Shown here: positions 1 to 64,000 of the stretch, piece by piece
How positions within the stretch are numbered: position 1 is the stretch's first letter
Layout: each line of letters begins with the position of its first letter
DNA from: a bacterium
GTDB lineage: Bacteria > Zhuqueibacterota > Zhuqueibacteria > Residuimicrobiales > Krinioviventaceae
Assembly: GCA_963693055.1 (NCBI GenBank)
Contig: OY843751.1
Location: forward strand, 256,001-320,000
Direction: 5' to 3'
Length of the DNA: 64,000 nucleotides
Notes under the pieces: generated by a model
What the model was told of the DNA's origin: nothing
The model's database searches: none
The model's input: only the letters and a program-made list of their open reading frames with translations
Made by a program: the position numbers and the translations under genes

Positions 1-1193
1 ATTTATATGACAGCGAAAATGGAAACAGGTATGTCGCTTTTGCTGAATCTGACGATGGCATTCATTTTGAAAAACGGATTTTAAATAAAGTTGAGGTTGA
101 GGGTTCAATGCAAAATAATTGCGTTTTGCCTGCAACAATTGGAGGCTGTGCTGTTTGGATTGATCCCAAAGCACCTGCAAATGAGCGGTACAAGACACAG
201 GCAAAAGCGTATCCCAGCGGTGAGCTCTATATGCACAGCTCACCGGATGGCATTGACTGGAAGCTGTTTGCCAAGCCAGAAATTGGCGACAAGGACACTC
301 AGAATATAATATTTTGGGATACAACCATATCTCGCTATGTTATGTATACACGGGAATGGTTTCGGTTTGAGGATAAAAACGAGAATTATAGAACTGTACG
401 TAGACTTGAATCCGACGATTTGATAAACTGGGACAATGAGCTAATCGTTTTTGAACCCGATTCTATTGACAGGGCATTATATGATACACCTACCAAGCAG
501 CCTCCAGTGGATTATTATGGCGCTACGGTTTTCAAATATCCTGATGAAAATGGAATGTATATCATGCTTGCGCAGGCATTTTGGCATTGGTTTGCTCGTG
601 ACAAAAGTGAAAAGCTGGGGCCGAATTCATTTGATGTGAGATTTGCTTCCAGTCGGGATGGAAAGACGTTTACCCGGCATGAGCGTAAACCGTTCCTTCA
701 TCTGGGTCCTGAAAACAGTTTTTATTCAAGTATGATTTGGGCACTGCCAAACCCAATCCGGATGGGAGATGAATTGTGGTTTTATTTTGCTGGTTCAAAT
801 CAGGACCATTCGGGTCAATTGGCATATGGAGCTGAAAAGCTAAAGTCTGGAATTGGTCGGGCGGTAATGCGTTTGGATGGATTTGTTTCTCTGGATACAG
901 ATTATAAAGGGGGTGAAATTGTCACGCCGCTGATAAAATTTAAAGGGAAATCTCTCGAATTAAATTTACAGACCAGCGGCGGGGGTTCTGCTTATGTGGA
1001 AATTCTTGACCAAAACAACCAGCCATTAAAGGATTATACCCAAGCCGATGCCTTGCCACTCAACGGCAATTCAGTCAGGATGCCGGTCAAATGGAAAAAT
1101 ACCAGCGATGTAAGTGAGCTGTCAGGAGAAGCTGTAAAACTACGGATTGTCATGCAAGACTGTAAATTGTTTGCATTTCAGTTTGTAGAATAG
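1..1193 (+). CDS. Glycoside hydrolase-like beta-propeller protein (GH32/GH43/GH130-like clan) with C-terminal beta-sandwich; 5'-partial
   Basis: Frame is open from the window edge (LYDSENGNRYVAFAESDDGIHF...). Repeated S-x-D-G-x-x-W/F motifs. C-terminal 'RLDGFVSL...LELN...VEILD...LFAFQF' region resembles that of 23684-25384. Confidence 0.6.
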   Translation, partial: LYDSENGNRYVAFAESDDGIHFEKRILNKVEVEGSMQNNCVLPATIGGCAVWIDPKAPANERYKTQAKAYPSGELYMHSSPDGIDWKLFAKPEIGDKDTQNIIFWDTTISRYVMYTREWFRFEDKNENYRTVRRLESDDLINWDNELIVFEPDSIDRALYDTPTKQPPVDYYGATVFKYPDENGMYIMLAQAFWHWFARDKSEKLGPNSFDVRFASSRDGKTFTRHERKPFLHLGPENSFYSSMIWALPNPIRMGDELWFYFAGSNQDHSGQLAYGAEKLKSGIGRAVMRLDGFVSLDTDYKGGEIVTPLIKFKGKSLELNLQTSGGGSAYVEILDQNNQPLKDYTQADALPLNGNSVRMPVKWKNTSDVSELSGEAVKLRIVMQDCKLFAFQFVE

Positions 1194-1352
1194 GTTTTGA
1201 TATGTGATGTGTTTTCTCCCTGCTACAACGATCAGAAGTGGTGGCAGCTTGGGAGAGGGGTTGGCTTGCTGAATATATAATTGATATAAATCTGCAAGTT
1301 TACTCCGTCCTAAATTATCTATGGGACAAAAATTAGATTTTAATTTAAAACA

Positions 1353-3125
1353 TCATTCTTTTCTCCAACGCTTAATCACGTCTTCAAATGTTACATCAAG
1401 CCATTTTTTATTCCATTCAGTTAGTACTTTGACACTTTGACTTTTTGGTTCAGGATTTGGTAATTCCATTTTTACTATAGAAGGGATAGTTATACAATCT
1501 CCAACAACAATACATTCACCTTGGGCAAGATTAGGCAAAATATCAGTTATAGTATTTGAATTATCTGGTAATAAGTTTTTAATATAATTTTGGTCGTTAT
1601 AATTAGTAAGACGAAGTGATATAAAATTATTACATTGAGCAAAAATTGTTTCTGATACTTCAGAAGGTCTTTGGCTTACTACCATTAAATTTAATCCATA
1701 TTTTCTTCCTTCTTTTGCAATCCTTTCGATTGATTTTCTAGATGCTTTATAAATTGCACTTTCATCACGGGGAACATAGTTGTGTGCTTCTTCACATACA
1801 ATCATAACTGGTATATCATTTATTTTATTTTCATCATGCTTAATTTTTGAATAATGGAAGCAAAAATCAAATATCAATCTTGAAATTAAACTAACTGTTA
1901 TACTTAAAACTTCGAAGGGAACACCACTTAGATCTACAATAGTAATGTTTGATTGGTTTAAATAGCCAAGAAATTGTTTCATAATTTCTTCAAAATCAGA
2001 AGTTTTATATGGAGTCCCATCTTTTTTCTTTGGATCTAATAGAAATTTTAATCTTTTATCTGATAATTTATTTTCCAATCTTGAAACAAATCTATTGAAT
2101 TCGCCATAGAATGGACCATTTGTTGCTTTTTCGGCTTTAGCTGTTGAATTTTGTACAAAAGTGAATTTTTGATTAAAATAGTCATTACGATTTTTTATTA
2201 ATGTCCCGTCAGCTTTTTTGGGCAAGTTTTCCCCTTCAAGCCTACCAATAACTTCATTGTTCATGTTATCAATATATTTAAATACTTCATCAATCGAAAA
2301 ATAAACAGGATTATCATATGTCATTTCAGAAATGTTAGAATTGTGTTTTTCCTTGTTAAGAATAACAGCTTGTTTAAATTGTGAAACTTGATTATGGGAA
2401 TTTTGTTCACGACTTTCAATAAACAAGTCTTCTAATTCTTCAGAATTCATTAACCAATAAGGAAGTTTTAATTCATCTACATTTAATGTGTTAAGAGTAA
2501 AGTGCTCGTGGTTCTCTAAATCAAAAGCATTTTTATATTCGGAATGAATGTCGAATATCACAATATGTGAATTGTTTTGATGGCTTTTATTAGTATTTTT
2601 TGCATCCATAATACCAACAACTTCTTGAATGATTTTTGCAACAGTACATGATTTCCCGGAGCCTGAAGAACCAACGATTGCAATATGTTGACCAAAAAAT
2701 TTATCCCCATGAAGTTTTATTTTTATATCTTTATTTAGAACCAAGCTTCCTAGTTGGAAATTATAATTGTGATCAGCTAAAAATATTTTGTCTAACTCAT
2801 TTTCCAGTGTAATGTAAACTGGTTCAGTTGGAACTGGTAGATATGTGCTTGATTTTTCGAATGTTTTATCGTCAATTAGGCTACCAATTGCTTGACACTC
2901 AATGAGAAATGACCATTCAATCTCCTTGACTTCATTATAAGTATTATTACTTTTAATGTTTTTAATAACTGCAATGACATAATCATTGTTTCCCTGTGCA
3001 ATCTTTAAAAAGCGACCAATTTGTAATGCGTTTTTATTATTTTCAAATGTTTCTAAATCTAGTATATCAACAAGAATTGATGAAGGTGAGCTTGATATAA
3101 CTTTCCCAATTTTATTCATAGACAT
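1353..3125 (-). CDS. HerA/FtsK-family ATPase (defence-associated)
   Basis: N-terminal HAS-barrel-like region, Walker A GSSGSGKS, 'IFDIHSEY', Walker B 'VCEEAH', 'IAKEGRKYG' and 'SQRP' motifs typical of HerA. Confidence 0.9.
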   Translation of the reverse strand: MSMNKIGKVISSSPSSILVDILDLETFENNKNALQIGRFLKIAQGNNDYVIAVIKNIKSNNTYNEVKEIEWSFLIECQAIGSLIDDKTFEKSSTYLPVPTEPVYITLENELDKIFLADHNYNFQLGSLVLNKDIKIKLHGDKFFGQHIAIVGSSGSGKSCTVAKIIQEVVGIMDAKNTNKSHQNNSHIVIFDIHSEYKNAFDLENHEHFTLNTLNVDELKLPYWLMNSEELEDLFIESREQNSHNQVSQFKQAVILNKEKHNSNISEMTYDNPVYFSIDEVFKYIDNMNNEVIGRLEGENLPKKADGTLIKNRNDYFNQKFTFVQNSTAKAEKATNGPFYGEFNRFVSRLENKLSDKRLKFLLDPKKKDGTPYKTSDFEEIMKQFLGYLNQSNITIVDLSGVPFEVLSITVSLISRLIFDFCFHYSKIKHDENKINDIPVMIVCEEAHNYVPRDESAIYKASRKSIERIAKEGRKYGLNLMVVSQRPSEVSETIFAQCNNFISLRLTNYNDQNYIKNLLPDNSNTITDILPNLAQGECIVVGDCITIPSIVKMELPNPEPKSQSVKVLTEWNKKWLDVTFEDVIKRWRKE

Positions 3126-4326
3126 TTGATAACCCCATTATAAATTTTAATTCTAGCAGCTTGTTTACTGCAATTTGTTCTATTGAAATATCTTTTGTAT
3201 CCAATTCTGGGAAATTTTTAGACGAGATTATGAATAAATCATCACAATGTATATTATTTAAAATATTTTTTTGGGAGTTGTATAACATTAGACGAATAGA
3301 AAATTCACGTTGTATATTATTTTTTGCAATATCTTTTATTATTGGTTTTGCAAAGAAATGTTTTTCATCAAAATATTTAGAAGTAATAAAACCATCTCTA
3401 AAGATTATACCTTTTTTAAATAAACGGACTTTGATATCATCGAATTTGGTTTTGTCACAGTCTAATGCAAATAAAGGTGTGTGAATGTGTGCAGGCTTTG
3501 AGTGAAATTTATCTAAATATTCTGAGATAAATGTTACTATGTGTTCATCAAAATCGTTTTCATCCAAAGAATTATCTGAAATTATAAAATACCGTAATCT
3601 TGAATTTTTGTCGAGATTTGGTTTTAATTGTTTTTTTCGAGCAGATAAAATATTTTTTTTATCATTAAGCGCTAATGTCCATTTTGTGATTGCAGTTTTT
3701 TTGATATCTTTCAGTAGTTTTATGAACGCTTTTTTTGTTATCATTCTGTCTTTAGCTTCATGTTTTATACTAAAATTTGCAATTTCATTTATTGCATTGG
3801 GATAGATTAAAATGTCAAAATCATTTTCATCTTCCATGTTTTCAAGTAATTGTCTTTTTGATTGTTCAACAATATTTTCAAACGATTCACCTACTTCAAT
3901 TTTAAAGTATTTAAGGAAGCTATTAAAATCAAATGTCTTTCTATCTATTGATTTGATGTATTTATTAAGTTTTTTATCTTTTGATGAAAGAATTTCTTCA
4001 AGATTTTCTTTTGATAATTGATTGATTTCTGTTGGTTGATTTATGTATATATATATAATATAATTTATGTTGCAAGGTCCATTTTTATTGAAATGATTCA
4101 TCATTTGTAGAATTGGTTTATATATAGTGCTCAGTGTGAATTGATCCACCATCTCATGATATTTACATTGAACTGCTTCTATTTTCCCATTATCAACAAT
4201 ATCAATGTCTTCGATGATACCTTCAATAGTTATCTCAGCATCATCACCAGATTTTAATATCTTTAATAAAGTTAAATTAAATTGATATAGAAAACCTTTA
4301 ATTGTATAATTTGCTGCTCTTGACAT
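3112..4326 (-). CDS. DUF4297-like PD-(D/E)xK nuclease, partner of HerA
   Basis: N-terminus 'MSRAANYTIKGFLYQF' and 'EGIIEDIDI...VQCKYHE' (D...Q-x-K restriction-like core). Overlaps the HerA ORF start by 14 nt; AT-rich. Confidence 0.75.
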   Translation of the reverse strand: MSRAANYTIKGFLYQFNLTLLKILKSGDDAEITIEGIIEDIDIVDNGKIEAVQCKYHEMVDQFTLSTIYKPILQMMNHFNKNGPCNINYIIYIYINQPTEINQLSKENLEEILSSKDKKLNKYIKSIDRKTFDFNSFLKYFKIEVGESFENIVEQSKRQLLENMEDENDFDILIYPNAINEIANFSIKHEAKDRMITKKAFIKLLKDIKKTAITKWTLALNDKKNILSARKKQLKPNLDKNSRLRYFIISDNSLDENDFDEHIVTFISEYLDKFHSKPAHIHTPLFALDCDKTKFDDIKVRLFKKGIIFRDGFITSKYFDEKHFFAKPIIKDIAKNNIQREFSIRLMLYNSQKNILNNIHCDDLFIISSKNFPELDTKDISIEQIAVNKLLELKFIMGLSNVYE

Positions 4327-4689
4327 AAAAATTGAGTCTTATTTTTATACCGAAATTTTATTTAATACTTTTTTACCCCTTTTTACCATTAATTAATTAA
4401 ATAGTGATTTTCAATATCTTATGCAAGAAAAAAATATGATTATAGTCAATTGATGAGTAATTAAAAAATTTTCTAAAAAGCAGAAATAGCTTGCCTTGTG
4501 CTTCTATTGAAGATACAAATTATCCTCCATTTCCAATTTTGGGGAAGTGATAAGATGAGAAATAAGGATAATTTACTGTCATTTTAATGGAGGCTTTGGA
4601 AAAAATTTTTAAGACTAATTATTTTCCTCTTTACCCTCCACCATGATTTTAGTATATTCCAATAAATCCTTATAATCAAAAGCAGGGCA

Positions 4690-7557
4690 ATGATTATGAA
4701 ATCCATCCGTTTTCTTTTCTGTTTTTTCTTTATTCTCTCTATCATTATCCTTTCCAGTTGTGGTAATAATAATAATACAATGAATCTGGCCGGCGAGTGG
4801 CAGTTCAAGCTCGATCCCGATGGCAAGGGTGTGGACGAGCAATGGTACACCACAGAGCTTGAGGGTACGATCCATTTGCCCGGCTCTTTGCAGGAGCAGG
4901 GATACGGCGAGGTGCCGAATCCTGATACGAAATGGATTGGGCGCATTCGTACGCCGGATTGGTTAGAGCAGGAGCCCTGGAAGCATATTGTGGATGTGGA
5001 ATCGGATTATAAAGTACCGTTCTGGCTCACTCCGGACAGGTATTACCGGGGCAAAGCCTGGTATCAGCGAAAAATACAAATCCCGGCAGGTTGGCAGGGA
5101 AAGTCCCTGGAACTGGTGTTTGAACGGGCGCACTGGCAGACAACGGTGTGGATGGATTCTGAACGCATTGGCTCGTGTAACAGTCTGGCTGCACCGCACC
5201 GTTATGCGATTAAGGATTTGGCACCCGGTGAGCATACGATTTCGGTATGTGTGGACAATGAGTATTTGCTCAATGTGGGTATCGATGCGCACAGTGTCAG
5301 CGATCATACCCAATCCAATTGGAACGGACTGGTAGGAGCACTGTCTCTGCGCGCCTTGCCGGATGTGAGAATTGCGGATGTGCAGGTGTATCCCGATTAT
5401 CAGAAAAAGCAGGCGCGGGTCAAGATCATGGTGGAAAATACCACCAACGCCACAATCAACGCTCAGCTTGAACTGAATGCGGCTACAACGGCAAATAGTC
5501 CGGATCAGCACATGGCTGACCTAAAATCAAGTGAAATCGAGTTGTTACCCGGTGAATCCATTCACGGGCTCACATTGCATTTGGGAGAGGACGCGGTAAT
5601 GTGGAACGAGTTCAAGCCCAATCTCTACAATTTGGCAATTGATTTGAAATCCGGATCTGAAAAGGATCATAAAGAAACTGTATTCGGGCTGCGCAATATT
5701 GCAACCCAGGGAACGCAAATTACAATAAACGGCCAAAAGACCTTTTTACGGGGCACTTTAGAGTGCTGTATCTTTCCGCTTACGGGGTATCCCGATACAT
5801 CGGTTGAGGGCTGGCGTAAAATCTTTCGTCAGATCAAGGCGTATGGACTCAACCATATGCGGTTTCATTCGTACACACCGCCGGAAGCTGCCTTTAGCGC
5901 GGCGGACATGGAGGGCGTGTATCTGCAAACCGAGATTCCGGTATGGACGAATCCCGTAGGCGATACAATAATCAGCGCTTTTATGACTGATGAAGCCAAA
6001 CGTATTTTACGCGAGTATGGCAATCATCCCTCGTTTACTATGCTGTGCGCGGGAAATGAGCTGGGTCCGAACCGGGATGAGCCAAAGCGCGACGCGTATT
6101 TGAGCAGCCTGATCGAATCCTGGCGGTCTGCTGATGATCGGCATTTGTATGCCAGCGGATCGGGATGGCCGTCTATTGCCGCAGCGGATTACCAGATTCG
6201 CAGTGAGCCGCGCGTGTTCAATTGGCTGAACCGTTATACCAGTCGCATTGACGCGGCCCCGCTGGAGATGACCGTGGATTATACGGAACAGGATGCCATG
6301 TTTAAAGGTCCGGTTGTGAGTCACGAGATTGGGCAATGGTGCGTTTATCCCAATCTGGATGAAACTAAAAAATATACCGGTGTGTTGAAAGCAAAGAATT
6401 TTGACCTGGCAAGGACCTTGCTGGAAGAAAAGGGGATGGGAAGCCAGGCGCAGGAATTTCTCATGGCGTCCGGCAAGTTTCAAACCATTCTGTACAAAGA
6501 AGAGGTAGAAGCGGCCCTGCGCACACCCAACCATGCGGGATTCCAACTGCTGGATCTGCACGACTTTCCCGGACAGGGATCGGCAATTGTAGGCGTGCTT
6601 GATGCGTTCTGGGAAGAAAAAGGCTATGTGAGTGCCGCGGAATTCAGCCGCTTTTGTAACGCAACCGTGCCTCTGGCACGGATAAAAAAACTGACCTGGA
6701 CAACTAATGAGCAGTTTGCCGCAGATATTGAGGTGTCGCATTTTGGCGCAGAGATTTTGCGGGATGTAGAACCGGTATGGGAGATCCGGGATTTGTATGG
6801 TCGTACCCTTGCACAGGGCTCGTTGGAGAAAACGAATATTCAAATTGGCAATGCGCAAATGCTGGGAAAGGTTACCTTTGATCTAAACGCCATTGATGCA
6901 GCTATGGAATTGAAACTGGTTGTGAAACTGGGTGAAACCGGATTTGAGAACGACTGGTTGTTCTGGGTATATCCTGTAAAAGTTGAAATGAATGCCGGTG
7001 ATGTGCGGATTGTCAATCAACTGGATGACAAAATAATAGATTTTCTGGAGAATGGGGGGGATGTGCTGCTGACCCGAGCTCCGGACGATATCCCTCAGGA
7101 CAAGGCATTTGGCTTTGCAAGCATATTCTGGAACAAGCTCTGGTTCCCCGGGCAGCCTGCATACGCGCTGGGATTGGTGAACCGGGTCGAACATCCGGCG
7201 TTAGAAGCGTTTCCTACAGAATTTCACAGCAACTGGCAATGGTGGGATTTGACCCTGCACAGCCGGGATCTGGTGCTTGACGATTTGCCAGACGATTTGC
7301 GTCCTATTGTGCAGGTCATTGACGACTGGAACACTGCCCGGAAACTGGGACTGCTGTTCGAAGCCGATTATGGCAAAGGCCGGATAATGGTCTGCGGTTC
7401 TGACATTGTCAGTAACCTAAATGAACGTCCCGTTGCCAGACAGTTCCGCAAAAGTATATTGGATTATATGAACTCAAGCATGTTCAAACCACCGGTGGAA
7501 TTGAGCAATCCGGATCTTGAGGTTATTGCCGGGCAGTTTGGGGAGATGGCGTTCTAA
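4690..7557 (+). CDS. Glycoside hydrolase family 2 (beta-galactosidase/beta-glucuronidase-like), probable lipoprotein
   Basis: Lipobox 'LSSC'. 'LAGEWQF' sugar-binding domain, 'FGLR', 'GLNHMRFHS', 'NHPSF...GNE' acid/base motif and 'VSHEIG' nucleophile-like motif. Confidence 0.85.
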   Translation: MIMKSIRFLFCFFFILSIIILSSCGNNNNTMNLAGEWQFKLDPDGKGVDEQWYTTELEGTIHLPGSLQEQGYGEVPNPDTKWIGRIRTPDWLEQEPWKHIVDVESDYKVPFWLTPDRYYRGKAWYQRKIQIPAGWQGKSLELVFERAHWQTTVWMDSERIGSCNSLAAPHRYAIKDLAPGEHTISVCVDNEYLLNVGIDAHSVSDHTQSNWNGLVGALSLRALPDVRIADVQVYPDYQKKQARVKIMVENTTNATINAQLELNAATTANSPDQHMADLKSSEIELLPGESIHGLTLHLGEDAVMWNEFKPNLYNLAIDLKSGSEKDHKETVFGLRNIATQGTQITINGQKTFLRGTLECCIFPLTGYPDTSVEGWRKIFRQIKAYGLNHMRFHSYTPPEAAFSAADMEGVYLQTEIPVWTNPVGDTIISAFMTDEAKRILREYGNHPSFTMLCAGNELGPNRDEPKRDAYLSSLIESWRSADDRHLYASGSGWPSIAAADYQIRSEPRVFNWLNRYTSRIDAAPLEMTVDYTEQDAMFKGPVVSHEIGQWCVYPNLDETKKYTGVLKAKNFDLARTLLEEKGMGSQAQEFLMASGKFQTILYKEEVEAALRTPNHAGFQLLDLHDFPGQGSAIVGVLDAFWEEKGYVSAAEFSRFCNATVPLARIKKLTWTTNEQFAADIEVSHFGAEILRDVEPVWEIRDLYGRTLAQGSLEKTNIQIGNAQMLGKVTFDLNAIDAAMELKLVVKLGETGFENDWLFWVYPVKVEMNAGDVRIVNQLDDKIIDFLENGGDVLLTRAPDDIPQDKAFGFASIFWNKLWFPGQPAYALGLVNRVEHPALEAFPTEFHSNWQWWDLTLHSRDLVLDDLPDDLRPIVQVIDDWNTARKLGLLFEADYGKGRIMVCGSDIVSNLNERPVARQFRKSILDYMNSSMFKPPVELSNPDLEVIAGQFGEMAF

Positions 7558-7656
7558 AACAGTTGCATTTATTTAATGAAATAGTTATTGTTCTATGGGG
7601 AGTGAAAGGCGGATTCACTCCCTCAGATATTTCTTGTTTACATATGAGGTGGGGAT

Positions 7657-8952
7657 ATGCGAAAAATTTTCTATTTTATACTATTACCTTGTTTACTATT
7701 AGCTGGAGAGTGGGAGCCTGTTGGTATGCAGGGGACAATGGTCAGTTTTATCAAAACTGATCCTGCAGATAGTAGTATACTTTTGGCCGGATGTGTTACT
7801 GATGAAAATTATGGAGGACTTTACAAGAGCTCAGATGGGGGGAACACATGGGATTCCATACTTGAAAATTATGCTGTAGTTGATATGGTTTTTCATCCAA
7901 CGAATCCGGATACACTGTATGTAGCCTGTTACAACCATTTATACAAATCAACTGACCACGGAAAATCCTGGGTAGCATCTGATTCGGGAATCGTATTAAA
8001 TAGCTGGAATAATGATCTTGAGCTAGTCCGCATCGATCCGCTTCATCCACAGGTATTATTAGCTGCCAAGTATTATGACTGGCTTCTTCCCAAGTCGGCT
8101 CTGTACAAAAGTTTTGATGGTGGATTATCATGGACCAAGCTGGATTCCACAATGAGGATACGAGTACTTGAAACCGGACCTGACCAAAGGGCTTTATATG
8201 CTGCGGACTCGAGGTCGGATATGATCTACAAAAGTCTGGATTTTGGTGAAACCTGGGAACCCTGGCAGCAACCGTTAGCCAATACGATACGAGATCTGAA
8301 ATTTATTAAAACAGATTCATCTTTTACTTGTATTATTTGTTTTCAACTGGAAGGATTCTTAATCTCCCGAGATGGGGGGATAACCTGGGAACAGGAAAAC
8401 ACAGGTTTGCCTGAAAAAGCTTCTGTTTCCAGCGTCTTTACAACAGATTCTTTGTTGTATATAAGTAAGCACATGTTCCCTGCTACAGAGATTAATGTAT
8501 ACAAGAGGCAAATGAATAAAGTTGGCTGGAATCAAGTTGGTGGAAATAATGACGCTTTTGAAGGTGGTTTTAGAAATTTGCCCCTATTGTATTCAAAATA
8601 TTATCAAAAACTCTTTTTAGGCACGGGTAATGGATTGTTTTGTTATAATCCTGTAACAGAAATAACGGAACCAGATATCAAACAACCAGAAATTTTCAAG
8701 TTAAAACAAAACTATCCCAATCCTTTTAACAGCAGTACGGTTATTGAATACGCGCTACAAGGGCAGGCACATGTAAAATTGAGTGTATATGATGTGAATG
8801 GCAAGCTGGTTAAGCAGTTGGTCAATGAGAAAAAAACCCCCGGTAATTATCAAATAACTTTATCATCAGACCAACTTGCTTCCGGAGTTTATTTTTACCG
8901 GTTGAGGGCTGGAGGATTTAACGAAACCCGAAAATTGGTGTTGATGCGGTAG
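7657..8952 (+). CDS. Secreted BNR/Asp-box beta-propeller protein with T9SS type A-like C-terminal sorting domain
   Basis: Signal peptide, several (K)SxDGGxxW Asp-box repeats, C-terminal 'LKQNYPNPFN...LASGVYFYRL...KLVLMR'. Confidence 0.8.
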   Translation: MRKIFYFILLPCLLLAGEWEPVGMQGTMVSFIKTDPADSSILLAGCVTDENYGGLYKSSDGGNTWDSILENYAVVDMVFHPTNPDTLYVACYNHLYKSTDHGKSWVASDSGIVLNSWNNDLELVRIDPLHPQVLLAAKYYDWLLPKSALYKSFDGGLSWTKLDSTMRIRVLETGPDQRALYAADSRSDMIYKSLDFGETWEPWQQPLANTIRDLKFIKTDSSFTCIICFQLEGFLISRDGGITWEQENTGLPEKASVSSVFTTDSLLYISKHMFPATEINVYKRQMNKVGWNQVGGNNDAFEGGFRNLPLLYSKYYQKLFLGTGNGLFCYNPVTEITEPDIKQPEIFKLKQNYPNPFNSSTVIEYALQGQAHVKLSVYDVNGKLVKQLVNEKKTPGNYQITLSSDQLASGVYFYRLRAGGFNETRKLVLMR

Positions 8953-9214
8953 ATTGAGCATGTTATATTATAACTGATTTTCGTTGTGGTTAAATGCCAA
9001 CTTTTTGAAATGGAAAAAAGGTTTTAAAAATGAAGCAATATATGTATTGAATAAAAACTGATTTTATTTAATGTTTTGATATTACAATATGTTTTTACAA
9101 AAACATAAATTTGGGGGTACTTGGTGTTATTGTATTCTCTTGAATTTCTTTTGACGTTTATAAATTGGTGGCAATTATTAATTTATGTTCAATTATATTA
9201 TTAAAGGAGATGAA

Positions 9215-10006
9215 TTGAAAGTTAAAAATTTAACAATTGTTTTTTTAATTATAATTTCTTGTTCTGGGTCGAGACAGCTTGCCCATTACTCTCGGGACAA
9301 TGTGGAACAAGGCGCTATCAGTAGTTTGTATGAAAATATCCCTGTTATGTCAGAGCCAGAAGATATTAAACGTTTTATTGTAAAGATGGATCTATCTCAA
9401 GAAATGAATGTTGAAATTCCGTATGTAGATAAATGTTTTTATCAGCCATTAATTGATATGGAAGGGAAAATAGAAGCTGTATTTATCAGCGGGTCTGTGA
9501 ATACTCTGGTTGATAGCATCATGATCGAAAATATTAAAAATTCAACATTCAAAACATACAAATCAGTTATGAATGAGGATAGTAAGTATTCCTTATTACT
9601 GCCTTTTCAAATATTTCAAGGAAAAGCGGTACCTTTGTTTGATGATGAAATTGGATCATTGTCTATACCTGATGATCGTAAGCCACCTGCCCCGATAGGT
9701 GGTTTTGAAGCAGTTCAGCGTAATATAAAATATCCAAAAGCAGCAAGAGTATCTTCTACCGAAGGCAAAGTTGTTGTCAATATTAAAATTGATATAAATG
9801 GTAATGTCGCTGAAACCGTTATTCTTAAAAGTGCTGGCATTGCCTTAGATCAGGCGGCAATTGATGCTGTGAAATCTGTAAAGTGGAGTCCGGCGGTTAA
9901 GGATAATCTATATATCGAGTCATGGATAGGTGTCCCTATTTTATTTAGATTGAACGGTTCAAAAGTGTTGATAAAAGATTATCCAATAAATGACAATAAA
10001 CATTAA
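9215..10006 (+). CDS. TonB C-terminal domain lipoprotein (energy transducer TonB family)
   Basis: 'PIGGFEAVQRNIKYPKAAR...EGKVVV...LDQAAIDAVK...W.PA' TonB_C motif. TTG start chosen after the GGAG RBS; the ORF track starts at 9185. Confidence 0.8.
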   Translation: MKVKNLTIVFLIIISCSGSRQLAHYSRDNVEQGAISSLYENIPVMSEPEDIKRFIVKMDLSQEMNVEIPYVDKCFYQPLIDMEGKIEAVFISGSVNTLVDSIMIENIKNSTFKTYKSVMNEDSKYSLLLPFQIFQGKAVPLFDDEIGSLSIPDDRKPPAPIGGFEAVQRNIKYPKAARVSSTEGKVVVNIKIDINGNVAETVILKSAGIALDQAAIDAVKSVKWSPAVKDNLYIESWIGVPILFRLNGSKVLIKDYPINDNKH

Positions 10007-10198
10007 ATTTTAATATAGCAATTCAGTTGACAGCCCAATTTCCTTTGCTTGCATATAGTTCACCTGAAGAGAGAGTTTTAGCTTTAAGCATGCTCCCCAA
10101 TTACTAAAGGATAAATAAATGCAAAAAGAAATGTCATATATTATTTTAGTTCGTTTTTTAAGTAGATATTATTTCAAAACAATTCCAGAAATTCTATC

Positions 10199-12499
10199 AT
10201 GAATCCAGAGAGCGCACTTATGAAAATCCATTTTCTTTTTCCAATACTGTTATCTCTATTGATTTTTTTCTGTTCATCTACCGATTCTACCGTCAACAAG
10301 GCCGGGCAGTCTGTGTACCAGGATGTACCTTATTTGCAGGATTATGCGGTGAAATATCCTGCGGAACTTGAGGGCCTTCACAAAGTGGGTGCTGACCGCA
10401 ATGGCGTGATCCAGGTGCTGGCCGCGGACGGCCTCTATAATCCCTACAACGGGCATCTTCAAATCCCCGGTTCGCTTGAGCAGGACCGGCGTTATCGTCC
10501 CATGAAAGACAAGAATGTAAAGGACATGATTGTATATGAAAACCAGTTTGTCTATCTGGATGACGAGGCCATTTTCAGCAATGCCTGGGCGGGCAAGCTG
10601 TTCTCACGACATCAAATGCCAACCGCAAAATTGTTTTGCGGTGGTCCAGATTTTACATTCATGATCTCGGATGGACAATCTCTTGCGCTGATCCATGATT
10701 CCATGAAACTCTGGTTCGACACCGTACGGGACGATCATATACAGGATTTGAAATATGATGCCTTGAACCAAAAATACTGGGTGTTAACGCAAAAGACCCT
10801 GTTTGTATATTCCAGCCAGGAAAAGAAACTAAAATCCGTTTTTCAGGACAGCAAGGGTTCATTAACGAGTTTTGATGTTTCTCAAACCAGCAGCAAGGTG
10901 TATTTGGGAACGGATGCCGGGTATTACGTGCTGGATACGTCCGGAACGCTTTTAGAAGACCTGAACGAAAAACTGCCATGGACAGAGCTGACTGCAATCC
11001 GGGAAGTTAATGGGCAGATATGGTTTGGATCCACAAAAGGCGCGTTTATGCTGCGAAATGACGGCAAGTTCAATTATTATTATGGTCGTCGCTGGCTCCC
11101 CGGAGATGTGGTTACCCATATTGCCCCGGAACCGGAAGGATCTGTGCTTATTTTAACAGATATGGGATTGGGACAGATCTGTTTTAAAGAGATGACCCTG
11201 GAAGACAAGGCCATGGTTTATGAAAAACAGGTACGTCAGCGTCACATCCGGTTTGGTGTGAATGTAAATGTATCCAGATTGCAGGACCATAATTTATCCA
11301 CTGCCGAGAACTGGGTGGCAGACAGCGACAACCTGTGGACCAGCATGTACCTGGGCAGTCAGATCTTTCGTTACCTGTCAACGGGCTCTGAAGAAGCAAA
11401 GCAGAATGCCTATGAAGCCTTTGAAGCGCTTGAGCGCTTTCACACCATCAATAACATCAAGGGATTGTTTGGCCGATCCTTTGAGCGCCGGGGCTATCAG
11501 GATTTCCATAAAGAATATCGTGATTATGTGAACCATTACTGGTATGACGAATATCAGGGCACCATTAGCTGGCGCCATGCTGACGATCCCGAGTGGGACT
11601 GGCGCGCTTCCGCAAGCAGCGATCAGACCATTGGGCAGATATTTGCCATGACCCTTATTGCAGAGTATATTGAGGATGCAGAATGGCGGGACCGCGCTGT
11701 AAAAATTCTGGATGATCTGATGGGCTATATTGTTGCCAATGATATGTGTTTGATCGATTACAACGGTCTGCCTTCCCTGTGGGGACGTTGGAACCCGGAA
11801 TATGTCAACCGGTTTGATACCATGATTGGCGACCGCAAGATCTGTTCGTCTAATATTGTTGCGTTTTTGCAAACCGCTTATCACTTTACCGGTAAAGTGA
11901 TTTATAAAGACAAGGCATTCGAGTTGATGAATGAATACGGATATCTGGAAAACCTAAAACGTCCGTTCTCAGAGATTGGTCCGGCACCGGAAGACGCGGA
12001 TGGCTGGAGCAAGCTCTTGTCGGAAGAATGGAACCACTCGGATGATGAAATGTATTTTTTGGGGTATTGGGGACTGTATCCCTATGCGTTTAACGATACA
12101 TTAAAAGCTCAATATTTTGACGCTATTAAAGACCATTGGCAGATGGAACGCCCTGAGAAAAACCCGTTGTGGAATTTCTGTTACGCCATAACCGGAGCAA
12201 AGGAATTTGATCTGGATGAATCTGTATGGACTTTGAAAGAATTCCCCCTGGATTTGATCCAGTTTGCCAATATCAACAGTCACCGCAAAGACATTGAATT
12301 TGTTGAAAAGAATTTCTGGGGACAAACAACCACCGAGGTGCTGCCCCCGGATGAGCGTCCCTCACTCAAGCACAACCGCAGTTGGTTTACGCTGGATGCC
12401 GGTGATCGGCATCACGAGCTTTCTGCCGGCGATACCTTTTTATTGCCCTATTGGATGGGGCGCTATTTAGGTGTAATCAGCGCCCCGGTAAGTGACTGA
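10199..12499 (+). CDS. Uncharacterised lipoprotein: beta-propeller-like N-terminus plus probable (alpha/alpha) barrel C-terminus
   Basis: Signal/lipobox-like N-terminus. 'VYLGTDAG' and 'IWFGSTKG' propeller repeats. Helical C-terminal half with 'DSDNLWTSMYL' and 'SSDQTIG'. Confidence 0.5.
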   Translation: MNPESALMKIHFLFPILLSLLIFFCSSTDSTVNKAGQSVYQDVPYLQDYAVKYPAELEGLHKVGADRNGVIQVLAADGLYNPYNGHLQIPGSLEQDRRYRPMKDKNVKDMIVYENQFVYLDDEAIFSNAWAGKLFSRHQMPTAKLFCGGPDFTFMISDGQSLALIHDSMKLWFDTVRDDHIQDLKYDALNQKYWVLTQKTLFVYSSQEKKLKSVFQDSKGSLTSFDVSQTSSKVYLGTDAGYYVLDTSGTLLEDLNEKLPWTELTAIREVNGQIWFGSTKGAFMLRNDGKFNYYYGRRWLPGDVVTHIAPEPEGSVLILTDMGLGQICFKEMTLEDKAMVYEKQVRQRHIRFGVNVNVSRLQDHNLSTAENWVADSDNLWTSMYLGSQIFRYLSTGSEEAKQNAYEAFEALERFHTINNIKGLFGRSFERRGYQDFHKEYRDYVNHYWYDEYQGTISWRHADDPEWDWRASASSDQTIGQIFAMTLIAEYIEDAEWRDRAVKILDDLMGYIVANDMCLIDYNGLPSLWGRWNPEYVNRFDTMIGDRKICSSNIVAFLQTAYHFTGKVIYKDKAFELMNEYGYLENLKRPFSEIGPAPEDADGWSKLLSEEWNHSDDEMYFLGYWGLYPYAFNDTLKAQYFDAIKDHWQMERPEKNPLWNFCYAITGAKEFDLDESVWTLKEFPLDLIQFANINSHRKDIEFVEKNFWGQTTTEVLPPDERPSLKHNRSWFTLDAGDRHHELSAGDTFLLPYWMGRYLGVISAPVSD

Positions 12500-12501
12500 G
12501 C

Positions 12502-14832
12502 TTAGCGTTTGATTACCCACACATCCGAGATGTGAGAATATTTACGCCAGTTTAAATGAGATTCTTCGGGACGGTCGAATGTGACACGCATTTTACCGTC
12601 CCGTGTAATATGTTTGGGGACCACAAATTCTTTAAATCCTTCAAGTTCTTTATCATACATAACCGGTTCCAGACGTTCACCATCCACACGGATGAGCGCG
12701 TCTCCCTGGCCTGCAACACGGATGATGTATCTTCCGTTAAAATCCAGATTTTCATATTCCAGCACCGGATCGGTTTGGAAGAGTTGGGATGACAGCCGCT
12801 TGCGGCTGAACCCATTGTCCCACCAGGCCACATCACAGGCATCAAAAGAGGTGGTGAGCACACGAGGTCCGGTTTCAATGTTGGATATATTGTCATAATA
12901 GCTTTCTGGACCCGGATCTTCCCAGGTACGGATGATCTCCAGCCGTGCGAGTTTTTCTGCTTCGGAATCCATTTCACGGATTTTGTCAAACTGGTCCTGC
13001 AGCCACCATCTGTTATTGAGGGGATGGTTTACAAAGTCGAGAATACTGCCGCGCTGTGCCCCGGATGCCTGGTATTTTTCCACACTGGTTTGCAATCCGA
13101 TCGAGTGAAACAAATCATCGCAATATTGTACAATCTTTACATACAGGTCCTGCGCTACCGGTTCGGTATCGGCCTTGTTGACGATCTCTAACGCTTTGTC
13201 CATTGCCTTGTCTGCTCCCAGGGTTTTGGCTTGTGCTAGGACTGCGTTGGCCTCGGTTTCCAGACCCTGTTCATAGATCTTGCGGCGACGCTGATAGGTA
13301 TCGTAATAAGAACGAAGTACCAATAGCTGCCATCTCCAATTGTCTGCCAATTGTGTATTGTCATGCTCCAGATTTTGCCAGAACGCAAAGGTAGTCTCTA
13401 TACCACCATTCTCAACGATAGGTCCTTTCCAATTCTGCTCAAGAGCAAATATGCCGTCTGCTGCTTTTTCTGTGAGTTGCGGGCCGAAAAAGAAGCGGCT
13501 GTAATCCTGAATAATTTCTCGCACCGGGGTATTGATGTTCCAGCCGCGCATACTCCAAACCACCTTGTTGACGTCATCGTGACAACCGTCGGAATAGGTC
13601 ACGAATCCATCTGTAAACGGTGCATAGGTAGCATGTATTTTGGCGTAATAATTGGGCAGGGGGTTTGTGCCTTCACGCCCAATGGTAAGCGCAAACGCCT
13701 GGTCCCAGTTGAGTGTGGGAAACTCGCAGCGCACATTGTGGGTAATATCGGGATACTGCCGGTGCTTGTATTTCGGATCAAGGCGGTGGCGGGTATCTGC
13801 AATGGGGGGGCTGCTGGGGCCCGAAACCACACCGCGGAGCCAGGTCGGTTTGTTTTCTTCAAGATAAGTGTAAAAGTAATCCACCTGCTCGGCACTGAAT
13901 CCCTGTAACGAGATCCAGATACCTGCCTGGGGATGATATTTGATCAAGCGTTCGTGCAGGTCTTTTAAAAAGGGCAATACCAGACTGGGGTGATTGTGGC
14001 CCGGATCGCCGCCGGGAAAGAAAATCTGATCCAGTCGGGGTGTTTCTTTGTAAAATTGTTCATGCGTTTCCAGCATAGCCGCGCGTTTTTCAAGATCGTT
14101 CAGATCAAATTCAGCGGGAGTCCACACCCAATAGTCCATGTCGTAAGCATCGCAAAGCTTGCTCATCTCAATGTTCATCTGCTCACGCGAGATGGGCATG
14201 TGCGGACTGTCATTGTCTTTACCGAAAGGAATGTTTTCAATGGCATTGGTGCCGAATATTGCCAGATCGCGGATATACTGTTCGAATTGCTGTACATTCC
14301 AGGCGTCCCACGAGTTGGCTGTGTTGCGGTAACCGAGTTGATGTCCTCGAATGGGCTGCATGGGCGCGGTAGCAACATCAAGGGGATCAAGGATGAATTG
14401 TCCATCCATCATGATAGCGGTACGCAAAAGCTTGCCAACACCAAATAAAGCGCCGCCTGCATCCGCACCAATAATCCACACAAGAGGTGCGCCCTCAAAG
14501 TCCGTTGTAAAAATGCGATAGCCTTCAGGCTTGTTCTCTGCCTGCGATGGATCTCTTTGGGGCACGGTAATTTCACCCAGTTTTTTATCGCTAGTCAGTG
14601 CAATGGCAATCACGGATCCTGTTGCGTCTTTGATCTTGTCCGTTTGTTGGAGCTCGAGATCGGTGCGTTTGCCCACTTCTTCTTTCAGCATCCGAACCAG
14701 TGTCTTGTTCACTGGCTTTCTGATGTTTTTCGATACCAGAATGGACGCATGAGACAGATCAATTTGCTGTGAAAAGACCCGTCCGCTGAACGCCAGACAG
14801 AGTATAATGAAAAGGAGTATTATTTTCTTCAT
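12502..14832 (-). CDS. Secreted putative glycoside hydrolase (GH20/GH67-like N-terminal domain plus TIM-barrel-like region)
   Basis: Signal peptide from MKKIILLF at 14832. 'PEGYRI...IIGADAGGALFGVGKLLR...TAPMQPIRG' resembles the GH20/GH67 N-domain. Confidence 0.5.
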   Translation of the reverse strand: MKKIILLFIILCLAFSGRVFSQQIDLSHASILVSKNIRKPVNKTLVRMLKEEVGKRTDLELQQTDKIKDATGSVIAIALTSDKKLGEITVPQRDPSQAENKPEGYRIFTTDFEGAPLVWIIGADAGGALFGVGKLLRTAIMMDGQFILDPLDVATAPMQPIRGHQLGYRNTANSWDAWNVQQFEQYIRDLAIFGTNAIENIPFGKDNDSPHMPISREQMNIEMSKLCDAYDMDYWVWTPAEFDLNDLEKRAAMLETHEQFYKETPRLDQIFFPGGDPGHNHPSLVLPFLKDLHERLIKYHPQAGIWISLQGFSAEQVDYFYTYLEENKPTWLRGVVSGPSSPPIADTRHRLDPKYKHRQYPDITHNVRCEFPTLNWDQAFALTIGREGTNPLPNYYAKIHATYAPFTDGFVTYSDGCHDDVNKVVWSMRGWNINTPVREIIQDYSRFFFGPQLTEKAADGIFALEQNWKGPIVENGGIETTFAFWQNLEHDNTQLADNWRWQLLVLRSYYDTYQRRRKIYEQGLETEANAVLAQAKTLGADKAMDKALEIVNKADTEPVAQDLYVKIVQYCDDLFHSIGLQTSVEKYQASGAQRGSILDFVNHPLNNRWWLQDQFDKIREMDSEAEKLARLEIIRTWEDPGPESYYDNISNIETGPRVLTTSFDACDVAWWDNGFSRKRLSSQLFQTDPVLEYENLDFNGRYIIRVAGQGDALIRVDGERLEPVMYDKELEGFKEFVVPKHITRDGKMRVTFDRPEESHLNWRKYSHISDVWVIKR

Positions 14833-14840
14833 GTCTATTC

Positions 14841-17444
14841 CTATTTTTTGATTAACCAGACTTCGGAAGCAATGGTGCCCCAGCCACCTGAATTGCGCCA
14901 CTGTTCTACGGTCACCCGGTCGCCGCGGGCAATGTTGGGTGCGCGTTCCAGACGGATGGTCAGTTCACCATCCTGTATAACGGATTGCGGTATATTGTAA
15001 GTGAAAAAATCGCTCATTTGTAAAGGGATTTCTATATTCTCTGCAAGGAGTTGATCATCCGCGTAAATGCTCTGGCTTTTTTGCACCATACGAAAGGCAT
15101 AGCGCTCCTGGTACCAGGGACGCACAAAGGTAAAGCGGATCTTGTACGATGCCTTGGGATCAAGATCGCGGTATTGCAGGGTTACGCCCTGGTCCTCGTC
15201 CTGAGTAAAATGCATGGAGCGCTGAGAGGGACGGTTGCCCTCGGACAGCATTTGCGGGACGTAGGGTTGTCCATGATCGTACGGATACCCGAATATAACA
15301 TTGGGTGCGGGATTCGCAGTACCGAGATTGTCGTATTGACCGCCTTTGCCCGGATTTTCATAATCTGTGATCATGCTAAGCAGTTCGGATTTCTCTACAC
15401 CTTTGGCAGTTTTTGCGCGCTCAAGCTGACGTTTGTACCATCCCAGCCCGATAAAATCGTGTTCAAGATTAAAATATCCGTCATTGCGCACACCAAACAG
15501 GGCATTGCTCTCTTCACCCAGACGGCCCGCTTCTGTCCGTAGCGCTGCCATTTCAGCTGTCTCTGGCATATCACCAAACCAGGTCAGCATTTTTTCGATT
15601 TCCGTGTTGCTTTGTATGTTGTTGAGTGCGGATTGGGTATGTTGTTCGATTTTTGCCTGTAAATCTATTTGCTGTTGTACCGCCAGCTTGACGTATTTGT
15701 CCAGAGCCGCTTTTTGCATGAATTGGCGCCACAACCAGTTGTTTTGCATCAATGCGTCAGGCATGAGCTCTCCGGCCTGTTTTGTCCATGCATAGCAGGA
15801 ATCGATACCCGTTTTTTCCGTTATGGGCATACCCGGAATTTTTTCCAGATTCTGTTCAAGCTGCAAGATAGCCTTTGCCATGAGCGGTGCCGCCTCGTGA
15901 CCGAACCAGGTGGTGCAGTATTCGTTAACTACCTCCCCAACGGTCATGCGGGGATTCCACAGCAGTCGCTGCCACATCCATTGATTGTAATGGTCATGGT
16001 GACCACTGGAGTGGGTGATATCGCCAACGCCATAGGGCATCAGATCGTTAAAGACACGGTGATAAAAGCGCGGCCAGGCGTAAAAGGTGAGGCGGTTATA
16101 GACCATGGTGAGAAACGGATCGGGCTGGCGCTCGTAAATCTCGTGGCTCCAGTGCGGCGGCAGATCACCGTTCTTGTCCGCCCGCGGATACATCTGGATG
16201 TAGGCATGTTGTGCGTACTTCCAGTGTGTGATTTCGTTGTAGTACATCAGCACATGACGTTTGGGGAGCTGGTGTAAAATCTCTTTGGGGTACAGTCCGT
16301 ACGGCCCAAAACCGGGATAGCGAAACAGGTCCATACGGTGCGTTTGCCGGTGGCCCGGCTGCCAGCTTGTGGCGTCTGATCCGGGACCGTAACCCCAGGC
16401 CCAGAGCCATTCGCGCGGCTCTTCCTGCAGGTAGGCGAATATGGCATTATCATCGGCATTGTCGAATTTCTGGTTGGTGAAATAGACGAGGGTCGTGGGA
16501 TGATATTTGTGAATGATGGCCGCCATCTCTTCCACGGTTTTGATAAAGACACGGCCGTAGGGATCGCATTTGTCGCATTCACAACCACCGCCGTCTCCAC
16601 CGTGGAATTTAATCAGGTCAAAAGTGGGACTGGTTTTAAAATAGTCCTCACATTTTTTCAGCATAAACTCGCGCGCTTCCGGCACCGAGAGACAGACATA
16701 GCCGAGGCGTCCAATGGACTCGGAAGCGTTCCACTCGGGGGGTATATCCCGTCCCGAAGTATTTGCGCCAAAACCACCCTGCGTCATGAGCCCGTAGGAT
16801 TTGATAAAGTCGAACATGGGTCCGGGACCCGTACTGAAAATATTGGCGCCGGCCAGGGCGTAATCGAGAATGATGCGTTGGGTCTCGGCATCGGTCCAGT
16901 CCCGTACATGCGCCAGGCGTTTGGCTACACCGCTCTGGCCATACTGGGTACCGCGGATCTCGAATGCCGGGGCTGTGCGGATATGCAGGTTTTCCGGCAA
17001 AGCCATTGATCCATTACGGATGGTGATCTGGCGAAGGATTTCGCCCACGGCGTACAAACATCCGCGCTCGTCCACGCCCGCGGCAATCAGGGCAGCATGT
17101 TTCGATATATATTGTAATAGAAATCCTTCGGATCCGGGTGCCAAATCGGACAGGGGCCGGATACGCAGATCGTCCATGTATTTACGTATCGCTACATGAC
17201 GCTGCGGCGTACCCAACAGGATGACCAACTCACCGGATTGCGGTGCGGTCTGCTCCGGGGTGATGTTAACGTCCGCAATGCCGGCCTCGGTCAGACGGTC
17301 CTTTAGCAGACGGGTTATGTTTTTCTCGATTTCGCTTGCGGAACTGCCCGATTGGATAGTTATGCGGGTATAGGTTTCTGAATAGAGCAATGTGATTGAT
17401 GTAAAGAGAAAAAGAATGATACTGTTTAAAATACCGGAACGCAT
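14841..17444 (-). CDS. Secreted putative glycoside hydrolase, paralog of 12502-14832
   Basis: Signal peptide, 'SEGFLL...AAGVDERGCLYAVGEILR...TAPAFEIRG', a CxCxxC motif, and C-terminal 'SEVWLIKK' matching 'SDVWVIKR' of the neighbour. Confidence 0.5.
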   Translation of the reverse strand: MRSGILNSIILFLFTSITLLYSETYTRITIQSGSSASEIEKNITRLLKDRLTEAGIADVNITPEQTAPQSGELVILLGTPQRHVAIRKYMDDLRIRPLSDLAPGSEGFLLQYISKHAALIAAGVDERGCLYAVGEILRQITIRNGSMALPENLHIRTAPAFEIRGTQYGQSGVAKRLAHVRDWTDAETQRIILDYALAGANIFSTGPGPMFDFIKSYGLMTQGGFGANTSGRDIPPEWNASESIGRLGYVCLSVPEAREFMLKKCEDYFKTSPTFDLIKFHGGDGGGCECDKCDPYGRVFIKTVEEMAAIIHKYHPTTLVYFTNQKFDNADDNAIFAYLQEEPREWLWAWGYGPGSDATSWQPGHRQTHRMDLFRYPGFGPYGLYPKEILHQLPKRHVLMYYNEITHWKYAQHAYIQMYPRADKNGDLPPHWSHEIYERQPDPFLTMVYNRLTFYAWPRFYHRVFNDLMPYGVGDITHSSGHHDHYNQWMWQRLLWNPRMTVGEVVNEYCTTWFGHEAAPLMAKAILQLEQNLEKIPGMPITEKTGIDSCYAWTKQAGELMPDALMQNNWLWRQFMQKAALDKYVKLAVQQQIDLQAKIEQHTQSALNNIQSNTEIEKMLTWFGDMPETAEMAALRTEAGRLGEESNALFGVRNDGYFNLEHDFIGLGWYKRQLERAKTAKGVEKSELLSMITDYENPGKGGQYDNLGTANPAPNVIFGYPYDHGQPYVPQMLSEGNRPSQRSMHFTQDEDQGVTLQYRDLDPKASYKIRFTFVRPWYQERYAFRMVQKSQSIYADDQLLAENIEIPLQMSDFFTYNIPQSVIQDGELTIRLERAPNIARGDRVTVEQWRNSGGWGTIASEVWLIKK

Positions 17445-17552
17445 GCCTTGCCCTCAAATTCATGCAGATTTTTTAGTACATAACGTAATCAATTGCCGTG
17501 TGATTGTCAAGTAATCTAGGTACAGAGTTCGCGGCAATGCATTAAATAGTTT

Positions 17553-18201
17553 GTAGGATGCGGCTTGCCGCATCATTTTAAATAAAACAATGTATGATAA
17601 AGATGCGCCGAGGCGCATCCTACTATCTGCTATCCGGAGCCACAAAATTAACCACAGATGAAGGCGGATAAACGCAGATTAAATCCATACACCACTGGTC
17701 GTGTCGGAGAAAAGCGAAGCGGTCTCCGTCATGGGCAATATACCACGGAAAACGCGGAATGACACGGAAATAAGAACGAAACTCATTCCATTTCTGGTTC
17801 CAGTGGCTCTGCCCTGGAACCCAAAAATTAACCACAGATACACACAGATGAACACAGATAAAATCCATACCCTCTGATCGTGAGGAAGAAAAAGGTCGGT
17901 TCCTGCCCTTCGATAAACTCAGGACAAGCTCAGGAACCGTGTGATCCGTCGTTTTGTGACGGATCGTATCGAAGGGCAAAGCCAGGAAGCATTAAACCAC
18001 AAAGACACGGAGAACACAAAGAAAAGCAGCCCACGAAGCACACTAAATGACACGAAAAGGTGAACGTAATTCATTCTATTTCTGGTTCCAGTGGCTCTGC
18101 CCTGGAACTCAAAAAAATTTGACCAGACACGCGCCTATGAACACAGATAAATCCTATACCCCCTGATCGTGACGGAGATAAGCGAAGCGGTCTCCGTCAC
18201 G
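17553..18201. repeat. Left mosaic cluster of palindromic/REP-like repeats
   Basis: GTAG-type REP doublet (17553-17574, 17602-17623). Hairpin GGTTCCAGTGGCTCTGCCCTGGAAC at 17796 and 18084. Hairpin CGTGACGGAGATAAGCGAAGCGGTCTCCGTCACG at 18168, with a variant at 17700. Triplets with ~10-nt period such as ACCACAGAT-ACACACAGAT-GAACACAGAT at 17831. Confidence 0.9.
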
Positions 18202-18470
18202 GGAAGTTTGATTTAATGACCACCACGAAGAAAAACAAAATTCAAAAAAGGTATTTTGTTCTTGCATGTTGTAAAATTATTTTGGTTATTATAATATTCA
18301 TGAGGTAAAATTTTGGTGACTAGTAGTGGGTGTTAAGGATATTATATTTTTAGTATTTCTGATTTGATTTAAATATTTGTTATAAGTAATTTTTTGTTGT
18401 ACGAGTTGATACAAGTATATGTACTATATCTTGATTTTTAAATAAAGATTGAATTTGAGTGAATTGTAAA

Positions 18471-19613
18471 ATGGCAGAAAAAATAATTGTAAATTTTGAT
18501 ATACTAAAATGGGCAAGATTAAATTGTGGAAAAACAATTGAGGAAGTAGCTCGCCAAATGGGGAAATCAACTGAAATTATAGAAAATTGGGAAAATGGAA
18601 CAGAAAAGTTAACTTATGCTCAATTAGAAAAATTGGCTTACCAAGTCTATAAGCGCCCATCAGCAATATTTTTCTTCCCAAGCCCACCTGAAGAAGTTGA
18701 TCTTATTAAAGAATTTAGAACTTTACCTGAATATGAACAAAATAATTTACAATTTGATACTAGATTTGCTATTCGAAAAGCAAAAGTTTTACAAATTTCA
18801 TTGTCAGAGTTGAATGATGGAAAGAATCCTTTCAGTAAATGTATTTTTAAAGAATTTGATTTTTCAAATAATTATTATGAATTAGCAAAAAATATTCGTC
18901 ATTATTTAGAAATCGATATTAATGAGCAAAAGTCATTAATTAATCCTGAAGCTGCATTTAAGTATTGGCGTAACGCTATTGAAAATGTAGGCATATATAT
19001 TTTTAAACGTGCTTTTAAACAAAGGGATATATGTGGTTTCTCGTTGATTGATGAGGAATTCCCAATAATTTATGTAAATAACAAAAATACATTTACTAGA
19101 CAAATATTTACTTTGTTCCATGAATTAGCACACATTTTATATAAAGTACCTGGAGTTACTAAATCTAGTAATAAATATATAAAAAATTTAGACTCTGTTC
19201 ATAAAGATATTGAAAGTTGCTGTAATAGTTTTGCTGCTGAATTTCTTGTGCCTGACGAGGATTTTAATAAAATTTTTGATGGTAATATTGCAGATGATTC
19301 AATATCAAATTTATCAGACATATATAAAGTAAGTAGAGAAGTTATTTTAAGAAAAATTTTGGATATTGGTCTTATCAGTTATCAGTATTATGAAATGAAA
19401 GCTGAGGAGTGGTCAAGTCAAAAAAGAAAAGTAACAGGTAAAGGGGGTAATTATTATTTAACACAAATTGCTTACTTGGGTGAGAACTATTTAAATTTAG
19501 CATTTAGTAATTATTATAAAGGGAAATGTTCATTAGACCAATTAGCTGAATATTTTAGTATGAAGGTTACTAGCATAACAAAACTTGAAGATTATTTGAG
19601 TTATTGTCAATAG
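18471..19613 (+). CDS. Xre-HTH plus ImmA/IrrE (Peptidase M78) metallopeptidase; C-terminus altered by IS256
   Basis: N-terminal HTH 'ILKWAR...TIEEVA...IENWENG...QLEKLA'. HExxH in 'FTLFHELAH' and 'ESCCNSFAAEFLVP'. Confidence 0.9.
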   Translation: MAEKIIVNFDILKWARLNCGKTIEEVARQMGKSTEIIENWENGTEKLTYAQLEKLAYQVYKRPSAIFFFPSPPEEVDLIKEFRTLPEYEQNNLQFDTRFAIRKAKVLQISLSELNDGKNPFSKCIFKEFDFSNNYYELAKNIRHYLEIDINEQKSLINPEAAFKYWRNAIENVGIYIFKRAFKQRDICGFSLIDEEFPIIYVNNKNTFTRQIFTLFHELAHILYKVPGVTKSSNKYIKNLDSVHKDIESCCNSFAAEFLVPDEDFNKIFDGNIADDSISNLSDIYKVSREVILRKILDIGLISYQYYEMKAEEWSSQKRKVTGKGGNYYLTQIAYLGENYLNLAFSNYYKGKCSLDQLAEYFSMKVTSITKLEDYLSYCQ

Positions 19614-21037
19614 TTGTGGATCAAAAAGCGTATCCATTTCATAAAAGTTAAGCTGCCAACTTAAACAATTCCTGATTTTCCGGTTCACCATTCACAAATT
19701 TTTCTCCTTTAATCACAAATGGTATCCACTTGTACCCTCTCAAACGCCGCCACCGTTTTTCCGCTTCTTTAGCCAGTTTAAAAACCATAGTCAAAGTCGC
19801 CTGACTTGAACCGCAGCCCTTTGTTCTCCGCGTCCTGAGTCTCACTGTAGCAAAGGTAGATTCAATGGGATTCGTGGTCCGGATATGCTGCCAATGTGAA
19901 TCCGGGAAATCATAAAAAGTAAAAAGTTGATCATAATCTTTTACCAGACAATTAACAACTTTGGGATACTTGTCTTCATAAATTTTGATAAATCTATGAT
20001 AAGCGATTAACGCATTTTCTTTGGTCTCAGCCATATACATTTCATGAATAAGCGATTTGGCATTTGTCTGCGCACTTTTCGGTAGCTTATCCAATATGTT
20101 GGCTGTCTTGTGGACCCAGCAGCGCTGTTCACGAGACTCGGGATAAACTTGTGGCAAAGCTTTCCAAAAACCGAGGGCACCGTCTGCGATTGCCAGTTTC
20201 GGTCCCATCTCAAGTCCCTGGTCCTTTAACTCCAACAGCAGTTCTTTCCAGCTCAATTCGCTTTCTCGAAAGCCTTCTTTGACCGCCAAAAGCTCTTTTC
20301 GCCCATATTCGTCCGCTCCAATAATCACTAAAATACAAGGATTTACGCCTTTCAATCGAACATTGAAATAGACACCATCGGCCCAGATGTATACATAGTG
20401 TTTGCCGGACAGATCACGCCTGGCCCATTGCTTGTACTCTGACTCCCATTCTTCTTTCAAGCGCACAACCGTGTTGGCTGAAAGTCCTTTGACTTTATCT
20501 CCAAGTATAGCCGACAATGCAGCCGGGAAGTCCTGTGTCGAAATGCCCTTCAAATAAAGGGCAGGTATCAGGTTATTCAGGCTGGGTGTCCGTCTCAGGT
20601 ATTTGGGTAGTATCTCACTTGTAAAGCCTTCTACGCCATGTTCCTGCCGTAATTTCCTGTCATCCACTCGCGGCTGCCGGATCGTTATTGGACCTGAACT
20701 GGACAATATTGTGCGCTCCGGCATGGAACCATTGCGTACGGCCAGGCGGTGACCTTGTTCATCTCTGTGATTTTTATAGCGATCAAGGTATTCCTGAACT
20801 TCGTTTTCTATGGCTGCTGCCAATATTTGTTGCGCTCCATTTCGAATAATTTCATCCAAACTTTTATTGAATGTTGTGGTTTCTGCTTGCAGTTCTGACT
20901 TTGTTGTATTACCTTTTTTCATAGCGTGTCCTTTTTGGTTTTATCTTTTTTCTTGGTCGAAAAAAAATACTTAAAAACTATAGGATACGCTTTTTTATTT
21001 ATTTTTTCAAGTCATCCACAACATTAGAATATAACTC
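19598..21037 (-). mobile_element. IS256-family insertion sequence, 1440 bp, with 24-bp imperfect terminal IRs and 9-bp target-site duplication
   Basis: IRs at 19598-19621 (GAGTTATTGTCAATAGTTGTGGAT) and 21014-21037 (reverse complement GAGTTATATTCTAATGTTGTGGAT). AGATTATTT is duplicated at 19589-19597 and 21038-21046. Confidence 0.95.
19648..20922 (-). CDS. IS256-family DDE transposase
   Basis: 'YIWADGVY', 'LAIADGALGFW', 'QRCWVHK' and 'RTTNPIES' Mutator/IS256 motifs. Confidence 0.95.
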   Translation of the reverse strand: MKKGNTTKSELQAETTTFNKSLDEIIRNGAQQILAAAIENEVQEYLDRYKNHRDEQGHRLAVRNGSMPERTILSSSGPITIRQPRVDDRKLRQEHGVEGFTSEILPKYLRRTPSLNNLIPALYLKGISTQDFPAALSAILGDKVKGLSANTVVRLKEEWESEYKQWARRDLSGKHYVYIWADGVYFNVRLKGVNPCILVIIGADEYGRKELLAVKEGFRESELSWKELLLELKDQGLEMGPKLAIADGALGFWKALPQVYPESREQRCWVHKTANILDKLPKSAQTNAKSLIHEMYMAETKENALIAYHRFIKIYEDKYPKVVNCLVKDYDQLFTFYDFPDSHWQHIRTTNPIESTFATVRLRTRRTKGCGSSQATLTMVFKLAKEAEKRWRRLRGYKWIPFVIKGEKFVNGEPENQELFKLAA

Positions 21038-21068
21038 AGATTATTTCTATTTAGGGGATAAAAGATAG

Positions 21069-21539
21069 ATGATATATTTGTTTGATACTGTTGTATTTAG
21101 AATGTTTGGAAATTATTTTCCAGATAGATTTCCCTCATTTTGGGATAATTTGGAAAAATCAGTTAATAATATGGAAATTATTTCTGTAAAGGAAGTAATG
21201 AATGAAATTGATATTCAAGCAACGAAGCAATTTGTAAAGAGATGGGTTAGTGAACATAAAAAAATATTTTTTTCACCCACCAATGAGGAAATAAGTTTTA
21301 TAAGGGAACTTTTTAATATTAGTCATTTTCGGCAAATAGTTGGTATAAAACAACGATTGCAAGGTTTCCCTGTAGCTGATCCATATTTGATAGCAAGCGC
21401 AAAAATTAAAGGTGGGTGTATTGTTACTGAAGAAAAAGAAAAAAAGAATGCCGCTAAAATACCAAATCTTTGTAAACATTATTCAGTTGATTGTATAGAT
21501 TTGGAAGAATTTATGAAAAGAAATAACTGGAAATTCTAG
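21069..21539 (+). CDS. PIN-domain ribonuclease (DUF4411 type)
   Basis: 'YLFDT', 'FPSFWD', 'EVMNEI', 'ADPYLIASAK...IVTEE...KIPNLC'. This type is the usual partner of Xre-ImmA genes. Confidence 0.85.
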   Translation: MIYLFDTVVFRMFGNYFPDRFPSFWDNLEKSVNNMEIISVKEVMNEIDIQATKQFVKRWVSEHKKIFFSPTNEEISFIRELFNISHFRQIVGIKQRLQGFPVADPYLIASAKIKGGCIVTEEKEKKNAAKIPNLCKHYSVDCIDLEEFMKRNNWKF

Positions 21540-21614
21540 ATATTACGTCTTTAATTAAATTAGTTTTTTAAAATATTTACTTGAATTTTATGTACGGAAG
21601 AACTTGACAATAAT

Positions 21615-22424
21615 ATGATATGTCAAACTGAATCTCATAAAAGGATAAAAAAAGAACAACAAGAAATATGGGATTTTGCCATATTAATATGTCAATCAGT
21701 TCCAACATTAAAAAAAACTATAAAAGGTTTTGAAGAATCTATACCAAATTATAGTATTCCTAAACCTGATTATTTTATTGAATCAATAGATAAAGATAGA
21801 CTGAAAAGTATTTCTAATAATTACAAGAGCAATCTAGGGAAATATATTATTCTTAGTTTGTTTAGTTTTTTTGAATCATATTTTAAATCCGTAATGATTG
21901 AATTGATTGACTTTCATGGTGGGAAAGATAAGCTAATTGAAAATTTAAAAAAGAAAAATAGTAATTATCTTAATCAAGATGAGTGCAAAATTAAATTTAA
22001 AAGGAAATTACAAGAACCTATTAAAGATCAAAAATTTGAAAAATACAAAAAATATTCAAATTTGTTAATCAAAGAACCATATTTCCGCTTTCCAAGTGAA
22101 CTCTTTGCATTTTATGGATTGCAACGATTTATAGATGATATAATGAGTGATAACTATAGAAGTCAAATGATTCCACATATATTACAAAATGTTTTTTTAA
22201 TGAATTTGAGTCCCCGAATAAATGATTTTAAGGAAATTGAATCTATGGATTTAGCACAAACCTTCGATAGTGTTAGAAAAATACGAAATAAAATTGCACA
22301 TGGTGACAAAATTAATATTTCAATTAAAAAAGTATCAGCTTATTCAGATTTTTTACGAGAGTTTGCAATTCGAATAGATAACCATTTATTAGAGCATTTT
22401 TTTATTATAGAAAAATATATGTAG
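21615..22424 (+). CDS. HEPN-domain protein (RiboL-PSP/MAE_28990-like), putative RNase
   Basis: Helical protein with 'SLFSFFESYF' N-terminal HEPN helix and a C-terminal RxxxxH motif 'RNKIAH(G)'. Confidence 0.7.
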   Translation: MICQTESHKRIKKEQQEIWDFAILICQSVPTLKKTIKGFEESIPNYSIPKPDYFIESIDKDRLKSISNNYKSNLGKYIILSLFSFFESYFKSVMIELIDFHGGKDKLIENLKKKNSNYLNQDECKIKFKRKLQEPIKDQKFEKYKKYSNLLIKEPYFRFPSELFAFYGLQRFIDDIMSDNYRSQMIPHILQNVFLMNLSPRINDFKEIESMDLAQTFDSVRKIRNKIAHGDKINISIKKVSAYSDFLREFAIRIDNHLLEHFFIIEKYM

Positions 22425-22528
22425 TCCATTTGGTCTAACGGTTAAGACGCCCGTTACCCTAAAAATATTAATAATTGTATTTTTGGGAAAACGGGAGATG
22501 GGGTTCGAATCCTCAATGGACTACATAT
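22417..22528 (+). ncRNA. tRNA-like structured RNA with the anticodon loop replaced by a long AT-rich hairpin (not a canonical tRNA)
   Basis: Closing helix ATATGTAGTCCATT/AATGGACTACATAT (14 bp perfect). D arm GTCT-AACGGTTA-AGAC. Stem CCCGTT/AACGGG enclosing 34 nt. T arm GGGG-TTCGAAT-CCTC. No 3' CCA. Confidence 0.75.
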
Positions 22529-22559
22529 CGTTATAAATTTTTAATTTGGGCAATAGTTC

Positions 22560-23592
22560 GTAGGATACAGCTTGCCGCATCAAAAATAATTAAAAGATGC
22601 GCCGAGGCGCATCCTACTAACTGCTATCTGGAGCCACAAAATTAACCACAGATAAATCCAACAGTGGGCGAATACGCACTGATGAACACAAAGCCCACAC
22701 TCCCAGATCGTGACGGTGAAAGTGTCGGTCCCTGAGTGTTCGCCGAAGGCGAACGTATCGAAGGGCCGACTGAGAGAGATATGTACAAAAAGTACAACAA
22801 AAATCTTTTCGCTTCTGGTTCCAGTGGCTCTGCCCTGGAACCCAAAATTAACCAGACATGCGCAGATAAACGCAGATAAAAAACAAAAGATCGTGACGGA
22901 GATAAGCGAAGCGGTCTCCGTAACGGGAGGAATGAATTGTCCTGTCAGGGACAAGATATTTTTAGCACAAACAAAAAAACAGATTACCATCCCGTAGGGA
23001 TGGGATAGAATAATAGAACTATGATATCGCATCCCTACGGGATGCAGATTGTTGTTTGGGTGTTAACTACAAATATTTCATCCCTAGCGGGATGAATTCT
23101 CGTTATTTTAAACATTCCTGGATTATAATCTTACTTCGTGCCCTTCTTTTCTTCGTGGTTCATTTTTTTAATCTTGTCAGCGACTTATCCCTATAATACC
23201 AAAGCAAAGCTTTTTACCAAATTCCCCACCCAAATGAAATTTGGGCGGGAGTGGATTCATGATCTTATAATCATATCTGCAAAATAGATATCTGCGTTCA
23301 TTTGTGGTTAATTTATCGCTCGACCCTTCGATACGTTCGCCTTCGGCGAACACTCAGGGACCGACTTTTTCTCCGTCACGGTCAGGGGGTATGGATTTGA
23401 TCTGCGTTAATCTGCGCTTATCTGTGGTTCATTATACCTTTGTGAGCTTTGTGGCTTTGTGGTAAATCTTTCATACTACCTTGCTTTCAACGTGACGGAG
23501 ACCGCTTCGCTTAATTCCGTCACGATCAGGTGCTATGGATTTAATCTGCATTCATCTGTGCGTGTTCGCCCACTGGTGAATGTATCTGTGGT
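22560..23592. repeat. Right mosaic cluster of palindromic/REP-like repeats, with internal inverted organisation
   Basis: REP doublet 22560-22617 nearly identical to the left copy. GGTTCCAG hairpin at 22817 and CGTGACGGAG hairpin at 22892, the latter inverted at 23491. Perfect 42-bp inverted pair 22724-22765 / 23324-23365. Four short hairpins at 22937-23096, three of them ATCCC...GGGAT type. Confidence 0.9.
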
Positions 23593-23683
23593 AAATAATT
23601 CTAACCAACATTTTCTGCTTGCATCTCAACCGTGAAATCAGGTTATTATAACCAGAAATTTATCCAACCCAACGGGAGCAAGC

Positions 23684-25384
23684 ATGTTTAAGCAAAAAGA
23701 GATTTTCTTCATCCTGATCACAGTATTGATTTACGGCATCGCCCACAGCCAGACCAGCACCATCTATCATCTGGACCGGACCATCGGATTTGAATCCGAG
23801 TTTCCGCAATCCGAATGGGACGTTAAACGCCAATCCGGCAGGATCATTGGCGCTGAACCGGCCCTGTTTCTGGATGATACCTTTATCATGGGCAGCCGAA
23901 ATGTGAAACGCACATTGCATGCAGTGAACAAATACTCTGAACCGATGATTTTACCCGTTTCCGAAAAGCTGATGAAATCCCCTACAATCTTTTCCATTGT
24001 TCCCGATGCGGATGACAAGGGCTATATTGCCTATTGTGGGGGCGCATTTGAAAAGAAAACCTTGTACTCGGTTTTTCATACCACAGACGGCAAGTCATTT
24101 ACGCCCATCATAACCGACCAGCTCCCGTCCGAAGAGATTTGGGATGGACTCGATAAAGGGGACATTCCTGAGCATAATAATATTTTAAATTTAAACAAAT
24201 TCAACGGCGAGGCATTTACTTCGTATTACTCGGCGTTTTTCAAAGTACAGGAAGAAACCAGGTATCCCTATCGGGCCATCATCATTCGTTCCAAACCGCG
24301 TCCCCGGCAGGTTATGATCATCCAGTCCCAAGATGGATTAAACTGGCAGGCCATGCCCAACCAGACACAGCGGGATATACTGGGTGAAGCCAATCAACCC
24401 GCGTACGATCCCTTTCACGACCGCTATCTCTGCTACCTGCGCCTGTGGGATCCGCCCTCCAAGATCGTTTCGAGTTGGCGAAAGGTGCTGTTTAGTGAAG
24501 CTTCCTTTGGTCCGGACGGAGCGACATGGTCTGATGATGAGCTGGTACTGGAAGCTGGCCCCCAGGACGGTCCGTCAACGGACATTTATTTCATGCAGGT
24601 GACCGGTTACGCGGGCGGATATATTGGGATCCCGGTCATGTATCATCGTCCTTCTTCACTGGACCCTGAAATGGCGGGAAAGTTTCATTGCGAACTCGCT
24701 TTTAGCCATGACGGCCGCAATTGGGACCGGGTTTGTCAGGGTGAACCGTTCCTGTCAACCGGCCCCAAAAACAGTTGGGATGCGGGACTGGTCTGGATGA
24801 ATTGTCCGCCAATCGTCAAAAACGACAGTCTCTATTTTTACTACACCGGTAGAAAATACGATCATGATGAGATCAAACCGCGGGACCACAAAGTACAAGC
24901 CGGGTTGGCAACCCTTCGAGCGGACGGATTTGTCTCTATGGACGCGGGAGAGGAAACCGGAACCCTGCTGACGACCCTGTTCTGGCCGGAGGGTAAACAT
25001 TTGTATATTAACGCGGATGCCAGCGGAGGAGAAATCCGCGTAGAGGTATTGCAGGACTATCATTATGTGGAATTGAAAAAAGTGGAAAAGTATTCTGAGG
25101 ATATTCAAGGACTGTTTCGTGCGGAGAATTGTATTCCTTTTACCAGTAATGCTATTAATCACAAGGTAGCCTGGAAACATGATGAGAATTTTGTGGAAAA
25201 TTTCCCTCAAAACTGGTTGGATTTGGAGGATTCTGATAAATACAGTAAAAAGAAAAAGCCCTTTGAAAAAAGGGCCATTGCATTAAAGTTTTATCTGAAA
25301 AATGCAAAACTGTACAGTTTCTGGTTTGCTGATGATGATACCGAACCGCTGGAAAACGGACGGTTGGTACCGGTATCGAAATGA
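23684..25384 (+). CDS. Secreted glycoside hydrolase-like beta-propeller protein, paralog of 1-1193
   Basis: Signal peptide, 'SQDGLNW', 'SHDGRNW', 'LRADGFVSMDAG...LYINAD...LYSFWF'. Confidence 0.6.
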   Translation: MFKQKEIFFILITVLIYGIAHSQTSTIYHLDRTIGFESEFPQSEWDVKRQSGRIIGAEPALFLDDTFIMGSRNVKRTLHAVNKYSEPMILPVSEKLMKSPTIFSIVPDADDKGYIAYCGGAFEKKTLYSVFHTTDGKSFTPIITDQLPSEEIWDGLDKGDIPEHNNILNLNKFNGEAFTSYYSAFFKVQEETRYPYRAIIIRSKPRPRQVMIIQSQDGLNWQAMPNQTQRDILGEANQPAYDPFHDRYLCYLRLWDPPSKIVSSWRKVLFSEASFGPDGATWSDDELVLEAGPQDGPSTDIYFMQVTGYAGGYIGIPVMYHRPSSLDPEMAGKFHCELAFSHDGRNWDRVCQGEPFLSTGPKNSWDAGLVWMNCPPIVKNDSLYFYYTGRKYDHDEIKPRDHKVQAGLATLRADGFVSMDAGEETGTLLTTLFWPEGKHLYINADASGGEIRVEVLQDYHYVELKKVEKYSEDIQGLFRAENCIPFTSNAINHKVAWKHDENFVENFPQNWLDLEDSDKYSKKKKPFEKRAIALKFYLKNAKLYSFWFADDDTEPLENGRLVPVSK

Positions 25385-25563
25385 GAGTAGCTTTTAATCC
25401 AAGTATATTAAACATAATATTTTACTTTATTTTACGCATTTTTTCTTGATTTCTGATCTCTGAGCAGTTATATTCAAGAGTTCGGAAAAAGAAAAATATT
25501 TGCCCATCAATATCCGGCAATATCAAGGATTGTAACCTCTTCATTATTCTACAGGAGTCACTC

Positions 25564-27045
25564 ATGCCTCAATTTGGTTTTGTAGACATTGCTGTACTTG
25601 TCGTTTATTTTCTTGGCACAATAGGATTGGGATTCTATTTTCACAAACGAAGCACCTCCACCGAGGGTTTTACCGCGGGTGACCGTTCATTACCCGGTAT
25701 TCTTTGTGGATTGTCCATGTTTGCCACATACTTGAGCAGTCTCAGTTTTATTGGTATTCCTGCCATGTCCTTTTCAGACAAGAATTGGGGTTTTTTCACA
25801 TTCAGCCTGTCACTACCCATCACTACTATTATAGCAATTAAATATTTTATGCCCTATTACCGTGCCAGTCAATCCATTTCTGCTTATGCAAATCTTGAAG
25901 ACCGGTTTGGTACCTGGGCGCGTGTGTATGCAAGCGTTTGTTATCTGCTGACCCAGATTGCGCGTATGGGTGCGGTTATGTACTTGACCGCGTTACCGTT
26001 ATCTCTGCTGTTGGGATGGAACATTGAACTTATTATTATTGTAGTGGGTATTTCTGTTACATTGTACACCTTTGTGGGTGGTATTGTTGCAGTGATTTGG
26101 ACCGATGCAATTCAAAGTGTGGTACTCATAGGTGGTGCTTTGATTTGTACCGTTGCCATGTTGTTTGGCCTGCCTGATGGCCCAGGACAAGTGTTCAGTT
26201 ATGGAATGGCCCATGGTAAATTTAGTCTGGGTGATTTTGGGCCCTCGTTAACCAGCGAAACATTCTGGATTGTTCTGTTTTTTGGTATTGTAATGAATTT
26301 GCAGAATTTTGGGATTGATCAGAATTTTATTCAGCGTTACAAATCCGCAAAATCTGATAAAGAAGCCTTCAAGAGTTTGATTGTTGGTGGATTGCTGTAC
26401 ATTCCGGTTTCAGCCCTGTTCTTTTTCATTGGTACTACCTTGTATGTATATTACCAGACCGGCGGCGGATCACTTCCCCCAGAATACGCAGCCAAACCCG
26501 ACTATGTATTTCCGTTTTACATTATTCAAAATCTTCCGGTAGGATTAAAAGGGCTCTTGATTGCTGCAATTTTTGCCGCTGCCATGAGTACTGTTTCTAC
26601 CAGTTTAAACTCTTCTGCTACTTTGCTGATGAACGATTATTATAAACGTTTTTTTAATAAAGATGCATCTGAAAAACAATTGATGAAAGCATTATACACC
26701 GCAACCATAGTCTGGGGTATATTGGGTACAATTATTGGATTATTAATGATTGCAGCCAGCAATGCGTTTCAGGTATGGCAGGTGCTGGCGGGTATTTTAA
26801 GCGGTGGTATGCTGGGTATTCTGTTGTTGGGTATGATCTCTAAAAAAGCTTCCAACTCTGCAGCAATTCCGGGAGCGATTTTAGGCGTACTGATTATTTT
26901 ATGGATGACCATTTCCAACCAATCACCCGGTTTCTTTGGGGCAATGACCAGTCCTTTCCACAATTACCTGATCCCCATATTCGGTACATTGACCATTTTG
27001 GTTGTGGGATTACTGATCAGCAATTTAAAGAAAAAAGTTAGTTAA
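25564..27045 (+). CDS. Sodium:solute symporter (SSF), probably sugar or sugar-acid uptake
   Basis: Many TM helices. 'GLSMFATYLSS', 'GGIVAVIWTD', 'DQNFIQRY', 'AAAMSTVSTSLNS'. Confidence 0.92.
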   Translation: MPQFGFVDIAVLVVYFLGTIGLGFYFHKRSTSTEGFTAGDRSLPGILCGLSMFATYLSSLSFIGIPAMSFSDKNWGFFTFSLSLPITTIIAIKYFMPYYRASQSISAYANLEDRFGTWARVYASVCYLLTQIARMGAVMYLTALPLSLLLGWNIELIIIVVGISVTLYTFVGGIVAVIWTDAIQSVVLIGGALICTVAMLFGLPDGPGQVFSYGMAHGKFSLGDFGPSLTSETFWIVLFFGIVMNLQNFGIDQNFIQRYKSAKSDKEAFKSLIVGGLLYIPVSALFFFIGTTLYVYYQTGGGSLPPEYAAKPDYVFPFYIIQNLPVGLKGLLIAAIFAAAMSTVSTSLNSSATLLMNDYYKRFFNKDASEKQLMKALYTATIVWGILGTIIGLLMIAASNAFQVWQVLAGILSGGMLGILLLGMISKKASNSAAIPGAILGVLIILWMTISNQSPGFFGAMTSPFHNYLIPIFGTLTILVVGLLISNLKKKVS

Positions 27046-27083
27046 GATTTGTGATAGAAAATTATTTTATTGGGATTGAATTC

Positions 27084-27122
27084 AACGCTCCCACTCGTTT
27101 CATTCGGGTGGGAGTGTTTTTT
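27084..27122. terminator. Intrinsic terminator between convergent genes
   Basis: AACGCTCCCACTCG-loop-CGGGTGGGAGTGTT followed by a T tract. Confidence 0.75.
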
Positions 27123-27129
27123 ATTTCAA

Positions 27130-27597
27130 TTATTCTTTATCTGCCCAGTTGCGTAGTTCGCGTTTGATCTTTTCCTCAACTTTTTTACCAATCTCTTCCC
27201 ATTCGGATTTTTCTTCATCATTTTCGTCTACCCATTTTTTGATGCCGGAACGGACTTTTTCTTCCACTTTGACGCTAATTTCTTCCCATTCTTTTACCTT
27301 GTTGCTTTTGGGCTTCTTTTTACAGCACATTTTCCCTTGTCCGCCTAGGGCGATCATTGCACCCAGTACAAACCCGAAATTGTACCAGTTGCCTGTATTA
27401 TTCAGTTCGTAAACGGTAACACTGTCCGTGAACAGACTGATGATAAAAGAGATAACTATGATAAATCCGTGCCACAAGCCTGCCCAAAATCCTGCAGGTT
27501 TTTCCAGATACATGGTGTTGTTTGCCGCACAACCCGACAGGAACGCAATGGCAATAAAAAGCGCGCCAATCATTATCATTTTATGTCTTGATTTCAT
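27130..27597 (-). CDS. Hypothetical membrane lipoprotein
   Basis: GGAG RBS, lipobox 'LSGC', 'AGFWAGLWHG...WYNFGF' membrane segment, charged C-terminal repeats. Confidence 0.7.
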   Translation of the reverse strand: MKSRHKMIMIGALFIAIAFLSGCAANNTMYLEKPAGFWAGLWHGFIIVISFIISLFTDSVTVYELNNTGNWYNFGFVLGAMIALGGQGKMCCKKKPKSNKVKEWEEISVKVEEKVRSGIKKWVDENDEEKSEWEEIGKKVEEKIKRELRNWADKE

Positions 27598-27884
27598 ATA
27601 AATTCTCCTGGGTTTATCATTAAAACACAATATTGCATGTTTAATTCATCCTAATAGACGTAATGGGGCCGTTCTTGTTTCATCTGAATGCTATATGATA
27701 ATTGTTTACTTGCATATTACGGGTGGTATTGTTATTCTATCATGTTTATGAAAACATATATAAAAGCTAGATCTTGGTGTTTTTATATAAATCACAAAGG
27801 ATCTCAAATGGGGCAGTGATTTTCTTTGCTGCTTTACGATTAAACAGTTATTAAATACACGAATTTAAAAATAGGGATGGAAAA

Positions 27885-29735
27885 TTGAAAAAAACAGTAT
27901 TGGTAGTATTTATTCTTTTGGTATTCGGTTTTAACGCAATGGCGCAGGTTGACATGCCGCTGCTTGAAAATCCCATGTCGGTCAAGTACCTGAAAAAGCA
28001 TTTAGAGAAAAACCGTCCTCGCCTGGTCTTGAATCCAAAAAATGAAAAGATTCTAAAAAAGAAATTAAAATCTGATCCGGTTGTGCAGAATGTATACAAG
28101 GGCATAAAGTATAGCGCTGATAATATTTATGATCAGCCTTTGCTCGAACGGGTCATGACGGGTAAGCGACTCTTGTCAGTGTCGCGGCGATTTTTAAATC
28201 GTATGAACATGCTGGGTATGGTGTATTATGTTGAAAAAGATAAAAAGGCACTAGATCGCATTGATCAGGAATTGCAGGCGGTTTGCAGTTTTACGGATTG
28301 GAATCCTTCTCACTTTTTGGATGTCTCCGAGATGGCTTTGGGTGTTGCTCTTGCACTGGACTGGACGGATGGAGACCTGCCGCAGGCAACTATTGATTCA
28401 GCGCATGTGGCGCTCATTAAAAAGGGATTAATGCCCAGTTTTGAACCCGGAGTAACCTGGATCTATGGTATCAACAACTGGAACCAGGTTTGCCATTGCG
28501 GAATGGTGGCTGCTGCTATTGAAATTGCCGAGATTGATCCCGAGCTGGCTTCTAACACCATCTCCCGCGCGCTCGACAACATGCCGCATGCATTAAAAGA
28601 ATACGGTGCCGATGGTGTTTATCCCGAAGGTGCAACCTATTGGGGATACGGTACCGGATTTACAGTTATGACTGCTGCTATGCTGCAAAGCGCGTTGGGT
28701 ACAGATTTTGGCCTTGCCGACTATCGAGGACTAAAAGAAAGCGCCATGTTCAAAGTGGTTATGGAAGCGCCATCCGGTCAGTATTTCAACTATGGTGATT
28801 GTGGCGATTATAGCAGCAAAAACGGAGATATTTTTTTGGCCTGGTTTGCTGTACAAACGGGTAATGGTGCGTTTTATCAAAGAGACCGGTTTTTGCGTCC
28901 CGCAAAAGAGATGGGTGGAATTTCCCGGTTAGGCGGTGCAGGTCTGGTTTGGTTATCTCAATTTAATGAAAAAAGCGAAACTCAGATCCCCAATGTATTT
29001 GCAGATTCGGGAAGGACCCCGGTTGTGGTTTTTCAGGGAGGAAAAGAAGATCCGCGTCAATTCTATCTGGCCACCAAAGGGGGCCGTGCCGGAGATAACC
29101 ATGGCAATATGGATATCGGTTCTTTTGTCTTTGAACTGGATGGTGAACGCTGGGTGGTTGATCCCGGCAACCAGGATTACTATGATCTGGAAAAAACAGG
29201 ATTTGATTTGTGGAGTCACAAACAAGGATCACAACGATGGACGCTACTGACCAAAGGCAACCACGGCCACAGTACCATAACAGTGAACGATCTTCCGCAC
29301 CAGGTAGACGGACGCTGTAACCTGCTCGACTTAAAAACCGGTGATACTCCCGCAGCAACCCTGGATATGCAGCCCACATTGGGAGCCTATGTGAAAAGTG
29401 CAGAGCGTACGTTTATTCAAGATACTCCTGCGTCTTTGACCATTAAAGACCAGATTGCACTGACAGACTCGACCGAGAGCATTGTATGGCAGCTCATCAC
29501 CAAAGCCGATGTAGAGATTGTTGATGGGGGTGCAGTATTGACGCAGAACGGAAAATCATTGAAACTGGAGACCTTGTCGCATCCTGAATTAATGGTATCC
29601 GTGATCTCACTGTATCCAGCTCCCATGGAGCTTGATAAGCAAATTGAGGGACTGAAACGGATCGAGATCCGTATACCCGCGTATACAGTAAAAGATGATA
29701 ATCTTGAACTGGTAACCCGGTTGAGTGGAATATAA
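27885..29735 (+). CDS. Heparinase II/III-family polysaccharide lyase-like protein
   Basis: 'WNPSHFLD', 'NNWNQVC', 'YPEGATYWGYG', 'NHGNMDIGSF...WVVDPG', 'HSTITVN'. Confidence 0.85.
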   Translation: MKKTVLVVFILLVFGFNAMAQVDMPLLENPMSVKYLKKHLEKNRPRLVLNPKNEKILKKKLKSDPVVQNVYKGIKYSADNIYDQPLLERVMTGKRLLSVSRRFLNRMNMLGMVYYVEKDKKALDRIDQELQAVCSFTDWNPSHFLDVSEMALGVALALDWTDGDLPQATIDSAHVALIKKGLMPSFEPGVTWIYGINNWNQVCHCGMVAAAIEIAEIDPELASNTISRALDNMPHALKEYGADGVYPEGATYWGYGTGFTVMTAAMLQSALGTDFGLADYRGLKESAMFKVVMEAPSGQYFNYGDCGDYSSKNGDIFLAWFAVQTGNGAFYQRDRFLRPAKEMGGISRLGGAGLVWLSQFNEKSETQIPNVFADSGRTPVVVFQGGKEDPRQFYLATKGGRAGDNHGNMDIGSFVFELDGERWVVDPGNQDYYDLEKTGFDLWSHKQGSQRWTLLTKGNHGHSTITVNDLPHQVDGRCNLLDLKTGDTPAATLDMQPTLGAYVKSAERTFIQDTPASLTIKDQIALTDSTESIVWQLITKADVEIVDGGAVLTQNGKSLKLETLSHPELMVSVISLYPAPMELDKQIEGLKRIEIRIPAYTVKDDNLELVTRLSGI

Positions 29736-29886
29736 TAAACGTAAATTTTATCCCTGGATTTCTAGAGTCAGATAAATTATTGCCTGTTGTGTAGTGTATT
29801 AAACACAACAGGCAATGAAAATGGAACAATCATACAGTCAACTCATTAAAGGTTTTATCTTGTAAAACTAAATTAGGGAGGCTGCT

Positions 29887-30336
29887 ATGATTAAAGATTC
29901 TTTAACTATCTTTGCATGTGTACTGTTATTTTCTGCAACGGCTATGCCCAGTATTAGTTCAATTTATTCTCCATACGATTATGGGAATGATCATTTTTCT
30001 GAAAATGTGATTGTTAGTGTGCAAATTACTGATAAAGGTTTGTATAATCTTGTCGTATCGATTCAAACATTAGAAAAACCGTCTTCATATAAATATTCTA
30101 ATACATATAGAGAAATGATGCGTCGGTTTATGGTTGACGCGCGAGGAATTACTACCCAAAAGATATTGAATCGTAATGAACTGTCTGTAAGTGATTTTGC
30201 TGCCTTACGGGAAGAGATTGATGCGGAACTGTCCAAGCTTGCGGATGTTTTAGTATATAAATATTTTCCAAACAGGCATATGAATCTGGTATATTCTATA
30301 TCTGATTTTTTTCTTCTCAAACCAGGGGATTATTAG
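29887..30336 (+). CDS. Hypothetical secreted protein
   Basis: GGGAGG RBS and signal-like N-terminus; no recognisable motif. Confidence 0.6.
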   Translation: MIKDSLTIFACVLLFSATAMPSISSIYSPYDYGNDHFSENVIVSVQITDKGLYNLVVSIQTLEKPSSYKYSNTYREMMRRFMVDARGITTQKILNRNELSVSDFAALREEIDAELSKLADVLVYKYFPNRHMNLVYSISDFFLLKPGDY

Positions 30337-30413
30337 TCTTTTGTAGTATCTGGTGGGTATAACAAGGGAATTTCCAAGTAGTGAATGTTTAATTAATTAA
30401 AAAAAGGGGAAGT

Positions 30414-31112
30414 ATGATGAGAAAAATCATAAAAAACTTTTATTGCAATAGAAAAAATATAAGCAGATTGTTCTCACATAAAGTTGTAATTGTTATCCTG
30501 ATTTGTTCTTTATCATGGATTGGATGTTTTTCCGGTAAAGGTGTAAGAATTGATTCTTCAGACGTCTGTGTGGAAATGGAGAATTATACTCTTGATTTAA
30601 CTAAAGCCGATGCAAGTGGGTTTCTTGAAGGCTGGTTTTTGAATGTGATTGGAGGAGATTATCAGGTTGTAAGTATTAATAAAGAACATATCAATAATAC
30701 ATTTGAAATGTCATTTCAAATCCAGCCCCTGGAAGTATCATTGGTTAAAGATATACCCATCGGTCAGCTTGCCCGGGAATATGCACAGCATGAAATCGAT
30801 GGGATGATTGAATATGGTGTTAATACCGGAATGTATAGCTTGTCAAAAGAAATGTCATTTGATTCTTTAAATGTTGAGGGAAAGGATTTTTATCGGTTAA
30901 GCTATATTACAATGGGTGCCGGTAGAAATAATTATGCGTATTTGTATTTACATTTTCCGGGAAATAGAAAAGATTATATTTTTATTTCACTCTATGCTGA
31001 AGTAAAAGACTCTGTTGGTTATAATAAAAGCTCAAAAATACTATATAAAGAAGAATTTGAAAAAATACTACCCAAAATAATATTTCATCATTCAAACACG
31101 AATACCATTTAA
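30414..31112 (+). CDS. Hypothetical lipoprotein
   Basis: Hydrophobic stretch ending 'WIGC'; AT-rich ORF with an RBS. Confidence 0.55.
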   Translation: MMRKIIKNFYCNRKNISRLFSHKVVIVILICSLSWIGCFSGKGVRIDSSDVCVEMENYTLDLTKADASGFLEGWFLNVIGGDYQVVSINKEHINNTFEMSFQIQPLEVSLVKDIPIGQLAREYAQHEIDGMIEYGVNTGMYSLSKEMSFDSLNVEGKDFYRLSYITMGAGRNNYAYLYLHFPGNRKDYIFISLYAEVKDSVGYNKSSKILYKEEFEKILPKIIFHHSNTNTI

Positions 31113-31361
31113 TTTCATTAAGCAAAATAAATTCTATTATTTGCCAATTGTGTCTAAAATGAAGAGTTAAAAAGGCACAATTGGTAATTATTATGGGAAC
31201 CCGTTAAATTTATTTATGTTTAAAATTAAACAACACTCGAGTATTAATGATTAAAGAATTTGAATGCTGGTTAAAAGTAATTTTCCTGTGTTTGTTTGAT
31301 TCAGGTAAATCACCTTGTTGCTTTTAAAAGACAATTTTTACAATGTTTGCGGGAGGTCCAT

Positions 31362-32165
31362 TTGAAAAAAGTTGTGCTTAATTTAGCCTTGTTGGTTTTG
31401 ATTCTTTCTCAATTGGCTTTGTCGAGATCTTTTGATACAGAGACTTTATTTTCTATAAATAAATCTCAATATCTGCCAATGGAACCGGTTATTTTTAATT
31501 ACAGGTTATATAATTATAGCAAATATGGACCACGTCTGAATGATTTAATGGTTACTCAATTTCTTGTTTTGGACAATGTTACATTAAATAAAGATTACAG
31601 TTCGAATTTACGTATTTCTGCTGATTGGAGCAAAGTTGAGCCCATGAGAAAAGGGGACAGCCTGGCTGTTATTGATTTGAATCTGCTTAAAGACTTTGGA
31701 GAAGATGATTGGTTTAAAGATTTTTACATGTTGTATTTACCTCCCGGAACATATAAAGTAAACATTAAGGGGCCGATTCAAAAGTTTGAAAAGGACAATC
31801 TTTCATTTACAGTTGTTGAGCCCGAAGGTGATGACAAAGAAGCCTTTGAATTGTTGAAAATGGGTTACACTGCTAAAAAGAATAACAATTATCAAAAATA
31901 TATAGACTGTCTGGATAGTTTGACTAATACGTTTCCTAATAGTGTCTACTCGGAGATCGCTTCTTACAGCAAGGTATTTACGTTGCTGCTGGATAAAACC
32001 AATACAGATACTGAATTGATTAAAAATTATGTGTCAGATTTTATCAATACATATCCGGATAGTTACTATATTAAAGATTTACTAAACTGGACACATTATG
32101 CCTTTGAAAGACTGAATAAGAAAGACCAAGGAAAGGCTTTTCTTGCCAGTATCTGCACAAAATAA
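31362..32165 (+). CDS. Hypothetical secreted protein (Ig-like domain plus helical repeats)
   Basis: TTG start after GGGAGG, signal peptide, 'LPPGTYKV' Ig-like motif, 'FPNSVYS' and 'YPDSYY' TPR-like motifs. Confidence 0.55.
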   Translation: MKKVVLNLALLVLILSQLALSRSFDTETLFSINKSQYLPMEPVIFNYRLYNYSKYGPRLNDLMVTQFLVLDNVTLNKDYSSNLRISADWSKVEPMRKGDSLAVIDLNLLKDFGEDDWFKDFYMLYLPPGTYKVNIKGPIQKFEKDNLSFTVVEPEGDDKEAFELLKMGYTAKKNNNYQKYIDCLDSLTNTFPNSVYSEIASYSKVFTLLLDKTNTDTELIKNYVSDFINTYPDSYYIKDLLNWTHYAFERLNKKDQGKAFLASICTK

Positions 32166-32280
32166 GGAGATATTGTAAAATAACTTTAATTTTTCTTGTG
32201 GTTTTTCAATTATGTGAGAAATAAATGATAAATTGCTTGATTGTTTCTGAAAAAAATCCCTTATTTGAATATACCAGTCC

Positions 32281-32343
32281 TTAGGATGCAAGCTGAAGCA
32301 TCACAAAGGAGTATTTAACGAGATGCGCTTAAGCGCATCCTGC
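32281..32343. repeat. Degenerate REP doublet in the HU leader
   Basis: TAGGATGCAAGCTGAAGCATC ... GATGCGCTTAAGCGCATCCTGC resembles the REP doublets at 17553 and 22560. Confidence 0.65.
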
Positions 32344-32398
32344 AATCGTGCTGACTCTGGCAGGGGGAGGCACATCATTAATTTTCAAGGAGGGCTGA

Positions 32399-32671
32399 AT
32401 GAATAAAGCTGAACTTGTTACCAAGGTTGCTGAAATTACGGGGACTAAAAAATCAGCAAAAGAAGCTGTTGACAAAGTTCTCTCCACCATTACCGAGGCA
32501 TTAAAAGCTGGTGAATCTGTGCCATTAATTGGATTTGGAACCTTTAAAGTTGTAGACAAACCCGCAAGACAGGGACGTAACCCCCTAACCGGTCAAACCA
32601 TTCAAATTGCAGCCAAAACAGTACCGAAATTCGTACCCGGAAAAGCACTCAAAGATGCTGTAAATAAATAA
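32399..32671 (+). CDS. hup: DNA-binding protein HU
   Basis: 'MNKAEL...GFGTF...RQGRNPLTG...PKFVPGKALKDAV'. Confidence 0.97.
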   Translation: MNKAELVTKVAEITGTKKSAKEAVDKVLSTITEALKAGESVPLIGFGTFKVVDKPARQGRNPLTGQTIQIAAKTVPKFVPGKALKDAVNK

Positions 32672-32675
32672 TCTT

Positions 32676-32706
32676 AAAAAATGCCGGAGGACATCCGGCA
32701 TTTTTT
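32676..32706 (+). terminator. Intrinsic terminator after HU
   Basis: AAAAAATGCCGGA-GGACA-TCCGGCATTTTTT. Confidence 0.9.
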
Positions 32707-32850
32707 ATTTTTATTTCATGGGCTTTCGTTTTGATTATATTCAAATAACACCAGTTTATCCTGTTATAGAATAATTCGTTCTTGAAAAATAATGTTACTT
32801 GTTATCAAAAGTCACATAATAAATATTGAATGCATGGATTGGAACCAGAT

Positions 32851-33705
32851 ATGAAAACATTATTATTAAAATTATGGGATGCTTTTGGTCATTTTATAGG
32901 CAGGTTGACCGGCAAATATTATTGGGAAGATTATATACGGGTTTATCCGGATGGACTCTGCATTAACCGGCGAGGTTTAAAACGGGCCCCTACTCAAAAT
33001 GATATTAATAATTATTTGAATCATCGCAAATTCTATAATTTTGTTTCTCAATTTGTAAAAGAAAAAACTGTTGCCGATATCGGTTGCGGCAGCGGCTATG
33101 GTTCGGATATCATGCGGCAGGCTGGTGCCAAAGCGGTCTTTGGCGCGGATGTGTCCAAACATGCTGTCCGATTTGCTAAAAACAGATACCGTGATATCCA
33201 TTTCAGCCTGCAAAGTATTACCGATTTGAAACACTATGCTGATAATCAATTTGATGTAATAATTTGCAGTGAAGTATTGGAACACATTAAAGAGTATAAC
33301 AAGGAACAGGATGCCATAAAAGAGCTGGCAAGAGTGACCAAAAAAAGCGGACTGATTATTTTGGGTACGCCTAACAGCGAGCTGTTGGGAGATCATGGTT
33401 TCACTTTTCAAGAAATGGATGCGTTGATGCAATCCCATTTTAATCAATTTGTTATATTTGAAAACGCACTGGTGCCTGCGGGTCAGTTTCGTGACAACTG
33501 GCAGCAGCGTCTGGACAAGGGGCAGACCGGCATTATTGTGTCTGAAAAGATTAATCTTGCCGAGACAGTAAAACTGGAGGATGAATCTCTGGAAGTAAAA
33601 GCAGGTATTGAACCGGGGATGTTTCAATTGGGTGATCTGGAAATTAATACAACCTTGTTACACAATACACATTCCTGGGTGGTTATTGCGATAAATAATA
33701 AATAG
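32851..33705 (+). CDS. Class I SAM-dependent methyltransferase
   Basis: 'VADIGCGSGYG', 'FDVIICSEVLEHI', 'GLIILGTPN'. Confidence 0.9.
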   Translation: MKTLLLKLWDAFGHFIGRLTGKYYWEDYIRVYPDGLCINRRGLKRAPTQNDINNYLNHRKFYNFVSQFVKEKTVADIGCGSGYGSDIMRQAGAKAVFGADVSKHAVRFAKNRYRDIHFSLQSITDLKHYADNQFDVIICSEVLEHIKEYNKEQDAIKELARVTKKSGLIILGTPNSELLGDHGFTFQEMDALMQSHFNQFVIFENALVPAGQFRDNWQQRLDKGQTGIIVSEKINLAETVKLEDESLEVKAGIEPGMFQLGDLEINTTLLHNTHSWVVIAINNK

Positions 33706-33744
33706 CCGGAATGATTCAACTCTGAATAAAGAAAGGAAATTGTT

Positions 33745-34314
33745 TTGACATATAAAGAGCTATTAACAGCACGACGTTCCATACGGAAATATGAGGAAAA
33801 ATCCGTACCTTTGGAAACCATCAAAGAATTGATTGCCGAGAGTACTTTTGCTCCGAACGCGGGGAATGAACAGCCGTGGAAAATTATTGTTGTTCAGGAT
33901 AAAGCATTAATGAAACGCATGTCTGACGATAGCAAGAAGAACATCCTGGAACGTATCCGTGCGAATCCTGATAATTATGCAAAGAAATATGATACCATGC
34001 TTAGCAATCCTGCATATAATGTGTATTATAATGCGCCTTGCCTGGTTCTGGTTTTGGGGCTTTCACATTTGAAAAATGTACAGATTGATTGTACTTTGGC
34101 TGCTAGCTATTTTATGATGGGTGCGGCAGACAGGGGATTAGGCACTTGCTGGGTGAATCTGGGCGGTGTTATCAAAGATACTGATCTGGTAAAAGTGTTG
34201 GGTATTCCGGAGGATTGTCAAATTGTTGCCCCTATTATTATAGGTTATCCCGATCAAAATGCCCATGTACCCAAACGCAAAGATCCTGAAATTCTCACTA
34301 TACTCAACGAATAA
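33745..34314 (+). CDS. Nitroreductase family protein
   Basis: 'RRSIRKY', 'APNAGNEQPW', 'GLGTCWV', 'IGYP'. Confidence 0.92.
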   Translation: MTYKELLTARRSIRKYEEKSVPLETIKELIAESTFAPNAGNEQPWKIIVVQDKALMKRMSDDSKKNILERIRANPDNYAKKYDTMLSNPAYNVYYNAPCLVLVLGLSHLKNVQIDCTLAASYFMMGAADRGLGTCWVNLGGVIKDTDLVKVLGIPEDCQIVAPIIIGYPDQNAHVPKRKDPEILTILNE

Positions 34315-34335
34315 GCAGGTCAAGGGGGGCTTAAA

Positions 34336-35085
34336 ATGAAACCGGGAATTTTGATCATGTTATTATTTATACCAGGCTCACAATCATCTGCAACGGACAA
34401 GGATTTTTTAGACTATCAATTGCAGTTTGAGCGTGTACATAAAGCCCAATCCACTAAACTATTGGTTTTGGAAAAATCCTTTCAATCGGCGGGCCTGGAA
34501 TTCCCTCCAAAAGAGATGTTTATCCGGATTTTCAAAAAAGAAGGAACCGTTGAATTGTGGGCCAGATCCTCTGAAACCGAAGCCTTTTGTTTTATTAAAT
34601 CGTGGCCGTTTTGCAAAAACTCGGGCAAGCTGGGGCCAAAACGCCGTGAGGGAGATTTGCAAATACCTGAAGGATTTTATCATATTGTCAATTTTAATCC
34701 AACCAGTAAATTTTATTTATCTTTACGGATCAACTATCCCAATGCTTCGGATAAAATTTTGGGTGACCCGGAAAAGCCCGGAGGAGATATTTATATTCAT
34801 GGCGGTTGTCAGACCCAGGGGTGCATTCCCATTTGGGATGACGAGATTCAGGAATTGTATTTAGCTGCGGTATATGCAAAATCACAGGGGCAGGAAAAAA
34901 TACCCGTACATATTTTTCCAATTCATTTCACAGATACGCATATGCGGGTGTTTGAAAAGATCAGCAACAAAAAGGATATAAGATTTTGGAAAAATCTTGA
35001 AAAAGGATACAAATATTTTGAAAAATATCGCATATTACCGGAAATTTCTGTAGATTTAAATACAGGAGATTATATTATCCAATAA
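34336..35085 (+). CDS. L,D-transpeptidase/YkuD-family protein (YafK-like)
   Basis: 'GPKRREGDLQIPEGFY', 'SLRINYPN', catalytic 'IYIHGGCQTQGCI'. Confidence 0.88.
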   Translation: MKPGILIMLLFIPGSQSSATDKDFLDYQLQFERVHKAQSTKLLVLEKSFQSAGLEFPPKEMFIRIFKKEGTVELWARSSETEAFCFIKSWPFCKNSGKLGPKRREGDLQIPEGFYHIVNFNPTSKFYLSLRINYPNASDKILGDPEKPGGDIYIHGGCQTQGCIPIWDDEIQELYLAAVYAKSQGQEKIPVHIFPIHFTDTHMRVFEKISNKKDIRFWKNLEKGYKYFEKYRILPEISVDLNTGDYIIQ

Positions 35086-35099
35086 AGAGGGGAGAAACA

Positions 35100-35624
35100 A
35101 TGGGCGTAACCATTCATTTCGAAGGACGATTAAAGGGAGAGCAGGCTTACGAACGCGTTATTGCTTCTGCAAAGGTTGTAGCCAGGGATATGGGGTGGTC
35201 TGTCAAAGAGATTTCAGAAACGCATACCACGCTGAAACGTGTAAAAAATCAAGAGACTTGGGACTATACAGGGCCTTCTAAAGGGGTGCAGTTTTTTCCG
35301 CACGAGTATTGTGAGCCCTTGCGGTTGGAATTTGACAGGGATTATTACATCCAGGAACACGTAAAAACCCAGTTTGCTCCAATAGAGATCCATGTGCTGG
35401 TTTGTGAATTTTTACATGCCATTGAACACGAGTTTGAACAATTGATTGTGGATGATGAGGGTGAATATTATAAAACAGCTAATGTGAATCGGCTTGCGCA
35501 ACATATCGATAAAATTTTTGATATGTTAAAAGAATATCTGGAAAAGGATGATAAATATTATGGTCCCATTCGTCTGGATAATGGACGAATTATAGACGTT
35601 ATGGGCAAAGATTCGGAAGAATAG
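35100..35624 (+). CDS. Hypothetical protein
   Basis: Good RBS; 'MGVTIHFEG...HEYCEPL...KTQFAP...DEGEYY'. Function unknown. Confidence 0.7.
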   Translation: MGVTIHFEGRLKGEQAYERVIASAKVVARDMGWSVKEISETHTTLKRVKNQETWDYTGPSKGVQFFPHEYCEPLRLEFDRDYYIQEHVKTQFAPIEIHVLVCEFLHAIEHEFEQLIVDDEGEYYKTANVNRLAQHIDKIFDMLKEYLEKDDKYYGPIRLDNGRIIDVMGKDSEE

Positions 35625-35650
35625 GGGTGCCCAATACAGGGGAATAGATT

Positions 35651-36619
35651 ATGTATACAGTAACTCGAATTGTAATGATAGTCATGTTGCTGCTCATCGG
35701 GGTTTTTCAAGCGCAGGGACAACAGCTATATTTTGCATCAGCTGAAAAAGCGCGGCAGATCTTGACATGTAAAGATGAGTATGTAAAGTGCCTGAGCCCG
35801 TTCGACATGTCGGCTCGTATGAAAACCGACCAGACTGTAACTTTGGAACAGTTTCTGGAACATTCCGGCAATGCGGCCATGGAATGGCAGGCGGATGAAC
35901 AGAAAATAGTAGAAAATGTATTTGAAAACATAAAGCCGGCGTTGGCCCCATTTGTGGCTTTGCTGCCGGATTCTATCATGATGATCAGAACTAACGGCCA
36001 GATTGAAGGAGGCTCTCCTTATACCCGCAGCAATGCAGTGGTATTTACACCCCAGGTCTTTACCCTGTCAGACAGCATTATGCAGGAGGTTCTGGCGCAT
36101 GAATTGTTTCATGTCATTACCCGTGCTCATCCACAGCTCAAGAGACAATTGTATAAAAGCATTGGATTTCACTATTGTGGAGAAATAAAATTTCCCGAGA
36201 TGTTAAAGGCCCGTAAAATGACGAATCCCGATGCTCCTTTTAATGACCATTGTATTCAGGTGAGTATTGCGGATGAACAGAAATGGGTAGTGCCTATACT
36301 CTATTCACGTACCGACAAATATAATACACAAACAGGTGGTGATATTTTCAGGTACATGTTTGTGGCGTTCCTGATGGTTGATTATACTCCGGGTGATAAC
36401 GGGACGGGCGAGTTGTATGATCCTCAAAATCTAAAGTTGGCAACATTTGATCAGCTTGAGGGATTTTATGAGCAGGTTGGGCATAATACGGAATATATCA
36501 TCCATCCGGAAGAGACCCTTGCTGATAATTTTTCATTAATGATATTGGGTGTTGAATCTTTGCCGTCTCCCGGGATTATTGAAAAAATACGACAGGTACT
36601 GATTAATTTCAAGATGTAA
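35651..36619 (+). CDS. Secreted putative zinc metallopeptidase
   Basis: Signal peptide, HExxH 'AHELFHV', distal 'HPEETLADNF'. Confidence 0.65.
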   Translation: MYTVTRIVMIVMLLLIGVFQAQGQQLYFASAEKARQILTCKDEYVKCLSPFDMSARMKTDQTVTLEQFLEHSGNAAMEWQADEQKIVENVFENIKPALAPFVALLPDSIMMIRTNGQIEGGSPYTRSNAVVFTPQVFTLSDSIMQEVLAHELFHVITRAHPQLKRQLYKSIGFHYCGEIKFPEMLKARKMTNPDAPFNDHCIQVSIADEQKWVVPILYSRTDKYNTQTGGDIFRYMFVAFLMVDYTPGDNGTGELYDPQNLKLATFDQLEGFYEQVGHNTEYIIHPEETLADNFSLMILGVESLPSPGIIEKIRQVLINFKM

Positions 36620-36699
36620 AATAGAATCCATTGTCGTTCAGATGTTTGATAATGGGATTCTGAATGTTAAAATGTTTTAATCCGTTGTTTGGAGGCGTT

Positions 36700-37593
36700 A
36701 TGTACAACGTTCAAATCGATAAAACCTTGTGTATTGCTTGCGGTATATGCGGACAAATTTGTCCCCGTCATATAGCGGAAATTGTAAAACAAGAAGATGA
36801 GAAATATACCCAAATTTCACCGGAACGTATACATTTGTGTATGGAATGCGGACATTGTGTTGCCGTTTGTCCAAATAACGCTATTTCAATGGATGGATTC
36901 TCGATGGATGAATATGGCCCCCTGCAAGCCATGAAAGTGGACAGTAATTCATTGCTCACGTTGATGAAGCAAAGACGTTCGGTGCGAAAGTACAAAGACA
37001 AACGGGTGCCGCGCGAGATTATTAACAAACTGGTAGATGCTGCGCAAACCTCTCCTACCGGCTCAGGGCACACGGCTACGGGTGTGATCATAATCGATGA
37101 TCCTGAAAAGCTTGTCCGGCTCTCTGAATTGAGTTATGATATGTATGAAGGATTGATCAAAGCGTTTAAAAATCCTGTTGCCCGGTTTTTTATAAAACAA
37201 AAAGTTGGTATTGAAAAATACAGTACGTTAAAAGATTTTGTGCTGCCGGGCATGCACTGGTATATCAAATGGTACCGGGAGGGCAAAAGCAACGAGATCT
37301 TGCGTGACAGTCCGGCAATCATGCTGTTCCACGCACCCAAACATGAACCGGTTGGCGCAGAGAACTGTCTTGTTACGGCTTTTCATGTCATCATGATGGC
37401 GCTGACTTTGGGCATAGGCACTTGCTTTAACGATCTGGTCCCTCCGGCCTGTAACCGCATGCCGGAGATCCGGCAACTGCTGGGACTCGCATCGGACCGG
37501 AATGTCTATGCCAGTGTAACGCTGGGATACCCCAAATATTCATTCCATAAAGTACCCCCGCGCAAGCTGGCGGATGTTCGGTATTTGGATTGA
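36700..37593 (+). CDS. Nitroreductase with N-terminal 2x[4Fe-4S] ferredoxin domain
   Basis: Two CxxCxxCxxxCP motifs, 'RRSVRKY', 'LGIGTC', 'LGYP'. Confidence 0.92.
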   Translation: MYNVQIDKTLCIACGICGQICPRHIAEIVKQEDEKYTQISPERIHLCMECGHCVAVCPNNAISMDGFSMDEYGPLQAMKVDSNSLLTLMKQRRSVRKYKDKRVPREIINKLVDAAQTSPTGSGHTATGVIIIDDPEKLVRLSELSYDMYEGLIKAFKNPVARFFIKQKVGIEKYSTLKDFVLPGMHWYIKWYREGKSNEILRDSPAIMLFHAPKHEPVGAENCLVTAFHVIMMALTLGIGTCFNDLVPPACNRMPEIRQLLGLASDRNVYASVTLGYPKYSFHKVPPRKLADVRYLD

Positions 37594-37673
37594 GATTTTT
37601 ATAGATACTGGTATCATGTTTGCAACCTTGATTAACCTCATAAAAACATAATGTTAATATCAAGGACAGAGAC

Positions 37674-38831
37674 ATGAACATGAAACTGCAATCCACAGCA
37701 TTATTCATTCTGCTCCTGTTTTCCATTACTTTTGGTCAGAATATTTTTGGTACCTGGGTCAGTCCGCAAATTAACGCGACCATGACACTGAACCAGGACG
37801 GAACTTTTATTTTTGATGGTCCCAACGGTCATTACACCGGCGCCTGGGGTGTGCAGGGGCAGTCGCTTGTCATGCAGGATCAGTTGGGGCAAATGTATCA
37901 ATATGCGGTTACACAATTTAGCGATACGGTATTGCACCTGATGGATGGATATGGAAATGCAATCGCTTATGAACGTCCCGTGCAAACCCGGCAGCAAACC
38001 ACAATTTTAGCAGAATCGAACGGATTACAGCTCAACAGTGGTCATGTGCAAACCGGTATTGATATTGTCCAGTTTATTATCGGTCAGGAGATCAAATCCA
38101 ACGAGGTTGAGGAGCTGACTCAATCGTCTATTGAAGAATTTCAAACCTATCCTCAGGAATTTATCCGGCAAATCACCAGCTTGCAACAGTCATTGATAAC
38201 AATCAAGTCCTTGCAGGACCCGTTACAGATCGGGACCTTGCGTCAGATGCTCATTGCAGAGTTTCATAAAGCGACCCTCCCCATGAAAGAAGTGGATAAA
38301 CCCCTGCTCATCCGGGTGATGAACCGCTATGTAAAGGTCCTGGCTTTTGATGAGGCAAACAATCTGGTTTTAACCAACAAAGATGTAACGGCCATGATCG
38401 ATTATATCGTGTTTTCCAATCAGTTGTCCGGCATAATTCAAACCGTATCGAATTCGGATCGGGAACAGTTTACAAAAGAATTGGTACAGCAGTTTACTAC
38501 ACTGCCCCTTGAACAAAAGCAGTTTCTATGTTCGGCAAGTCTGGCCTGGGACCTGGTGCAAAAGAACTGGCAAAATATGGCACAGAACCAGCGCGTACAG
38601 GTACAGCAGAATTACGCGGGTTCAGTAGGCGCGCAAAACCAACAGGTATATAATGGAGGAACACCTTCACAGCAGGAAATGGCACAGATGCAGCGGGATT
38701 TCAACGCTCAGCAAAACATGATGACCATGATGAACAACATGTCCCTGCAAAACCATGCTACCATGCTGAATACCATCGAGAATTTTGGCGGCACCGGTAA
38801 TTACTGGGAAGTCACGGATATGGGATATTGA
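37674..38831 (+). CDS. Hypothetical secreted protein with Gln/Met/Asn-rich C-terminus
   Basis: Signal peptide, lipocalin-like 'GTW...TLNQDGTF...GAW' N-domain, low-complexity tail. Confidence 0.65.
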   Translation: MNMKLQSTALFILLLFSITFGQNIFGTWVSPQINATMTLNQDGTFIFDGPNGHYTGAWGVQGQSLVMQDQLGQMYQYAVTQFSDTVLHLMDGYGNAIAYERPVQTRQQTTILAESNGLQLNSGHVQTGIDIVQFIIGQEIKSNEVEELTQSSIEEFQTYPQEFIRQITSLQQSLITIKSLQDPLQIGTLRQMLIAEFHKATLPMKEVDKPLLIRVMNRYVKVLAFDEANNLVLTNKDVTAMIDYIVFSNQLSGIIQTVSNSDREQFTKELVQQFTTLPLEQKQFLCSASLAWDLVQKNWQNMAQNQRVQVQQNYAGSVGAQNQQVYNGGTPSQQEMAQMQRDFNAQQNMMTMMNNMSLQNHATMLNTIENFGGTGNYWEVTDMGY

Positions 38832-38885
38832 TCCGCATTGTTTAATTCTCTTGCATATTTCCCCCGAATCCTTTAATTAATAAAT

Positions 38886-38911
38886 AACCCTGCCAGTCAT
38901 GGCAGGGTTTT
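38886..38911 (+). terminator. Intrinsic terminator-like hairpin
   Basis: AACCCTGCCA-GTCA-TGGCAGGGTTTT. Confidence 0.65.
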
Positions 38912-39032
38912 AAAAAATTCCCCTTGAAGTAAAAATTAGAGTTATATCTGACAAGCTGTAATGTCTACGGGCAGGAATTGCTGGTTTGATTAACGTAGGA
39001 TAGTAAAAGATTAATTTATAAAGGAAGACAAG

Positions 39033-40244
39033 ATGAACAAGGTTTGGGTATCTGTGGCAGTGGTTTTGATGTTTATATGCGTTAATGTAATGATAATGGC
39101 GGCTGAACCTGTTCCTGATCTTCCTCCGGTTATTGGGCCATATCTGCAAAATCCGGGTGAAAGCAGTATGACAGTCTGCCTGGCGACAAAAGATGCGGGA
39201 TCGGTACTGGTGTCGTTAAATAAGGCCGGTTCTGAGGAAGAACGTATATTTACTGCGGAACCAGATCGCATTCCGGATACAGAATGGACTGTCTGGAAAG
39301 CCAGGCTCGAAAATCTACAAAATGTCGAGTATGAATATACCGTCCGGTATGAGCGGTTAAATGAAAGCCAATCCACAAAAAACTGCCGGTTTTGTTTACC
39401 CATAGCGGATGAAAAATCGGTCAATGCAGCCATATTTAATGATATTCACGGCAGGGTAGCAACGCTCGAGGCGCTTATGCAGTATTGCAGTCCTGATGAT
39501 TATGATTTTAGTGTGTTGCTGGGCGACTGCTGGAATGATCCGAAAAGTGTTGACTATGCCTTGTATTTGCTGGACCGATATATCCATCTGCTCAACGCGG
39601 GTGAAAAGCCCATGTTGTTTGTGCGTGGAAATCATGAATACCGCGGTGCATTTGCACACGATCTGGCATATTTGTTTGATCTACCTAATCTTGATGCATC
39701 GCAACCGACAGGTAAGCAGTATTTTAATTTTACGCTTACCACCGGGCCCGTCTGGTTTCTGGTTATGGATTGTGGTGAAGATTTTGAAAAAATGAACGAT
39801 GTCATGATGCCGTATCGTCAATATCAGGCGCAATGGCTGGAGACACTGTTGAAAAATAAAGCGGGAGAGAATGCCGCCTGGCGGGTATTTATCAGCCATA
39901 TTCCGCTTTACAATAAAAATATCTGGAATTCCGAACCGTCTCGTCAGACATGGGAGCCGCTGCTGGTGAATGCGGATATGGATCTGGCACTGGCTGCTCA
40001 TGATCATAGTTTTAAAACGCTGCAAGCAGGGCAAACCTTCAAAGTCACCCATGATCCGAAATATACTGAAAATCGCGGCGAATGGGAAATGACTCCGCCT
40101 TTTCCGGTTATTATCGGCGGTGGACCGGAGCTTGAGCGGGGCACGGTAAGGCTGTTGAATGCGGACCCGGACGAGATCCGGGTGCGCACAATCATGGCAA
40201 ATGATGGTTCGGTGGGTCAGGAATTTACTTTATCTGCAAAATAA
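39033..40244 (+). CDS. Secreted metallophosphoesterase (purple acid phosphatase-like)
   Basis: 'GPYLQ' N-domain, 'NDIHG', 'LGD', 'RGNHE', 'SHIP', 'AHDH'. Confidence 0.88.
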   Translation: MNKVWVSVAVVLMFICVNVMIMAAEPVPDLPPVIGPYLQNPGESSMTVCLATKDAGSVLVSLNKAGSEEERIFTAEPDRIPDTEWTVWKARLENLQNVEYEYTVRYERLNESQSTKNCRFCLPIADEKSVNAAIFNDIHGRVATLEALMQYCSPDDYDFSVLLGDCWNDPKSVDYALYLLDRYIHLLNAGEKPMLFVRGNHEYRGAFAHDLAYLFDLPNLDASQPTGKQYFNFTLTTGPVWFLVMDCGEDFEKMNDVMMPYRQYQAQWLETLLKNKAGENAAWRVFISHIPLYNKNIWNSEPSRQTWEPLLVNADMDLALAAHDHSFKTLQAGQTFKVTHDPKYTENRGEWEMTPPFPVIIGGGPELERGTVRLLNADPDEIRVRTIMANDGSVGQEFTLSAK

Positions 40245-40284
40245 GTTTTAAAAGTTGAATCAACTTGACATATGGAGGAAACTA

Positions 40285-41316
40285 ATGGAAAATGCAAGTG
40301 TTGATCGCAGGAATTTTATCAAAGGGCTTGCTGCGGCAGGTCTGATTAGCAGTCTGGGTGCGGGAAAGATTTTTGCAGAGCAAGAGGCAACGCGTGGAAA
40401 TATCTGGGCATGCCTGCTTCATCTCAGTTTTAACATGTGGGAAGATAATATTTCTTCTTACAAACCGTTTCGGGGATATCGCCCCGAGTTGGAATTAAGT
40501 GAAGCCTTGTGGGCCGATTCTTTACGAAAAATGGCAGACAGTGGATTGAATATGGTACTGATCGACCTGGGTGACGCGGTCAGATATGACAGCCATCCTG
40601 AAATTGCCGTCAAGAACGCCTGGACCCCAAATCGTTTATATGATGAATTGGACAAAATTCGCAAATTGGGTTTGGAACCCATCCCCAAATTAAACTTTTC
40701 AACCACCCACGATGCCTGGCTGGGACCGTACGAAAGAATGGTTTCTACTCCGGAATATTACAAGGTATGCAGTGACCTGATTGCCGAAGTGACAGAACTG
40801 TTTGATAATCCACGTTTCTTTCATCTGGGAATGGATGAAGAAAAGGCCAAGTATCAGGATCATTATCGATACGTGTCTTTGCGCCAGGGTGACCTCTGGT
40901 GGGGAGATTTTTATTATCTGCTGGGTGAAGTGGAGAAAAATGGATCGAGGGCCTGGATCTGGTCTGATTACATGTGGGACCATCCGGAAGTGTTTTTCAA
41001 AAAGATGCCAAAATCCGTAGTGCAGAGTAACTGGTACTATAGTGAAGAGATTGATACCTCAAACAGAGGTGTAAAAGCGTATGAGCAGTTGGAAGAAAAG
41101 GGTTATGATCAGATACCCACCGGCAGTTATCATACAAACAATCCCAAGAGCATTGAAAACACGGTAAAGTATTGCAGTGAGAAAATAAAATCAGAAAAAT
41201 TGATGGGATTTTTACAAACCATTTGGATGCCCACCATTGAAGAGCATCGGCAGCGTTATTTAGATGGAATTGAATTTACAGGAAATGCAAAGAAATGGTT
41301 TGAAAAGAATCAATAG
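40285..41316 (+). CDS. Tat-exported GH20-like TIM-barrel protein
   Basis: Tat motif 'DRRNFIK', 'FHLGMDEE' (GH20-like catalytic DE), 'WIWSD'. Confidence 0.65.
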   Translation: MENASVDRRNFIKGLAAAGLISSLGAGKIFAEQEATRGNIWACLLHLSFNMWEDNISSYKPFRGYRPELELSEALWADSLRKMADSGLNMVLIDLGDAVRYDSHPEIAVKNAWTPNRLYDELDKIRKLGLEPIPKLNFSTTHDAWLGPYERMVSTPEYYKVCSDLIAEVTELFDNPRFFHLGMDEEKAKYQDHYRYVSLRQGDLWWGDFYYLLGEVEKNGSRAWIWSDYMWDHPEVFFKKMPKSVVQSNWYYSEEIDTSNRGVKAYEQLEEKGYDQIPTGSYHTNNPKSIENTVKYCSEKIKSEKLMGFLQTIWMPTIEEHRQRYLDGIEFTGNAKKWFEKNQ

Positions 41317-41342
41317 GTTGTTATTTGAAAAGACGGTTTGCC

Positions 41343-41720
41343 CTATGCATCGTTATTTTTAAGAAATTCTATGGCTTGTTCCATATCTGTAAAGAGTTGA
41401 CCATTTAAACCACTATTTTGTATTAATATTTTCATAAAATCATGCGAGCGATCTCCCGGTTTTAATACGGTAGCAACTAGTGCCGATTGATCAATTTCCG
41501 GGATATCCCGCATTAATGTATATGCAAATTGATAATTTTTAAAAACAGAGTCTATATTTTTAGCTTCTGTAAAGTCGAGAAGGTATTTATTGATTCCCAA
41601 TTCTTTACCTTTTTTGTGCGATTCAATATTATATTCAATAGATTTTTCACTGGTAAGCTTACCTGTTACTTTTTGTATGATGTAATTGCCGTCTTTTGAT
41701 ACTGTGATTGAACAACTCAT
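41343..41720 (-). CDS. STAS/SEC14 (SpoIIAA-like) small protein
   Basis: 'KYLLDFTEA...NYQFAY...HDF...FTDMEQAIEFL'; paralog of the next gene. Confidence 0.6.
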   Translation of the reverse strand: MSCSITVSKDGNYIIQKVTGKLTSEKSIEYNIESHKKGKELGINKYLLDFTEAKNIDSVFKNYQFAYTLMRDIPEIDQSALVATVLKPGDRSHDFMKILIQNSGLNGQLFTDMEQAIEFLKNNDA

Positions 41721-41841
41721 AGCACCTCTTTTTTCCTGAATATTGGCTAGTAAAACATTGTTCTAACAAATGATTTTTTTTATTCTTGTTATATCAAATA
41801 AATTACAATACTACTATATATAATTATTTCGGATGTCAGTT

Positions 41842-42222
41842 TTATTCCTGCTGATCTTTTAACAAGTAACGAATTGCTTCATCCCGGTCCCGGAATATTT
41901 TTACATTTAAACCGCTGTTTTGAGATACCGTTTCAATAAAATCGTGCGAGTGGTCGTCCGGACTCACAAGTGTAGCGATGCGTGCATTTCTAACGTCTTT
42001 CGGCATTTTTTTCATGTCTTTATATGCAAACTGGTAATTGTTGACGGCTGTATCCGTATTGCGTGCCTGGGTCATATCAACCAGGAATTTATTGATACTT
42101 TTTTCTTTTCCCAATGCATGGGTTTCCTGGTTGAATTGCATAGCTTTTGCCCGGTTTATTTCACCAGAAACTTTTTGGATAATGTATTTTCTGTCAGGGG
42201 AGAGGGTTATAGTGCATTCCAT
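41842..42222 (-). CDS. STAS/SEC14 (SpoIIAA-like) small protein
   Basis: 'KFLVDMTQA...NYQFAY...HDF...FRDRDEAIRYL'; GGAGG RBS. Confidence 0.6.
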   Translation of the reverse strand: MECTITLSPDRKYIIQKVSGEINRAKAMQFNQETHALGKEKSINKFLVDMTQARNTDTAVNNYQFAYKDMKKMPKDVRNARIATLVSPDDHSHDFIETVSQNSGLNVKIFRDRDEAIRYLLKDQQE

Positions 42223-42413
42223 GGAACCTCCTTATTGTGAAGGTTTTTTATAAATATCCTCATAATAGTATACAATGCCTGAAATATATTTGCAAGTAAA
42301 ATCTGAATTGAAACGTGTTTTATAACCCAAATGGTGTTATAAACGGTTGAATGTCAGGTTTATTATTTGTAATATTTAATAAATTCAAGCAAATACGAGG
42401 ACTTGGAGAGTTT

Positions 42414-43937
42414 ATGGAAAATAGTAAAAGAGTTTTTCAAAATCTATTAAATTGGACAGAAAAAGCAGGGAACGCACTGCCGCACCCGGCGACCTTGTTT
42501 GCTCTTTTTGCTATATTGGTACTTTTATTTTCTGCCTTGGGCCATATGCTGGGTTGGCAGGCTGTTCATCCCGGCACACAAGAAATAGTAAAGCCTGTGA
42601 ATCTGCTTTCCCATGACGGTATCCATCGTATACTGCTTGATATGGTAGATAATTTTACTTCATTTGCGCCGCTTGGAATTGTTCTTGTGGCTATGCTGGG
42701 TATTGGAATTGCGGAACAGAGTGGTTTTATTAATGCAGTTATTCGAATGCTGGTTCTCAATTCGCCACGCCATTTATTGACATTTGTGATTGTGTTCACT
42801 GGTGTTTTGTCTAATGTTGCTTCGGATGTGGGATATGTGTTGTTGATACCCCTTGCGGGTGTAATATTTATTGCCGTTGGTAGGCATCCCATTGCGGGGA
42901 TGGCTGCGGCTTTTGCAGGTGTTTCCGGTGGTTTTAGCGCCAATCTTGTTTTAGGAACGGTTGACCCATTGCTGGCGGGTTTATCGCAGGAAGCTGCTCG
43001 GATTTTAGTGCCCGGTTACGAAGTGAATCCCACTGCAAATTATTATTTTATGTTTGTGTCTACCTTTTTTGTTGCTTTGGCGGGCACATTGGTTACCGAA
43101 AAAATTGTAGAGCCCAGACTCGGGAGTTATAGCGGCAAGCTTGATGAAAAATCCTTTGAAGCATTATCTGGAATTGAGAAAAAAGGATTGTTGATGGCGT
43201 TTTTGGCTTTTCTTGTCATTTTCATCATTACCCTTTTGGGTATCATTCCCGCAAATGGTTTTTTCAGAGGCAGTGATGGGGGGTTGCTTAGCTCGCCTTT
43301 AATCAAAGGTGTTGTTGCCATGCTGTTTATAACCGCGGGTTCTATGGGAATTGCCTATGGTGTAACAACCAGGGTTTATAAAAACGATACCGATGTTTTA
43401 AAAGGAATGGCAGATTCCATGAAAACGCTGTCTACTTATATTGTATTGGTGTTTTTTGCAGCTCAATTTGTGGCATATTTCAAGTGGAGTAATTTAGGCG
43501 TGATACTGGCTGTTAAAGGTGCAAATCTTCTCATGTCTCTTGAAATAGGTTTAATTCCATTGATGATTTTGTTTATTTTATTATCCGCTGCTATCAATAT
43601 GCTGATGGGGAGTGCATCCGCAAAATGGGCCATTCTCGCACCGGTTTTTATTCCCATGTTTATGATTATGGGCTATACACCAGAACTCTCTCAGGTGGTT
43701 TATCGCATTGGTGACAGTGTTACCAATGTAATATCACCAATGATGAGCTTTTTCGCGCTAATTATTGCCTATGTACAAAAATATGATCCCAAAGCGGGTA
43801 TTGGGACAATTATCGCTACAATGGTTCCCTATACGCTTGTGTTCCTTGTTGTCTGGATATTGTTGCTGGTAATTTGGTTGACTTTGGGCATTCCCCTGGG
43901 ACCCGGCGCTGAAATCCATTATTCATTGCCTGGTTAA
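42414..43937 (+). CDS. abgT: AbgT-family transporter
   Basis: 'EKAGNALPHP', 'NFTSFAPLG', 'GVSGGFSAN', 'GSASAKW', 'YRIGDSVTNVISP'. Confidence 0.92.
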   Translation: MENSKRVFQNLLNWTEKAGNALPHPATLFALFAILVLLFSALGHMLGWQAVHPGTQEIVKPVNLLSHDGIHRILLDMVDNFTSFAPLGIVLVAMLGIGIAEQSGFINAVIRMLVLNSPRHLLTFVIVFTGVLSNVASDVGYVLLIPLAGVIFIAVGRHPIAGMAAAFAGVSGGFSANLVLGTVDPLLAGLSQEAARILVPGYEVNPTANYYFMFVSTFFVALAGTLVTEKIVEPRLGSYSGKLDEKSFEALSGIEKKGLLMAFLAFLVIFIITLLGIIPANGFFRGSDGGLLSSPLIKGVVAMLFITAGSMGIAYGVTTRVYKNDTDVLKGMADSMKTLSTYIVLVFFAAQFVAYFKWSNLGVILAVKGANLLMSLEIGLIPLMILFILLSAAINMLMGSASAKWAILAPVFIPMFMIMGYTPELSQVVYRIGDSVTNVISPMMSFFALIIAYVQKYDPKAGIGTIIATMVPYTLVFLVVWILLLVIWLTLGIPLGPGAEIHYSLPG

Positions 43938-43941
43938 CTCG

Positions 43942-44834
43942 ATGAATTTTAGATATATTTTATTTTGTCTCTTATTCCTTGCAGGCTGCTCGAATGATGG
44001 TTGGAGATATCTTGGGCAGCCCCAGCCCGGACAAACGCCTCAATTATTCGCCCCTGAATATATTAACCATCATGCGCATAGTGCTCCTACATTTAGTGTT
44101 GATGGAAAAGAGATGTATTGGTCTGTTACCAGTGAACCCGGTGAGTTTAGAAAGATTCTTTTTACGCAATATGATCAAAACCACTGGACAGAGCCCTCGG
44201 TCGTTCCCTTTGCGGGTGATTTTCATGATGATCAGCCATTTGTATCGGCTGATGGAAAGTATATGTATTTTGCTTCAAAACGTCCTAAATTGATTAATGA
44301 TACTCTGAACACTAATCTGGCGATATGGCGCACAGAACGACTGAAAGAGTGTTGGAGTGAACCTAAGGCTTTTGACAGCCAGCACGGGTTTTGGACACCC
44401 TCGCAAGCGCGGGATAGTACATTATATTTTCTTGGAAGAGTAAATGGCAAAGTGGGCATTTATCGGTCAAAGCAGGTTGAGGGCACTTTTCAGCCTGCCG
44501 AGTTTTTACCTGAACCTGTTAATCTTGAAGGATATCGGAGTGTTTGTCCGTTTATATCGCCGGATGAATCTTTTCTGCTTTTTTCATCCAATCGCCCGGG
44601 GGTAGCAAAGATAAATATGGAGATTTGTATGTCTGTTTTCGTGATGAAAGAGACAACTGGAGCAAAGTCATAGATTTGGGCAATGCCATCAATTCAGATA
44701 AACAGGAGCGGTTTCCTGGTATATCTCCGGATGGGAGATATTTTTTCTTTACGCGCTGGCATAGCGCGCCTCATCACCATGATCTTTATTGGATGGATGC
44801 AGGATTTATAAGTAAATTAAGAGAGCACCTCTAA
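43942..44834 (+). pseudogene. PD40/TolB-like beta-propeller lipoprotein split by a frameshift in a G5 run
   Basis: PD40 repeats ('PTFSVDGKEMYW', 'PFVSADGKYMYF', 'PFISPDESFLLFSSNRPG'). The protein continues in another frame ('GSKDKYGDLYVCF...PGISPDGRYFFF'); one extra G at 44598-44602 fuses the two frames. Confidence 0.8.
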
Positions 44835-45024
44835 TTCTCAAGACTAAAATATATTTACAAGAAAGAAAATTTTGGCGAACAAACAATTCTTGCAAGTTTT
44901 TAATAAATTCTTTATAATTCATTGATTGTATGCAATTCCGATTTTTGTACCTATTGTATTGGATGTAAATTATGTCCATGTCTGAATCTGTAATTTAATA
45001 TCAAATTACTATCTAGTATTGCGT

Positions 45025-48000
45025 ATGAAAACCTTGTCCCGTTTAATATTACTTTTACTGATGTTTGTATTAGTAAATGATGCATTCAGCAAAGGTACCT
45101 TTACTCCCGATCGTGCTAATCCCTTTACCGAACCCTGGAGATGGCAGCATTATTCCAATCTTGGTGGAAAAAGCTGTCGTTGTATGGCAGAGGATTCTAC
45201 CGGTGTATTGTGGTTTGGAGTAACAGGGGGAGTGATGAGCTATGATGGAATTGACTGGGACTTTTATCCATTGAATGGAGATTCCAGCCAGGTGCCGGTT
45301 ATTTCGCTCTGTGCAACCAGTATGGGATTACTCTATGTAGGAACGCCAGAGGGTATTAGCTTGTTTGCAGAGGGAGAATGGACACCTTTGAATATAGGCC
45401 TGGGATTTGGAGATTCTTTTGATTTTCCCAATAACAAATTTCCCATTCTTGAAGCTCCCGATAAAAGCATTTGGATTGGTACACAACAAGGTGCTCTGCG
45501 TATCAAAAATGATGTTATGACGCTGTACAGAGAGTTTCATATCTTTCCTGATTATCACAAGCCGGAAATTGATTTTACCGAACAGTACGAACTGGATAAA
45601 TTTGATGTCTTTTCAATCTATATTGAATCGGATAGTGTGCTCTGGATGGGGCTGCGTGATGGAAGAATTTACAAATGTATTTTAGAACCGGATGATTTGC
45701 AATCCATGCCAACCTGGGTGAGAATTGATCAGCAAGAAGGTTACATACTCTCAAGGTTTCCACTGGTAATGAAAAATGTGGATGGGTTGATTTTTGTTGT
45801 TAGTGGAGAAATTGGCAAGGGTATCAATGTTTTTGATGGAGAGAAATGGTACCAGGAATCCATGAAAGAAAAGTTTCAGGTTGATGATATTCATGCAGAT
45901 ATTGTAGAGTCTCGGGATGGATCGCTATGGATTGGCAGCTTTGGAAAAATATTTGAGTATAGTGAAGGTAAATGGTACATGTATGTAGGTCCTGGATTGC
46001 CGTTACCTTCGAACCGTTGGAATTTATTCAAGACCAAAGACGGCAGCTTGTGGATTGTTGGATTGGGAAACCAGGTGTGGCGGGTAGATCTGCTAACCGA
46101 AAGATGGACAACCTTTCAGGGAATTCATTTCCAGGCAATAGAAAAAGATGGCTGTAAATGGTTTTTATCTTATGACGGCCAGGTAATTAAAACCGATCCT
46201 CTGATGAAGAACTGGACAAGTTTTGATAAAAGTGATGGGGTGCTGGATGAACCTGTTGTCTTGTATATTACCAGCAAGGGCCAGGTGTGGATAGCCGGCA
46301 GTCATAATGAAGTGGCTGCAACCGCCTATCTGGATAATGAAAAATGGCACATACAAACCCACCCCCGTTTAGCCTGGTGTATTGGGCACCGTGCTGTTTT
46401 AGAAGATGAGCAAGGCAATCTCTGGTTTGGTTCAGGTAAAGATTATCTTGAAGATAAAGGCCAGGTTGGGGGATTGATCAAATATAGTTTTGGCCGCTCT
46501 TTGACCGAGTTTGATTGTGAGTATTATTATTTTAATGATCGATTTCATCTGTCTGCTATATATGGAATAGGACAAAGTGGAGATGGAAAGCTCTGGTGCG
46601 GACAGTTGGGCTTTTTCTGTTTTGAACCCGCAATAAATGAATGGACCAAGATTACTGAACCCATAGGCCTGGATGAAAGTTTCAATGATTGTATATCTAC
46701 ATCTGATCAAGGCAATTTATGGGTGGGAACAAGGACCTGTGGTGTTATTCGTTATGATTATAAAACTCAAAATTGGTCACAGTATACCATTAGTGAAGGT
46801 CTTTCAAGCAATACAATTATAAGCATGTATGCACTTACTGACAGCAATGTGTGGGTAGCAACAGACCAGAATATTTGCCATTTTGACGGAAGAAGCTGGA
46901 CACAGGATATCTTTCCGCATTTTATAAAGATTAATAAAGATGGCATAACCTTGCGTGCGTTAAAAGATGGTACGCTATGGTTTAATAATATACCTCAGCA
47001 ATGGCTGGTTCGGGCCATAAACAAGGAAACCAGTCCCCTAAAGTCTGAAAGAGAATTTTTTTCAATTCAATACAAGCCAGACAAACTGCCTCCCGAGACA
47101 TTTATTACATTTTCTCAGGACAAAATATCGCAGCCGGGTAATGTGATTTTATCGTGGATGGGCCATGATCCCTGGAAAGCAACGCCGGATGAAAATTTAC
47201 TCTATTCTTACAAACTGGATGATGAAGAATGGACACCTTTTAATGATAGTGTTAATCAGGTTTTTTTAAATTTAAAGGATGGAAATCATACCTTTTTAGT
47301 CAAAGCGCGTGACCGGGATATGAATGTTGACCCCTCGCCAGACAAGGTCCAATTCTATATTATTCCCTATGTTTGGAAACAACCCTGGTTTATAGGATTA
47401 ATTGCTTTCTTTTTTATTACAATTGCTTTTTTCATGTTTCATCTCGTCCATCGTAACAAGATCATTAAAGAACTTTCTGAAGCCAAGGTGAGATTGTTTA
47501 CAAATATCTCTCATGAATTGAGAACACCATTGACATTGATTTTGGGGCCGTTGAATAATTTACGTAAAAAAATTGATGGAAATTCAGATATAACCTTTCA
47601 ATTGGAAATGATGAACCGTAACTGTAACCGGTTAATGCGGCTTGTAAATCAGATACTTGATTTTCAAAAAGTGGAATCCGGCCAAATTGAATTTGATTTG
47701 GTAAAAGGAGATGTTGTTGTATTTATAAGTGATGTAACAAATTCTTTTCAATCACTTGCCGGGGAGAAACAACTGGTGTTAGCGTTTAAAGCGCAACCAG
47801 TGCATTTGGAAATGTTTTTTGATTTTGATAAACTGGAAAAAGTTTTGTTGAATCTGTTATCAAATTCATTGAAATTTACACATTCGCGGGGATCAGTACA
47901 GGTGATTGTTTCAATCATACCCGGCGATAAAGAAATACGTAAAGTGTTGCCAAACCATGGAACTATAAAATATACTGATCGGTTACAGGTTATTGTTAAA

Positions 48001-49083
48001 GATACGGGTATTGGTATTCCCAGAGAAAAATTGAATAAAATATTTAAACGGTTTTATCAGGTTCAGGAAGGTACAGATCATCATGCCGGGGGCACAGGAA
48101 TCGGTTTGGCTTTAACCAAAGAGTTGGTTGAAATACAGCAGGGTATACTTTTCGTGGAAAGTGAAAAAGGTGTAGGTACAACCTTTACTGTAGAGATCCC
48201 TGCAATTTATTCATTTGATCATGCTAAGGATAATAAAGAGACCAAAGTTATTGTGCCGGAAGTATGTCGGGCCGGTGAACTGATTAATCTTGAAAATGAC
48301 TCGGTACGTTTAGTAGAAAATCCGGATGTCAAAATATTGCTGGTTGAAGACAATTCCGATATGCGGAATTTTATCCGTAATGAACTGCAAAACCAATATA
48401 CTATTGCTGAGGCAATAGATGGATTTGATGGGTTAGAGAAAACAATTAAACAGCTTCCTGATATTATAATAACAGATATTATGATGCCTCGTATGGGTGG
48501 TATTGAATTTTGCAAGAAAATAAAAACAGATCCCCGTACAAGCCATATACCGGTAATCATGATCACTGCCAGATCATCACATCAGCATGTAATTGAAGGC
48601 CTGGAGACCGGGGCAGATGATTATCTTGCAAAACCTTTTGACAGTAAAGAACTCTCGTTACGTATTCATAATATTCTTGAAACACGTAAACAGTTGTGGA
48701 ACCGTTTTCAACAGGATATTCGTGTAGAGCCCAAAGAAATTAATATCAATTCAGTGGACCAACAATTCCTTGCAAAGGCAATTGATCTTGTTGAACAGCA
48801 TATGGATGATCCGGATTTTGATTCTAACGCATTCAGCTCCAAAATGGGAACAAGCCGTGCCGGGCTTTATAATAAGATCCGTGTGTTGACTGGTCATTCC
48901 GTTAGAGATTTTATAAATGCCATCCGTTTAAAACGTTCTGCTCAGTTGTTAAAAGAATCTGGCTTGACAATTACAGAAATTACTTATGAGGTGGGTTTTA
49001 GAGATCCCTCTTATTTTTCCAAAGCATTTAAAAAATATTTCGGCAAGCTTCCTACCGAATATGCCAAAGAGTTCCAAAAATAA
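45025..49083 (+). CDS. Hybrid two-component system (propeller/Y_Y_Y sensor, histidine kinase, REC, AraC HTH)
   Basis: Reg_prop repeats, 'SHELRTPLT', 'NLLSNSLKF', 'DTGIGI', 'GTGIGL', REC 'LLVEDN...DIMMP', AraC 'VGFRDPSYFSKAFKK'. Confidence 0.95.
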   Translation: MKTLSRLILLLLMFVLVNDAFSKGTFTPDRANPFTEPWRWQHYSNLGGKSCRCMAEDSTGVLWFGVTGGVMSYDGIDWDFYPLNGDSSQVPVISLCATSMGLLYVGTPEGISLFAEGEWTPLNIGLGFGDSFDFPNNKFPILEAPDKSIWIGTQQGALRIKNDVMTLYREFHIFPDYHKPEIDFTEQYELDKFDVFSIYIESDSVLWMGLRDGRIYKCILEPDDLQSMPTWVRIDQQEGYILSRFPLVMKNVDGLIFVVSGEIGKGINVFDGEKWYQESMKEKFQVDDIHADIVESRDGSLWIGSFGKIFEYSEGKWYMYVGPGLPLPSNRWNLFKTKDGSLWIVGLGNQVWRVDLLTERWTTFQGIHFQAIEKDGCKWFLSYDGQVIKTDPLMKNWTSFDKSDGVLDEPVVLYITSKGQVWIAGSHNEVAATAYLDNEKWHIQTHPRLAWCIGHRAVLEDEQGNLWFGSGKDYLEDKGQVGGLIKYSFGRSLTEFDCEYYYFNDRFHLSAIYGIGQSGDGKLWCGQLGFFCFEPAINEWTKITEPIGLDESFNDCISTSDQGNLWVGTRTCGVIRYDYKTQNWSQYTISEGLSSNTIISMYALTDSNVWVATDQNICHFDGRSWTQDIFPHFIKINKDGITLRALKDGTLWFNNIPQQWLVRAINKETSPLKSEREFFSIQYKPDKLPPETFITFSQDKISQPGNVILSWMGHDPWKATPDENLLYSYKLDDEEWTPFNDSVNQVFLNLKDGNHTFLVKARDRDMNVDPSPDKVQFYIIPYVWKQPWFIGLIAFFFITIAFFMFHLVHRNKIIKELSEAKVRLFTNISHELRTPLTLILGPLNNLRKKIDGNSDITFQLEMMNRNCNRLMRLVNQILDFQKVESGQIEFDLVKGDVVVFISDVTNSFQSLAGEKQLVLAFKAQPVHLEMFFDFDKLEKVLLNLLSNSLKFTHSRGSVQVIVSIIPGDKEIRKVLPNHGTIKYTDRLQVIVKDTGIGIPREKLNKIFKRFYQVQEGTDHHAGGTGIGLALTKELVEIQQGILFVESEKGVGTTFTVEIPAIYSFDHAKDNKETKVIVPEVCRAGELINLENDSVRLVENPDVKILLVEDNSDMRNFIRNELQNQYTIAEAIDGFDGLEKTIKQLPDIIITDIMMPRMGGIEFCKKIKTDPRTSHIPVIMITARSSHQHVIEGLETGADDYLAKPFDSKELSLRIHNILETRKQLWNRFQQDIRVEPKEININSVDQQFLAKAIDLVEQHMDDPDFDSNAFSSKMGTSRAGLYNKIRVLTGHSVRDFINAIRLKRSAQLLKESGLTITEITYEVGFRDPSYFSKAFKKYFGKLPTEYAKEFQK

Positions 49084-49102
49084 CCTGCAAAATATATAAT
49101 CC

Positions 49103-49156
49103 ACAATTATACCCTCTAAATTAGACACTGATACCAGATATTTAGACATCAGTACC
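49103..49156 (+). promoter_or_regulatory. Candidate HTCS/AraC binding direct repeats upstream of the TBDR
   Basis: TTAGACA-N4-TACC at 49121 and 49142 (21-bp period); weaker ACA-N4-TACC copy at 49103. Confidence 0.55.
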
Positions 49157-49351
49157 TGCAAAATGTCATGAATTGTAATAATTTGGTACTGTACAAGATA
49201 GTATGTTCTGTTTAGAATTTACTTGCAATTCAATATAGCCTACAGTGTAATCGTAATACTAGATATTTATAATCTGCATATTCAAATATTCTGTAACAGA
49301 TGAAAATGATTAAAATAGGTTTACAGGTTTTATATCCATTAAGGAGGCTGT

Positions 49352-52279
49352 ATGAAACAATTTGGTATTCAAAAAACAGTTCTATTGATCGTCCTGATGA
49401 TCTTTTGTGCGCACTCGGTTTACAGTGCTACGATTTCAGGACAAGTAACTGATGCCGCAACCGGAGAGCCATTACCCGGAGCAAATGTATTAATTCAGGG
49501 CACCAGTATAGGGGCAGCGACAAATGTAGAGGGTGAATATTCAATTCCCAGGGTACCACCGGGTAATTTTACCTTGTTGGTCAAATATATAGGATATCAA
49601 GACAAAAGTGAAACTGTTAATATAATTTCCGGAAGAAATCTTTTAAAAGATTTTTCATTGGAATTTGTAACCATTGAAGGTGAAATGGTAGAGATTACCG
49701 CGCAGGCCGAAGGTCAGATTGCGGCTATCAATCAGCAACTATCTGCAAGAACCATTACCAATGTGGTTGCTTCCGACCGAATCAAAGAAATACCCGATGA
49801 TAATGCAGCCGAGTCTGTAGGACGACTTCCCGGTATATCCATTATCCGCAGCGGTGGTGAAGGTGCCAAAGTGGTTATCCGTGGTTTATCACCCAAATAC
49901 AATGTGATGATGGTAAACGGTGTGCGCATGCAATCAACCGACCGTAATGACCGCAGCGTTGACCTCAATATGATCTCTCCGAATATGCTTTCAGGTATTG
50001 AAGTAACCAAGGCTTTAACTGCGGATATGGATGCTGACGCAGTTGGTGGTGTTGTAAACCTGAGAATTGATAAAGCAAAAGAAGGCTTGCACGTTGATGT
50101 TACCAGTCAAGGTGGTTATGGTTCCATGGTCGATGAGTTCAAGAATTTTCGGTTTTACGGAGGCATTAGCAATCGTTTTTATAATAACAAACTGGGTGTG
50201 CAATTAACCGCATCGATTGATGAATTTGACCGAAGTTCTGATGCTTTAAAGGCCGGCTATACCACAAATGAAGAGACCACAACCATAGAAGGTCTTGCTG
50301 AAATTGATCTGGCTTCTGTAACCATTACGGATGTTGCCTCTAGCCGTAAAAGAAAAGGTGCAGGACTGGTAATGGACTATCAGTTTGACAATGGTTCTCT
50401 TTTGTTCAGCAATTTTATTAGTGATCTCAACAGCAAAGCTGTAACAATGCAGAACGATCTTGAACTTGATGGCAACCAGTTTGATTCTTATACCACAGAA
50501 AGCGAAGGAACCACTACTGTTTATAATAATACGTTACAGGGTGACTATACATTATGGGATCTGGATATTGATTTCTCTATTGCCAATTCAGTCTCAAAAA
50601 TGAATGTTCCCGGTGATTTGAAAATGCGGGTTATTCCGGAACAGGACCAGGCAGGCTTTACAACGGATTTGGGCGCCAAGGCTATAGATGCTACACCCAG
50701 TGAATTTTTAAACAGTGTGAATTTTATTGCTGATGATCTGCGGACCAAAAGATTAGAATCAAATGAGCGCAATGTAACGGTTTCTGAGCAAAATGCCATG
50801 ATGAATGTCAGCTTGCCATATCGCTTTACCAATTATTTGTCAGGCAAGATCAAGTTTGGTGCTAAATACAGAGTCAGTAAACGTGAGAATGATGAAACGC
50901 TATATTTCATTAACCCTGACCGTCATACACCCAGTCAGGCTTTTACCCGTATGATGATTGATTCGTTGTGGACCGATTTAGGTTTGAATGCAATTGATAC
51001 GGGTAACGGTATTCGCGCTTTTTTGTTTGAAAACCCCAATTATGATGTGGGTAATTTCCTTGCGGGTAAAGAAAATATAGAGAACGACAAGTTTTATTAC
51101 ACCGGCAGCCTTTTGAGAATGAACCAGTATGAAGGTTTAGCCCGCAAATGGAACCATTTTTTCAAAGAATCGCGTGAATCGAACCAGTATGACTATACCT
51201 ATGATGATGATGTTACCGCGTTTTATTTAATGACAGAAATGGATATAGGTAGATATGTAACATTTATTCCGGGTATTCGCTATGAAAGCATGAACATTAA
51301 ATATGATGCCTGGGGTACCACTTATGTAGGCCCGGAATTCTATGATTTCTATAATGAAAAAATCAAATTAAACAAGACTGAGGAAAACTGGTTTCCGCAA
51401 ATACATTTGCGCATCAAACCGTTTGACTGGCTGGATGTACGCCTGGCAAGCACAAAATCCATTATTTATCCGGATTACCGGGCAATGTCACCCTATTACT
51501 ATTTTTCTTCAGGGTCTCCAAGTATATCTATGGGAAATCCAACACTTAGCCCGGCTATTGCACAGAACTATGATATATACACATCAATTTACGATAACTA
51601 TATCGGTCTGTTTACTTTGGGATTCTTTCAAAAAGATATGGAAGATCTGATCACCACATCCAGATTTTACACAATGGATGCGGAAAGGATCTTTAATACG
51701 GTTACAATACCTCAAAACAAGAATACAACTGTTGATACCTGGATAAATCTTGAAGACAAGTCCACAGTGAAAGGATTTGAAGTTGATTGGCAAACCAATT
51801 TCTGGTACCTACCGGGAATATTACGCAGTATTGTTTTCAGTATCAATTATTCACATATGGATTCAGAGACCCGCTTTCCTTACCAGTTTGTAAGAAAAGA
51901 AGGCACCGGTATTTTTGCCAAATCCGTATTTGTTGATTCAACCCGCAGCGGTCGTATGCCGAACCAGTCTAATGATATTTTGAATTCAACCGTTGGTTTT
52001 GATTACCGCGGATTTTCCATGCGCTTGTCTTTTCTCTACCAGGGAAATACTTTGAACAGTGCATCGGGACGTGAAGAGCTGGATCCATATACCGATGATT
52101 ACTATCGTTGGGATTTGATTATTAATCAGAAACTGCCATGGCATGGACTTGAATTGTACAGCAATATCAAGAATTTAACAAATCGTCCTGACAGATACTT
52201 TGTAAGTAAATTTGAGTTGTTATCTTCGGCAGTCTATACAGGCAGGACAGCTGATGTAGGATTACGATTTAGATTCTAA
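49352..52279 (+). CDS. TonB-dependent receptor with N-terminal carboxypeptidase-regulatory-like domain
   Basis: 'ISGQVTDAATGEPLPGANV', plug 'RLPGISI...IEVTKA...DAVGGVVNL', C-terminal F. Confidence 0.93.
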   Translation: MKQFGIQKTVLLIVLMIFCAHSVYSATISGQVTDAATGEPLPGANVLIQGTSIGAATNVEGEYSIPRVPPGNFTLLVKYIGYQDKSETVNIISGRNLLKDFSLEFVTIEGEMVEITAQAEGQIAAINQQLSARTITNVVASDRIKEIPDDNAAESVGRLPGISIIRSGGEGAKVVIRGLSPKYNVMMVNGVRMQSTDRNDRSVDLNMISPNMLSGIEVTKALTADMDADAVGGVVNLRIDKAKEGLHVDVTSQGGYGSMVDEFKNFRFYGGISNRFYNNKLGVQLTASIDEFDRSSDALKAGYTTNEETTTIEGLAEIDLASVTITDVASSRKRKGAGLVMDYQFDNGSLLFSNFISDLNSKAVTMQNDLELDGNQFDSYTTESEGTTTVYNNTLQGDYTLWDLDIDFSIANSVSKMNVPGDLKMRVIPEQDQAGFTTDLGAKAIDATPSEFLNSVNFIADDLRTKRLESNERNVTVSEQNAMMNVSLPYRFTNYLSGKIKFGAKYRVSKRENDETLYFINPDRHTPSQAFTRMMIDSLWTDLGLNAIDTGNGIRAFLFENPNYDVGNFLAGKENIENDKFYYTGSLLRMNQYEGLARKWNHFFKESRESNQYDYTYDDDVTAFYLMTEMDIGRYVTFIPGIRYESMNIKYDAWGTTYVGPEFYDFYNEKIKLNKTEENWFPQIHLRIKPFDWLDVRLASTKSIIYPDYRAMSPYYYFSSGSPSISMGNPTLSPAIAQNYDIYTSIYDNYIGLFTLGFFQKDMEDLITTSRFYTMDAERIFNTVTIPQNKNTTVDTWINLEDKSTVKGFEVDWQTNFWYLPGILRSIVFSINYSHMDSETRFPYQFVRKEGTGIFAKSVFVDSTRSGRMPNQSNDILNSTVGFDYRGFSMRLSFLYQGNTLNSASGREELDPYTDDYYRWDLIINQKLPWHGLELYSNIKNLTNRPDRYFVSKFELLSSAVYTGRTADVGLRFRF

Positions 52280-52513
52280 ATATTAGCCTAAAGATATTTA
52301 GGCAAGATAGTAGAGCAAGGTAGGCATTATTAACTGAGAAATTTAATCTAACTAGCAATTTTTTTAAAAAGGAGGTGATGTCGGCATATTCATCAGGAAA
52401 CAAAGGTACCAAATGTAATAGGATTGGTACATTGACACTAAATGTATGGAGGTTGTAAAACAGAGTGTCATTTAAGCTTATTGGGTAAAGAAATTAATTA
52501 ATAGGGAGAAACT

Positions 52514-54250
52514 ATGAAAAACTTTACTATTTTATTTGTTTTGTTTGCAATGATTGCAATTCCGGTATTCGCTCAGGATGCTGATACACTGGTTATTGAT
52601 CCTAACAATTATGTCAACTTGCAGATAATGGCCGACACCCTTGCTGATGGTTCCCAGGCTCACGATGTTTATAAACTTGAACGTTCAACATTCTATGCCT
52701 TTGATGGTACAATGACTGTTGACTTCAAGTGTGAAATTGTTGGCCCTTTTGTTGAATACATGGTTCAGGATAATGGTGATGATTTTCCACCGGTATTGGT
52801 AAATACACCTGACGAATCATCCGGCGCTGGAAGACGGTTTTTTACTGTTATTGAAGGTGGTGAGCTGATTTTAAAGAATTTTATTATGAGCGGAATGGTC
52901 AGCACTGGTCAAATTGGCGGCACGATGATCAGGAGTACCTATGGCATCAGATTTGTAATGGATAATATAGCTTTCTCTGATTATGACAGAATTTTCCAAA
53001 ATGATAGCGAGAATATCGAAGTCAGTATTACAAACTGTGTGTTCCAAAATGCCGGTAGTGCGGATTATAGCTTGTTCGATGGAATGACTACTCGTTTTAA
53101 TACAAGCGGTGGTGATGTAGTTATTGAAAACAACACCATTATCAACAACGGTAGATTGTTGTGTAATGCAGGCCCATTCCCCAAAATGAAATCAGTTATT
53201 ACCCATAATTCTATTATTAACAATACAAAAAATGCCATGGAATTACGTCAGTATGAATGTGTTTGTGCTAATAATTTCTGGGTAAACTGGGAATTTATGG
53301 GTTATGGTCCTAATCAACTCAGAACTGATGACTGGTATCAGATGAATTTTACGACCTATAACTGGTTGTATGAAGTTAGTGATATGCTTGATTCTGTTTC
53401 TACTTATTTCGCTTATAATGGTTTTTACACAGAAGAAGCGATCAATGAATGGTTTGAAAACAGAGCTGCTACAGCACCATTGGACAGCATTCATCAATCC
53501 GGTCTTTTCCCGGTTACCACAGATACATTTGTAGTTGCTGATGCTGATTACAAAATTGGTCCCAATTACATGGATTTTAATCCTGGCTTTACTGTTCCGC
53601 CGACTGATGTTGCTGATCTTATTGCCTTTTTGGAAGCCTATTGGGGTGACCAACCCGTAGATGTACCTACTTATGATGTACCAGCACTTGTGACATTTGG
53701 AGGAGATGGTATGCCGGTTTGTAACTGGCCTATTGAGTATGATCTCACTTATGCCAATACAACCTGGCAAACCGGTGGTACTGACGGATTACCTCTTGGT
53801 GATCTCAACTGGTGGCCAGATAAAAAGGCAGACTGGGTAGCAAATCGTGAACAGTATGTTGCTGCAATGAGAGATTCTGTTGACAATGCTAAACTTATTT
53901 ATACAGGTGATGGAAATCTGCCATTAATTACTCCTGCATCTACTGACATTAATGATGATACCAAAGCACCAGCTGCATTCAAATTGGGACAGAATTATCC
54001 AAACCCATTCAATCCAACTACTTCAATCAATTACTCATTGAATAAAGCAGATCATGTAAGCCTGGTTGTTTACAATACAATTGGACAAAAAGTGAGAACA
54101 CTTGTTGATGCAAAACAAGCTGCAGGTGTACATTCAGTTAACTGGACCGGTGTTGATGAAGCTGGAACAGCAATGGCTGGAGGCGTTTATTTCTACAGAT
54201 TGACTGTTGGTAATCAAACAGAATGTAAGAAAATGGTCTTTATCAAGTAA
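52514..54250 (+). CDS. Secreted beta-helix-like protein with T9SS type A/FlgD-like C-terminal domain
   Basis: Signal peptide, 'NNTIIN/HNSIIN' beta-helix-like repeats, 'PLGDLNWWP', 'LGQNYPNPFNP...GGVYFYRL...KMVFIK'. Confidence 0.75.
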   Translation: MKNFTILFVLFAMIAIPVFAQDADTLVIDPNNYVNLQIMADTLADGSQAHDVYKLERSTFYAFDGTMTVDFKCEIVGPFVEYMVQDNGDDFPPVLVNTPDESSGAGRRFFTVIEGGELILKNFIMSGMVSTGQIGGTMIRSTYGIRFVMDNIAFSDYDRIFQNDSENIEVSITNCVFQNAGSADYSLFDGMTTRFNTSGGDVVIENNTIINNGRLLCNAGPFPKMKSVITHNSIINNTKNAMELRQYECVCANNFWVNWEFMGYGPNQLRTDDWYQMNFTTYNWLYEVSDMLDSVSTYFAYNGFYTEEAINEWFENRAATAPLDSIHQSGLFPVTTDTFVVADADYKIGPNYMDFNPGFTVPPTDVADLIAFLEAYWGDQPVDVPTYDVPALVTFGGDGMPVCNWPIEYDLTYANTTWQTGGTDGLPLGDLNWWPDKKADWVANREQYVAAMRDSVDNAKLIYTGDGNLPLITPASTDINDDTKAPAAFKLGQNYPNPFNPTTSINYSLNKADHVSLVVYNTIGQKVRTLVDAKQAAGVHSVNWTGVDEAGTAMAGGVYFYRLTVGNQTECKKMVFIK

Positions 54251-54278
54251 TTAACAGTTAGTTCCTTTGACCAAAGGT

Positions 54279-54312
54279 CCCCGGTACGGATCAAGTATTT
54301 ACCGTACCGGGG
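54279..54312. terminator. Strong hairpin (terminator or stabiliser) between the T9SS-type gene and PL6
   Basis: CCCCGGTACGG-loop-CCGTACCGGGG. Confidence 0.55.
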
Positions 54313-54350
54313 AAAATTATTAACACGATTTTGTATGAGGCCTTTTTATT

Positions 54351-55784
54351 ATGTACTTGAAAAAAGCCTGTACTAAGCATCTGATTTGGATGTGTACCCT
54401 GATGTTGTTTTTTTGCGGGTTTTCTAAAACAGCTAGCGCTGGTAAGGTAATGGTAGAATCTTTAACGGACCTGCAAAAAGCTGTGCAAAAAGCGGATCCT
54501 GGAGATGTAATTATTCTCAAAGATGGCAAATATCAGGATAGCACTTGCGTTTTAAAGGGCAAGGGTAGCAGGCAATTACCAATTATTATTCGTTCCAGAG
54601 GCATTGGTCTTGTTGAACTCTATTCCGGGATTTCAATAGAAGGCGATTTTATTACGCTTGAAGGCTTTTTGTTCAAATCAATGAGCAATATACAATTGTC
54701 GGGTACCGGTTTGCGCGTTACCAATTGTATTATGACTGATGTTATGACTAAAAAGTGGATTTGGGCAGATTATTCTTGTAAACAATTGGAAATTGATCAT
54801 TGTTTGTTTGAAAACAAGAGTAATAACCGACTTTATGAACGGGATTGCCAGTTGATCAAAATCAATGTTACCAATTCTAACGAGTGTCATCATATTCATC
54901 ATAACCATTTTAGAGATGTGTTACCGGGTAAGGGTACAAATGGATTTGAAACAATCCAAATTATTACCAAAGGAAATCCGCGCGATCCTGAAATTGGGGA
55001 CTGTGGAACTTTGATTGAAAGAAATCTGTTTGAACGTTGCAGTGGTGAGCCGGAGATTATTTCTATTAAATCCAATGGCAATCAGGTCAGTGGAAATACA
55101 TTCAGGGCTTGTGCGGGAGCGTTGGTTTTCAGGCATGGGGATGGAAACGTTGCGTCACAAAATATATTTTTAGGCGATGGTGAACCTAATTCCGCGGGTG
55201 TAAGAATTCAGGGTACAGACCATCTGGTTGTTAATAATTATTTCAGTAATCTTGGCAACTGTGGTTTGTTTATTCATTATGGAGTGGATGACAAATCATA
55301 CGTCAAGGTTGAGCGGGCAGTAATTGCTTTTAATACATTTTATAACTGTCGTTATGCAGTATTGTACGGATTTAATGGGGTCCCACCCTCCAAGTGTACG
55401 GTGGCTAACAATGTGTTTTATCTGGAACGGGGCCCCAAAAAATATCAAAAGCCTGTTGAACAGTTTCAATTGTTCAAATTTGTTAAAGAGCAAGATCTGG
55501 ACTGGAACTGGGAAAACAATATTGCCTGGGGAACATTGGGCATGAAACCGGTAAGTGGAATAACCCGCCAGGACCCGCAATTGGAAGCTATTGGTGATGG
55601 CATGACATTGCCGGCTCTGAACAGTCCTGTTGTTTCCCGTGCTGATGCCAGTTTCCCTGGTGTGAATAACGATGTGTTTGGACATGTACGGGGGCAATTG
55701 CGTAGTATAGGTGCCATAGAGTACTCTGTATGGCTCAAGAATGATGGACCGCTTGATGAGACACGCGTAGGGCCACGATACTAA
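54351..55784 (+). CDS. Polysaccharide lyase family 6 (chondroitinase B/alginate lyase-like)
   Basis: 'PGDVIILKDGKY', 'NGFETIQI', 'NLFERCSGEPEIISIKS', 'FRHG', 'GVRI'. Confidence 0.85.
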   Translation: MYLKKACTKHLIWMCTLMLFFCGFSKTASAGKVMVESLTDLQKAVQKADPGDVIILKDGKYQDSTCVLKGKGSRQLPIIIRSRGIGLVELYSGISIEGDFITLEGFLFKSMSNIQLSGTGLRVTNCIMTDVMTKKWIWADYSCKQLEIDHCLFENKSNNRLYERDCQLIKINVTNSNECHHIHHNHFRDVLPGKGTNGFETIQIITKGNPRDPEIGDCGTLIERNLFERCSGEPEIISIKSNGNQVSGNTFRACAGALVFRHGDGNVASQNIFLGDGEPNSAGVRIQGTDHLVVNNYFSNLGNCGLFIHYGVDDKSYVKVERAVIAFNTFYNCRYAVLYGFNGVPPSKCTVANNVFYLERGPKKYQKPVEQFQLFKFVKEQDLDWNWENNIAWGTLGMKPVSGITRQDPQLEAIGDGMTLPALNSPVVSRADASFPGVNNDVFGHVRGQLRSIGAIEYSVWLKNDGPLDETRVGPRY

Positions 55785-56150
55785 TTGTTCAGATGTTTAG
55801 GCTTGATTTTATTCAAGTATTATGATAGATTGTGCTCTTGTTCATATATTTATTAACTTTTTATTATGGGTGTCATTGTTATTTCTTTCACATTAATATA
55901 TAGCGTTTGCAATATTTTGTTCCCCTCACTTGACAGCTTAATTATTTGAAATAATTTGTTTCATTTTCAATATTTTCGATATTGTTATTAGTAATGTTTT
56001 AATTGTTGTTTGTTAAAGTTAAAATATTATAATTGATATATACCAAGCAATACATTACAGGGGATAGTATGGTTGTAATGATTCCTGCATATTATACAAG
56101 ATTGTGGTTTGGCACTTTTTTTAAATCATCAATATAGTTAGGAGTTGTGT

Positions 56151-56969
56151 ATGAAAAAAGTACTTGCACTGTCAGGAAGCCCAAGAAAAGGGGATAGCTA
56201 TAAAATTGTAAAACTGTTAATTGAACGCATGCAGGAACTGGGTGAAGTAGAGTTGGAGTTTATAACCCTTCGCAAGTTGAATATAGAATACTGTCGTGGA
56301 TGCCTGGCGTGTATGCGCAAAGGAGAAGACCATTGTCCTTTAAAAGATGATGTGCCAATGGTCAGGGAAAAGATGTGCAGTGCAGATGCGGTTTTGTTTG
56401 TATCTCCGGTGTACGTGCATTCAGTTACGGCGCCAATCAAAAATTTGTTCGACCGCATGGCCTATTATCTTCATCGCCCATGTTTTCATAATAAACAAGC
56501 TTTGTTGATCAGCACTACCGAGTTGAGTGGGTTAAAGGAAGCTCTGCGCCATCTCAAATTTCCAGTAAAGACGATGGGTTTTAATCTGGTTGATGAAATT
56601 GGTGTAATTGCACCAGCTTTTCATGAGCCCGGACCGTATCGAGAAAAGATAATGGCCAAGATCCATAACGCTGCTGAAAAATTATTTCGTCAGATGTCTG
56701 TAAAACAAACGGTTAAACCTTCTTTGGCAGATGTTGTCTTTTTTAATAAAATCCGTACAAAGATACAAATGCATAAAGATAGGTTCCCGGCAGACTATCA
56801 ATACTGGCATAAAAAGGGCTGGTTTGGAACGGATTATTTTGTGCCCGTAAAAATTAATTTGATTTACAAGGCGATTGGAAAGCTGCCGGTCAGGATGATC
56901 AAGATAGTATTGCGACGTAAACTTGGTCCGCAAGTGTATTCAAAATTTGTAGGTATGGAACAAGGCTAG
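56151..56969 (+). CDS. Flavodoxin-fold NAD(P)H-dependent FMN reductase / iron-sulfur flavoprotein
   Basis: 'SGSPRK', 'CRGCLAC...C', 'SPVY', 'KNLFDR'. Confidence 0.88.
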   Translation: MKKVLALSGSPRKGDSYKIVKLLIERMQELGEVELEFITLRKLNIEYCRGCLACMRKGEDHCPLKDDVPMVREKMCSADAVLFVSPVYVHSVTAPIKNLFDRMAYYLHRPCFHNKQALLISTTELSGLKEALRHLKFPVKTMGFNLVDEIGVIAPAFHEPGPYREKIMAKIHNAAEKLFRQMSVKQTVKPSLADVVFFNKIRTKIQMHKDRFPADYQYWHKKGWFGTDYFVPVKINLIYKAIGKLPVRMIKIVLRRKLGPQVYSKFVGMEQG

Positions 56970-57146
56970 AGCAAAGATACCTGTTGTTCAAATTATGAGA
57001 ATTAAGTTTCTGTCAAGTTCTTACGAAATTGTTGTTTTTTATAAGTGACATGCAAAATTGTGGGATGTTTAATAATTTTAGGGTTGTAAAAGAACAGGGT
57101 GAGATTGTTTTTTAAGGGGTTATGTCGCCTGTCGGCGCGCGGGTGG

Positions 57147-57162
57147 TGGCATGGATTCTGCA
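57147..57162 (+). promoter_or_regulatory. Sigma-54 (-24/-12) promoter upstream of nifA
   Basis: TGGCATGGATTCTGCA: GG-N10-GC spacing. Confidence 0.6.
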
Positions 57163-57200
57163 TTCTGATGTTTAGTGTAATCTAAATATAAATATGTGGT

Positions 57201-58760
57201 ATGCTAGTGGAACTCTTGAATGCGCATCTGATCAGGCATGAAAAAGAACTCGATGCACTGTATGCGGTTGCCAATATTCTTGCAACCGAGACATCGCAGC
57301 GCAAGATTTTTAGGAATATTTTACAAACGCTTGAAGCAGACTTGTATATGATACGCGGAACAATTATGCTGTTAACCATTGATGGTAAAGAGCTGATTGT
57401 TGAAGCAACAGGTGGGGACCTGGATGTTGAGCAGCCCAGAATTATCTATAAAAAGGGGGAAGGTATTACCGGCAAGGTTGTAGAAGCTGGTAAATCTGCT
57501 ATAGTACCCAATATTGCTGAAGAACCGGATTTTAAGGACCGTATTCACAGGCGGTTTGACGGACAGGTGAGAAATGTTAGCTTTGTTTGTGTGCCTATCA
57601 TGCTGGTAAATAAAGTTGTAGGAACACTGTCAGTCGATCTGGAAAGTACAGACGATGAAATACTGCGTGACGGTGAGCGGGTATTGCGGATTGTTGCAGG
57701 CATGATAGCAAACGATGTAAAATCGCGGCGTATTATGCGACAGGAAAAAGAAGCCCTGGAGGCCGAAAATATCCGGTTACGGCACGAGCTTGAGCAGCGC
57801 TACCGTCCTGAAAATATAATAGGCAATTCACACGCCATGAAGGGTGTGTATACCCGCATCTACCAGGTGTCGGGCAGTGAAACCACCACAGTATTGATTC
57901 GTGGCGAATCGGGTACAGGTAAAGAGCTGGTTGCATCTGCTATTCACTATGCCGGATCGCGGTTTAACCGGCCGTTTGTCAAAGTGAATTGTGCCGCGTT
58001 AAATGAAAATGTGCTGGAAAGTGAATTGTTTGGTCATGAAAAAGGTGCATTTACCGGGGCCTTGTATTCAAGAAAGGGGCGGATTGAAGAAGCCGAGGGT
58101 GGAACGCTGTTTTTAGATGAAATAGGCGACTTTCCTCCATCTATTCAGACAAAGCTGCTGCGGGTTTTGCAAGAGCGAGAATTTGAGCGTGTGGGTAGTA
58201 ATAAAACCATAAAAGCAAATGTTCGAATTATTGCTGCAACCAACAGAGATCTTGAAAAGGCCCTCAAAGAAGCCACATTTCGTGAAGATCTCTATTATCG
58301 CATCAATGTTTTTCCTATTTTTCTGCCGCCATTGCGGGAGAGACGGTCCGATATTCTGCTACTTGCGGACTATTTTGTGGAAAAATACGCAAAAAAATTA
58401 AGCAAAAAAGTACATCGAATTAGCACACCTGCGATAAATATGCTGTTGGCTTATCATTGGCCGGGGAACGTGCGTGAACTTGAGAACTGTATTGAACATG
58501 CGGTGTTGTTGAGTAGTGACAGCGCCATACATGGATATAACCTGCCGCCTACATTGCAGGTGCCTGAAGAGCTGGATGTTGTTAATGGCAGTAATGACAA
58601 GGGGACTTTGAAGGCACGCATCCAATTGATTGAAAAAGACATTATTGTAGATGCTTTAAAACGATCCCACGGAAATGTAGCTTCTGCGGCACGTGAATTG
58701 GGTTATACTCCCCGAATGGTAAGATATAAAATAAAAAATTTGGGAATTTTAATAGATTAA
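57201..58760 (+). CDS. nifA: NifA-like sigma-54 activator (GAF, AAA+, Fis-HTH)
   Basis: GAF domain, 'GESGTGKE', 'GAFTGA', 'LDEIGD', 'WPGNVREL', C-terminal HTH; directly upstream of nifH. Confidence 0.85.
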   Translation: MLVELLNAHLIRHEKELDALYAVANILATETSQRKIFRNILQTLEADLYMIRGTIMLLTIDGKELIVEATGGDLDVEQPRIIYKKGEGITGKVVEAGKSAIVPNIAEEPDFKDRIHRRFDGQVRNVSFVCVPIMLVNKVVGTLSVDLESTDDEILRDGERVLRIVAGMIANDVKSRRIMRQEKEALEAENIRLRHELEQRYRPENIIGNSHAMKGVYTRIYQVSGSETTTVLIRGESGTGKELVASAIHYAGSRFNRPFVKVNCAALNENVLESELFGHEKGAFTGALYSRKGRIEEAEGGTLFLDEIGDFPPSIQTKLLRVLQEREFERVGSNKTIKANVRIIAATNRDLEKALKEATFREDLYYRINVFPIFLPPLRERRSDILLLADYFVEKYAKKLSKKVHRISTPAINMLLAYHWPGNVRELENCIEHAVLLSSDSAIHGYNLPPTLQVPEELDVVNGSNDKGTLKARIQLIEKDIIVDALKRSHGNVASAARELGYTPRMVRYKIKNLGILID

Positions 58761-58782
58761 GATACTAAGATTTTCAACAAAC

Positions 58783-58826
58783 TGACAATTATTTCCGTTT
58801 TGCTAAATAGGCGGAAATAATTGTCA
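58783..58826. promoter_or_regulatory. Perfect 15-bp inverted repeat between nifA and nifH (enhancer pair or terminator)
   Basis: TGACAATTATTTCCG-N14-CGGAAATAATTGTCA; a third copy of ACAATTATTTCC lies at 58906-58917. Confidence 0.55.
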
Positions 58827-59014
58827 CATCACCTAAACCTCTGTTTTTTTGATGGCTTGATCCAAAATATCAGATTTCTCATCATAAACACCTCTGACTA
58901 ACGTTACAATTATTTCCCTTTTCATTTTGAGATGTTTTACAAATGATAGATTTTTTCTGTGCAAACGCTTTAAAATCAATTGGTTGTGCGTGTCGATTTT
59001 TAGGTGTTTATCTG

Positions 59015-59030
59015 TGGCACAACCGTTGCC
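59015..59030 (+). promoter_or_regulatory. Sigma-54 (-24/-12) promoter of the nifH operon
   Basis: TGGCACAACCGTTGCC matches TGGCAC-N5-TTGC. Confidence 0.88.
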
Positions 59031-59051
59031 TGTAACTGGGTAAGCAATTAA

Positions 59052-59918
<867 letters not shown>

Positions 59919-59942
59919 GAGTTTTTGACAAGGAGTGATACT

Positions 59943-60269
59943 ATGATAATGATAAGGGCGATTGTAAGGCCTGATAAAGTAGATGCCGTTTTACAGGGTT
60001 TGACCGACGCGGGGTATCCCGCGGTTACCAAGCTGCCGGTTGCCGGACGTGGAAAGCAAAAAGGCCTAAAGGTGGGCGAAGTGATTTATGATGAACTGCC
60101 CAAAGAAATGTTGATTATGGTAATACCCGAAACAGAAAAAGATTTTTTAGTAAAGACCATCATGGACCATGCAAAAACCGGAAAATCGGGTGCTTATGGA
60201 GACGGTAAAATCTTTATTTCACCGGTTGATGAAGTGTACACGATCAGTTCAGGATTTAAAGAAGCGTGA
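59943..60269 (+). CDS. nifI1: P-II family nitrogenase regulator NifI1
   Basis: 'IRAIVRP...GRGKQKG...YDELPK...GDGKIFISPV'; lies between nifH and nifD. Confidence 0.88.
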   Translation: MIMIRAIVRPDKVDAVLQGLTDAGYPAVTKLPVAGRGKQKGLKVGEVIYDELPKEMLIMVIPETEKDFLVKTIMDHAKTGKSGAYGDGKIFISPVDEVYTISSGFKEA

Positions 60270-60279
60270 GGGATAACAA

Positions 60280-60657
60280 ATGAAAGAAGTGATGGCAATT
60301 ATACGAATTAATAAAATCAACCAGACCAAACGCGCACTGGCTGACGCCGGAGTGCCTTCCTTTACGGCAACCGGCAAAGTATTGGGACGTGGTAAAGGTT
60401 TGGTAGATTACCGCATTCTTCATGCAGTTGAAGAAGGCCGAGATGAAGCAATCTCTTTATTAGGACAGGGACCCCTTTTGGTCTCCAAGCGGTTGTTGTC
60501 GATTGTGGTGCCCGATGATAAAGTTAAAGTGACAGTGGATACGATTATTAAAGCCAACCAGACAGGTAATGCCGGAGATGGAAAAATATTTGTGCTGCCG
60601 GTTATGGATTCTGTTCGGGTCCGTACCGGTCAGTCCGGCGATGCAGTGTTGGATTAA
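60280..60657 (+). CDS. nifI2: P-II family nitrogenase regulator NifI2
   Basis: 'MKEVMAIIR...GRGKG...GDGKIFVLPV...VRVRTG'. Confidence 0.88.
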   Translation: MKEVMAIIRINKINQTKRALADAGVPSFTATGKVLGRGKGLVDYRILHAVEEGRDEAISLLGQGPLLVSKRLLSIVVPDDKVKVTVDTIIKANQTGNAGDGKIFVLPVMDSVRVRTGQSGDAVLD

Positions 60658-60670
60658 TATAAAGGAGTTC

Positions 60671-62302
60671 ATGATGAAAAAGACATTACCTGCGCCGGAA
60701 GCGTTTAAGGAAAAAGTCCTTAAAAAATATCCAACCAAAGTTGCAAAAAAACGAAGCAAGGCCATGGTGGTCAACGAGCAGGAGCCCGGTCAGGAAATAC
60801 AGGCCAATGTGCGGACCATTCCCGGAATTATTACCCAGCGCGGATGTACCTATGCGGGTTGTAAGGGCGTGGTACTGGGGCCCACACGTGATATTGTAAA
60901 TATAACCCATGGCCCCATTGGTTGTGGATTTTACAGTTGGTTGACCCGACGCAACCAGACCAAACCAGATGGTCCGGAAGATGAAAATTATATGACCTAT
61001 TGTTTTTCAACAGACATGCAGGATGAAAATATTGTATTTGGTGGTGAGAATAAATTAAAGCAAGCAATTCAGGAAGCTTATGACCTGTTTCATCCCAAAG
61101 CCATTGGTATTTTCGCAACTTGTCCTGTGGGTTTGATAGGTGATGATATACACGCAGTTGCCAAAGAGATGAAAGAAAAATTTGGAGATTGTAATGTTTT
61201 TGGTTTTAGCTGTGAAGGATACAAGGGTGTTTCGCAAAGTGCGGGTCACCATATTGCCAATAACCAATTGTTCAAGCATCTGGTAGGCCTGGATGATGAG
61301 ATTAAAGGCGAAAAAAAGTTCAGAGTCAATTTACTGGGTGAATACAATATTGGCGGTGATGCCTTTGTAATTGAACGTTTATTTGAAGAATGTGGAATTG
61401 AACTGGTTGCAACCCTGAGTGGAAACTCTACAGTGAACCAGTTTGAAAACGCGCATACGGTAGATCTGAACATGATCATGTGTCACCGCTCTATCAATTA
61501 TGTAGCTGAAATGATGGAAAAAAAATACGGAATTCCCTGGATCAAGATCAATTTCATTGGTGCCGAGGAAACGGCAAAATCGCTTAGAAAAATTGCAGAT
61601 TTCTTTGAAGATGAAGAATTAAAAGCACGTGTTGAAACTATCATTGAACGGGAAATGGCAGCAGTTAAAAAAGCGCAGGAAGAGATAACACCCAAAACCG
61701 AAGGCAAGCTGGCCATGTTGTTTGTGGGTGGTTCACGCGCGCATCATTATCAGCATCTGTTCAGTGAAATAGGTATGAGAACCATAGCCGCGGGATACGA
61801 ATTTGCACACCGAGATGATTATGAAGGCCGCAGGGTTTTACCCAATATAAAAGTAGATGCCGACAGTCGTAATATTGAAGAATTGACGGTTTCAGCGGAC
61901 CCGGAAAAATTCAATCCGCGTGTGAATGAAACCAAAAAAGACCGTCTGGAGAAGAAGGGACTCGTCTTTGCGGATTATGAAGGCATGATGTTCGAAATGG
62001 ACAAGCAATCTTTGGTTATTGACGATATCAGCCATTATGAGATGGAGAAACTCATTGAATATTATAATCCTGCTGTTTTTTGTGCGGGTATTAAAGAAAA
62101 ATATGCAGTGCAAAAGATGGGTGTGCCACTGAAACAGTTGCACAGTTATGATTACGGCGGTCCTTATGCTGCATTTAGCGGTGCTATCAACTTTTATCAT
62201 GAAATTGACCGGATGGTGAATTCACGTATCTGGAGTTTGATTACACCACCCTGGCAAAAAGGCCCGAAAATAAACGCGCAATTTGCCAGAGCCGCAAGCT
62301 GA
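60671..62302 (+). CDS. nifD: Nitrogenase MoFe protein alpha chain (group II)
   Basis: P-cluster Cys in 'RGCTYAGC', 'GPIGC' and 'TCP'. 'GVSQSAGHH'. FeMo-co ligands in 'MCHRS' and 'LHSYDY'. Long insertion typical of group II. Confidence 0.97.
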   Translation: MMKKTLPAPEAFKEKVLKKYPTKVAKKRSKAMVVNEQEPGQEIQANVRTIPGIITQRGCTYAGCKGVVLGPTRDIVNITHGPIGCGFYSWLTRRNQTKPDGPEDENYMTYCFSTDMQDENIVFGGENKLKQAIQEAYDLFHPKAIGIFATCPVGLIGDDIHAVAKEMKEKFGDCNVFGFSCEGYKGVSQSAGHHIANNQLFKHLVGLDDEIKGEKKFRVNLLGEYNIGGDAFVIERLFEECGIELVATLSGNSTVNQFENAHTVDLNMIMCHRSINYVAEMMEKKYGIPWIKINFIGAEETAKSLRKIADFFEDEELKARVETIIEREMAAVKKAQEEITPKTEGKLAMLFVGGSRAHHYQHLFSEIGMRTIAAGYEFAHRDDYEGRRVLPNIKVDADSRNIEELTVSADPEKFNPRVNETKKDRLEKKGLVFADYEGMMFEMDKQSLVIDDISHYEMEKLIEYYNPAVFCAGIKEKYAVQKMGVPLKQLHSYDYGGPYAAFSGAINFYHEIDRMVNSRIWSLITPPWQKGPKINAQFARAAS

Positions 62303-62344
62303 TAGAGAATATAGAGTGATAAATATAGATTGACGAGGATAACC

Positions 62345-63724
62345 ATGTTGTTACGACATACACCAAAGGAAATTACAGAGCGTAAAGCTTTGACAATAAA
62401 TCCGGCAAAAACCTGTCAGCCGGTCGGCGCCATGTATGCTGCGCTGGGCATTCACAAGTGTATGCCCCATAGTCATGGATCTCAGGGATGCTGCGCGTAT
62501 CATCGCAGTGCGTTGACCCGGCATTACAAGGAACCGGTTATGGCCGCTACCAGCTCCTTTACGGAAGGCTCTTCCGTTTTTGGCGGACAAGCGAACCTGG
62601 TACAAGCCATTGATAATATATTTACAATTTATGAACCTGACATTATCGCTGTTCATACCACCTGTTTATCAGAAACCATTGGTGATGATGTACAGCAGAT
62701 ATCGAAAAAAGCCATGGATGATGGCAAAGTACCGGAAGGAAAATTTGTAATCCATGCCAGTACACCGAGTTATGTGGGCTCGCATGTAACCGGTTATGCC
62801 AACATGACCAAAAGCATGGTAGATTATTTTTCTGAAAACGGCCAGCATTTTGACCAGATCAATATTGTGGCCGGTTGGATGGAGCCCAGTGATATGCGCG
62901 AGATCAAAAGGATTGCCAAAGACATGGGAGTGAAAATTGTCATGTTTCCGGATACATCGAACGTGATGGATGCCCCCATGACCGGTAAGCACGAGTTTTA
63001 TCCGCGCGGCGGGGTTACCATCCCCGAATTGAAAAGCACGGGCTGCAGCAAGCATACGCTGGCTTTGGGTTATTTTTCATCCGAGTCTGCTGCAAGATCA
63101 TTACGTAACAAATGCTCGGTACCCTTTGACGTGCTTGATCTGCCAATTGGTATTTCCGCAACAGACCGTTTTGTTGAAGCCATGAGCCTGACTGCCGAAG
63201 TTGACGTTCCTGAAGAAATGGCTGACGAGCGCGGTCGGCTGGTAGATATAATCTCGGATATGCACCAATACCTGTATGGCAAAAAGGTGGCGCTGTTTGG
63301 TGATCCTGATCATCTGATACCCTTGACCGAGTTTCTGCTCGATCTGGATATGCAGCCGGTCCACATTGTCAGTGGTACTCCCGGCAAGTATTTCGCCAAC
63401 CGTATGAACGAGTTGCTGGAAGACCGGGTAGATCATTATAATCTGTTGAATGGTAAAGGTGCCGATATGTTTTTGCTGCACCAGTGGATCAAGAACGAAC
63501 CGGTTGATCTGTTGATTGGCAATACCTATGGCAAGTACATCGCACACGATGAAGATATCCCCTTTATGCGGTATGGGTTCCCTATTCTTGATCGGGTTGG
63601 GCACAGTTATTTACCGAATGTAGGTTATGCCGGTGCTACCCAGTTTTTAATCAAGATGTTGGGTGTGCTAATGGACCGTCAGGACCGTGAGGCTACCGAA
63701 GTTGACATTGAACTGGTAATGTAG
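62345..63724 (+). CDS. nifK: Nitrogenase MoFe protein beta chain
   Basis: 'INPAKTCQPVGA', 'HGSQGCC', 'TTCLSETIGDD', 'TPSYVGSH', 'GFPILDR'. Confidence 0.97.
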   Translation: MLLRHTPKEITERKALTINPAKTCQPVGAMYAALGIHKCMPHSHGSQGCCAYHRSALTRHYKEPVMAATSSFTEGSSVFGGQANLVQAIDNIFTIYEPDIIAVHTTCLSETIGDDVQQISKKAMDDGKVPEGKFVIHASTPSYVGSHVTGYANMTKSMVDYFSENGQHFDQINIVAGWMEPSDMREIKRIAKDMGVKIVMFPDTSNVMDAPMTGKHEFYPRGGVTIPELKSTGCSKHTLALGYFSSESAARSLRNKCSVPFDVLDLPIGISATDRFVEAMSLTAEVDVPEEMADERGRLVDIISDMHQYLYGKKVALFGDPDHLIPLTEFLLDLDMQPVHIVSGTPGKYFANRMNELLEDRVDHYNLLNGKGADMFLLHQWIKNEPVDLLIGNTYGKYIAHDEDIPFMRYGFPILDRVGHSYLPNVGYAGATQFLIKMLGVLMDRQDREATEVDIELVM

Positions 63725-63749
63725 GTGATTCTAAAACGCTGGAGAGAAA

Positions 63750-64000
63750 ATGCAAAAACCTGAATATCATATATTTGTTTGTAACAGCTTTCGTATCAGC
63801 GGTGAACCGCAGGGTATTTGTAATAAAAAAGACGCGGCAAGTCTGCTGCAATTTATAGAGAATGAAATCCTGGATAGAGGTCTTGATGCCATGGTATCGA
63901 GCACGGGCTGTTTAAAAGTCTGTGAAAAAGGCCCAATCATGATTGTGTATCCTCAGGGCTGGTGGTATGGCGGCATAGATGAGGATAAAGTAGATGAAAT
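63750..64000 (+). CDS. Thioredoxin-like [2Fe-2S] ferredoxin, nif-associated; 3'-partial and absent from the ORF track
   Basis: Manual translation MQKPEYHIFVCNSFR...GICNKK...STGCLKVCEKGPIMIVYPQGWWY after a GGAG RBS. Confidence 0.88.
   Translation, partial: MQKPEYHIFVCNSFRISGEPQGICNKKDAASLLQFIENEILDRGLDAMVSSTGCLKVCEKGPIMIVYPQGWWYGGIDEDKVDE

Follow-up and report, generated by a model that had tools for sequence, protein, structure and literature searches.

A gene for a HEPN ribonuclease and an adjoining tRNA-shaped RNA, found together in the window (the whole stretch of 64,000 nucleotides analysed here), appear to constitute a conserved two-part module in which the RNA may well act as the cognate inhibitor of the enzyme, in the manner of type III toxin–antitoxin or abortive-infection systems; we assign this reading a probability of roughly one half. 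Gene and RNA are found together, are inherited together and pass jointly between phyla, and the RNA keeps the elbow of a tRNA together with an acceptor stem of 7–8 bp, while a hairpin rod of about 18 bp replaces the 7-nt loop. Comparative sequence data strongly support the view that the RNA and the adjoining RxxxxH HEPN gene are conserved partners inherited together, and the RNA is likely to be the enzyme's own partner because the same combination is seen in 29 further DNA stretches from several bacterial phyla. The features on which the analysis rests are collected in Table 1.

Table 1. Features of the HEPN–RNA module and its surroundings, in window coordinates.
Feature	Position	Strand	Basis or remark
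Strain-specific low-GC cargo carrying the module (HTH-M78 gene, IS256-type transposase, DUF4411 gene, HEPN gene, tRNA-like RNA)	18317..22639	.	
HEPN gene, 269 aa, RiboL-PSP-HEPN family	21615..22424	+	ORF; TAG stop 22422-22424; Pfam PF18735
RxxxxH catalytic motif R224-N-K-I-A-H229	22284..22301	+	Sequence reading and family alignment
tRNA-shaped RNA core (acceptor, D arm, long arm, T arm)	22424..22522	+	Rfam RF00005 44.3 bits; own models; fold z -6.2
Closing helix, 5' strand, containing the last sense codon and the TAG stop	22417..22430	+	Only the inner 7-8 bp family-conserved
U8 of the tRNA-shaped RNA	22431	+	Sequence
D arm, 4-bp stem, 8-nt loop, A14 and G18 G19	22433..22448	+	Sequence
Long arm in place of the anticodon stem-loop	22450..22495	+	6-bp base, small internal loop, 11-bp AT-rich helix, 8-nt terminal loop
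T arm with GGTTCGAATCC-type loop	22500..22514	+	4-bp stem in the reported register
Closing helix, 3' strand	22515..22528	+	Sequence, fold, pairing extent across elements

A sequence-only reading of this DNA had described an anticodon-less cloverleaf lying across the stop codon of a HEPN gene, and every feature it listed is present at the positions it gave. The HEPN reading frame ends in ATG TAG, the variable loop of the element is AGAT, and the arm stem (22450–22455 with 22490–22495) surrounds a 34-nt AT-rich hairpin, the arm as a whole being a 46-nt hairpin of 17 bp (fold z −5.1) where a tRNA has its 7-nt anticodon loop. RNAfold returns the cloverleaf at −45.8 kcal/mol, compared with −24.5 ± 3.4 for 200 dinucleotide shuffles (z −6.2), none of which was as stable. 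Two details hold in part: the 14-bp closing helix does pair in the window but is not a family-wide trait, since the pairs beyond 8 bp number 6 here, 4–5 in two other elements and 0–2 in 27 of the 30 elements compared, and the 4-bp T stem applies to the register originally given, whereas the alternative register chosen by RNAalifold for the nine closest relatives has a T stem of 5 bp, an acceptor of 7 bp and a 3-nt connector.

The tRNA searches that had been proposed gave divided answers. The Rfam tRNA model RF00005 aligns to the core on the + strand at 44.3 bits (gathering score 29, E 2.4e-8), placing 35 nt of the element opposite six model loop positions, and no Rfam family besides tRNA matches the element; ARAGORN at default settings reports no tRNA in the window and, with introns allowed, draws an atypical 'tRNA-Pro(ggg)' whose acceptor has 8 bp and whose T stem has 4 bp, with 27 nt inserted. 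Our own covariance models R1 and R2 score the element at 87.1 and 88.8 bits, respectively, the latter against best tRNA scores of 38.7 bits in the same genome and 44.4 bits in another. No CCA is encoded at the 3' end, which is a weak argument: of ten tRNA genes of the genome itself, one ends in CCA, and the RNA could acquire its CCA post-transcriptionally. No direct repeats were found within 22400–22550.

The earlier identification of the gene as a HEPN RNase with an RxxxxH motif is borne out by the PF18735 profile, which matches the protein at 50 bits (cut-off 28.4, E 4.5e-13) over profile positions 15–190 of 191 and is present in 32 of 32 HEPN homologues, and by the RNKIAH motif, whose R224, N225 and H229 are invariant across 25 aligned family members. 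The AF2 model of the protein (pLDDT 88) finds its best structural matches among HEPN domains. In VIA-align the top nine chains are all HEPN or HEPN-like at Z 9.1–10.2, where values below about 13 are not decisive for helical bundles, and the matches include SO_3166 and other HEPN-MNT toxins (Z 8.7–10.2) as well as HepS (Z 7.2), likewise within a range that is not decisive for such folds. Foldseek of the model against the PDB gave no match at E ≤ 0.001, no relative emerged when PDB sequences were searched with the family profile (the best hit, at E 0.007, is an unrelated Tet4 variant), searches with PADLOC and NCBIfam gave no meaningful match, and the protein had no match in the plasmid and phage collections searched; the Abi_2 profile of Pfam scores it below threshold (21.6 versus 25.6 bits). 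A homologue with 39% identity is carried by a viral contig, where it is not accompanied by the RNA element.

The sequence-only reading had proposed looking for a downstream fold beside HEPN homologues, and such a fold does occur there. A search with model R1 recovered 33 elements in the window and in 29 of 88 fetched HEPN loci, the homologues with an element coming from Bacteroidota, Spirochaetota, Cyanobacteriota and Pseudomonadota. In the non-redundant alignment of 30 elements (A4), 21 lie downstream of the HEPN stop on the same strand: 16 of these begin between −2 and +5 nt from the last stop base, seven overlap the stop codon, and five begin 9–30 nt past it. Six further elements are divergent and upstream, five of them with a sigma-70-like site on the RNA strand (10–11 of 12 matches) that ends 6–10 nt before the acceptor. 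The RNA need not be the 3' part of the HEPN transcript: in one clade it is a divergent gene with its own promoter-like site. The remaining three elements lie upstream on the same strand, ending 15–39 nt ahead of the HEPN start. There is one element per side of the HEPN gene, so that with these upstream copies the genes at L009 (duplicated as L028) and L038 are flanked by two different tRNA-like RNAs; the upstream copy at L038 (L038:2277) carries an unstructured insert. The weakest accepted elements, at or below 44.2 bits, are those of L070 (44.2), L037 (42), L032, L081, L053 and L026 and the upstream copies of L009/L028; they score like real tRNAs, and long arms and a place adjoining a HEPN gene were the sole grounds for accepting them.

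Conservation of structure extends across the family. In an alignment made with MAFFT only (A2), 80.7% of cells are paired against 60.2% in shuffles, and the covariation score of 0.64 (0.24 in shuffles) is reached by none of 500 shuffles and collapses when partners are slid. Pairing in the 30 elements of A4 is 100% for the T stem and 95% for the D stem, and RNAalifold on nine close relatives yields a cloverleaf plus long arm with compensatory changes in 18 of 28 pairs. The tRNA-elbow positions U8, G10, A14, G18, G19, G53, U54, U55, C56, A58 and C61 are retained in 24–30 of the 30 elements, G53, U54 and C61 being invariant. In 27 of the 30 elements the arm forms one hairpin (median length 47 nt, with 18 bp); it folds with z below −2 in 28 of 30, and takes the form of a fully paired rod with a terminal loop of 3–8 nt. 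The 3' trailers contain no consistent T run after the acceptor, and a terminator role for the acceptor stem with a U tract was rejected on this ground.

Identity of the RNA core rises and falls with identity of the HEPN protein (r 0.77, with none of 2000 Mantel permutations as high), and in the HEPN tree the RNA is found downstream in 13 of 13 rows of the window's clade. The earlier proposal that the RNA belongs to the HEPN gene therefore gains from covariation, co-divergence and recurrence in 29 of 88 loci. Across the whole family the link is partial, about half of the family lacking a detectable RNA: no element was detectable for 35 of 59 distinct full-length HEPN proteins, flanks being adequate in 25 of the 35, and a filter-free search of 34 element-less loci also returned none. 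Clades without the element show neither a conserved protein partner nor conserved flanking sequence beyond near-identical contigs, and HEPN genes at large have no conserved protein neighbour, the clustered neighbouring ORFs coming from duplicate contigs only. With around half of the family devoid of RNA, protein partner and conserved flank, the HEPN protein may lack toxicity by itself, and the RNA may serve as an accessory instead of an antitoxin.

The module sits in a mobile setting. GC content is 24–33% in the cargo (41–47% in the IS) and 42–55% in its flanks; the cargo stretch has no match in a genome of the same genus (G001), which holds other cargo at the corresponding site, and neither the HEPN gene nor the RNA was found among 40 relatives. 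Across loci the HEPN neighbours are defence genes, integrases or housekeeping genes, the defence types including an OLD-type ATPase, AbiJ-TIR, R-M, AbiTii and AIPR. Since the element has the likeness of a tRNA and lies near the right end of the cargo within a repeat-flanked hotspot, and tRNA genes are common integration targets, it could in principle be what is left of an ordinary tRNA gene, an integration site (att or integron attC-like) or a fold that arose by chance next to a mobile gene, and have no functional link to HEPN. This is highly improbable in view of the recurrence with HEPN homologues of four phyla, the compensatory changes and the co-divergence, which contradict the possibility, raised in the sequence-only reading, of a tRNA remnant or att site lacking covariation. 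The element is moreover single-copy in the genome and closely resembles none of its 44 tRNAs, no direct repeat of its 3' part occurs at the other cargo end, and at L009 and L038 the module stands between housekeeping genes. The attC/att and MITE/SINE readings were both rejected, the element being present once in the genome. A working tRNA gene from which a short intron is spliced to give a decoding tRNA is suggested by the intron-permitting ARAGORN drawing in the window and by similar drawings in 19 other loci, but the assigned anticodons differ even among close relatives (Met, Phe, Gly, Arg, Ser, Ile, Glu), the insert positions are non-canonical, removal of the paired rod leaves no 7-nt loop, and relatives in the window's clade have an acceptor/T register shifted by one position; bacteria are not known to splice short tRNA introns of such a kind, and we give this explanation hardly any weight.

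Two further explanations accept the association and assign the RNA another role. The fold might be a cis-acting handle on the HEPN transcript, at which cleavage by RNase P and RNase Z would set the mRNA ends and tune HEPN expression without any RNA–protein complex; a cut at or inside the stop would leave a stop-less or unprotected message to be degraded, its product perhaps tmRNA-tagged. The tight placement of most downstream elements at the stop codon, with a third of them overlapping it, agrees with such a role, as do the same-strand upstream copies close ahead of the start codon, the real tRNA-Ile directly after the element in L081, which fits a shared processing route, and the window itself, where no terminator-like site follows the element on the + strand. 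In the six loci with the RNA on the opposite strand, however, five have a strong promoter-like site placed at the RNA 5' end, and an opposite-strand RNA with its own promoter-like site can be no handle on the HEPN mRNA. The long arm, kept as a structure, should not be needed for recognition by RNase P and RNase Z, and the five elements that begin at a distance past the stop also count against the handle, which we regard as unlikely. Alternatively, the RNA could be a positive partner or sensor, either a decoy tRNA that phage enzymes cut, modify or bind and whose state is read by HEPN, or a scaffold for finding targets. The association evidence serves this explanation as well as it serves inhibition; the half of the family without RNA and without a conserved protein antitoxin fits a HEPN protein that is silent until triggered, and the structural matches include a phage-sensing relative, HepS bound to a phage tail tip (9oik, at the indecisive Z of 7.2). 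Against it, the fully paired arms with their short loops offer little single strand for guiding, and the known HEPN–RNA pairs AbiF and AbiV are inhibitory; a positive partner or sensor is held to be rather improbable.

Under the preferred reading, that of an RNA-inhibited HEPN enzyme, the HEPN mRNA of the window would carry the RNA at its 3' end, from which RNase P and RNase Z would excise it, with the RNase P cut falling inside or beside the stop codon and probably leaving the 3' end of the toxin mRNA unprotected. As a tRNA look-alike, this stable L-shaped molecule would next bind HEPN, which by analogy with its superfamily is probably dimeric, and would block the active site by presenting a duplex in the place of a cleavable anticodon loop. 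Should the supply of RNA fail, for example when a phage shuts off host transcription, HEPN left unbound would cleave the RNAs of the cell, tRNA being the likeliest target, and growth would stop. In its most specific form, to which we attach only tentative credence, the proposal is that of an AbiF-related HEPN tRNase restrained by its own tRNA decoy with an uncuttable duplex rod, the decoy being either cut by host RNase P and RNase Z from the toxin mRNA or made from its own promoter, and its loss or damage during infection freeing the nuclease.

Several known systems share parts of this layout. PrrC, RloC and HepS cut the anticodon loop and HepT of HEPN-MNT pairs acts on the tRNA 3' end; they share the RxxxxH motif with the present protein and have the HEPN fold that is predicted for it, and tRNA is a plausible substrate for it, but they are kept under control by proteins (an R-M partner, MNT AMPylation, a phage tail sensor), whereas the partner here is an RNA. 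YrlA (a Y RNA with a tRNA-like module), mascRNA from MALAT1 and the tRNA-like domain of tmRNA retain acceptor, D and T elements with the anticodon part replaced, and RNase P and RNase Z free mascRNA from its longer precursor. Unlike the element described here, none of them is known to be paired with a HEPN gene, and Pfam scans of the window neighbours and of 72 neighbours at other loci revealed no Ro/TROVE, RtcB or SmpB gene. ToxI-type antitoxins (ToxIN, CptIN, TenpIN) are tandem repeats cut into units by the toxin, in contrast to the single, non-repeated element of this module, whose shape could allow processing by host tRNA enzymes; neither ToxN nor AbiQ is known as a HEPN protein. The type III systems known so far mostly carry the RNA gene upstream of the toxin gene, with an RNA excess set by a terminator; the downstream position of most copies in the present family counts against the inhibitor reading.

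Among the hallmarks of type III toxin–antitoxin systems, a structured ncRNA gene conserved next to the HEPN gene is seen, and the role of toxic endoribonuclease is predicted. AbiF/AbiD (Abi_2 HEPN) with the abiF ncRNA (RF03085) offers a parallel in that a HEPN RNase of a related branch has a structured ncRNA gene as its only constant neighbour, in a defence context. RF03085 has no match in the window between 18200 and 23700 at E ≤ 1, nor at gathering score in 20 related loci. The AbiF system is a type III toxin–antitoxin and a proposed Cas13 ancestor. Its RNA lies upstream of the gene and comprises two hairpin motifs of 36–37 nt (bioRxiv 10.1101/2025.04.15.648962); the element here differs in being a complete tRNA-shaped cloverleaf that bears a long arm and is mostly situated downstream, where it overlaps the stop. 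AbiF and AbiV are both described as HEPN toxins blocked by an adjacent ncRNA (PMC13064643; bioRxiv 10.1101/2025.04.15.648962), and AbiV, ToxIN and AbiQ similarly as endoribonuclease toxins neutralised by an adjacent RNA (PMC13064643), a neutralisation that for the present module is a proposal.

No paper describing a pairing of HEPN with a tRNA-like RNA was found in the literature searched, which covered few subscription journals, and the RNA libraries searched likewise held no family with this layout, in agreement with what had been stated from the sequence. The HEPN-plus-tRNA-mimic pairing would be an addition to the HEPN-plus-RNA systems AbiF and AbiV. HEPN RNases with dedicated RNAs are held to be the stock from which Cas13 originated (PMC12165695). 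The HEPN partner RNAs known so far are small hairpins, and a full tRNA mimic as partner would hint at what these enzymes recognise. The gene and RNA form a small and portable module of about 0.95 kb, of which the covariance model can locate more members. If the proposal is true, the RNA would naturally inhibit a tRNA-directed nuclease as a pseudo-substrate and would be a bacterial case of a functional RNA that the tRNA-processing machinery releases from an mRNA 3' end, and the decoy in particular would represent a second, independent route, beside that from AbiF to Cas13, by which a HEPN enzyme has gained a dedicated structured RNA.

At the 3' end of the HEPN gene in the window lies a tRNA-shaped RNA in which 35 nt occupy the place of the anticodon loop, against six positions in the Rfam tRNA model. 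The sequence-only reading had described this layout, and its coordinates and sub-elements were all confirmed, with RNAfold reproducing the cloverleaf (-45.8 kcal/mol, z -6.2; equalled by 0 of 200 shuffles). Default ARAGORN reports no tRNA in the whole window, and once introns are allowed it draws a tRNA whose acceptor has 8 bp and whose T stem has 4 bp, with 27 nt inserted at a non-canonical position. The element is single-copy in its own 6.5-Mb genome, scoring 88.8 bits with our covariance model R2, against at most 38.7 bits for the best real tRNAs there.

Coordinates of the features in the window and in the loci fetched for comparison
Sequence	Feature	Positions	Strand	Remarks
window	repeat array	17545-18316		frames cargo
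window	HTH + M78 peptidase gene	18459-19613		RmrA-like (PADLOC), antitoxin-like (NCBIfam)
window	IS256/Mutator-family transposase gene	19648-20922	minus	GC 41-47% vs about 27% around
window	DUF4411 gene	21069-21539		same low-GC stretch
window	HEPN gene (ORF)	21615-22424	plus	269 aa, ends ATG TAG
window	R-N-K-I-A-H motif	22284-22301		in HEPN gene
window	tRNA-like element	22424-22522		Rfam tRNA match from stop-codon G onward, 44.3 bits, gathering score 29
window	repeat array	22552-23600		frames cargo
window	terminator-like hairpin + T run	22594-22615	minus	just right of module, inside cargo-flanking repeat unit
L009 (duplicate L028)	HEPN gene flanked by two elements	3831-4919		
L038	HEPN gene flanked by two elements	2277-3325		
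L017	promoter-like site	3962-4001		
L017	endoribonuclease L-PSP (RidA/YjgF-type) gene	4927-5319		162 nt downstream of HEPN gene
L027	group II intron fragment	2368-2477	minus	Rfam RF02001, 53.5 bits, contig end; 1.3 kb downstream of HEPN + tRNA-like module
L039	second RiboL-PSP-HEPN paralogue	1171-1878	minus	26.7 bits, just below cut-off
L081	element	686-816		abuts tRNA-Ile(gat) gene, no gap
L081	normal tRNA-Ile(gat) gene	817-892		
L103 (G001:C3:740600-744500)	counterpart insert	856-2177		~1.5 kb, 20-25% GC, two ORFs (231, 184 aa)

The protein itself is a RiboL-PSP-type HEPN (PF18735, E 4.5e-13, 50 bits vs a Pfam cut-off of 28.4) with a weak, sub-threshold echo of Abi_2 (21.6 bits), and PF18735 is present in all 32 homologues collected. 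Its AF2 model is confident (pLDDT 88.4); Foldseek returned no match for it, and in an exhaustive VIA-align search the top ranks are HEPN domains, at Z values that are suggestive only for helical bundles (SO_3166 10.2, an AMPylated HEPN toxin 9.8, AF_0298 9.6, sacsin HEPN 9.3, HepS 7.2). PADLOC and NCBIfam do not recognise the protein as a component of any system. In Anantharaman et al. 2013 (PMC3710099), the 'Ribo L-PSP-HEPN' group has a conserved RxxxxH and is described as 'distantly related AbiF and AbiD'.

Recurrence of the RNA beside HEPN homologues was assessed with 25 aligned proteins and 88 fetched loci (18 species genomes, 70 metagenomes). Intron-tolerant ARAGORN placed a tRNA-like element -3 to +27 nt from the HEPN stop in 13 loci; in 6 loci the element precedes the gene. 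Searching the window and the 88 loci with a covariance model (R1) built from 19 of these elements gave 35 matches at E up to 1. Two were set aside, a real tRNA-Lys and a 15-nt fragment (E 0.92), leaving 33 elements in the window and 29 loci. Eight matches at or below 44.2 bits (L070, L037, L032, L081, L026, the upstream copies of L009 and L028, and L053, which is cut off) score like real tRNAs and were accepted for their long arms and position. Counted without redundancy, 21 elements follow the HEPN gene on its own strand. Their outermost acceptor pair begins -2 to +5 nt from the last stop base in 16 and 9-30 nt past it in 5, and 7 of them overlap the stop codon. Six are divergent and upstream, their 5' ends 46-306 nt from the start codon; three precede the gene on its strand, with 15-39 nt between their ends and that codon. 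Two elements of different sequence flank the HEPN gene in L009 and L038, where the modules sit between housekeeping genes and the upstream element ends 15-22 nt before the start codon; in the upstream copy L038:2277, an unstructured stretch of 47 nt stands where the hairpin arm is expected.

The pairs of the cloverleaf covary. In a purely sequence-based MAFFT alignment, standard pairs fill 80.7% of cells vs 60.2% in shuffles, and the covariation score of 0.64 (vs 0.24) is reached by 0 of 500 shuffles and falls to 0.16-0.32 when partners are displaced by 1-3 columns. In the model-fitted alignment of 30 elements, which leans towards the model, pairing reaches 82.2% vs 60.8% in shuffles; the T stem is 100% paired and the D stem 95%. 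Run on the nine closest relatives, aligned separately with MAFFT, RNAalifold independently predicts a 7-bp acceptor, a 3-nt connector, the D stem, a 5-bp T stem and an arm of 6 bp, a 1x1 loop and 7 bp, with compensatory changes in 18 of 28 pairs. The tRNA-elbow nucleotides U8, G10, A14, G18, G19, G53, U54, U55, C56, A58 and C61 are kept in 24-30 of the 30 elements. The arm replacing the anticodon stem-loop varies freely in sequence and takes the form of one hairpin in 27 of 30 elements (median 47 nt, range 34-90 nt; 18 bp; 4-nt terminal loop), its fold z lying below -2 in 28 of 30 (median -5.1 vs shuffles). The 14-bp closing helix is unconserved: past the first 8 bp, the window's element has 6 bp of further pairing, two others have 4-5 bp, and the remaining 27 of 30 have 0-2 bp.

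RNA and protein also vary together, core and HEPN identities correlating at r 0.77 over 24 RNA-protein pairs (0 of 2000 Mantel permutations as high). On a tree of 59 distinct full-length HEPN proteins, from which rows with internal stops and partial genes were excluded, the downstream RNA accompanies 13 of 13 rows of the window's clade; a second clade holds six divergent cases, and five further downstream cases are scattered. Hosts named in the records belong to Bacteroidota, Spirochaetota, Cyanobacteriota and Pseudomonadota. The 40 nearest genomes searched yielded neither the RNA nor the HEPN protein, and the sole other match at E up to 1e-9 in 150 genomes drawn from the phylum (44.4 bits) is a real tRNA-Val. 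The element was undetected beside 35 of the 59 proteins, 25 of which come with flanks of at least 350 nt on the upstream and 150 nt on the downstream side; searching 34 element-less loci without filters gave nothing above E 0.2, and the element-less clades show no conserved protein partner or flanking sequence. Such proteins have either a partner of unrecognised kind or no need of one. In L039, a locus without the RNA, a second, weaker paralogue is convergent to the HEPN gene.

The neighbourhoods of different loci share no ORF family, duplicate contigs aside. Pfam on 72 neighbours found OLD-type ATPase-TOPRIM, HEPN/Toprim, AbiJ-TIR, methylase-Mrr, RmuC, a type I R-M S subunit, AbiTii, AIPR, NYN, Fic, reverse transcriptase and integrases, and at some loci plain housekeeping genes. 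The L-PSP neighbour in L017 recalls the fusion behind the HEPN family's name. The window's module stands at the end of a low-GC stretch (24-33% GC vs 42-55% in the flanks), in which the HTH-M78 and DUF4411 genes resemble a two-gene pair (18459-21539) split by the IS256-type transposase. A same-genus genome (G001) has the same flanks and repeat arrays with different low-GC cargo at the corresponding spot, and nothing in it matches 18317-22639. This makes the module accessory cargo of a variable hotspot, which looks repeat-flanked since the same arrays frame both cargoes. The arrays are built from related units, each roughly 180-290 nt long and containing GC-rich hairpins (17599-17662 and 22593-22656, for example, are 95% identical), and parts of the unit occur at about ten other genome places (20 BLAST hits in all). 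No convincing minus-strand gene lies to the right of the terminator-like hairpin.

A purely cis-acting processing role may be considered for the element, as may that of a sensor or activator. The divergent loci bear on the former: in five of six (L017, L057, L061, L059, L049) the RNA's strand carries a sigma-70-like site that matches 10-11 of 12 consensus positions and ends 6-10 nt before the acceptor stem, so that a start there would coincide with the mature 5' end, although these loci form two related groups and count as about two independent observations. The GC-rich L015 has no such site by the same consensus. Consensus matches are not proof, though their placement is consistent; because the RNA has a promoter-like site of its own in these divergent loci, it must be more than a feature of the HEPN mRNA. 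In L017, L057 and L061 the site fills the 46-48-nt spacer to about 10 nt from the HEPN start, and the HEPN promoter must therefore sit inside the RNA gene or past it. This may make the HEPN 5' leader antisense to the RNA, which would add an antisense control layer.

PrrC, RloC and HepS are HEPN nucleases that cut anticodon loops, and HepT trims tRNA 3' ends. The tRNA shape suggests that host RNase P and RNase Z could free the RNA from the HEPN transcript, in which case the RNase P cut in the window would fall within the TAG codon, and that the RNA would imitate the enzyme's substrate, with a duplex at the point where the nuclease would cut a single-stranded anticodon loop. Two reports describe AbiF and AbiV as HEPN toxins that an ncRNA from an adjacent gene neutralises by blocking the active site (PMC13064643; bioRxiv 10.1101/2025.04.15.648962). 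Given this analogy, and since the RNA is the sole constant companion of this HEPN branch, the element is taken as the cognate RNA partner of the HEPN protein, most likely its inhibitor. Rfam 15 has no family besides tRNA that fits the element, either in the window or in 20 related loci (just 3 elements of those loci pass Rfam's fast filters as tRNA). No account of a HEPN gene paired with a tRNA-like RNA was found in the literature searched, whose incomplete coverage falls short of proving absence. The RNA family is undescribed in the resources searched, and the pairing of a HEPN RNase with a dedicated ncRNA is of an already known kind.
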